From the NCBI GenBank assembly GCA_040954595.2, contig CM082587.2:8111705-8175704 (forward strand): a stretch of 64,000 nt of DNA, given 5' to 3'. The position numbers were made by a program, and so were the translations under genes. Each line of letters starts with the position of its first letter. The first letter of the stretch is position 1. Of this stretch, positions 1 to 64,000 are shown in pieces. Source of the stretch: Balanoglossus misakiensis. Taxonomy: Eukaryota > Animalia > Hemichordata. Below the pieces are notes generated by a model. That model was not told the DNA's origin. It did not search any database and saw nothing but the letters and a program-made list of their open reading frames with translations.

Positions 1-98
1 GTTCCACACAGCTAATCTTTATTTCAGTACAAAGACCGTCTTTGGTTTAAGCATATTACGTTGTTTTTACCAATATTTTCACGACTCGTTCATTACAG

Positions 99-3000
99 GT
101 GGCTTGGCGGTGGCCACACCCGGTGAACTGCGCGGGTACTGGGAAGCTCATCGACGATACGGCAAGCTGCAATGGAAACAACTGTTTCAACCCGCCATTA
201 GTATCGCCACTGAGGGTTTCGAGATTGGCGCCTCCCTCGCCAAATCGATCAGGGATTCTGAAGCGTCCGTAAGAAAGGACCCAGGGCTAAGGTAAGTCTA
301 GTCAATTTTAGCCAAACTATAGAGCCTTCATGATTCGACATGCTGCACTGCCAGTTACAATTTGACCAAATTATTTTATCTAATTTAGACGCAACTTATG
401 GCCATTTTGTACAGTCTGGTAGCGATGCGTTATAACATTTAAATAAAAACTATGGCGATTATCATATTTTCCATTTTAAAAGCGAATAATCTAAACTTGC
501 ATTTATGAATAAGAGGGAGGGTTTGAGACTGATTGTGAGGTGCGTACTGCGTTCAAAAGCTTCACACTTTTTCAAGTCTATGTCATATTTCTTTTTCATT
601 ACAATTGAAAATCATCTCCAGTGATCTCTTTCTGAACGAAGACGGGTCGTTGAAAGTGGAGGGCGATCTTTGCACAAATGAACTCCTCGCCGAGACACTG
701 CAGAAAATCGCTGAGGAGGGACCCGATTATTTTTACACGGGAGAGTTTGCCTCATTGACGGTACACGAAGTGTCCGAAGAGCAAGGTTTGTAGGCGCTTG
801 TAACAGTCTGTAGTTTAAAGTTTAAAGGGCGGCGATCGTCTTATGCCCATGCGCCAAACCAGGCACTCTGGTTACAAAGATTGTATACAGTCAGTGCCAT
901 AAGGGAGTGTACTGTCCTAACAACAGACAAGATGGCGACGACCATAGTCTGTGTCAGACACCGGGAAAGACAACAAATTGGCTGAAAAGAAGGAACAAAA
1001 GTAAAGTCTACTTTTGCGTTGCGCATGAAATATGGAAGGTAGCGAAGGCAGTCCGTTATTTGAATGCGTCGGACGCAAAAGTTGCAGTTGGATTGGACGT
1101 AATGATTGTACACACGAAATTATGCACATGCGCATAAGATGATCGTCAGCCCACGGATGGTTCTTGGTTTCATTTGGTAATAAAGTCGGCCAGACTAATA
1201 CTAGTACATACTCAATCATGTATTTTTGGTATTACACGTATAGGCTACCAGTTAGAGTTGTCAAAAGAAAACAAAACATATCCATTCATCCATTCAACAA
1301 CAAACATAATTTTGAATTCTTAATGTATGATTCTTTTCAAGGTGGCATTCTAACTCTATCCGACCTCGTGAACTACACGGTCGCGATCAAAGAGCCGCTG
1401 CAGATAGATTTTGCCGGTTATACTGTTGTTACAGCGCCGCCACCGTCAAGCGGTGCCGTGGTTTTGATGCTGCTCAATATTATGGACGGTATAATAATAA
1501 TATCTTGTTAATAGAAACTCTTTTTTATGATAGAATACAACATACCAGAGGCGTTTTAAAAACAGTAACTCTCCATTTTAAAAGGATATCATGAGTACAA
1601 TGGGATACTTGAAGGGACCAATCAAAACACTCATGGACACAAACCAAACAGTCGTATATGAATATGCATGCGCAATTGCACAACTGAAATTCATGCCCAG
1701 AAAATGTACCATGTATTCCTAAAGGATAGACTGTCCCTAAAATTAGGCCAGGTATATAGGCTTTGTTTCCGTTCATGACCGCTGTAACATTACACTGAGT
1801 TTTCAAAAACTGCACCCAGTCAATAAAACCACATCGCATACTGTTTTAATTACTAGATTAACTGCCTTGGGTGAGATATACTGACCTTGATGGATTTATA
1901 ATAACTGAAAAATGCCTTTGTTTTTGTTTCAAATTTAGCCTTTGACCTTTCGGAGATGGACATGTCAAACACAGAGAAAACAGTGCGTACTTACCATCGA
2001 TTCGCCGAAGCATGCAAGTTCAGTTTCGCCAAGCGAGCAGAACTCGGTGACGTTGACTTTGTTGACGATATCGATGAGGTATGTACAGGTAAACGAAATA
2101 TTAGAAAAAACATGAAAGAAAACAATACAAATTGGATACCACTAAAACGACACAAAATTGAATAATTGCATCCGTTTATCAATCGCAATCACTGTTACAT
2201 AATGGTTTTAACCTTTCATCAAAACTGTCACTTTATGTCGTCTTCTGAAAGCTGTTAGGCCTGATGACGTCAGAAGACTTTGCTGGTGACGTCAGGCGGG
2301 AAATTAATGATACCTGGCTCACGTACGAAAATTCCACGTACTACGCCGCTTACCAAGGAAATCAGTTCTATAATCGCTTCGATAAGGGCACTTCGCATCT
2401 GTCGGTTTTTGCTGAAAATGGCGACGCCGTTGCCATGACAAGTACAATCAACAACAGGTGAGGATAGAACCTACTCTGTGTATCGGGCGACTTTCGTTCC
2501 AGGTTAAAGATTGTGTGGAAATTTCCGTTTGCTTTGGCCCGTTCTGCCAGACACGTGTCTCTCTATATAAAGCATATCATTGGTCAAAGTATCGAGCAAT
2601 CGGATTGGTGAATAATGTTTGGTGGGTAATTACACATGTTAACTTTCGTCGATGATGCGACCATTTGGGAATAAATTTTCCACGTACCTGAAATTTTCAA
2701 AAGTTCAATTCGCGGATCATTTTCTCCCTTGAAAGTCTTTACAATGCTTTTTTTTCGATTGCAGTTTCGGAGCAAAATTTCGGTCTTTGCAAACGGGCTT
2801 GATTATCAACAATCAGATGGACAGTTTCTCCTCGCCGGGAGTCGTGAATTCGGACGGCATCCGCCCGTCGGAGACCAACTTCATCGCTGCGGGCAAACGC
2901 CCCATGTCGTCGATGAGTCCCACCCTGGTGTTGGACCAAAATGGCGACGTCGTCATGGTGATCGGTGCGTCCGGTAGCTCACGCATGATAACGTCGATAT

Positions 3001-3778
3001 CGTTGGTAAGACCGTCGCCCAATCTGGGAAGCAAACTGCTGACCTTTATCGTAGTTCCACGATGCAGCTGAACACTATACGCTAAACAATCCAAATGCTC
3101 AGAAAAAAATACCCTTAGTGTTCTATGACAAAATTACTCCCTCTTTTAAACGTGTATGTACAGGTGACAGTTGAAACGCTTATTATGGGAAATAGCCTGG
3201 AGAATGCTGTGCAAAAGCCCAGAATACACCACAAGTGGCTGCCAAACTACATTGAATTCGAAAACGAATTTAACAAGGTAGGTCATTTAATGATTAGGCG
3301 ATGAAAACAGAACACGATCGGAACTACTTTGTGATAAAAAATGTCATGACATCAATCTGACGTAATGGACAGCCCCTATCCAACGACAGTTTGATGTCTT
3401 GAACATTTCGTCAAAATGTGTTACAAATTTACGCGCCAACAATGTTATAGGTACTGGGTCAGTCGATATTGCACGAGCCACAAGACCTAATACTACATGT
3501 ATCTGATAAAATTATAGCCTGCAACGTTGCATACAGACTACGGGATTAAAACCCTATATCCAACGAGTCGCTTTTCATTTGAACATACTTACGATAACAC
3601 CAAATTATCATCGTTCTGTTGTTCTCCCCTGCAGGAATACATTTCCGGCCTACAAAACTACGGTCACCAACTTGAAAGCTCCAGTTATTTTGGAGTAGTC
3701 CAGGCCATATACAGAAACAGCGGCAAAGTTTTCGCCGAAAGCGATGCCAGGAAAGGAGGGTTTCCCGCCGGATTTTGA
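99..3778 (+). CDS. GGT: Gamma-glutamyltranspeptidase / glutathione hydrolase (GGT1-like), 3' part; 5' exons lie before the window
   Basis: GT-AG exons in continuous frame: 99-291, 622-785, 1342-1488, 1939-2078, 2252-2457, 2765-3005, 3164-3277, 3635-3778(TGA). Motifs: GGLAVATPGELRG, APPPSSGA, autocleavage site G-TSHLSV...AVAMTSTIN, NNQMDSF, KRPMSSMSP, GASGS, PRIHH, SDARKGG. Confidence 0.93.
897..1085. repeat. Dispersed repeat, copy in GGT intron 2
   Basis: Same-orientation similarity to 48858-49035 (caagatggcg...ctgtgtc...gttgcgcatgaaatatggaagg.agcgaaggcagtcc..tatttgaatgc). Confidence 0.8.
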
Positions 3779-4274
3779 TTTCAACTATCTTTCCCGGCGA
3801 AATTTATTCTCGTTGTGCTTTCAGATCTGGGATAATGATCATATGAAATTACACCACTCTATAGGTTTTGGCCGACCCGCATTTATTATTGTCAAGTATA
3901 TGCCCACTCTGGTCCTATTACACTTTGTCCTCTTTTATGCATATAAATCATTAACATATCAAGGCAAATGCAGTGACAGCCAACTAAATCTGCAAGTAAC
4001 CATGGCCACCTGAAATCACGTGATCAAAATAAAACCGAGTATGGATCTGGAATTGCTACTAAAGCGCATTGAGATATATTATGTAATGCGCTACATAGGA
4101 AATTAACTTTTAATAATATGAATCTAGATGTATTTTGGAACCTTAATATAACCACAGGGCGAGCGGCAAGGCTAGGGTTATCGAACTTCAGAAGTAGCAG
4201 GGTGTGAAAATATCACATGTCAGAGTATGAAAAATATCAGGAATTGTCGAGTGGTTGACATAAAATATGCATAT

Positions 4275-4445
4275 CACAGCACAGTACAGTACAATACAAT
4301 ACAGTACAGTCTAAAACAGTACAGTACACCATAACATACTTAGCCTAGTACCTCGGCATATTTTGTCCGCTTTGCAAAGGCTATACCATAGTACCATACC
4401 ATACCATACCATACCATACCATACCATACCATACCATACCATAGT
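4275..4445. repeat. Pentanucleotide simple repeats (AGTAC/AATAC, then (ACCAT)n)
   Basis: Directly visible; (accat)n at ~4392-4442. Confidence 0.9.
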
Positions 4446-4542
4446 ATCAGATTGGATTGGATCGTGGACTTGCGTATATGAATAAAATAAAGAGAAGAAC
4501 ACTGTAACAAAACCAAAGAATTGGCTGCCCACATACACTGTA

Positions 4543-5045
4543 ATGTCATTTCTTATGTGTGGGCAATATCACGAGGATTACAGTGATATAATGGATCTAA
4601 TGGGATTGCCCAAAGTGTCAGAATCCACTTTTGAGAGGAACATGAACTGGATGTATCCAGCTGTGACAGCATTGTGTGATTGGTCATGTTCTGAGGTGCA
4701 GAAATCAATAATTGAGCATGGGACAACAGTGGGATGCTGGTGCTGATGGCTTCTATGGCAGCAGGAGAAATGCCAACAACAGCTCCTTTACCTTACATGA
4801 TTTTGAAACAGGGAAAATTGCATTTAGAGCACACAGAACTAAATAGCGTCCAGGTCATAATTGGAAGAGGGCTGGTGCTGGAACTGAATGGGATATGATT
4901 GGGGAAATAAGCAGAGGAGTGAAGGAATCCAATATGGCTATAGGGAGGCTAATAGCGGACAAAGATGCAGCTCTTGTTAATACCCTAGTGGAGGTATTTC
5001 CAGAGGCAGAGGATATTTATTGTAGTAACCATGTTAAACAAATCC
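4543..5045 (+). pseudogene. Decayed Mutator-like transposase fragment
   Basis: Frameshifted pieces read CGQYHEDYS..LMGLP...ADGFY...NNSSFTLHDFETGKI...GHNW...LIADKDA...IYCSNHVK, matching the DG..TGK..NW..D.D..C.NH pattern of invertebrate Mutator-like transposases; contains stops and frameshifts. Confidence 0.6.
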
Positions 5046-5149
5046 CTACGCAGAATTGGCAAAGTTATCACACATAAAATATAATGTGGTATTTTTAGTA
5101 TTCCAAAGATTCGGATGGATCCATTTCAGAGGACCATGATGAAGTTGTA

Positions 5150-5400
5150 GAGAGTCAACATGTTGAACCTGGACCATCTCGCAAAAGAAAGAAGCAAGAT
5201 GATTCAAGCTTTATGTTGTCCAGCATGGCTGCGGCATGCAATAAAATAGCAAACAAAAACGAAACAACACGTTCTTCATCTTCGGATGAAGCTTTCGGCA
5301 ACTATGTTGCTCGCGAGCTCGCAGCTTGCGAAAACATAAAAGCCAGAGCTTTGGCAAAGATGGAGATAACGGAGATAATCACTCAAATGTGTTTTTGGGA
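5150..5400 (+). pseudogene. Fragment resembling the C-terminus of MADF/Myb-SANT (Harbinger ORF2-type) proteins
   Basis: RKRKK followed by DEAFGNYVARELA...ALAKMEITEII; no start or splice context visible. Confidence 0.35.
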
Positions 5401-5669
5401 GTTTAATTTGCCTAGATATGAATCATATCGATATCACACACCACCACCACCTGCCACACAAACACACCCTTCTGGCCCATACACCAGCACCCCAGCCCAC
5501 CATTCTCCTGAATGAACATTCACACCAACCCACAATCCTTTTAACCGGCATACAACCATTCTTGATCAACTCCTTGAAACCGACCCGTAAAAATATGTAG
5601 ATTTGCAATCTTAATGTATTGTTATACTTATCTAGTTGAAGAAAAATATTTCAAGCCCTGATTTTACCA

Positions 5670-6590
5670 TTAGTGGAACTTATACTACACCATCACTTGC
5701 CATGAGGTTAGGCTACTAGATAAAAGGCATGTGCCGAGATTACTGTTAGTCAGGCTGTTCAAGCTGATTTAAAAGAACAAATGCAAAGGTACCTAGAGCT
5801 TCACAACTTGAAGGGGAAAGCAGAATCGCAGGCATTGCGTAACACACCATTCAGTCACAGAAATCAAATAAACCAAAACCTCTACCTCTGACCACAGACG
5901 TGATGAAGTTAAACAACAGAATGAATGACATTATCAAAAACACGGCGAAGAATTCGAAAAGAAAAGAAATTAATTGAAGCATCTTGGGCCTCAATGTGCA
6001 AGGCAACATTGACACAAGTCATGTTATTTAATTGACGTCGGGTGGGCGGAGTTTCCAGAATGTTGTTGACAACATATGAAGATAATAAAGATGCTATTAA
6101 ATGGCCAACTGTATTTTGCAGTTTTTACCCTTAGTTGTTGTTATACTTTCATTCCATTCATGCCTTTTGAGGGCTCTGATGTAAATTACAATTTAATTTG
6201 TAACTATGACTACCCTCTGTTAATAAAGTGTAATAATAACAATAATAATGTGCCAGTTTTATTGACCCCATTTCTTAAAGACTGCATAAACCTATTCTGT
6301 GATATGAGGAAGAAGGCCAATAAGCATCCCTTGAGTCCATTTTTTGCATGTCAGTACGCTGCAAAATAGTGTCAGCGAGGAGATCCATGCCTGAGCTCAG
6401 ACTTTATGCTCAAAGTTCTGGTGCAGCAAATCCTGAAAGACTGACGTCAGCAAACCTCAGAAAGCATGTAGCCACTTTGTCGCAGTTTCTGAACCTTAGT
6501 AACAATGAACTGGATATTCTGGCACGTTTCATGGGACATGATTTAAATGTGCACCGAAACTACAGACTACCACAAGCAACACTGACCGAA
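5670..6590 (+). pseudogene. Decayed tyrosine-recombinase (Crypton-like) coding remnant
   Basis: YTTPSLAMRLGY (~5680), KPKPLPLTTDVMKL (~5870-5910) and LTSANLRKHVATLSQFLNL...LARFMGHDLNVHRNYRLP (6440-6573), which has the R-K-H / GH / Y layout of a YR catalytic C-terminus; interrupted and internally deleted. Confidence 0.65.
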
Positions 6591-6599
6591 CATCAACCA

Positions 6600-6975
6600 A
6601 CTAATTCGACATCACCATGGGCCGCTACGATGCCGCCGAAACAAGCGAGCTTGTCGGCACTTTCCTACTGCACCAGATCACACAAAAGAAAACACGGAAA
6701 CCAATCCGGCCTTTAGAGGGAATCATCAAGGCGTCAGCACAAGTTGAACGCAAAAAGAAAGACATTTGCGCCATCTTCAATCAACATTGACTAAAAATCA
6801 CAATCGAGGCCAACAAGAAAATTTTGAACTTTCTCGACACCACCCTGAACCTAACCAGTGGAAAATAAAAACATCAACAAGCGCCTCTCAGATATTTCGT
6901 ACGATGACGAATGCTTCAACACGGCCACACCGCTACCAACAAGCCATCAACAAAAGCGGATACGAACACTGCATT
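6600..6975 (+). mobile_element. Penelope-like retroelement reverse transcriptase remnant
   Basis: FDITMGRYDAAETSELVGTFLL...GL*R and LKITIEANKKILNFLDTTLNL, matching Penelope-type RT (FDVTMGSYDGAE..ELVG..GLYRDD..NFLDVTL); contains stops. Confidence 0.75.
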
Positions 6976-7299
6976 ATCCTTTAACCCTGGCTTTGATAAA
7001 ATAAAATATCTTCAACAGTGATGTATTTATGGCTTATGTTACAATGATATAATATAATGTTAAAGAGAAAATCATTCTTGATTAAATTTAAAGTGGAATT
7101 TGAATTCTTGTAGGCGTTGGGGGTTAAATACGATGTCAAATGAGGACAACCCATCGAGCGCATCAGTTGGAAATTATCGATCGGTTGGTTTATGAAACCA
7201 GTGACAGTATTATAGTACTTGAGTTTGTCGTGCACCGTGTGAATTAAGGAGATCGACATCCCGAATTCATGCCCGTTCCCCGTCTATATGTTGGATGTT

Positions 7300-8400
7300 C
7301 GTCATGAAGTCGGTTACGCAAACAAGAATAATTGTTATAGTCACGAAGGACTGCCAAACTATCGATTGCAGACAGGAACATCATTCTTGGAACCCAAGTT
7401 TTGAGTCTGGGATGTCTTGCTCACTGGCGTAATGGTGGTGGTGGTGGGGGGCACATCTAAAAGTATAAACGCATGTAATCACGACGAACGAATTCACTTT
7501 GGCGAGTAAGCCATGAGCTTTGGCGTTAGCGGTGGCACCATTCTAAAGCGTTGCACGGGAGAGTTGGCTTTTTTAGCCTTACATTGGTACTGTCAGTCTG
7601 TCAATGACGTCCTGGAGTGGTCGCAGACGTTCGTACTGCTTGGCTGAGGCGTCAAAGTAGTGGTAATCTGGTAAACTTGGTTTACAGTGTCCTGGCATCG
7701 CTCGATCAGTTTCACTGATGCCGCGGCTTGACTACAGACAAGTACGAGTCGGTGGGCTACGCAGTGAATGTGTATCAGTTTTCAGTCTGACTCCGACACC
7801 GCTCCGCTGACCTGTTACCCCCACGTCCCCCCCCCCCCCACAACGGCACAGCTGGGTTACCACAGCTAGTTCTCCGTGTACCTCATACTGCTCTAACTTC
7901 ACAAGGATGAGAACATCGAGGAGACCTTTTTGGAATTCAGACATGTTCAAACGGTATTCCCACACCCTGTCCACAGCATGCATGGTTAGAGTAGCACTGG
8001 TGTTTACAAACACAACCGGTCCGCATTACGGCCTCAACCGATGGCTTATCCAAGGCGTCATTACCTTCTTCATGATGCTCATCTTCTTGACCCATCTCTG
8101 TATGTATTTCAGAATACAGTCTGACAAATTCGACTGGCCCTGCTTCTGGTAGTGGCTCGTCTTCATCGCTATCGTCATCGACGCCAAGGCAGTGATCACC
8201 TGCACTATCGGCTGAACACTGACAATTCGCTCTCAATTCTGGTGGACCGAATGTTTCAAACAACTCGCCTTGCCGTTTTTCAAGCAGAGTTCGCACTTCG
8301 GTATTTGATTTTGGATCAACAGGTACCGAGAATGCCATGAATTTACAAGAGCTAGCGATTACGGGAAACATGAGCGATTTTCATATTGATATACGACTCT
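7300..8400 (-). pseudogene. Degenerate transposase-like remnant (possibly Sola-type N-terminus)
   Basis: Acidic stretch then GCVCKHQCYSN / RVWEYRLNMSEFQKGLLDVLILVKL across a frameshift; downstream too decayed to read. Confidence 0.3.
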
Positions 8401-9669
8401 GACCTCGTTTGCGCTGAGGTCACGTGAGCAAAGTGGCGGGAACAAAATTAGTTACAATGTATTTTACCGGTACAGAAATCTAATTCACTGAAGAAATGAC
8501 ATAAATGTTTTGCGTTTCGTGATAGACTTCGAATATCATTTGTCATTTTCTCAAAAAAGTTAGGCAATGCTGGACAAATCCATTTTCTTCCAGAGTGCAG
8601 GCGAATATTTGCATGTGAAAAGCACACAGAGAACGTCACATTTTCAAATGCAAATTACTAATAATAACGTTGAACTGCACAAGGACCCTTTCCCTTGCGG
8701 CGGCCCAGTTGTTTTACCAAAAAGTTGAAATTCCTATTTTAAAAAGCATATAGGCCTATTTCTAAATCATAAAATATTCGTGGTTATTTGTAGGTTGCTA
8801 TTTATTCTTTATCTGGGTATTTTTAGTCTTCAATGTATACTGAAAAAAATGTATTGCCATGATTTTCGTCTCAAATATTTTGTTCTAAAATGGCAAGTTT
8901 GTCCTATTTTGCACCTTCTCTAATTTCAGAAAATCACTGTTTGCAATATTCAGCCTACATTTTCTACAATGTTTAAGTTAGCCAAAGGTCTGAAATTTTT
9001 ACACTAACTTCTCTTTACCATAGATGTGATTCATGTCATCATCAATATTATTATTACAAGTCACACATGTGATTTTATGTTAACATGTAAACAGAAACAT
9101 TTGCCTGAGTGATCGACAATGAAAAAAACTTTTCTGTCAAAAATATGCAAAATAATGTTAATCACGTGCAAATTAAATATTTCCCCCGGTAGGCAAATTC
9201 AAGAATTTTAATTCAAATTTGGTACAGATCTACTTGCAAACACGGTTTCATTTCCGTGGGCCAGGTTTTATTTCCGTTTGTCACCTACCCTTTGCCAGAG
9301 GCTAGTGTGCCCATGACATTCGCATGAAAAAACCATATGAACGAACGGAAATCAAGTCTTCGGAAACAATATTAATAACCAAGGCCACAATTCAATGTTA
9401 CTCAACCAGTCTTACGAGACAATAAAGTACGATCATCTATAGAGAATCTTCTTTCCGGGTAAATGTCGATGGGTTGATCAAAGATTCGGTGGCTAGTTAT
9501 ACTATTAGCATAGCATTGCCTGTTATTAATTTCGATCATCTGACAGTAATGCAGATTACCATGAATCCTATACATATATGTACATCATAGATGTTATAAC
9601 CAACCGCTCCGTTCGCCATCATTTACCTGAATGTTACTTCTCGAAATTCACTATATCCAGTATAAGAGC

Positions 9670-9900
9670 CCGCACACCAAGTTGGGCGGGAGTTGGTATA
9701 TGGCGCTTTTTTCCCCCATGATTCAAATTACAGTAAACGCCATGTTGGAAATTCTGCCAACTATCCCTCGTTTTTGTATTAAACAAAATCGCGCGACTTA
9801 TACATGGCGAAAATGTTTTTTTTTTTTTTTTTTTTCTGAAAGAGTGACTTCAAAGCTACCAAATTATGTAGAAATCAGCTGGACCGGATTTCCCCTTTAA
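9670..9900 (-). mobile_element. End of a TTAA-flanked non-autonomous DNA element (dispersed repeat)
   Basis: Ends in ...ccggatttcccct|ttaa; inverted homolog at 37436-37625 in an SLC22 intron. Confidence 0.7.
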
Positions 9901-10307
9901 GACAGCCACGGTTTTCCATAGCGGCGAGCATGAGAAACATTTTGGTCAACTAAAAAGCTTATCGCAGCGGTAAAGATGACCTATTCGTATCATTGAGCCA
10001 CTGCGCGAGCTGTTATTTTGGTGATTTTATTTTTGGCTCGGTGCTCTTATAACATTTCCCGTAATCAGAATGATTAACTGGTAATTTGAGTCTTTTGAGA
10101 TGATTGAAGCTAATTTCCTGAAATCGTTATTATCATGGCTTCTCTTATAATGATGCAGTCATTTACGTCGGTACCTGAATTTATTTGTAAAGTGAGAGCT
10201 TTCAACTATAACCTGTTGACAAAATGAGATTGCTTTGTCAAAATAGCACAAGAAAGCAATATGGTAAACAATTTACAACGAAAAATGTCAACTTTGAATG
10301 TACTGTT

Positions 10308-10514
10308 TAGATATGTCAAAATTTGGTTTTCCATCAAAGGTCATTAAAACATGCCATGCGTTCTTATATCATGATTGTGTAATTGCACAAATTTTGTACC
10401 AGGATACAATTAATTCAATTGGATTAATGTTCTTGAACAAAGATTCGTTATTATCGTTTTTCCTGACAGATAACACGAGGTGTTCACGTGCAAGAACTGT
10501 CTATGCAACGCGAC
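10308..10514 (+). repeat. Left arm of ~200-bp inverted repeat pair flanking the GPCR
   Basis: Reverse complement of 12593-12796 (e.g. gattgtgtaattgcacaaattttgtaccagg; ataacacgaggtgttcacgtgcaagaactgtctatgcaacgcgac). Confidence 0.9.
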
Positions 10515-11279
10515 GGTCAATCCAATCGTTTGGGAGTAAACAACAAACCGGATACACAGTTAATGACCTATCGTACAGTTTAGCTACTTGTATTGTAAGA
10601 TATTGAACTGTATTCAAATGAGCTACATGCATATCTTTGGCATAGTGCAGTGGTAGCCGTGGATTATAACATGACTATCATGCAGCATTTATCTTAAAGG
10701 GTTTAAACTAAGGCCGGTGCGCAGAGATTTACAATATTTTCTCATTATTACAATCTATCCTTAACGCATTAAACTATTTTATATTTGTTAATCTTTAAGA
10801 TGTAACATTTAGATTTCCCCATGTACTTCGTCGTATAATCCCACATTAGTGCCAATGGTGTTGACCGTAAATAAAAATGTTTTGTTCAAAAAGCTGCAAA
10901 TTACGCACTCAATATGAACTTACGGTTTCCCAGGTAACAATTCCTCTGTGTAATATCATTTTGTAACAATTGTATTCCGATATATTTTGACGCAATGATA
11001 CACAATTTATAAATTTGGCATTGTGTTGCGCTGCGCTTAACTCGTCAGTCAAGTTCACACCGACCAATAAATGTAGATTCGCAATGCGCGCAAAGATCGT
11101 AACCTTTGTTGCCATGGAAATATGTCCCATTGCAGAGAGTCATTATGTAAGAAAACTGAGCTGATCAGTCGGTCATATGAGTATAAGGCACAGCAACGTA
11201 ATATAGACGTGTATATCTATATTATTTGTCACCGGCATCTTTCGAAGGGAAAGTCTTCTTGTTGCCAGCGTCGCTTAAA

Positions 11280-12296
11280 ATGTCACTACGCACGACTATC
11301 CGATCACTAGATGTTTTATGCTGTGTCATGTACATCTTGATCACCTTCATTGGATTAATTGGCAATGCCATGGTGTGCTATACTGTCTTCGCCAACAAGA
11401 AAATGCGAACAGCGAGTAACTATCAACTGGTGTCTCTGGCTATTATGGACGGCATTGCCTGCGTTTTCGTCTCACCTATACGTTTGATCTTCACTGTTAA
11501 AGTGCTTCTCGAGAACGCTGATGAACTGGTGTTGGAGGAAGGCTATCTTTTACTCTGCAAGGTGCAGACGTTCATAGTAAACATGTCTACCATTGGTAGC
11601 GTAACTTCCCTGGCGACTTTGGGCGTGATACGGGCACTTGCCATAGTTGGGAATTATCCGAAGGAGCGTTTGGAAACAGCCATCAAAGGGTGTGTCATTC
11701 TTAACTATGTTGTCAGCTTTGCAGTAGCCATTTTGAAAGTGATCAAAGAAGGCGAAAGTTACGTGTGTTTCAATCGCACTGAGGAGTTGACCACCCAAGT
11801 CACCCTGCAATATCCGGGAGTGATCATCATTTTGGTGAGCTCGGTGACAATTACAGTGGCGTACATTAGCATTTGCTTCAAGATGAGATGCCATCAGCAA
11901 TCGGTAGTCCCATGGCTCCCCCAGCAAAGCGTCTCTGCAGAGAGAGCGGACATAGCAACGATCAGGGTGTCCGTCACGTTGGTGCTCTGCTTCTTCGCCA
12001 CTTCATTGCCGGTGTCGTTTTACTTCTTTCTGGTGCAGAGAGACCGCCATCCTATAACCCTCCACGTCGTCAACCTCTTGATGATGGTTTTACTGCTGGG
12101 TAGCGTCGTCAATCCAGTCGTGTACGCTCTCATGTCAAAGAATTTCCGGCGATACCTGAAGCAGCGCGGTACTGCACAGCAGGCCGCGGGTGTAACAGCA
12201 CGGTCAGCCAGGAGGGTTCATCCTGTCACAAGCGATGGAGGCACACCCCAACAAGTATCTACCAATAACGAAATACCTTTGGACAGTGCAGTGTAG
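11280..12296 (+). CDS. Intronless class A (rhodopsin-like) GPCR, orphan
   Basis: ORF track 11226-12296 starts at TTG; first ATG is 11280 (~338 aa). Seven hydrophobic segments; TM1 GN, ICL1 KKMRTASN, TM2 SLAIMD, TM3 Cys (LCK), TM6 CFFATSLP, TM7 NPVVY, helix 8 NFRR. Confidence 0.9.
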   Translation: MSLRTTIRSLDVLCCVMYILITFIGLIGNAMVCYTVFANKKMRTASNYQLVSLAIMDGIACVFVSPIRLIFTVKVLLENADELVLEEGYLLLCKVQTFIVNMSTIGSVTSLATLGVIRALAIVGNYPKERLETAIKGCVILNYVVSFAVAILKVIKEGESYVCFNRTEELTTQVTLQYPGVIIILVSSVTITVAYISICFKMRCHQQSVVPWLPQQSVSAERADIATIRVSVTLVLCFFATSLPVSFYFFLVQRDRHPITLHVVNLLMMVLLLGSVVNPVVYALMSKNFRRYLKQRGTAQQAAGVTARSARRVHPVTSDGGTPQQVSTNNEIPLDSAV

Positions 12297-12592
12297 ACAG
12301 ATATTCGAACGAAGGCTTTCTGTCTGACCAAATAACGCGCGTCTGTGTGTCATCTGCGCCAACGAAGATCGCAGGGTGATGACTCCTCAAGACCATCCTA
12401 TCCCCGCACAGAACAGTTTACAGTGCTTCGAAAACAGATCCGTGTTTTCTGTGAACACAAACAAACCCTTTCGCACTTGTATCACCAATGTTGGCATATC
12501 GTCCTCAAGTATATACATCTTGAATCTTAAGAATTTTCAGGCCCTGCACAGGCAAATCACAGGACGTATTGCAGGTACCTCCTGCAGGATCT

Positions 12593-12796
12593 GTCGCGTT
12601 GCATAGACAGTTCTTGCACGTGAACACCTCGTGTTATCTGGCAGGATAAACGATTTATATAACGAATCTTTGTTTTTAAGAACATTAATCCAATTGAATT
12701 AATTGTAACCTGGTACAAAATTTGTGCAATTACACAATCGTGATATATGAATGCACGGCATATTTTAATGACATTTGATGGAAAACCACATATCTC
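12593..12796 (-). repeat. Right arm of inverted repeat pair flanking the GPCR
   Basis: Reverse complement of 10308-10514. Confidence 0.9.
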
Positions 12797-15700
12797 AAGC
12801 TCCACATCTGCCTGCCTATCCTTTACCTGTGTAGTCAAATTTGATGGATAATACCGTTTAAGATGACTTGAATTTGTTGTGATGAGTACTAAAGAATTTC
12901 AACAATGTAAGTGACCTGCAGAATTTATGTTCGTAAGTGTGATGAATGTGTACTTTATATGTGTCGTTACTGGCGTGGTGGTCGTAAACATTATTAGAGA
13001 CAACCAATGTTTTTCGAGGTGGCTCCCCTTAAATTTCATATTTATTTTAGAGTCTATATGGGTTTTGTTTTTCAAATAGAAGCACACATAGGGGTTAAAA
13101 TACATGTATAAAACTGTTTAAAAAATACAAGTTTACACTATTTTGTTTTCAGATTCCAATGTTGACATAAATTGTTCGTCTTAGTGTTCAACGACTGCCC
13201 AACGTACTTGCCTTCACAGTAATATCCCCGGTGACGTAATCTAACGAACGTGTTTCAAGCTTTAAGAATAACTAAATATATGAGAAATTTATTGTGTGAT
13301 AGCTGTTTCACTCAATCCCTATAAGATTTGCGTGTCGTTTATGCAGTGTGAAAAAAATAACGACACTCTTAACTTAGTTTTCATCCTGAAGAGGTTGAAG
13401 GCAATCACAAGTTCCCGGAGACAAGTACTTGTTAAATCTTGATCATTCACGTGCAACGTCCACTCAAGTCCATGCGGAAATAAAATTCAATACTTGACAT
13501 TGTTCATTTTGTGACCGTTTGTCTTTGCAACTGGCCATCTCAACATTGTATATTTGACCTATGAACTTTAGAATATGGATGCGTGTGATCGAAAAGGTCG
13601 AGTTGCGCGTTGGCGTGGATGAGTGGCCAAAATCCATTATAATATAAAACACTTGAATGTGTCGAGTGGGGATCTGAAGCTTGTTGACTATCGAGCCTCT
13701 CACGAATCTCTCACTGGGTCCAGATGGCTCAAATCGAATCCGTACATCTTTAAACCACGGACACATGTCAGAATATGTTTGTCACATATTTTTAGAACAT
13801 TTAAACCATACAGGATCTTCTGGTAGTTTGCTGTAGTCGATTGCAATGTAATTAAATAGTCGGTGTCCGGTGTTAAAAGACTTTGGGGCTTGTGTTGCCC
13901 GTCAACTTTATATAAATTAACGGGACATTGGGGAGGCGTATCTATTGCAAACATTGCTGCCGTTGATTGTTGACTTGCCCAGAAGGTGTTTTTGCATCGC
14001 ACTCGGTATATTCTAGAAACTCTCTGCCTTCTGTATTTTGTTTGAGCTGCACATCACCCCATTTCATTTTATAATGTTTGTCTCTCGCTCGCAGACCGAC
14101 GCATTTCGTGTTGTAGTACCACTGTGCGTTCAGGAGGTTTTTGCACTGTGGCTGCCGAGTCGAGTTGTCCCTGAAGCACCCCCTTCGTTGGCGTTAACGC
14201 TTCAGCTTTATTTGATGGCCTGTTTCCTTCCCCTACTTTCTTCATACTTTTTCTTTTACTACACTGAGAACCTTTCTGGATTTTGCGAACTCTCTGCTCT
14301 GCGTGCATGGTTCACGGTTGAATAGACATAGCCATTCTCCCTGACATATCTCTCAATACTCCTGTGATGGGACGACAGTGTCCGGTTCTTCCCTCTACTG
14401 TCTATGGGCCATACAGTTCGCCGTTTGCTTTTTTCGGAGAGAAGAAATAAAGTAATTGTTGCAGACACAAGTCCAAAATACTTCACATTAGCCGAGATTG
14501 AGATTAAGCTTGACGGCGTTGAGAGCACGAATTTTTACGATGACCCTCCTGGCCGAAAATTCCTGTTTGTTCGCCTTGTGGGAAACTGATTTTACTGTTG
14601 ACGAAATTCTCCATTGTACTACAGTTGTACTACAATGCTACCGAGGTACACCAGACAAAAAATCGATAACGCTATTCAACAATTTAGCAACAATGTATAA
14701 GAACAATAGAAGCGACACCCGAGTAAAGTCCACAGCTGCAAAACGCAGACTGAACGAACGAGCAGCACAAATCTTGTCCCGCGATACCACCAATGTAACG
14801 GAAATTATGTCGGACTGAGGTCCCCAAATTGTCAAGCCTTAGTGAATGACGAACCTTGGACTTGGCAGCCAACTCAACGGTAGGGTAAACGTAGCACGAT
14901 CGAGCCTTGACGGCGTTGACCGGTCCGTTACAAGTCCTGGTTCGACATACCTTGCGCACAGCAGAACGTGCGAAGAGATGTGTATAAACTGCTGGCCGAC
15001 CGATTTGAGCGTTGCGCTCACACAAATTCCAAGAAAAACTTCGGAATTACGATCCGTAGACAACTAAACCTCTCAGAGGTTACAGACATAGTGTTCCCAC
15101 AAACGTGGAGAAAGGTTTGAACGAAAATATAAGAAAGATAGAGGTAAAGTACGAAATTCAGATCACTACATTGTACAACCGAGAGCATGACGTTCACAGT
15201 TCAACCGCCATGTCTCGTCTTCCTTTTATGTTGAGGGGAGTCACGTCACAAAACATGCAACCAGCCCACGTGATACAAGCTCCGCCCCAATCGTGGAATT
15301 GACAGTTTATCCTGCTATCGGGTGTCTCAGTCTGAGAATCAGGAAAAAGTCGCATTACTTGAGATGTGAATCTTGTGTGCGGCGTTGCAACATACTTTAC
15401 TCTCATTGGGTTTAATATACTTGGAGTGCACAGGAAGAAGGCAAATTGCGCACTTATGTCACGTTTAAAAGTATATTAGAACCAGAAAGATAGTTCTTTT
15501 AACCATGTAATTCTAAAATTAATTCATGCTGTCTTGCGTTTGAATTCGCAGTTTGTCTCTCCCCTTATACAGGACGGCATCAAAATATTGATGTACATTT
15601 AAGAATTTGTAAACATTGTAAGACGAATGCCACTTTTTGTTTCTATGTCCTCTGTATGATGGCCTTTGTGAGTTTTACAATGAATCAAACTGTAACAAGT

Positions 15701-16727
15701 TTAATAGTCTATAAGGCATTCTCTGAGAATTTCTATTCAGTAGTATATATACAATATATTATTTCCTCTACATTTCTTGTAGTTTTAGTCTTGTCAATAT
15801 CTGTGCAAACAATTCCATGTTGTAATCTATGTATTCTTCTTCCATATGGGCAAGAGGTACACACGTAGACAGACAGGCAGACAATTGTATAATCTATTAC
15901 AGTATGGTTAATTTTAATGAAATTTCATTGAAGTTCACAGTGAAGTACAAATGGCAATTCAAATTGTTCTTCATTAAAAGGCATGTTAGTCGATTTGTCA
16001 ATATTAAGGCATCGAAACGGAAAATTAAGTTCAGGTGATATTTCAATATGACTCGTTCATCAATCAACCAACTGTTTTTTTTCATTTTCATCATTTCTTG
16101 ACGTTTCCTCCCTTCGATGGTGGTCGGTTTGTTAATTTCACTCTCTCCGGCAAAGCTGTTATATATAAATGAGATAGTGAGAATAGTTATTTCATCATCT
16201 CAGGTCTTTGATCAATGGTACATTCAAGGAATTGATTATTTGGTATGATATTGCTATACCATACCAAACATCCAATAGCCGAATAATAAGCAACATTCAC
16301 GAAAAAAATCACCAAGGCAGTAAGTCAGTCATGCAGCGAGTCGACGTGTCCAAAAAAGCGAAATTTGTCAATCAATGAAATAAATCGGAATCGCCTAATC
16401 GCTATTTTTTATAGAAACAGAAAAAAAGCAAGAACAAAATATTTAAATTGTTTAATATGAATACAAATATTATTGTATTGATTGTATTGACATGTACAAG
16501 TCTAAACGGGATGAGTTGATGTATTCTCCTAAGATACACAGAGAGATGTCCAAAATTACCCACTGTACATGGAAAATTGAAATGTAGCCAATCACACATT
16601 GTTCTTTGGAAGACTCAGAAACGTTCTTTGAACCACACGGGACTATGTGTAAACTAGAGGTGAGTGCGTCCCGTAAACTCTTTAGGTAAATTTTGTTAAC
16701 AACAAAAAATATAGAGCACCAACCTTT

Positions 16728-19433
16728 TTATGCTTTCTCCTTTCCTTGCAGAGAGATCATTGCATCTTTTTTGTTATAACTCCTGGCTGTAAGTACACAT
16801 TCGAAATTAGTTAATAGAGCTGGTTGATGAGTAGATCACAAATGTAGAGCATCTCAACAACAAATCTTTTGTCACAAAGACAAAATGTAACAACAAGGTT
16901 TATTGTAACCATTCCGCAGGACCCCAGAATGATGGAATAAAATTCGTCTTAGCGATACATGTAATTGAATTGTTATACGTATATTGAATACACACATATT
17001 TACAAATTCACTCAGGTTGCCCTCTTACCTAGGATTACTTGATGTTAAAGGGACAAAGTCTCTCTCTCGCTGCCTTTTTTCCATTAATTATGTTTGATAC
17101 AAGACACTGTTTATGTTATTCTACATGTGGATATATAGTGAATCAATGATCAACAACACACAACTTCCATCCTGTTTGTATGATATGAGAGTAAAAACTC
17201 GCCCAATATGAATAAATGGTAAAGAACGATTATTCATTTTGGCGATTTTTTTCACTCTCCTGTCTATAAGAGGTATGGAAATTGTGTGTTCATTTACTAT
17301 ATATCCACAGGTAGAATAACAAACAGTGTCTTGTATCAAATATAATTAATGGAAAAAAGGGCAGCGAGAGAGAGACTTTGTCCCTTTAAATAATGCTTAC
17401 CGTACCGCGTTCCACAGTCTGAACAATCCGTTCCCCACTCACAAACTGACGTGTAAGCTCCTGCACCGCCGTCATCACAATCACCATCGTTTGCATAGGC
17501 ACAAGTGTTTACACAAGCTAGAAATAGAAATATCTATTGTTAACGACAGGTGGGCCATTGACCAACCAGCTGCGACTCTCTGCCAATGGCTATTATAACC
17601 AAATTACAACTAACCTCCTAAAACATGCATACATACATACATACATACATACATACATACATACATACATACATACATACATACATACATACTGTACATA
17701 CATACATACATACATACATACATACATACATACATACATGCATGCATGCATGCATGCATGCATACATACATACATACATACATACATACATACATACATA
17801 CATACATACATACATACATACATACATACATACATACATACATACATACATACATACATACATACATACATACATACATACATACATACATACATACATA
17901 CATACATACATACATACATACATACATACATAATAGCGTGTGTAGAGGGGTGCGTGTATGTGTGAATATATATCTATATCAGAGTGTGTTTATTTACATA
18001 TTGCAGCGATCAGGACAAATTCTGACCTTCTCGGCTTCCACAGTCTGTACAGTCGGTCCCATAAGCACAAACAGAGGTCCATGATCCAGCTCCTCCATCA
18101 TCACAATCGCCATCGCCAGCATAACTACATTCGTTGGTGCAACCTACAAAACGCCAAAGTACTTTTTAGTAACGCACATAATTTTGTGTTTGCGACACGT
18201 GGTACATGATATTCGCATGAACTGATCAATGGGGAAGGTGTCCCCTGTTTCTATTTTATAGCAGGTTATTTACATTATCATTAAAATAGAATACTTCGTC
18301 TAGTTTAAGGTGCCTTGGCATTTCGCATATAGCAAAAGAAGACTGCAGTAGTATACATTCCGGCGGGTATTAGTATAGGAATACAAATCAAACTAGTGGA
18401 TAAAATTTGTTCTACGGTTCCGTCTTGAACCGGAGACCCATTTACAGCAACTTTACTGGTATTACCACTGAAAGGAAGCCGTGGTTGACTTAGCAGATGA
18501 ATGCAACCAACCATCGACCAATCACTCGTCGGTCATCACTCCTGTAGTCATGCCCCAACTCTATTTTATAAATAGCCCGTCCACGACCACATCCAAACAT
18601 TCGTATTTGTCCGTTTAAGAGATTAAGTGATATCGTCGTTTACAAAATGATATCGTTATACTGATCATGTATTTTGGTAATTTGTGAATTTTGTGAGGTT
18701 TGCGAACTCCGCTAAACAGAACAGTATCCATGGCGGCGGGTTGATTACATGTGCATTAAACAAGAGATAATTTCAATACAATCAACATTGACTAGCACAT
18801 ACGAAAGAATGCGAAGTTGCTTACCTACACTCTTCTTTTCAATCGACTTGGAGAGAGAGAGAGAGGGAGAGCGAGAGAGAAATTTTATTCATGAAATAAA
18901 CTGAGCAGAAATTTGTAGCAAATAATACATTCTCAGTCAAATAAGGTCTTTCAATATAACTTCGGCAATGTTAGCTAATGTATCCTATTTCCGGGGCCGC
19001 CTTCTTTTTACGATTTCGCCTATGACGCTCTTTCCACCCATTTCATCACCTGAAGAGCTTTACCTTATTACTTGGTGAGTCCCTTTTATTGACTGAGCTT
19101 TACACATATACAAATTTCACCACAGTTTAAAAATAAACGTATTTAAGTAATGTCTTCTTATCAAATTTCCTAAGAATATAAAAAAAACCCAAAAGAATGC
19201 AAATTTCACTGCAACTTGAAAAAGTTTAACAAAGTCCACCTTAGGAAATCGGCATACCAAGTCAAATACCAATTTATTCTAGACTAAATTCCTATGTGAT
19301 AATTCTGACCTACCTTAGCAGTTTTCTTGCCTAACATCTTTGCAATGTAATCGCTTTTCTTCAAAACTTTCTGACACTCAGCCGAAGCCAGGAAGACGGC
19401 AAAGACCATGAGACACACAAACGCAGCCTTCAT
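16728..19433 (-). CDS. Secreted cysteine-rich prepro-protein (~144 aa) with two exon-encoded CDDGG/GTDC modules
   Basis: Minus-strand GT-AG exons 19433-19314 (MKAAFVCLMVFAVFLASAECQKVLKKSDYIAKMLGKKTAK), 18846-18825 (SIEKKSV), 18143-18027 (GCTNECSYAGDGDCDDGGAGSWTSVCAYGTDCTDCGSRE), 17517-17401 (ACVNTCAYANDGDCDDGGAGAYTSVCEWGTDCSDCGTRY), 16786-16728 (ARSYNKKDAMISLQGKEKA*). Splice phases are compatible throughout; the 22-nt exon and last exon are less certain. Confidence 0.82.
17049..17385. mobile_element. Palindromic MITE with TTAA target duplication (Kolobok-type ends), copy 1
   Basis: ttaa|agggacaaagtctctctctcgctgcc ... ggcagcgagagagagactttgtccct|ttaa; arms pair over most of the length. Confidence 0.9.
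17625..17931. repeat. (TACA)n microsatellite
   Basis: Directly visible; source of the spurious HTYI/MYVC ORFs. Confidence 0.98.
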
Positions 19434-21945
19434 CTTGCCTGTCACAGTGTTTGCGTCTCAATCTCAAACCTGCAGAAAGTGCCGAGTGTCTCTTACCTTG
19501 CAGGGGTATTTGAACCCTTCGTTAGTAACACGTCGACTCATTGGTCAGATAGTCACATGACATTAACGCTTTTTACAGGTGTGCAAGGCTAAACAAGAGA
19601 GCTAAGGCCACCAGTGGCATTGAGTTTTCGGTTTTCCTTTCGATGTAACCTTGTATGTGAGGACAATAGCCGAGCAGTGTCCAGTAAAGAGACAAAGAGG
19701 ACTAGGGGTGAATGACTGACCAAATCATCAACATACATGTGTAAAGGCCACGAATTTTCTCATGGCCAAAAAGTATCAACCCGAAAAGCTAAAAAATAAA
19801 ATACATATGAGTAATGGAATTCGACTTAGAATGTTCTAGTGGAAAACAAAATTAAAACTTGTAAAATTAATTGGTCGGGAAAGAATATGTCAGTGTTTTC
19901 ATAACGAAGGAACGCTCGAGTTTGTCGTTACAGAGATCACGGGTAAATTGACGTTTCTACGATCTCATCATCTCGTAGATAGCCAATGGAGCAATCAGAA
20001 ACGGTCGGAGGTCCATCACTCTGGCACCATGAAGAGTAATTAAAACCTCGAAATGTTGAAAATCAATTATATAATTATATGAAAGTATTGAGAGAGAAAA
20101 ATGATATGTCATAATATGAATAATTCCTTTACAAACGGAGGACAGTGCCAGCAGGCAGTGTAGTGATGAAGACACGTGGTCATCTCGCAGTCCATATATG
20201 GTAAAACGAACTATGAATTAATATCTGACCGTCTTTTTAAGTAATCAATTATTGTGTATGTGAGATGCATTTACATAAAAAAAAGTTTGAGAAAGTTTCA
20301 CTTATAACCAAACAACCAAAGATCGGTTGGTCAGCCTACTGTGCAAAGGAGTTGGGATGTGCTTGTACGCGAGTGACGAGTGGCAATCTTAAGGAATGGT
20401 TTGATCGGGTGGGGTGCTGGGTGTAAGCATTAACATCCTGCAATGAAATTGTTGTTAAGCCTTCTTTTTCAACAACTTTGCCAGCGCATTCACATCTGCT
20501 AAAACTATAATAATTGTGTTGTACTCTACTTCTTCCTATAGTCGTTCACAAAACAGTGGCTTGTACAAAGCGATCAATTAGTAATACTGATCTCATTTAA
20601 AGGTTTGGGCTGATTCAGGTGGAAACACGGCACGTTTTCAGTGATTTGCAGTAACGGTTAATACTTAGACGCTATGGAATATATTTCTAATTTTATTTCA
20701 AGTATTGCAGGAGTCAGATTTTTCATTGACAGGTGAATGCATACTAATAAATGAAAAATCAGTCGCGTTATTCAGTAACCATGTACATTTCGCAAACCCA
20801 CTGACTAGACATTATTGCTGGTTTTTTTCACATAAGGGTAGGTCATATATACCGGTATCTTTTCATTCAAAGGTCATCCACAATGACGACAACTGGGTGA
20901 TTGTATATCTCGTAACTAACAATCATGGTGAGGTTATACATTCCACCTCCAATAATAATCGAACCTTGGCTTTAGAAATGTAAAACTAAAGAGAACCGGC
21001 CGGACACAACTGTGGTTTGTGGGGTAATGTCACGGATGAGCAGAATGACGGGATAGTGTAAAAGAGAAGACATCTCTTTTTCTCATGGTCACTACTCACA
21101 AAAACGGACCAAATTGACCTTACTTCTCAAATGAAATAAGGCAGTCTGAGTTAAATAACCTTCGATTGGCTGCCATAAGGTCACTAAGGTGGTTCAGACT
21201 AGACAGTTACGGCGGTGTATGGCACCGGTGCCGGGCCTAGGCCGGCGTAAAATAACCGATATGGACATGCTACGTCGGCCTAGTTGAAGCCTTCACATGT
21301 CTACAATCATACGCGGTAATTAAGGTGGCATTGCATGAAAAGTTGTGATTTTTGCCAAATTTTACTTTTTTACATAAATCGGTAGGCCTAATACTGACCC
21401 ACATCCTGACTAATACGTCTTGGCGGAAATGGTGCATAATCACCCCAAAATAGCACTTTTCTGAATGAGTTCACAGCTTAACAAATAGGTGTCAACAATG
21501 CAAATAGCCGTTTTTCTCAGTTTGCATTTTCGCTGCTCTTGACAACTTCAGACGAAAATAGCTTCGCTCTGCGTTGGCCGTATTTGCTCAAATTTTAACT
21601 GGGGATTGTGTATGACCCATCCAACAAAACGGTATTTTTTTAGTCGATAAAGTGTCCCTGGCGGGAATAAACTCTGATTCAATACAACTCACCGTGAATT
21701 TGATCAAATTTTACTAAAAATCTAACTTTCAAACGCTGTTACTCCTCAATGGAAGCAGATAACGCAAAACAAAATTACCGTTTTTTGCACGTGTACTCTA
21801 GTTTCGAATGACATATTCTTTTAAATTTATCTTCTGGAACGTACTATTTTTGGATCGAATATGTACGATTGTCTACATGTTTGTTTCAATGTTAATTAGC
21901 TGGCATATTTGTTCACAAATATAGTAAACGTCCTGTATATCCGAC

Positions 21946-22027
21946 GGTAGCGTGGCCGAGCGGTCTAAGGCGCTGGTTTTAGGCACCAGTCATTTCGATG
22001 GCGTGGGTTCGAATCCCACCGCTGCCA
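21946..22027 (+). tRNA. tRNA-Leu, anticodon TAG
   Basis: GGTAGCG-TGGCCGAGCGG (A box); anticodon arm CTGGT-TTTAGGC-ACCAG; long variable arm; GGTTCGAATCC (B box); acceptor 3' strand CGCTGCC-A; T-run terminator at ~22030. Confidence 0.95.
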
Positions 22028-22507
22028 GATTTTTATTCTTGCAAAGAAAATAGTTTTTGCGAATCGCCAAATATCCTTGCAACTATGTGCGTTTGCTAGT
22101 TGGAAAGCTGAGTAGTCACTGACCATAAAATTTATTTTTTAAAACCCCTAACTCTCAGTGACTACATGATTATTAAAATTGATAGAAATTAATCGTTGGT
22201 GTTCCGTGTGAATTTGTTGCTTACATTTATCCGTGACTTTTATACCATATAAATATTAAAATATGTGCTCCAATTGCATGAATTACAAAAAATGTAATTT
22301 CAAATGTAAGGCCTACACCAAGTGGACCGAAACCCGCAAAATGCAAACTATAAAGAAGTAGACTGTTCGTTTCATGCACCATAGGATTTAATTAAAAATT
22401 TAATTTCTGCTTTGTCGTCAGCATGCTTTCATTTAATAATTAATAAGTGTGCCCATTTCGTTTAATATTCTTTACCTTTGCAACTGCACACACACGTATT
22501 GATAGCG

Positions 22508-24514
22508 ATGAAGAAACGAGGTGGCCAGTTCCCTTTTCGGGGTTTGATCATTCTCCTTACGGTCATGGCTGTGACTTTACAACAGTCAGGTAAGACTGTA
22601 TTTTTTTTTTACAATTACGACATAACCGTTTCGGACTGCACTGCCAGGTTTATTTCAGGACGCTGCCCCTCCTTGTGACATGCGTGTTTGTTACACTCAG
22701 CCTTCGTAGTCTTTCTAGTCTAATGTAGTTTGTAGTCTGGGTGTTATAATGGATACAGCCTGTACCGTGTTATACCGGTAAGGTCAACCTCGCGTGCTCT
22801 GCATACGACTGGTCAAATTCGGAATATTAATGTCGTTTAATAGTACACCACCGACAAACGTGTTCACTCTTTCATTTTTGTATCGTTCCAGTAACAGTTT
22901 ACGTGTAACGTGTGTGTCAACACGCATTTGAAAATTACACAAATTGCCGACAGCTCAAAACGCTGCGGCCCGTCTTGTCACCTAAAAGACCAACAGGAGC
23001 ACATAACTATCTGTTCACGTTGGCTTACTGTCCAAAAGCGGGTAGAGTTTCGAATATTATTTTCTTGACGTTCCAAATTCGTTTAGTGGCCATGACACGT
23101 ATCTTGTTGTCTAAAAATAAATTACAATACTGACTGTACACGTTTGCGTCCTCTTGCCACAGCTCATTAGTATAATTACATTCGCATATCGGAACAACAC
23201 CGTTGTCGATAAGTGTTTCCCGCTTGTGGAATGCCTTGACTTCGTATTTGCGGGCCATTAAGATATTTTTGTCATTTTATAATTCAGTTGGAAACGTTAA
23301 ACACACGTTTACTGCAGTCTTTTGTAGTTATTGTTAAGTATCGTAGCCCTAACGCGCCACCCACACGCCAGCCCAACACACACAAATATATATTTCATGA
23401 AGCCCGGAAGGTAATCCCAAGTGCACAGCATACACACCTTAGTTGTACAATGATCATGTGCCAGGTAAGACTGACAGATTAAGCCTTGTGTGGGCGCTCC
23501 GGCTCGCCACCTAAGACCCTGGCGTGTACCGTCAAAAGGAAAATCATCAATTTCATAATGTTTCTGTCGTGTAGTTTATGCGTTACACACAAGACAAGTT
23601 CCTGAAAGGGACTAAGTCTCTCTCTCGCTGCCCTTTTTCCATTAGTTATGTTTGATAAATGAAACCGTTTATGCTATTCTACTACTGGATATGTAGTGAA
23701 TCAACGTTCAACCACACACACCTTCCATCCAACCTGTAGACACGAGAGTGAAAAACTCGCCAAAATGAATAATCGGTGTTACCGTTTATTCATTTTGGCA
23801 AGATTTTGACTGAGTCTCTCGCATCCTACAAACGGGATAGAAGTTGATTGTGGTCGAGTGTTGATTCACCATATATCCACATGTAGAATAACATAAACGG
23901 TGTCTTGTATTGTCCCTTTAAAATTTTCATCGCAGGCTCGGTGACACTCATCCACATCAGCAGTTCTCAGAACTACTCATTGGCACAGGCGTTGTGCAAT
24001 CGTCTTGGTTTGCGCATGACCAAAGACGACAGTGAGCAAAAACACCGAGCCATACTGGACGCTCTTGAAGAGCAACAGCAATCTGATTTCAATTTTTGGA
24101 TAGACGCTCGCTTAACACCGGACAGAAGCGAAGTAAAGACCAGCGATGGTGAGGTGTTATCGTACACACCTTTTGCGCCCAAATTTCCTAAAAATGTGGG
24201 TGATTGCATATACATGATGTGAGTATGATACAAATCTGATTACTTCAGTCTTTTATAGACAGTAATATATGATATTCAGTGCAGCCAATTTGTGACTGAA
24301 ATCATAACCAAGAAATGGATCATATGTTCTCCTAAAAGCATCCATTTGCGAAATAACTATAGTGGAGCGCCAGATAAGTATGTAAGAAGATAGCCTAGCT
24401 AATTGTGTTTTTGACCGAAAGCAGGTTTTGCCGACACTCTGGATGTGTGTTGGGCTGCGGAGCAGTGATGTGCTTTGATGCAATTCTTTATAATCCATAC
24501 GTTGTACATTGCCT

Positions 24515-24608
<94 letters not shown>

Positions 24609-26130
24609 TAGAAAAGGCGCATGGAAGGACCGTGATTGCGCTGAAACAAGAAACGTATTGTGTGAAAACGCAAGTAAGTGGGACTATATTTTAATATCTC
24701 GCGTGCGAAGCCCACCTCGCGTCCAAGCATATCATCAATCCATTATTTATGTTCCAATAAAAACAATTAATCAAAACAACAACAGGCTGAGCAACAACAA
24801 CGAAACCAGGACAAATCAAACTGCACACATAACTGACCTGAGATGGGCATACCAGAGGCTGATTCACAAAGACTATTGACAAACGGAATCCAAGAGCCAT
24901 CTTCCAAGAACTAAAAACTGATAAGAAATTAAAACACAAATTTGTCAGTTAACTATTTGAATGAATTTAAATCCGACCAAACACAGAACACGCTATGAGT
25001 CACTGTCGGTACCAGACACACGCAGGCGCTCTGAGACTCAGCAGACACTGTACAGTTACGAAAACGTAGCCTAGCGTACGACAGAACGTCACTAGATAAC
25101 GACAGTGGGGTATAAATAATGACGTTTACATCTTCACAGCTTCTGAAGAAATTTTTGCTTTGGCTCGGAGGAACATGACGGAGGCATCCAAAGTCTGTGA
25201 AACATTTGGTCTGCGCTTGGTAAGAGACGTCAATAAAGAGATTCACCGCCAGTTACGCGATTACGTTCGCTCTAAGACAGACGTCCGTTCTTGGATCGAT
25301 GCGAAGATCACGTCCGGGAACAAAGTAGAAACAAGCGATGGTATGGCGCTGACGTATAAACCGTTTGCTACTAATGAGACAATTGCTGATGGACTATGCA
25401 TCTACATAACGTGAGTACATAGAAATTTTACGTATGAAAGATTGAAAGAAATTCTGGCCAATTGACCACACCTAACAGTGTTAATCCCAATGTGCCCCCC
25501 CCCCCGCTAGCCAATAAAAGTATCAGGAACTAATTGGATTGAATTTAATTGAGTAATCATTTCCTTAATCGTCGACGTTAATTTTATACTACATCGTATT
25601 AAATTAAATCCAATTTGTCTTACAGAACCATGAAGGACGCATATTGGCAAACCACAACGTGTAACTTCACCACTCGTTATATATGTGAAGGTAATCACTG
25701 CAACATATTGTCAATATGTTCAACTAGCGGTACCCGTTTTTGGTTAAGAACCATTTTACTGTTGAACAACACCTGACCTTTTGTGAATATGTAAGCCTCG
25801 GACAGAAATAAAGTTGACATCATAATAATTGTATTTTCTTATTTTATTCCGGCAAGGCGAGGGGGATATCATAGCTCTGCGAGAACGGTTGGTCCAAATA
25901 AATACTAGTATGGCGGCGATTAACGAACCCTCTTCAGTAAGTGAGAAGTAAAACATTTCCCCCTCCCATTATGCTTATGTGATTTCATGACATGTCTACA
26001 TCCATCCATTCTTCAATGATTTGTTTTACTCTCTGTGCTTGTTAAGATTTTGACTCAATTGCAATTTTTTTCCGAACCTTCTGTTTTATCAGTTTCACTG
26101 TCCTTGCGTGCGTACCAGCATGCAAGCATG

Positions 26131-26161
<31 letters not shown>

Positions 26162-29100
26162 ATGTCTGTCTGTCTGTCTGTCTGTCTCTCTGTCTGTCTG
26201 TCTTTCTATCTGATCGTCGGCCTCTCAGCCTTTTCCGCCTGTGTGCGTTTATATACTAGTATTATGCAAACACTTTAAATTTTTTGTTGTCATTGATGTA
26301 CGAAAAGTTAGGTAGGGTGATGTAATTACTATACACATCAATCATTCACGATATTTTAATAATAAAATCGTCGAAGTTAAATCTCAGTGATAATATAAAA
26401 TTACTGTAGAACTAATTGTTCTATGACCATACCCGTGAGCTTATAATCTATAAAATGTGCCCCAACATCAGACAAGTGAAATTAAATTCCAGTGAAAATG
26501 GATGCTTTTAAAGTATTTGTATACTTAGAAATGTGGCACAAGAAATAAATCAAATATTTGAAACGGAGGCAACTACATTGTATTGTCCATTCTTTGAATT
26601 ACCTTACTAAAACAATATGCCTGTTTTTCCTTGACATTTATGTCCCCAGAAAATCGATGTCATCAACGAATTATTCAACTTTACTGAGAAACTCTCGGAG
26701 AAAGATGTCTCCCTAGAAGACAGCGTGGCTCTGAGCCAAGGTTAGTAATTTGGAGATACTACTTCAATGTGAGACTGGGAAGATTTGTAATAGGCATATA
26801 GAAACAATACATGTGATTGTTTACAATCACGCATAGAAGATGTTATACCCATTTTCTAAGAAAACATAAACATAGATCTAGAAGCAGACGTCGAAGTGTG
26901 TCAAGACATTAAATTTACGTAGCTCGTTTCGCTTATCATGTGTTATTATAGCCCTATTAAAAAACCAAACACATTATAGATCAAAATAATGTTTTCCACT
27001 GATTCTATTTCGTCAAGATTTTCGTTAATTTTTGAAACAGAAATGACAATATTTCCAGAAATGATATCATATGAATGGAGATATCTTGCCTTAGAAATAT
27101 TCTTTTTATTGATCCAGTCGTTATTATTTATTTCAGATGTCTTCAATGTAATGCAGATTGTGCTTGATGCCAGTGTGCCGATAAATGACACTTTGATAAC
27201 GATCGACGGGGTAGTGGACTTGACTGCGCAAATCGAGCAAATAGCCGATAATCTGGCGATGTTTATGCTCACCAAGGCCGGTGAAAATGACACAATTGTT
27301 GTGGAAACCAATTCGGTAATGTTGCATCTTCGGAGGAGCTCCCTGCAAAACCTCTGCAATACCACTATCATGGTCGGTGACGTCAGCGGCTTTGTTCTTC
27401 CGCCGGCGGAGATTCTGTTTCCAAATTTGCCAATGGACGCGGTAATAAACAGAATGGTGAGATGTGTTAAATCACCCCCCCCCCTTCTCTACCTCTATCT
27501 CCCCCTGTCCTTCTCCCCCTCATTCCTCCGTGTCTATCTCTCTCGCCTTCCTTCATCTCCCCTTCTTTCTCTCTTCAATCTCTCTCCTGTATGTCGCTTT
27601 CAGATTGATCTCTGCAGAACTATAACAACAAGCGGTTATAATGTGACCTCGATCACATGTGCTATGCATTCTCCTTTCAGGTATTTCGGTTTAGAGGCAA
27701 TCCTCGTCGACAGACAAATATCATGGCGCACCGCTTCACAACTGACATATTGGCCATGTGGTACAAAGACGACGCCGGCAAAGAGATCCGAGGTATACAC
27801 AATGACGTCACTAGTATGTGTATCATGATAGTCTGTGTAGTAGCACACATTGTCTGCGTTGCACTAAGTGAATTCTTATAAATGCGGCACTGTATTCTTC
27901 ATTTCAGCACAAAATGTCACTCAAGACATTGGTATATGGCTTGGAAATTATCAAGAGGCACTGAATGAAACGGTTTTGGCAGGAGTCTATATTGAATCAG
28001 AAGGTGTAACTCATTATAGCTGTGCCGTTCAGGTGAGGATTTATACCCAAAAGCTTAGACTAACCCACTAGTCGCTTGGTGATTTTTAAATCTCAATAGC
28101 TTTTGCGTTTTCGGTGTTTTTTTGTCTTAATAAACAATTGCAATATTTTTTGCGTGCATGCTTGCCTTGAGCGTGTTTTTTTGGTAGTGAGGTGAGTTTC
28201 GAATTTGGGACTGAGCTTGTGGTTTCGGGTAGCGTCGACCAAGCGTCTATGGGCCTACGCGTTCCCTGCACATAATGAAACCCATAGACTTGGAGCAAGT
28301 CTACCCAAAGCTGTCCATATAACGTACCTCCAATCCTGCCCACCCGCTAATCTCTTCATAAATACCATTCTGTCACAAGTGAACAAACGAATGGCAAAAG
28401 ATATTGACTTTTATAAATAATACGAGAAAAAAAACACCTTAAAATTTATCTTTAGAGTGAATCAGATAGGTCATTAAAATTTTACCAAGACTCGGATCGC
28501 TTGTCGCCAGAAGCAAAAATGCGTATCATGTATCGAGTAGGGCTTGAAGAAAGAAAACTATGAGCTTATAATGTAATCAGTGCATCATTTGAACTTATAT
28601 TTGGTTCAGATATAAATTGACCGAACTAGCCAGTCATGCAGCCGCCTAACCAATCCTTAAAAGTGGCCTCGCGAAATACAGACTGCTATTTTTCCATTCA
28701 GGCGTTCACCAAGTACCATGCACTCCAGATCAGTTTGGAAGGATCAGCGACTGTCTATGAAAACACGACGGCCTCTGTGTCATCTGAAATGCTTGGCGAC
28801 GCCAGGACTGTAGCTGACGGTGGTTTTCACTTTACAAGAGAGTTACTGTTTGATGGGACTGTTGCAAGTATATTCCTACCCGAAGAAAATGTCACCAAAA
28901 CTGGAAATATTTACTTGACGTTCGACCTGGAGTACAGTATGTACCAGTGTGTTATACTCGTATAACTATACATGTTGTAAAACAGAACAAAAGCACGTCA
29001 TGAGGGTCGTTGTTGGGTTGAACCACTCGGTAGATTCTACCTTGGGGTAGATGGTAAAAAGAACTGTTCTACTACTACTTTGACAACTGCATTATATTCA

Positions 29101-31338
29101 GCCAAAGAAACGACCAAAGATTCCCAATAGTTTCTTTCCAGTATCCCCAGTTTTCGACGTATTTCCAAAATTATATGGTCCTAGAACACCCGTACATTTC
29201 TCGTTAGGGGTGTCACTACGTGCAAATTTCTAATGGAAAACGTTGTTATTCAAAAATATATTTCATCCGAATATGGCAATAAGCATTTCGTTGTGAAATG
29301 ATACCAGGGCTATTAAATGTAAACAAGCACTAAAATGTACTGCAGAAAGTGCTATCAGGCGTATATGTACACAGTCTGAATATACACTGTATGTCTATTG
29401 TGCCGTGTGCGTAGGTACCCCGTTCAGAATAAACCGTTTCTTTTAAATTTAAGATGGGTCCCTAGGATCTTTTTGCCCGTTGCTATGGGCCTTTATAGGA
29501 CATTACACCCCGATTTGGACTAAGCCGTTTTCAGAGTCTAACAAGGGGCTGGTAACTAGTTAAAAATACGCACGATTGTGAGCGCGCGCCCCCTGACGCC
29601 ATTGATATGCAAATTAGTTAGGTCAAATTTCAAAAGCCTAAGGCTTTTTATTCCGTGACCTCAAAAACGAACTTGATACGTATTCATTAGTTGCTTGAAC
29701 CAGGGAAGATCGTGACGGATTTTGTTTTCGAATATTATCGTTGTATCCTACGATTTCAGCATACCCGTACCACACCTGAAAAAGTCATCGATTTTGGGTG
29801 TTTTTGGACGCACTCTTCCACTGGTATCGCTTCTTAGCACGACGAAAACCGAAAAAACGATCCGTCACACTATGCGGAAGTGCGTTCTCAACAAGCAGGT
29901 CAAATTTGGCTGGCCTACGTCGCCTGTGAAAAAAGCCTTAGGGATTTTCGTGAACGGTACAAAATCTCTGTGTACAAAACATTGGATTTTTAGCGTTCGA
30001 TCCAGTTACTGTGGTTACAGGACGCGCACGCTATCGCTGACCGCTGCTTTGCCGTATTAGCGTGGCGGCCTATGGCCGGGCGGTAGCTGCCGTAAACATA
30101 CTCGGACAGGGGGTGTGCACACAATCGTGTGTATTTTTAACTAGTTACAAGCCCCTTGTCGGACGTTCATAACGGTTTCGATCAAAATTGAGTGTAGTGT
30201 CCTATAAAGGCCCATAGCAACGAGCAAAAAGATCCTAGGGACCCATCTTAAACGTTGTTTCTTAAACACTATAAATGGCACATCCCGGTGTTCCACTCCT
30301 ATATGACTGTGTACTAAACCTGTAGTTCATATATTCTTATATTTTGCAAAGTTAATGGCGAAATCTAAAACTATAAATATCTGCATATTACGTCATCGAC
30401 GACTTCGTTCGCACATTACACAGAAGTAACGTGATTCATACACCTCTTATTAATTAACAGATCATGGGGTTATTTTCAAAGTGGCGACGACTCAACACAG
30501 GTGCAGTTATTCAGTCACACACGCAGACTCATGGGAGAGCGACGGGTGTAAGGTAAGCCGTCTCAAAAGCGATGTTTAAGGTAAAATTTAAAGGTGGGAT
30601 GTGAGGGCCGACATGTTTAAGGTAGTATGCGCCTCGTAAATTAAAGTATTAAACTTCTTCTTTTGCTAGAGGCAACTTGAGAGCATTCTCTTGTAAATTA
30701 TACAAAAATAAAAATGAGGGTTCACCGTGCAACATTTGGAAAGAAAGATCGAACTTGTGTCAAATAATCACATATTTGAAATTCAAAATGGCCACCAATC
30801 TCTGTGTTTTGTCTATGAATAAAATTTGAAGAAGCGTTTTTCGTGTGGACAAGACGGTGAACGCAATGTTTTACCGGTATGCAAGATTCAAATTCATGTT
30901 GATTGTTACGGAAGACAACACCCACTTTTGATAATTCTCTCAACTTCCTCCGAAGGGAAACGCGCTGTTGATTGTTGCCGCTGATTTTTGTAACGATGTT
31001 TCACGTGATAGGTAGGCCCTATTCATACAAGACACAAACGAACCAAGTTTTGACCAAAATCGATAAATGTTGGTATTGAATAGACCAATTAACATGTTGA
31101 GGAATGTAAATATGATTGACTGTCCATTGACGTAATAAATAGTATGTCGTTGTGGGTGGGTGAGGGGGGGGGGTCGTTGACACAGAGAAGTCCCCATCGA
31201 CAAAATTATCGCTCTTGACAACAACGTGATTTTGACATTATTTCTTTGCAGGTATCCCCCAAATCCAACATGAGCTCCACTCTGTGTCTGTGCAACCATC
31301 TTACCACATTCACAGCCATGGTATACGGGCTCTTCTAG
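22508..31338 (+). CDS. Signal peptide - 2x C-type lectin - GAIN/GPS protein (PKD1L/REJ or adhesion-GPCR-like ectodomain), apparently without TM region
   Basis: Exons 22508-22589, 23936-24218, 24612-24673, 25140-25410, 25626-25690, 25857-25936, 26650-26740, 27137-27456, 27681-27792, 27908-28032, 28702-28936, 30461-30552, 31252-31338. CTL1 ALC..FWID..DCIY..WKDRDC..VLCE; CTL2 KVC..SWID..LCIY..WQTTTC..YICE; GPS RCSY..SWESDGCK/VSPKSN..TLCLCNHL-TTF, then TAMVYGLF*. Confidence 0.8.
23607..23917. mobile_element. Palindromic TTAA MITE, copy 2 (same family as 17049-17385)
   Basis: tgaa|agggactaagtctctctctcgctgcc ... tgtccct|ttaa; right arm internally deleted. Confidence 0.85.
24514..24609. repeat. (ATTT)n microsatellite abutting a splice acceptor
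   Basis: Directly visible; AG at 24610-24611. Confidence 0.95.
26130..26205. repeat. (TGTC)n microsatellite
   Basis: Directly visible. Confidence 0.95.
29453..30247. mobile_element. 795-bp non-autonomous DNA transposon with long TIRs and TTAA TSD (Kolobok-type), intronic
   Basis: ttaa|gatgggtccctaggatctttttgc.cgttgctatgggcctttataggaca ... tgtcctataaaggcccatagcaacg.gcaaaaagatcctagggacccatc|ttaa; TIR similarity runs ~130 bp. Confidence 0.92.
30617..30960. repeat. Degenerate interspersed repeat starting ttaaggtagtatgcgcctc
   Basis: Shares attcaaaatggcc.ccaatctctg with ~56355-56380; starts with TTAA plus purines. Confidence 0.45.
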
Positions 31339-32277
31339 TGTAGTCTCCAATAGATGACTACAACGATGTTAATTTGATTTGCAAATTTGACAAAAAAGGC
31401 TAACAGGAAACTTAATTGTTAGCTGGTTAACCAATATCATCTACACCACTTTCTTTTTTTATCTTTTATTTAAAAAAACTCTCAGTGTTACATCAACAAA
31501 TCAAAAAAAAGAAACCAACCGAAAACTCACATCATAGATATAATAGCTTCAAAAATTCTTACACTTTCTGGATTATTGCATATTTCCTTGTATACCTTGT
31601 ACCTCAATATAAACTCGTATTTTACCAGCACCATTAAAGGCGCTCTGGTTTCACTTAGCCAGTATTTATGTCACTAAACTCAATAAATTTACAATATTTT
31701 CTTCAGATTTCGAAAGCATATCACTTCTAATGCAATTGAAAATTATATGAGCGCTCTACACAACTTTCTTTGCCTGTGTACGTTTATGTACATTCAGCAA
31801 TTTTAAGACGCTAGGCTTCTGTTTTGTAGAAAAAAAGAAAAAAACAGGAACCATGACAACACCGCAAAAATCTTCTAATATTATTGCGATGTATGCTTCA
31901 TTTGTATTTTTTCTGTTCCACAAGTTCTTGACGCAAACTATGTCATGTGGTTTGGACTCAGCCAGTCAAAAGTACGGAATAAAGCGTGAGGTGTAATAAA
32001 TTGTTATAAACGGGCGTTGCGGGCGATCGTGGTTCATCAACCATAACTACAGAAATAGCTTTATCAAATATGAATGAAATCTTATAATTAATTGCCTATA
32101 TTAATGATATTTACCTTGTTATCTCCGCGGCTTATAGCTATAGTCCTGTCCGTCAAACACAATATAATACTCAGAGCTCACTAGCCTGTGACAAATTGTT
32201 CCTATGTCGATATGAATAATAAACCCTCAGTCATAATATTAGGACATAGTATATACAGTCATTAAAAGCGATAGTTT

Positions 32278-32386
32278 GTATGTATGTATGTATGTATGTA
32301 TGTATGTATGTATGTATGTATGTATGTATGTATGTATGTATGTATGTATGTATGTATGTATGTATGTATGTATGTATGTATGTATG
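32278..32386. repeat. (TATG)n microsatellite
   Basis: Directly visible. Confidence 0.98.
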
Positions 32387-32517
32387 TTTCTATGTGTGTG
32401 TCTATGTGTGTGGGGGTTGGGGTTGAGATTGAGTGCGTGCATGCGTGTCTGTCTGCCTATTTCTATGTTTATTTTTCTGTCTGTCTGCCTGTCTGTTTCT
32501 GGTTGAAGCGGTATATT

Positions 32518-32833
32518 TAAGCAATAAAACACCCCCAGCCATGGTATAACACGAGATTTTGACCACTTCAAGACATATACGCACGAGCGATAGCGAGTGC
32601 GTATATGGAGTTGAACTGGTCAAAATCGAGTGGTATATCATGGCTGGGGGTGTTTTATTGCTATTATATTATGCCAGTATATTGAAACTTTGCATAAAAC
32701 ATGTTAAAAAGGCATTTTCTTTGACTATGATATATGACTGTGGTATATGGCTTATATATCACCGTCACGTGTCGTGTCTCGACCAATAAAATAGCGTGTT
32801 TTACACCATCAATATACTGGTATAATATAATAA
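32518..32833. mobile_element. Non-autonomous element with A-A' hairpin followed by B...B' inverted pair
   Basis: agcaataaaacacccccagccatg...ttttgacca / tggtcaaaa...catggctgggggtgttttattgct, then attatattatgccagtatattg ... caatatactggtataatataat. Confidence 0.7.
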
Positions 32834-32882
32834 TCATTATTAAACGTGATGCCAAAGGATCGGGCAGGTGATCAATTACTTT

Positions 32883-34586
32883 CTATGCATTCAGGTTAAG
32901 AATGCTTTTCGCTTGTATCGCTACTTCCTTGCGCTTAATTTTGCCTGTTCTGGTCAGCGGAAATTTCTCAAAAAACAGCACATATTTAGGGTGCCGAAAA
33001 AAATCAAAATGTCTTGCTTTAAAGTATGTCAAAAATTCACTCTCTGTAGCCAATTGATGTTTGTGAAGAACAACGCAGACGCAAAGGTCTTCAAGAAAGT
33101 GTTCATCTGGGACACCAACCACTTGAACTTGTTTGATCTTTGGGTGCTGATAAAATATCTGCTCCAATTCAGCTGGATATATGTTCACCCCTCCTTTGAG
33201 AATCATGTCATCTTTTCGACCTAGAACCGTCAACATACCACTTTCATTCAGCTGCCCTACATCACCCGTAAGGAACCATCCATCTTCAGTTTTCACTCTC
33301 TTTGTTATATCTTCGTCACCCAAGTATCTTTTGAAATGAAACGGGCTTCGGAAGCATATTTCACCAGAGGTGTTGATCGGCGTTATTTGACCAGTTGTCA
33401 AGTCAGTTATCTTGACTTCGCCATACGGTGCACACGAACCTGACGTCAATACTCTGTCTTCCAGGGGTACGGTGGATTTGGGGAGGGCAATTGCCCCACA
33501 CTCGGTGCTAGAGTAAGTGTGTTGAATATCACAGGAGAGTTTCTCAGATGCCGTTTTCATGATAGATGCAGCAACACAGCTACCCGTGGACTTCACATAC
33601 TTTAAGCTTCTGATATTGAATTTCTCAATATCAGAGTAATCACGAATACATGTCAGGTCATTAGGCAACAGCAATAGTGTGTTGCCCTTTTCAGCTTCGA
33701 TGGCACGCAATGAGCCTTCCAAGCTGTCTGTATCTCGAAAGACGATTGTTGCACCAAGGGTCAACATTATCCCTTCAATAAAAGTATGTAGACCAGAGCA
33801 GAACTTTTCAGTGTGTGGAATTACCAATCTCTCCGAGTTTCTGTCTGCAACTTTGTAACCATACATATAGTCCATAGTTATTGCCATTCCTTGGGGACGG
33901 TTATGTGGTATGCCAACTGCTTTTGGAAATCCTGTACTTCCAGATGTGAATACAACCATCGCAATGGAGTCGAGATCTGTAGCAGTCTTTGCGTTTTGCA
34001 GGAGTTCTTTTGCTGCGTCGTTATCTCCAAGTTTTCTTACGTCACAGAGCTGCGTAATGGATGAATGTTCCAACGGTGTCATTGAGATGACGTGCCGTAA
34101 AGTAGGAAACTCTTCCAGAGTGTTTCCTTCCCATATTCCAGTTTTGAGGTTCGGGATAACATCAACCAAAGCCTGCAGTTGGTCAGTGTGAGTTAATCCA
34201 ATGACAAGGGCTTGACACTCCACCTTCTTCAACAAGTGACGCACATGCGCTGTAGGTGTGAATGCTGGAATCCGCACAGATACACACCCAGCTGTAATTA
34301 TGGCAAGATCAGTAACCAACCATTGATAATTTTCGTGATCTTGGGCCCAGATAGCGACGTTATCTCTTGGTTTCAGTCCGAACTTCAGTAGACCAGCAGC
34401 AAGCACGTTGACATCTCTGTGAAGTTCAGCAAACGTCTTCCTGGTACCGTCTTCTAAAAAGACCAAGGCTTCTCTGTCAGGGAACAGTTCTGCAGCATCG
34501 TCGAGCAGATCAGCAACTGTTTTCCCTTGAAGAGGTGTATCCCAAGGTTGGTGGAAGTAACTTCTTGTCAATTTGCTCTGTGCCAT
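32883..34586 (-). CDS. Acyl-CoA synthetase (ANL/AMP-binding, ACSF2-like), copy A, single coding exon
   Basis: ATG at 34586 (MAQSKL) after a splice acceptor (ttatttaaacag). Motifs FTSGSTGFPKAV, YSSTE, GEICFRS, GWFLTGDVG, GRKDDMILKGG, TGKIKR. Confidence 0.93.
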   Translation of the reverse strand: MAQSKLTRSYFHQPWDTPLQGKTVADLLDDAAELFPDREALVFLEDGTRKTFAELHRDVNVLAAGLLKFGLKPRDNVAIWAQDHENYQWLVTDLAIITAGCVSVRIPAFTPTAHVRHLLKKVECQALVIGLTHTDQLQALVDVIPNLKTGIWEGNTLEEFPTLRHVISMTPLEHSSITQLCDVRKLGDNDAAKELLQNAKTATDLDSIAMVVFTSGSTGFPKAVGIPHNRPQGMAITMDYMYGYKVADRNSERLVIPHTEKFCSGLHTFIEGIMLTLGATIVFRDTDSLEGSLRAIEAEKGNTLLLLPNDLTCIRDYSDIEKFNIRSLKYVKSTGSCVAASIMKTASEKLSCDIQHTYSSTECGAIALPKSTVPLEDRVLTSGSCAPYGEVKITDLTTGQITPINTSGEICFRSPFHFKRYLGDEDITKRVKTEDGWFLTGDVGQLNESGMLTVLGRKDDMILKGGVNIYPAELEQIFYQHPKIKQVQVVGVPDEHFLEDLCVCVVLHKHQLATESEFLTYFKARHFDFFRHPKYVLFFEKFPLTRTGKIKRKEVAIQAKSILNLNA

Positions 34587-36513
34587 ATTGATGTTCCTCT
34601 GTTTCTGTTTAAATAAGAGAAGATAAAACACTTGATGCAAATGTCTATTTGTCGACACGCATTAATGTATTCCATATATGCATCCATTGACTATAAATAA
34701 TTACAACATTTAATTTATTCCATGACTCGACAGGGCAGTTAATTATCTGACAAATTTTTCTTCTAATTTAGTCCACTGGTCTAATGTAACACACCTCTCT
34801 GGGATTTGAGAGAAAACAGGTCACAATTGTGAGTCACCTAATGAGGTCATTCGTGAAATTTCTTGTGTCTTAGAGTTGCTATATTGTCACTTTTCAGATC
34901 TTATGGTGTCAGAGGCATTTGGTTTAAAGAGCTGTAATTTATTTCTTTATCATGAAACAATGTTAGGTCAAATCAGATACATGTACTTTGTCATGGAATA
35001 CCCACATGTACAGTGTATGTATAATTGTGACTGCAATCATTTGTGATACAGCATATGTTGAGTTGATAAAACAGACCATAACCATACCAAAAGATTAAAA
35101 CAATAAGCAAGACAATGTGTTTTTTCAAATGGTTAAGAAATAAGGATTAACACTGTCAAACATTATAAACTTTGCATCTCCCAATTAGTGTCTCTCTCAG
35201 ACTGTCGCCCACATTACTCATTGTGAACACGCATCATTGAACATGACCTTGTGATTTACTTATCAATTGTCGAATGGAGAAGACCATTGTACGCATTGAC
35301 TATACCAACATGGTCTTGGCCCCCAAAAATTTCACTCATTGAGTGCATGAACGACAAATTACTTCTCCATTTCAAAAATTATTGCCGAAAATAGCTAACT
35401 TATCTGAATGCCTGACTCTGAAATCAGACGGAACACTATACAAACAAGCTTAAGTGTGTTTCAGGGACAATCAAGGTTGTCCTTATTAACATAATAGTAC
35501 ATTGAACTTGTCGTTTTCGCAAAATCATGTTTGTTTGCGCAAATTTGCTGTTAATTTATGATGAAGTGAATAGGTACTTACCACTTTGTTCCAGTATTCC
35601 TGTACTGCAGACGGTGAATAGAGTTGTCGTTGCTGAAGTAGCAACCAAGGTGTGTGGATGAGGAATTAAGCGTGGGACAACTCCAAAGTCACACCACACC
35701 CAATGCATGTACATGTACTTTTGGTTCTGTGGGTATATTTGCGCATGCCCAATACAAATACATTTGCATTTGCGTGGGTTTTTCAACTGACGTCAAAGGT
35801 CACATGGAAATTGAAAGAGGATCTTTCACGGTATACGGGCAACATGAAAAGGCTGTATTAGGACACAAGGTGACAAATATGTATGTTTTTTCAGTGTTAT
35901 AAAGCCAGCGTTTGGACTGGTCAATTCAGGGGAGAAACCCGTGAAGTTTATACTCAGGGGGCTTTTTGACGTTTTGTCAAAAAAAAATCCGTTTTTGTAA
36001 AAGAAAATTAAATATGCACATTTCTACGTCAGATGACACCGATTGTTTTAGCATATGATATGCAAATAGCTGTGAGTCGAAAAAACACCGCTGGATTCAT
36101 GTACCTGTCGTGCTCAGCCAAACTGTTGAGGGCGTATCAGTGTATGACGTTTGTAGAGCTCCGCATGGGCCGTGAGTGAGTGAGTAGAAGACGGCCCTAG
36201 CGTCACATCGTAAATTATTAATAATAAAACTGACGATATGTGACGTGGATAAACAAGGCCGTTATGACAGCACAATGGAAAATGACCTCGAAAATCGCAC
36301 ACGCCTACTCTTTAGCAGGACAGGCAAGAAATGACCTTGTGATTGTCACATTTGTAAATATTAGTACTTCAGCACCTGAGCCTTGTCGATTTTCACTAGT
36401 ATAGAAATGTATGTATTTTACTCGTTCTATTATTCGACATTCGCGTTTTAAACAAAACGAGACCAGAGTTCGAGAGACACGTTTGCTGTAGAAGGACGTT
36501 GCCACCTGTAACC

Positions 36514-49564
<13,051 letters not shown>

Positions 49565-50639
49565 TTGCAGTCACTGAAAAGCGACAGCTCGTGGACTTTG
49601 GTCTGGGTATACGAGAAGTATATACAAGCAGTGTACTCTTTTGAGGTCAATAACGTTGGAAACTCGCTTCCAGTGAATACTACATGTGTTTGTACACAGT
49701 AAAAACCTAAGGCTAACAGTTTTATTGAATAATTTTTTTCATTAAGAGAATTGTTACTGGATATTTTGGACATGAATAAAATATCAATGCTGCCATCAGT
49801 AAAAATAATATTTATTTATTTATCTATTTATTCTTTCAATCATTTATTCACTAATCCATCCATTCAATCATTCATTCATTCATTAATGCGATCGCTGCTT
49901 GGACAAGTGTGGTGATTAATTATATTGACCAATTCTAATTCTTCCGTGATGTCCGTTGACAGTGTGTAGGAATTTCTATATATCCAGACATTCCTCCACC
50001 GAGGTTCAACTCGGATATTTTGTAGATGCACTCTATTCCATTAACGTAAAATGAAACATGATTTTTCGACACTTTGTGCCAGCTGACTCCGCTGTAAATT
50101 TTCAAAATAAGATTTAAACACATGCTACGTGTGAATGTAAAAATAGGACACGTTATTTACATTTCCTTCTTTGATAACCCATAAATAACATTTGGGGGTG
50201 GGGCTGTCAACAGTTAACCCAGTAACCGCAACTTGCGACAAATATTTGCACCAGCGACTACATTGTGTGTTTGTGCAAACGCACGACAAATCCGTCAGCA
50301 TGAGGGTTTATTTCCGTTCCTGTTGAATTCTGAGAGTGGGATACGCTGATTGCGCAGTTATCTGTTGTCTTTATTGTCACTTGGACTATATATAATTACA
50401 AAACAAAGTACATTTGTCTAATTCAAATCCAGCAAATTCACAAATTAATTGAGTGGGTGTCATTTTCCATCACAGTGACTCTAGTCAGATAAGCATCCAC
50501 TTTTTGTGCGATACCCAGTAAAGTAATGAAACCATTTATATTTGGTAATACTGTTTTACATAGCAGCAATTGAAAGGATATTTTCATGGATTTCCGTGAA
50601 TTCTTAGATGAATACACATGAGACTGTGTTTTTTTCTCT

Positions 50640-52100
50640 AGTCAGACATCAAAAGAAAGGGTTTCGATCATGATGTTACATTTGTTCTGCTATCTAATCT
50701 CTGCATATTTATAGAACTCTTAAAACATAATTACTCTCATTAAAAAGATGCAAGCGACTTTCTTCAATATTACCATAAAAAGTATATTTGTCTGAATAAA
50801 CTTTGATTCATATCTTTATTTTTTTTAAATGTTAGTCGCGAGAATTCTACTGAGTATTCTGTAGTGAAGGCAGCTTACAGCTGATTCATTTGTGATAATA
50901 AAGGGCAATAAAATACAGTCGAATTTACTAAAGATGCGTGACCACTTTTGTTTGCATTTCATTCCTTTGTAAATAACCGTATCTCAAACAGTATCGCATA
51001 ACTTTTTTTGTATGACCCTTTGGAAAAAATATTTGGGGACATTTCATGTTCAATTTTTTTTTAAAAGCGATCGGCGTATTTTTAGCCAGAGTCGAAGAAT
51101 TGCATTTCCCACTGATCAATCCCCTATATTTGAGACGGTTCGGTGTAAAAGTATGATTATCGCAAAAAAAAGCTTGGTATGTCAGAAAAGAGCAAGTCTC
51201 ATCTAGAAGATCTGAAAGATACTTAACTCCATTGTGAATTAAAGTCTGTGACATTATTCACCATCACTTCGGGACATCTTACAGAGTGTGTTTGTCCAAC
51301 TTAGTGAGTAACACGGAGAACCAGAAACTGTTTACGGAAAACGGAAACGTGCTGATGCCACCCCTAAATGTAAACAATTTAGCCCACTGAGCATCCCGAT
51401 TAAACTGCTCTATGAATCCATGACACATGGATTGCTTGGATAAATGAAGGGAGGTGTGTCATTCGAAGACCGCCTTGTTTATGATCACAGCAGAGTCGTA
51501 TATAAAACTGAAAGATTGAGTCGTGTGCGGGCGCTCCGGTGCATTGCTATGTTCATAGGCACGCCGGAGCGCCCGCACATGACTGAATCTTTCAATCTCA
51601 GTCGTAACATGTTTAACATATCTTGCTTTGAACTCCAAATGAAATTATAGAAAATGTTTGAAATAGCGACTAACTTGTTGTTAGTCATTGGGGTGGTGAA
51701 GAAAAAATGTGGATGAACTTTGACAGGGCGAGTGTCTTGATAACAATGATTTTGCCACATAAAGACCAGTCATCCGAGAGAACCTCCACTTCCTGTATCT
51801 TTCGTACAAATTTTAGATTCTCAAAAATATCACAGTGCAATAAACCCGGTGTTTTTTGGTAGATTCTCAAAAATCTCTGTAATGATTCTATGAATGTGTA
51901 TCTATCAATGAGCTCTCTTGAGCGATGTGCTTAATTTTTCGTGCTAAAAATCGATCCTGGTTTTCTTTAAAATCCCAGACACGCTTTGTATGATAGCTAC
52001 GACAGCTGGCATCCACGCAAATTTGAGCCGGATATCCCAAAGCTTCAAGAAAACTTTTTTGAAGATTATTTAAATTGCTTGTGTAAACAATAGTCATAAC
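50640..52100 (-). mobile_element. Decayed L1/Tx1-clade non-LTR retrotransposon ORF2 3' fragments
   Basis: Minus-strand pieces WSLCGKIIVIKTLALSKFIH, FYNFIWSSKQD, HNGVKYLSDLLDE, RILATN resemble the post-RT region of L1/Tx1 ORF2; many stops. Confidence 0.6.
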
Positions 52101-52284
52101 GAAGTAACTATGATCTAAGCTTCCAGAAAATATATATTTAGGCCGGCATTTTGAGCTCGATAATTAGTAGAGAAACGTTTATTTCAAAAAGCGAATTTCG
52201 TAAGTTGCATCCTTGTCATGGATTTTGAAGCTTGCCTACGCCCTGCAGGTGTGGACACAGACCACATATATGTACATTAGCTAT

Positions 52285-52370
52285 TAGCCTGGTCACCATA
52301 CCCAGTGTGTTTTAGATAGACTCACACACTAGTCTATCTAAAACACACTGGGTATATGGTGACCAGGCTA
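52285..52370. mobile_element. 86-bp hairpin MITE with TAG...CTA ends and 9-bp TSD (Academ/AcademH-like)
   Basis: attagctat|tagcctggtcaccata.cccagtgtgttttagatagact ... agtctatctaaaacacactgggtatatggtgaccaggcta|attagctat. Confidence 0.85.
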
Positions 52371-52966
52371 ATTAGCTATGATCTAGACGGATGCATGGGC
52401 ACAATACTTTACACCATGTGTGTCCATTGTGCATTTATTACATCAAGTGAGTCGGTGATTATGTAATACACTGTGTACTGTAGGTTCCTTTCACAATACA
52501 CGTCAATACAGCAAGTAGGGCTTCTTGCAGACAGACATGAGCGTCGGAAAGGACGGTGTGTCATGTCTTCGTATTGAATGTCGGCGAGTTCTTTATACAA
52601 GCAGGTGAGTACAGACTTTAAGGCGAGTCCAGTCATAAATGATGCCAAATGCGAGAACTTGGTCATACTATAGCCTAGGCCTAAGTGGCAGAATGAAGTC
52701 GAAGAGCACTGAATAATAACAGACAATGGTGGTACAGGTACAATGTATGTGTGTACACTGCTCTTCCCAACGTCAATACAGGGCGTCAATTTTACTGTGC
52801 CTAAACCTCGCACTACTATTAAGCGCCAACAAGAAGATTTATTTGCATTTAGGCCTAAAATCATCAAGGGCTAATTGCCTTTGAACGGTATTATATGTGA
52901 AGTCACTGATATAACATGTATACCCAGTCTCTCCACTATGGACTGGCTGTTGTTCATTCATGGACT

Positions 52967-53046
52967 TAGTCTAGAATCCAGACTAGCGTTTTTGTTCGTT
53001 TATGCTCTACAGCGAAAACACACACACTGGTCTGGATTCTAGACTT
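52967..53046. mobile_element. Short TIR element (tagtctagaatccagac ... gtctggattctagact)
   Basis: 16-bp inverted termini; no clear TSD. Confidence 0.55.
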
Positions 53047-54051
53047 CGGTCAGGCTTGCTGCGGATTAACATGGAGATAGGCACCTGCATGCTAACGGCC
53101 AAGGACGTACCAGAAGCCGTCCATGCACGGTCTCTCCAAAGACCGTACAGTACAATAGAGCATGAATAGAGCGATCGAGGAAGATCGTTGTCTGTGGAGA
53201 CGATTTGTTGCATAACCGCCGTATGTAAAATGTCAAACACAGCCAGGTACAACCATACCTCCATGGTACACTACAACTAATTCACCGTCGATATTTCCGA
53301 TAACTCTCGCTTCGGGCGCTCAACATATGTCATAATCCAATAATCCATAAGGCGCTGACTGACGAAACACGAATCGGGCCCCCACAATTAACGGTACGAG
53401 TATGTGACACCGCTTGCGTTTAGATCTCCGATTCTGCAATATATGGATTCTGTATATAGGCAAGGGCTTCGGGAAGTCATTTTTTGTCCAAGGAGACGGC
53501 GAATATGGAAATTGCTATTAACATACACTGGACTCGCTGTAAATATCTACATGTATTTCTACTGGGCCTCGAGCTCGTTATGATAGACATTGGGCAAATC
53601 GGTCAGATTCAGTATTTCTTGTATGCGTCTCAAAACTGAGCGATTAAAATGGAGACTCCGCTTACATGTGTTGAGTATTCAAAATGAGTTTTTGGGAAAT
53701 TTTGCAACCGACAATTTGTCAACCTACTGTTGCATTTTTCGCTTACTTTTTATTAGAGGTATACAGACAGTCACGTCCACTTTATACGCCCATATATGGC
53801 TGAAATGGCGTATTTGATCGTTCAAATACGCCATATGGTGGTGCTCTTTTTTTCGTGTGGGCCACCTAATGAAAACCTGTGATTGGCTAGATCTCAATTT
53901 GCCATGGTAACTATAGCTACATTTGCATAGGTGACCGTATACCTTTAATTTCCTTTTACCAGATGCCGTACGTGTACTGTGGACAGATGAGAGCGCTGGG
54001 TGACGACACGAGAGTTGAACGGCTGTGCACTGCCCATCACCAACGGTTTCC

Positions 54052-56874
54052 ATGGCTACAGGATTGACAAACTATCGTACAGTCAGACATTTGCTCGCCA
54101 TTTGTGTGGTTTTTAGCCTCGTTGTTTCCTGTATTGTATATGTTCACTTTCTTCAAGGGGCATCAACAAGTCTCACTGTTTCTGTCAAAGGTCTGGCGAC
54201 ACAGATCAATGGCAGCAGGTTCGTTGAAGGCCGGGATGCAAAACATAATCATAGAAACAAGGTAGTCAACCCTAAAATAGCAGATTTTGAAAATACCGCT
54301 ACAATCGAAGATGATACCAATGCAATACGGAGCTCCAGGAATAACGACCTCAACAATTCAACAACTGATGCCGACATCAAAACTCTTAGAATTGGAAAGC
54401 GGAGACCACGACATCGAAAACTGTCAAGGAAAAAACAAGACGAGAACACACAGGCTGAAAATGAAAACCGGACTACGAATTCACCGGTCAAAAGTCGTCC
54501 AGATCTATTACTGAGAAGAGCGCTCGCAAACATCACAAATGCGATAAGACGTAAGGCGGTTATGAGTGCGGAATCCACATTATCAAACACAACAAGTGCC
54601 GAAATAACACTTCTGTTAAAACATTACGAAGAAGGTTTCGATGACTCCCACATCTCTCGGAATAATACATGGGGTATCCCGCCCAGTAAAATCCACCGCA
54701 GAAGGAAAGGAGACGGCGACGGCGGCGATGCAGGAAGGAAATTGGTGTGTATGCTACAACGGCATGCTATGTTGGTCACCTTGGATACGGATGTTACCCC
54801 TTTCAAAGAGCTTGGTGTCGCGCAATACTTTCCAAATATGCGATTTCTGGATGCTTACAAGACACCCTTTAATAGATGTGCAGTGGTTGGCAGTTCCAGG
54901 TACCTGAATAATTTCACCGTTGGTTCTGAAATAGGTAAGTCATGTAACAATTTAGGTCATTGACGTAAAATTAACATAAGGTCTCTAGTATTGTTTCAAA
55001 CTAAACTTTCGATTTCCGATCAGTTCGTACCCAGAGACCAGGAATCGAAACGGAGAGATTCTACAGACTGATCTATATCGACGAATAAATAAATAAAAAC
55101 AGAAAAAATCGCAACCTTGACTAATTTTACATGATTTTTTATCTCAGTAAAATCTACAAAATCTGTTTTACATCATATTTCTTGCATTTAAAAAAAAATA
55201 CTGGAAAATAGCCAAAAGTTAGCCTAACGCACTTTCCTATACCTGAAGCGGTAAGAGGGTTGCCACCATGAAAACAGTGACGAGAAATATTTCTTTTGAT
55301 ATGTTTGAAGAAGTAAAATAAAATACAATGTTCATTGGTTATTACTTCAACAGATGCACATGATGCTGTCATGCGAATCAATGCAGCCCCAGTGAAGGGA
55401 TATGAAGAGATAGTTGGCAACAAAACGACATTCCATCTTCTCAACAGCCAACTACTGGAGGGGAGATTATTTCGACAGATTAAAGAGACTTATTACGGAA
55501 ACGTCACCCACATAGTGTGGAAAGGAGGACCGTATAGTGGAAATCTTTACCGGGTAAGTTATAAAACATCGAGGTTGTTTACCGGAGATGGTGTTCTAAG
55601 AATGATGACAAGGGGGGGGGGGGGGTATCCAACAGAAGCTAGAGTTTTTGTCTTTGTTCAGTCACGAGGACAGTGGGTTGCGCGTGTTTGGGGATATTGT
55701 TGATCAACATAATTTCTGTCATTTTGTTTGGTTTGATTTTCAGTGGTACAAGAAAGCCAGGAGTGCAAGGAGGTTTTTCAGTGGTTACATCGAGTGGAAT
55801 TATCTGTATCCTGCGGAAGCCATGCACGTCATTAATCCAAAGTCTCTGTGGAATGCCTGGGATGTCATGCAAGATCACTGTCATCAACACAGTGGTCTAA
55901 ATCCGCCCTCATCTGGATTTACAGGTAGGGAACTATAGAAACGTACAGACATTTGTGAATTTCATTATCACTGGGTTGTTCATACTAGCCAAGTGCAGTG
56001 CTCTCCCCAGGATTTTGGGAAAGCGTGGCAGCTAATTTGCATATTATTTACATATCAATCTCATTAATTTTGTATGGGAGTAGCCTATCCATGCTTTGTC
56101 ATTTGAGGTTGGACCTGTTATCGCTATGTTGTTCATTGTCTATCATATGTGTAATTGTGATGATTTATTTAAAGGCGTTATGAAAGCAATTGTAAAGAAT
56201 TTATGTTTTGTCCGAATGTGAAATGGTTGCGTTCATACTTATGTCATTTTTGTTCAAGTTAAAATATCAATTCTTTTTGTGCTTACCAATATATGAGTGA
56301 CGATTGTGTCAATTTCTGGACAAACCAAATCATCCCCAAGTTAATCATACTGACAATTCAAAATGGCCGCCAATCTCTGATGAACTGTATGATCACCAGT
56401 TTAAATCATTGATTTTTTTTAGAAAAAAGATGTACTGAGCCTCATATTTTCTTTTTGAATTGCAAAGTGATGTTTACATACAAGCTTACTTATTGCAAAA
56501 CCTGGACAGATCTATCATTATAGGATTTATTTTTTTCTTCTTCAAAATCCATCTTCATGATGAAGTCAATTTTCCACTCACGTCCGTATTTTGACATCTG
56601 TTAAATACCCATCCATTGACTTTTCACAGCTATCCAAGTGATGCTGCCAATCTGCACAGAAGTGAATGTGTATGGAATGATCTACCCAGAATTCAACTCA
56701 TCCACGTGTCATTACTACGACAGCAAACGCTGTAACTCTCTCAACTGGCATCCGATATCCAAGGAGAAATGTTTCATCAGAAAACTGAACGTGGGGAACG
56801 AGACGGATATTTATGAACACGCTAAAATTACAATACCAGGCTACCCGGCGATTAATTGCGTCGACATTTTGTAA
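54052..56874 (+). CDS. GT29 sialyltransferase, ST6Gal-like (type II membrane protein with long stem)
   Basis: Exons 54052-54934, 55354-55553, 55744-55924, 56630-56874. N-terminal TM; sialylmotif L RCAVVGSS...[35 protein letters not shown]...CTEVNVYGM, III HYYD, VS WHPISKE. Confidence 0.92.
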
Positions 56875-59800
56875 CCATGGACTTCTATGGAGGCTTTTAA
56901 ACTGTAATGAGCAAGCATAAGTTTATTTTTCTGACAAAATCACAAAGGTAAATTTACATCGTTTTTCCCCAGTGTCTGCTCACAAAACCATGTAAACATA
57001 TTTATTTGCAGCAACCACTTCTGACATGAAAACCAGAGATACTGTAGAAACTGTGTGAATGAAACTAGCAACTCAAATGAAACGCAATGGAATAGTTTTT
57101 AACTTTCTGAAGCACCTATTTGATAAAAGCCATCCAGAGTAACATTGGCTTATGTATGAAAACAAGTTGAAGACAATCTTGCTTTGTCACATACAATGTG
57201 ATTGAGCATAGAAGTGTGAAATTATTGGCATTGGCCCAGTCTGATTAAAATCAGATGTAGAGAGGAGGACATCTAAGAACAGAACAGCAAATGACCAGCA
57301 ATTACTAAAAGATTCCCTCCATTATTAACTCACAATAGTCATATAAAAAACAAGTTTTATGTATTTAGTTTACAGTATTTCTACATGAAATGTCGCATAC
57401 TCGTATAAATATTTTCTATAAAGCTATCGCCTAAACTTGTTGCTGGTGCGCCCTCAAGTGGCAATTCCTGTCTGATCCTTCAGAATAGGATATTACGCCC
57501 TCTCAGGCCGAAAACCCTATTTATTACATGCCTTGTAAGTGAGTGCAAAATCAATGCATTGATTCACGCGGAAAATTTGGGTTTGTTACAAGGAACTTGA
57601 ACTTAATGCCTGAAAGGGTTGATATAAATGATGTTGTGCAAGACATAGACAGTAGAACTAATGAGATGGTTTATCTAAATTTAGATATTTCTCTAGACTT
57701 GTGCGAGTCTGTAATTTGTGTTTTTTTTTCATATGAAACGTTTTATTGGTGTTGAACGCAATGAGTGGGGTGAATGTCTCACAGGAGCGTTTAATGTGAA
57801 CTCACATACTACTAACTTAGGCCCAAGTGTATAATATTTGATCGCTGTGAAAAGTTTCCTTGGGCAGAGGTGCCAAACTTGAAACTTAAGATGCAAATCT
57901 GTTGCAAATTACAAGTCTAATCATATCTTGCTTTTCTGGCAGCTACTGTTAATCATTTAACAACTACATACTATGTAGATAGCTTAGCATGATCTATTTG
58001 ATCAAAATGATTGGCCGATTTTGATTTGATCATCTAGGAGTTCATACCAAGATTTGCCAACAGAAAAGAATAAACAATGTAAATATCATGACCGGGATTT
58101 ACACTATTCAGATAATGTAAACTCAACATTAAATTTTATTACGTTTTGTTTGTTTGTTGACAATATTCATTATAATATAATTCAGAAAAGTGAGATAACA
58201 TCTCAAGTCCAACATTTTTTTTTCTAACCCTGTAAACTAGCAACATATTTATTATGTACTTTTTTATCCATGACAAATAAAAGGATAGAAAATTTCCTTT
58301 TTCATCGATTATTTTGTTTCTTGGTTATTTTGGAGTAGTGCTACATGTCTTTCCCAAAGGGTGCTCACAGGGACAAATATAGCTTTATATATTTTGTGCA
58401 ACTCACAATCACATAGCTCGATTGGCCAGGCAATATGTGTTTCATAACATACCTAACATGTCCTAGTAGTCACATGACCAGGTAAAGTGACTATTTCTCT
58501 TTAGGGAAATAGCCATTCTATTTTTCCTATCACATCATAAACTTGTTTTGTAGAAGACTCACCTTGCTTTGCAGACTTGTGTGATCCCTAGCTGATCAAA
58601 AGACACTTCTTCAATACATCAGTGAGGGGTCATTACCCACGTAATTAGCATATCTACACCCCCCACCCCCACGATACAGCCACTATTCAAATCCCTGATG
58701 CATGACGAAATGCCCAGAATTTATTTATGAACACAACATATACATGATGTATAGCCAGCATTGTTATTTGAAAACCAGACAACAATAAGAATGACTGTTA
58801 CACACAAATAGGTCATGTTGACATGTGGAGTACTGGGTGTATTACAACGCTGTTAAGAGTAGAAAAGGAATTGCATTCAGTACACAGAACCAAAATATTG
58901 AAAATAAGACCAATAGTTACAGTGAATATCCCTTTAAAGCCTCAATAGCTGGCACTTTTAGCATACCAGTTTAATCAATGAAATACTTCAATCTTCTCCT
59001 TGTCTATAGTTAACAAATGACATCATTTTTAATTTTTTGATATTCTAACACTCACATGCGAATATCAAGATAGCTTTAACTCTTGCAATGGGTGACTGAA
59101 TAAATGGGTGTGGCACCTTTTTCTTATTTGACCAGTTCATTTTTACATGTATAGCCACAATCAGAGGTTAATGATATGTTTGTGTATATCTAAAATTAAG
59201 CTAATTTAAATGGACCACTCTAATGTTGAAAGTAAAATCATGTAAATAATGCAAAAAAATGGCAGCTATTGGGGCTTCAAGGAACTGTGTACAACCTTTC
59301 TATGTTGCCTACATTGTACATTCATTGTGTCAAGAAATAACCTTTCACTTCACATGTGACCTGGGCATGCGCAAATATACCCGTAGGAGCAAAAGTACAT
59401 TCACTGGGTGTAGTGTGACTTTGGAGTTGTCCCACGCTTAATTCCTCATCCACACACGTGGGTAGCTACTTCAAGAACGACAGCTGTATTCACACTGTCT
59501 ACAGTGTAGGGATATTGCCACAAAGTTGTAAGTAGGCCTTCATATTCACTTAATCATAAATGACAGCAAACATGCGAGAAAACAATTGTTAAACTGTGCA
59601 GAAACAACCTCGTGGTTATACATGACTAGTATATTAATAACAGATACCTGGCTTATCAAAAGACTAACAGCTAGACTTCAGCTTGGCTATATGCATACAA
59701 AGAGCTGTGTCTTATATCAGTGTTCTTCAGCTGGGCTAGATATTTTTGGGCAAGAACATTTGTCGTCCATGCACTCAATGAGTGAACTTTTGGGGGCCAT

Positions 59801-60186
59801 GACCATGTTGGTAGTCAATGCGAACAAAGGTCTTCTTCATTCGACAATTGATAAGTAAATCACAAGGTCATGTTCAATGAGGCAAGACGCAAGAAATGTC
59901 ACGAATGACCTCATTAGGTGACTCACAATTGTGACCTGTTTTCTCTCAAATCCCAGAGAGGTGTGTTACATTAGACCAGTGGACTAAATTAGAAGAAGAA
60001 TTTGTCAGATAATTAACTGCCCTGTCGAGTCATAGAATAAATTAAATGTTGTAATTATTTATAGTCAATGGATGCATATGGATTACATTCATGCATGTCG
60101 ACAAATTGACGTTTCGCGCAACATTTCCACAATTGCATCAAGCGTTTTATCTTCTCTTATTTAAACAGAAACAGAGGAACATCAAT

Positions 60187-61884
60187 ATGGCACAGAGCAA
60201 ATTGACAAGAAGTTACTTCCATCAACCTTGGGATACACCTCTTCAAGGGAAAACAGTTGCTGATCTGCTCGACGATGCTGCAGAACTGTTCCCTGACAGA
60301 GAAGCCTTGGTCTTTTTAGAAGACGGGACCAGGAAGACATTCGCTGAACTTCACAGAGATGTCAACGTGCTTGCTGCTGGAATACTGAAGTTTGGGCTGA
60401 AACCAAGAGATAACGTCGCTATCTGGGCCCAAGATCACGAAAATTATCAATGGTTGGTTACTGATCTTGCCATAATTACAGCTGGGTGTGTATCTGTGCG
60501 GATTCCAGCATTCACACCTACAGCGCATGTGCGTCACTTGTTGAAGAAGGTGGAATGTCAAGCCCTTGTCATTGGATTAACTCACAGTGATCCTCTACAA
60601 GCTTTGGTCGATGTTATCCCGAACCTCAAAACTGAAATACGGGAAGGAAATACTCTGGAAGAGTTTCCTACTTTACGGCACGTCATCTCAATGACACCGT
60701 TGGAACATTCATCCATTACGCATCTCTGTGATATAAGGAAACTTGGAGATAACGATGCAGCAAAAGAACTCCTGCAAAACGCAAAGACTGCTACAGATCT
60801 CGACTCCATTGCGATGGTTGTATTCACGTCTGGAAGTACAGGATTTCCGAAAGCAGTTGGCATACCACATAACCGTCTTCAAGGAATGGCAATGATTATG
60901 GACTATATCTTTGGTTACAAAGCTGCAGACAGAAACTCGGAGAGATTGGTAATTCCACACACTGAAAAGTTCTGCTCTGGCCCACACACCTTTATTGAAG
61001 GGGTAATGTTGACCCTTGGTGCAACAATCGTCTTTCGAGATGCCGTCAGTGTGGCAGGCCTGTTGCGTGCCATCGAAGCTGAAAAGGGTAATACACTTTT
61101 GCTGTTCCCTTATGACTTGACATGTATTCGTGATTACTCTGATATTGAGAAATTTAATATCAGAAGCTTAAAGTATGTGATGTCCACAGGTAGCTGTGTT
61201 GCTGCGTCTATCATGAAAATGGCATCTGAGAAATTCTCCTGTGATATTCAACACTTTTACTCTAGCACCGAGTGTGGGGCAATTGCCCTCCCCAAATCCT
61301 CTGTACCCCTGGAAGTGTTGACGTCGACCTCGTGTGCACCGTATGGCGAACTCAAGATAACTGACTTGACAACTGGTCATATAACGCCGATCAACACCTC
61401 TGGTGAAATATGCTTTCGAAGCCCGTTTCATTTCAAAAGATATTTGGGTGACGAAGATATAACAAAGAGAGTGAAAACTGAAGATGGATGGTTTCTTACG
61501 GGTGATGTAGGGCAGCTGAATGAAAGTGGTATGTTGACGGTTCTAGGTCGAAAAGATGACATGATTCTCAAAGGAGGTGAGAACATATACCCAGCTGAAT
61601 TGGAGCAGATATTTTATCAGCACCCAAAGATCAAACAAGTTCAAGTGGTTGGTGTCCCAGATGAACACTTTCTTGAAGAGCTTTGCGTGTGTGTTGTTCT
61701 TCACAAACATCAATCGGCTACAGAAAGTGAATTTTTGACCTACTTTAAAGCACGGCATTATGATTTTTATCGGCACCCTAAATATGTGCTGTTTTTCGAG
61801 AAATTTCCGCTGACCAGAACAGGGAAAATTAAGCGCATGGAAGTAGCGATACAAGCAGCAAGCATTCTTAACCTGAATGCATAG
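60187..61884 (+). CDS. Acyl-CoA synthetase (ANL/AMP-binding, ACSF2-like), copy B, single coding exon
   Basis: ATG 60187 (MAQSKL); close paralog of 32883-34586 in opposite orientation, same core motifs, two residues shorter near VPLE. Confidence 0.93.
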   Translation: MAQSKLTRSYFHQPWDTPLQGKTVADLLDDAAELFPDREALVFLEDGTRKTFAELHRDVNVLAAGILKFGLKPRDNVAIWAQDHENYQWLVTDLAIITAGCVSVRIPAFTPTAHVRHLLKKVECQALVIGLTHSDPLQALVDVIPNLKTEIREGNTLEEFPTLRHVISMTPLEHSSITHLCDIRKLGDNDAAKELLQNAKTATDLDSIAMVVFTSGSTGFPKAVGIPHNRLQGMAMIMDYIFGYKAADRNSERLVIPHTEKFCSGPHTFIEGVMLTLGATIVFRDAVSVAGLLRAIEAEKGNTLLLFPYDLTCIRDYSDIEKFNIRSLKYVMSTGSCVAASIMKMASEKFSCDIQHFYSSTECGAIALPKSSVPLEVLTSTSCAPYGELKITDLTTGHITPINTSGEICFRSPFHFKRYLGDEDITKRVKTEDGWFLTGDVGQLNESGMLTVLGRKDDMILKGGENIYPAELEQIFYQHPKIKQVQVVGVPDEHFLEELCVCVVLHKHQSATESEFLTYFKARHYDFYRHPKYVLFFEKFPLTRTGKIKRMEVAIQAASILNLNA

Positions 61885-61955
61885 AAAGTAATTGATCACA
61901 TGCCCGATCCTTTAAGCATCACGTTTGATAATGGTTAAAGGCACAGTCACCCAAT

Positions 61956-62504
61956 GAGCGTGAAGTTGGCCTCATCCTCATCCTCATCCTCAGTTTCGTG
62001 ACCCTAGCCTCAGCTTCGTGACCCCAGGAAGATAAACGTCAAAATTATCCAAACGATCGGCAAATAGAACAAATAGAGTCAAAATAAGAAATCCAGTCAA
62101 TTATTTAGACTTTCCCATGTAAATACTTCACCCATATCGCTTTCGCTTCATTTAGATCATGTCAGATATCCGAAATTCACGATAATTTTGATGTTTTTAG
62201 TGAAATTTGCAAATGAACTTTGACCTGCAATGGCGTCTGGGTAACCGAGACTATTTTCTCTCGGGAGTTTTTATTCGCTTCTATAAAGCATTTAAAAAAC
62301 CAGAAGTCCTATCCGTATTTGTATTTATCCAAGTCAATGAAATAAATGATATTATTTAAATACTATCTTCAAGTTTAACGAATCGCCAATGACGGATTGT
62401 TTATTTTCCTGGGGTCACGAAGCTGAGGCTGGGGTCACGAAGGGTCACGAAGCTGAGGCTGGGGTCACGAAGCTGAGGATGAGGATGAGGCCAACTTCAC
62501 GCTC
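61956..62504. mobile_element. 549-bp MITE with internally repetitive TIRs (GAG termini)
   Basis: gagcgtgaagttggcctcatcctcatcctc...cttcgtgacccca ... tggggtcacgaag...gaggatgaggatgaggccaacttcacgctc; imperfect agtcacc duplication on both flanks. Confidence 0.88.
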
Positions 62505-62988
62505 GTAGTCACCTATGCAAATTTAACATTGAAGTTACAATTGAAAATTCAAACTTGGCCAATCAGAGAATTTCAGTGGGTGGCACACATAAAAAAAGTG
62601 TCCCACCACATGTACATTCAAACACTTTGATGCGTCCTTTTGACTGTACATAGACATATATAAGTTAGAGGTGACCGTATACATTTATTTTGTCGCTGTA
62701 AATAGATACACTGGCAGACAGAAAGACAGAGACATTCAGACAAACAGCTAGACAGACTGACACACACTAACACATGATATAACATGCCTTTTTCAGCTGG
62801 CATGTTATTTTGATAATTTAGCTCAATGTTTATACTTGCTAATTTAAGATGCCAGTAATTTAAATTTCTGTATGTATACTATGATGAAGGTTTCTTTACA
62901 GATAATTAAACAAAAACAGCTGATTGCCCTGAAAATCCAATTTTGCTAAAAACATGCAGCAAATTCAAATTGTTTCACAAAAAATATA

Positions 62989-63196
62989 CTGTACAACACT
63001 TAATTTTCGCGAGCAATTAATTTTCGCCAAATACGCGAGAGCCAAAATAGCGTGAAAATAAAAAGTCGCGTAAATTGTTTTTGAAGATAACGTTGCAGTG
63101 AATGAAATAAGAGAAAACGAAAATTAATACTCGCGAAACAGTGGCCTCTCTCGATATCGCGAAAAATATAACTCGCGAAAATAAAGTGTTTTACAG
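62989..63196. mobile_element. Tc1/mariner-type MITE with TA TSD
   Basis: ta|ctgtacaacacttaattttcgcgag ... ctcgcgaaaataaagtgttttacag|ta, with internal cgcgaaaa repeats. Confidence 0.8.
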
Positions 63197-64000
63197 TATA
63201 CATACATGCATACGCATGCACTCACACACGCAAAGGTCGTGAAGATGACAATTCATTGTTTTTTTATTATTTGTAACCATACATCAACAGTATGAACAAA
63301 CACAGCCCAGGAAAAAAAACAAAAAAACAATTGATTTGAAGACGTGTCAAATAGTAAAAATAGAAAGATGTCAGAGTGTACATCAAAGTGTGATTAGTTG
63401 CTGAAACTCCATGGTGAAGTCTATGATACACAATTTAAAGCATGATCTCTGACAATGGACACATTTCTGCAATACCACGAATCAAGGCATATAGGGATGT
63501 GTGATTGCCATCTTTAACCCTTTTCAACCCCTGTTCCGTCTATAGAGGTCCAAGTTTACCATGGATAACAATGGATTTGGACCAAACCATGTTGGTGAAA
63601 GGGAGAGGTTCATTTTTTTTTGTACTGGAGATCTTGGATGGCAGCTTTTGCAATTGACAACCAAACATTGAATATAAAGTTTACATGATACATGTTAAAC
63701 TAGTGTACCATTCCACTTCTTTGGATGCAAAATATATTATCCTTAATTTAATAAACACTGATCATGTTGTTATTAGGCTTTTTATTGACAACGAAAAATA
63801 TTAACCAAATTCAGGAGGAACTGGATGACAGGAACTCTATGAAAAAAATTCTTTACAACTTGGTGTAATACTGAATTTTGTGAAAAAAAAGCATATTAAT
63901 CTATTATTCGAAAAGTTATTTGGTTTGAAATAAACTTGGTTATTTCTGAATTTAATGTGACTCTTGGTTTTGTCTTGTTAGTCATGGCATTGTTTGTGAT

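Follow-up and report, generated by a model that had tools for sequence, protein, structure and literature searches.

Animal extracellular proteins draw on a limited set of shuffled modules, among them EGF, LDL-A, LNR and CUB, and the origins of new modules are rarely visible. The six cysteines of the LNR module (PF00066) pair 1-5, 2-4 and 3-6, and its last four are spaced C3-x3-C4-x4-C5-x6-C6. The LDL-receptor class A repeat is an acidic, cysteine-rich extracellular unit with a D-C-x-D motif and the disulfides 1-3, 2-5 and 4-6. In the available text of the structural papers, LNR modules are calcium-bound spirals with short helical turns, held together by disulfides (PMC9579167, PMC3145759, PMC2542473); those of PAPP-A serve as substrate exosites on a metzincin (PMC11925022).

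Here we describe a small gene from the acorn worm Balanoglossus misakiensis that is predicted to encode two copies of a further six-cysteine module. It was found in the window, by which we mean the whole 64-kb stretch of contig CM082587.2 that was analyzed. No curated library contains the module, which has stayed almost the same (identity of up to 78% over 36 positions) across bacteria, algae, putative giant viruses and acorn worms. In acorn worms, where five protein architectures contain it, it already appears to behave like a shuffled exon. The gene appears previously unannotated and the module family undescribed; the kind to which it belongs (small, likely calcium-binding, disulfide-rich shuffled modules) is already known.

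Results

Five minus-strand exons, all with GT/AG ends, add up in frame to 144 codons and a stop (435 nt), with the phases 0, 0 to 1, 1 to 1, 1 to 1 and 1 in 5' to 3' order. The splicing is predicted, and it returns the same coordinates and the same 144-residue product as the initial sequence-only reading. The coding part of exon 1 (19314..19433, 120 nt) contains the start codon, a predicted signal peptide (approximately residues 1-18/20) and a Lys-rich pro-region, and runs up to a phase-0 donor at 19313. A 22-nt micro-exon of phase 0 to 1 (18825..18846), proposed from its splice signals, supplies a KK pair directly N-terminal of the first module. The two modules occupy exon 3 (18027..18143) and exon 4 (17401..17517), each 117 nt long and of phase 1/1, just as had been read from the sequence at the outset. 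The probable last coding exon (16728..16786, 59 nt), predicted and the least secure of the five, would add a basic tail with another KK pair and the stop codon. The closest poly(A)-signal hexamer, ATTAAA at 16451..16456, is a motif match only, about 270 nt 3' of the stop. Intron 3 includes a four-base microsatellite of 77 copies (17623..17932), and intron 4 a long inverted-repeat, MITE-like element (17045..17389) with a 78%-identical copy at 23605-23910.

The two modules are identical at 27 of 38 residues. Third codon positions hold 22 of the 37 nucleotide differences between them (binomial p=0.001), and 13 of the 27 identical residues have a changed codon, which indicates selection on the protein and hence that the modules are protein-coding. 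An HMM of 832 distinct modules from other organisms, run over all six frames of the 64 kb, scores exons 3 and 4 at 52.5 and 51.5 bits; the next-best spot reaches 2.7, so that no third module exon is found within these 64 kb. The gene has neither stops nor frameshifts. Its GC3 of 0.41 is similar to that of the two AMP-binding enzyme genes of the window, where the further neighbors are also of animal type: gamma-glutamyl transpeptidase exons, a rhodopsin-type GPCR gene about 4.4 kb away, a C-type lectin exon and a sialyltransferase. Animal neighbors, host repeats in the introns and the GC3 value make contamination unlikely. The locus is almost certainly a coding gene.

The exact exon model is less secure, although judging from the sequence we consider it fairly probable as given. 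It is rather unlikely that the modules are real while the model is partly wrong (the micro-exon skipped, another last exon used, or a longer gene), or that the locus is a pseudogene or contaminant; these last two, taken alone, are extremely unlikely. The main doubts concern the micro-exon and the last exon. A candidate alternative phase-1 donor within 19304..19313, with its GT at 19309, would keep the frame without the 22-nt exon, splicing exon 1 directly to module 1 and deleting the KK pair before it; it matches six of nine consensus bases versus eight of nine for the donor at 19313. The signals of the micro-exon itself are strong: its pyrimidine tract scores 19/19 and its donor 7/9, although AAG is uncommon as an acceptor. 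It is the best among only three candidates, which share one donor. Ranked by pyrimidine content, the acceptor of the last exon is not in the top 12 candidates of the 2.4 kb 3' of exon 4; the tail and its KK pair are therefore the weakest part of the model. Half of the acorn worm relatives (7 of 14) stop no more than nine residues beyond their last module. Against these alternatives stand the open frame, the third-position bias, the spliceosomal introns with host repeats, the animal-type neighbors, the GC3 and the lack of any third module exon in the 64 kb.

Across 601 aligned modules from 153 proteins, the module is 38 residues long with the spacing C-x3-C-x7-C-x11-C-x5-C-x2-C. The six cysteines are kept in 86-99% of these modules, Asp10, 14, 15, 30 and 33 in 88, 88, 96, 97 and 96%, Gly16, 17, 28 and 35 in 88-93%, and Arg37 in 82%. 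The exact spacing, the glycines, the aromatic positions and the terminal arginine are conserved from bacteria to animals. A profile made from two sequences retrieves 2,579 clusters (50% identity) at E<=0.001, and 554 at E<=1e-10. Neither window module has a match in Pfam (0 families at E<=10), NCBIfam or the PDB sequences, and family profiles and 51 family members likewise match no named domain family or PDB sequence; the suspicion that the motif belongs to no described family thus held in these searches. The sole PDB sequence hit, a RIFIN at E 0.72, is noise. Weak zf-HYPF matches raised a zinc-finger reading, which we reject: the matches span the C-x2-C end only and come from proteins with signal peptides, and the paired loss of Cys1 and Cys5 described below also counts against it.

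The literature gave a similar picture. Module motif strings occur in no paper of the literature searched, subscription journals lying outside its scope, and the same holds for six LOC identifiers (four from S. kowalevskii, two from G. talaboti). None of the titles and abstract openings returned by topic searches describes the module; the curated transfer list of PMC4729200 lies outside that scope and may bear on novelty. In its available parts, an astacin review (PMC9848320) gives accessory domains without this module, and a paper on the S. kowalevskii nervous system (PMC10508912) does not mention it.

Loss of cysteines is informative about pairing. Of 446 modules with the canonical spacing, 411 have Cys1 as well as Cys5, 28 have neither, seven lack only Cys1 and none lacks only Cys5; the 28 double losses come from 11 proteins, some of them related, and are not independent events. 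A set of 300 proteins gives the same pattern, with both cysteines kept in 804 modules, both lost in 32, Cys1 alone lost in 16 and Cys5 alone in none. This co-loss implies, at the level of sequence, a Cys1-Cys5 disulfide; bonds between Cys2 and Cys4 and between Cys3 and Cys6 are assumed by analogy with LNR. The five conserved aspartates suggest calcium binding, and on this sequence pattern the module probably binds the ion.

AlphaFold2 models one module, that of exon 4, with high confidence from a 51-row alignment (pLDDT 94), and the model has only one four-residue helix. Such near absence of regular secondary structure is the character described for LNR in the available part of PMC9579167. Together with the conserved aspartates and the co-loss of cysteines, the model supports the LNR-like acidic, disulfide-rich character that the module had been credited with from its letters. 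The fold comparison proposed alongside yielded this confident model and no PDB match: Foldseek against the PDB returned no module match for the one-module model, whose 38 residues give low power, or for P0187, a two-module relative from G. talaboti. Foldseek against viral models found no module match either. VIA-align against 48,161 chains, again of low power at 38 residues, gave none, and in its two-module run retrieved only helices matching the N-terminal 55 residues. Queried with the S. kowalevskii protein P0144, the ESM Atlas gave no usable match by features and TM<0.4 by structure. Another search of the atlas gave one weak lead, scoring 0.82 and so below the atlas's stated bar, to a cluster in which 40% of members carry PF00066. 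A scan of five genomes for bacterial PF00066 loci as a control returned none, and its own control matched nowhere either. Blank fold searches of this kind do not indicate that the fold is new or that it differs from LNR.

Two database searches recorded the best 120 of 1,465 and the best 120 of 294 matches, and an organism name is attached to 34 of these 240 rows: 14 belong to acorn worms, 13 to bacteria and six to haptophytes, and one has a fungal label, Batrachochytrium. This outcome of the HMM and taxon tabulation first suggested for the module bears out the expectation that the motif occurs in haptophytes and bacteria, the latter here being Myxococcota and Bradymonadales, and Phycisphaerae. 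All 14 animal matches named are from three acorn worm species: four from P. flava (P0044, P0150, P0045, P0062), three from G. talaboti (P0059, P0164, P0187) and seven from S. kowalevskii (P0144, P0095, P0140, P0108, P0054, P0107, P0190), all of them entries called 'uncharacterized' or loosely named. The module was also thought not to be a familiar animal domain. This stands in that no named family contains it; the gene is not alone among animals, having at least 14 acorn worm relatives. Echinoderms, amphioxus, protostomes, cnidarians and sponges are all missing from the 34 organism-named matches listed. The matches listed favor proteins with many modules, and one of the two profiles was built from acorn worm proteins; since only the best 240 of 1,759 are listed and 34 named, one-module proteins of other animals could be missed. 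One transcript-sized match with an animal-like look, P0294, has no assigned organism. Of 75 pattern matches in GTDB genomes, 32 held up on inspection, Myxococcota accounting for 19 of them, and metagenomes yielded 72 confirmed among 600 examined. Viral contigs contributed 18 loci, 16 of them in four putative giant-virus bins, as single reading frames of about 30% GC.

Microbial proteins have the module either in bare arrays that follow a signal peptide, often with linkers rich in Pro or Thr, or attached to other domains. Among the best 120 long-protein matches listed, 25 of 56 Pfam-annotated rows include papain-C1 or trypsin, and further microbial partners are subtilase, M43-like peptidases and lamin-tail/MopE. 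In acorn worms three modules are joined to an astacin domain (P0107, P0190), and other fusions are with EGF+HYR (P0062), with a domain like Ly6 (P0108) and with a membrane anchor (P0045); small precursors combine a Lys-rich pro-region with two to four acidic modules. Copy number in acorn worms ranges from two to six, and many relatives are bare tandem arrays. The symmetric 117-nt phase-1/1 exons of the window and the five acorn worm architectures agree with the original claim of a shuffled extracellular module. Such a range of partners suggests the behavior of portable binding heads, and agrees poorly with the idea of a toxin or hormone of dedicated function.

The N-terminus of the predicted protein is hydrophobic, with a 9-residue Kyte-Doolittle mean of up to 3.1; judged by hydropathy only, residues 3-17 form the hydrophobic stretch of a signal peptide and small residues follow. 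The layout of signal peptide, Lys-rich pro-region and acidic modules is common to six relatives (P0044, P0150, P0059, P0164, P0187 and P0144). Hydropathy and this recurrence together support the secreted prepro-protein first proposed, and the protein is very probably secreted. The AlphaFold2 model of P0187 (pTM 0.40) has a single long helix made up of signal and pro-region, with the modules folded apart from it. Net charge is +7 over the first 48 residues of the window protein, -14 over the 73-residue core and +4 in the tail. KK pairs stand at residues 25, 36, 44 and 131. Cleavage after both KK44 and KK131 would release a product of 85 residues, about 8.6 kDa and pI 4.05; both pairs fall on the two least secure exons, the micro-exon and the last exon. 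In five of seven small relatives, KK or KR occurs within 15 residues before the first module; the other two have neither. Processing at the KK pairs is plausible from the sequence. Dibasic pairs are common by chance in a pro-region so rich in lysine, and convertases favor KR or RR over KK. Measured against shuffles, the pro-region and tail resemble none of the 14 acorn worm relatives significantly (in the best case, 65 of 1000 shuffles scored as high), and with no likeness beyond the modules there is no clear ortholog among them. An apparent likeness to P. flava P0150 (pairwise E 3e-4) was rejected, because 152 and 623 of 1000 shuffles scored as high.

To place the modules on a tree, we aligned 101 of them over 36 columns, excluding those with non-canonical spacing and capping each bacterial reading frame, and each unnamed algal-type protein, at two modules. 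One of 98 inner branches is starred, and a single acorn worm origin is neither shown nor excluded; the acorn worm label changes 18 times on the tree versus a shuffled mean of 28. Acorn worm modules are about as distant from bacterial modules (57% identity) and haptophyte ones (54%) as from one another (56%). The window modules are closest to myxobacterial ones, at 72-78%, whereas module 1 reaches 69% with its best match in acorn worms; the bacterial figures are inflated because the bacterial rows of the tree were found with the window's own motifs.

Discussion

On the best reading, the gene would encode a secreted surface-binding module rather than a toxin or hormone. The signal peptide would take the protein into the secretory pathway, where three disulfides would form (Cys1-Cys5 as suggested by co-loss, Cys2-Cys4 and Cys3-Cys6 by analogy with LNR) and Asp10, 14, 15, 30 and 33 would bind Ca2+. 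The basic flanks (+7 and +4) could shield the acidic core (-14) and then be trimmed, perhaps at KK pairs, to yield a tandem of about 85 residues, 8.6 kDa and pI 4. Once released into mucus or some other secretion, the pair of heads may attach to a ligand on the surface of microbes, food particles or matrix; fused to astacins and other peptidases, such heads would steer the enzyme to its target. We hold the surface-binding role tentatively, at somewhat below an even chance. The same grade applies to the whole explanation—a secreted precursor with two calcium-folded modules as a portable surface-binding head of microbial origin.

Other functions can be weighed against the same observations. The acidic tandem might be mainly a chelator of metal or mineral: a calcium buffer, a cross-linker of mucus gel or a regulator of ossicle mineral. 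A net charge of -14 over 73 residues, a predicted pI near 4, five conserved aspartates per module and the many bare tandem arrays among the relatives would suit such a role. We consider it improbable nonetheless, since the conservation of spacing, glycines, aromatics and terminal arginine from bacteria to animals goes beyond what bulk chelation needs, and peptidases of unrelated classes carry the module. That the product is a toxin or defence peptide, or else a hormone acting through a receptor of its own, appears decidedly improbable. Signal, pro-region, dibasic site and Cys-rich core are the usual layout of both; the rhodopsin-type GPCR gene lies nearby, and three G. talaboti copies agree in the length of their contig and have close LOC numbers, consistent with a cluster. 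The GPCR, however, is linked by position alone, copy number varies from two to six, membrane-anchored and enzyme-fused forms occur in the same animals, and Pfam and the PDB contain no toxin or hormone family match. The core is also anionic, unlike membrane-lytic antimicrobial peptides. The defence, toxin and signalling roles entertained in the sequence-only reading are accordingly disfavored, given a strongly acidic core and a module that sits in membrane-anchored arrays and on unrelated peptidases.

Returning to the secreted binding head, its history is the second question. The locus has the features of an animal locus used in the available part of PMC4729200: four introns with host repeats, and GPCR, C-type lectin, GGT and sialyltransferase neighbors. 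Simakov et al. date the split of Saccoglossus, Ptychodera and Glandiceps to over 370 million years before the present (PMC4729200, available part), and the presence of the module in all three genera places it in acorn worms before that split. According to the same text, their survey required chordate members, and an acorn-worm-only module would therefore fall outside it. A transfer from a marine microbe to the acorn worm stem, followed by capture in a phase-1 exon of its own and shuffling, would account for these observations at about an even chance. We put the microbial origin of the acorn worm module at or just under even; the fuller claim, that a new animal extracellular building block was born from a microbial gene and is confined to one phylum, stands just under even.

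Vertical descent is a serious alternative, if one we rate below an even chance: a module as old as eukaryotes, or older still, and perhaps remotely related to LNR would have been retained by acorn worms and lost or missed in other animals. The module is present in haptophytes, other protist-like sequences and bacteria; the nearly equal distances of acorn worm modules from bacterial, haptophyte and one another's modules fit such a history, as does the weak ESM Atlas lead to the cluster partly made of PF00066 members. There is precedent as well, to judge from the available text of two papers: scattered retention is discussed for the acorn worm GH13_1 amylase (PMC7003070), and Simakov et al. treat repeated loss as the alternative to transfer (PMC4729200). 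Against it, the 34 organism-named matches listed include no other animal, so that many losses would be needed, PF00066 is absent from the 51 family members at E<=1, and the module does move between domains, as putative giant-virus bins carry it.

Whichever route brought it there, the module is a small disulfide-stapled scaffold. Its family, with more than 2,500 clusters, is now defined, and a ligand could be sought with a 38-residue peptide.

Among known systems, the acorn worm relatives share the same module, at up to 69% identity over 36 columns, and six of the 14 share the whole precursor layout; beyond the modules none is significantly similar to the window protein. The microbe-like deuterostome genes of Simakov et al. 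(PMC4729200, available part) resemble this one in having introns, animal neighbors and relatives in marine bacteria and micro-algae; the present case differs in being a shuffled extracellular module, among animals so far named only in acorn worms. LDL-receptor class A and Cu-binding_MopE (PF11617) repeats are, like this module, acidic, Cys-rich, extracellular and D-C-x-D-bearing, and PF11617 adjoins it in bacterial proteins, but neither profile matches the window modules. Membership in LDL-A is further contradicted by the loss of Cys5 with Cys1 and never alone, unlike the LDL-A pairing.

The closest likeness is to LNR. Both modules are small and extracellular, with six cysteines, conserved aspartates, tandem use and little regular secondary structure; the Cys1-Cys5 pairing implied here is also the LNR pattern. 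Each has a metzincin partner, PAPP-A for LNR and astacin for this module. The differences are equally clear. LNR modules span 29-33 residues in PAPP-A according to the available text of PMC11925022, versus 38 here, and calcium binding is measured for LNR and inferred for our module. PF00066 does not match the window modules at E<=10, and the module profile matches no Notch chain in the PDB. The spacing of x3, x7, x11, x5 and x2 departs from that of LNR. By sequence and spacing the module is thus not a Pfam LNR member, but by analogy it likely works like the LNR of Notch.

Genomic neighbourhood of the module gene

The window contains an inverted duplication: two intronless reading frames for AMP-binding (acyl-CoA synthetase-like) proteins, one on the minus strand at 32831-34871 and the other on the plus strand at 59884-61937, display 93% identity across approximately 2 kb and are spaced 25 kb apart. 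Both are long single-exon enzyme frames within an intron-rich genome and may be retrocopies or of microbial origin. A MITE-like element that ends in long terminal inverted repeats occurs twice (17045-17389 and 23605-23910), with 78% identity between the copies. Long repeated units of low GC content (28%), with microsatellites at both borders, occupy approximately 39800-46600; this block is probably satellite DNA.

A single-exon rhodopsin-type GPCR (PF00001, E 2e-17) is encoded on the plus strand at 11280-12296, about 4.4 kb from the stop codon of the module gene, position being the one link seen between the two. On the same strand, at about 23900-29000, a C-type lectin exon is followed by further exons which, by eye, may be polycystin/REJ-type receptor-like.

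Distribution and variants of the module

Several bacterial-type and algal-type proteins recovered by profile searches (P0030, P0057, P0077, P0082, P0093, P0114, P0117, P0122 and P0147) carry a subtype of the module with four cysteines, in which the first and fifth are missing. Protein P0238, where the module is borne on Thr/Pro stalks, is labelled Batrachochytrium salamandrivorans and has a look-alike in the unnamed P0080; the label may stem from a contaminated assembly. Another unnamed protein, P0294 from a 1.7-kb contig, combines a signal peptide, a Lys-rich start and a C-terminal pair of modules, and looks animal-like.

Long, secreted-looking module proteins are also encoded in giant-virus bins (L103:2633-5965 and loci L104-L120), making giant viruses a possible transfer route for the module. 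The L103 protein joins the module to a subtilase-like region and Pro-rich linkers, a combination similar to that of haptophyte proteins.
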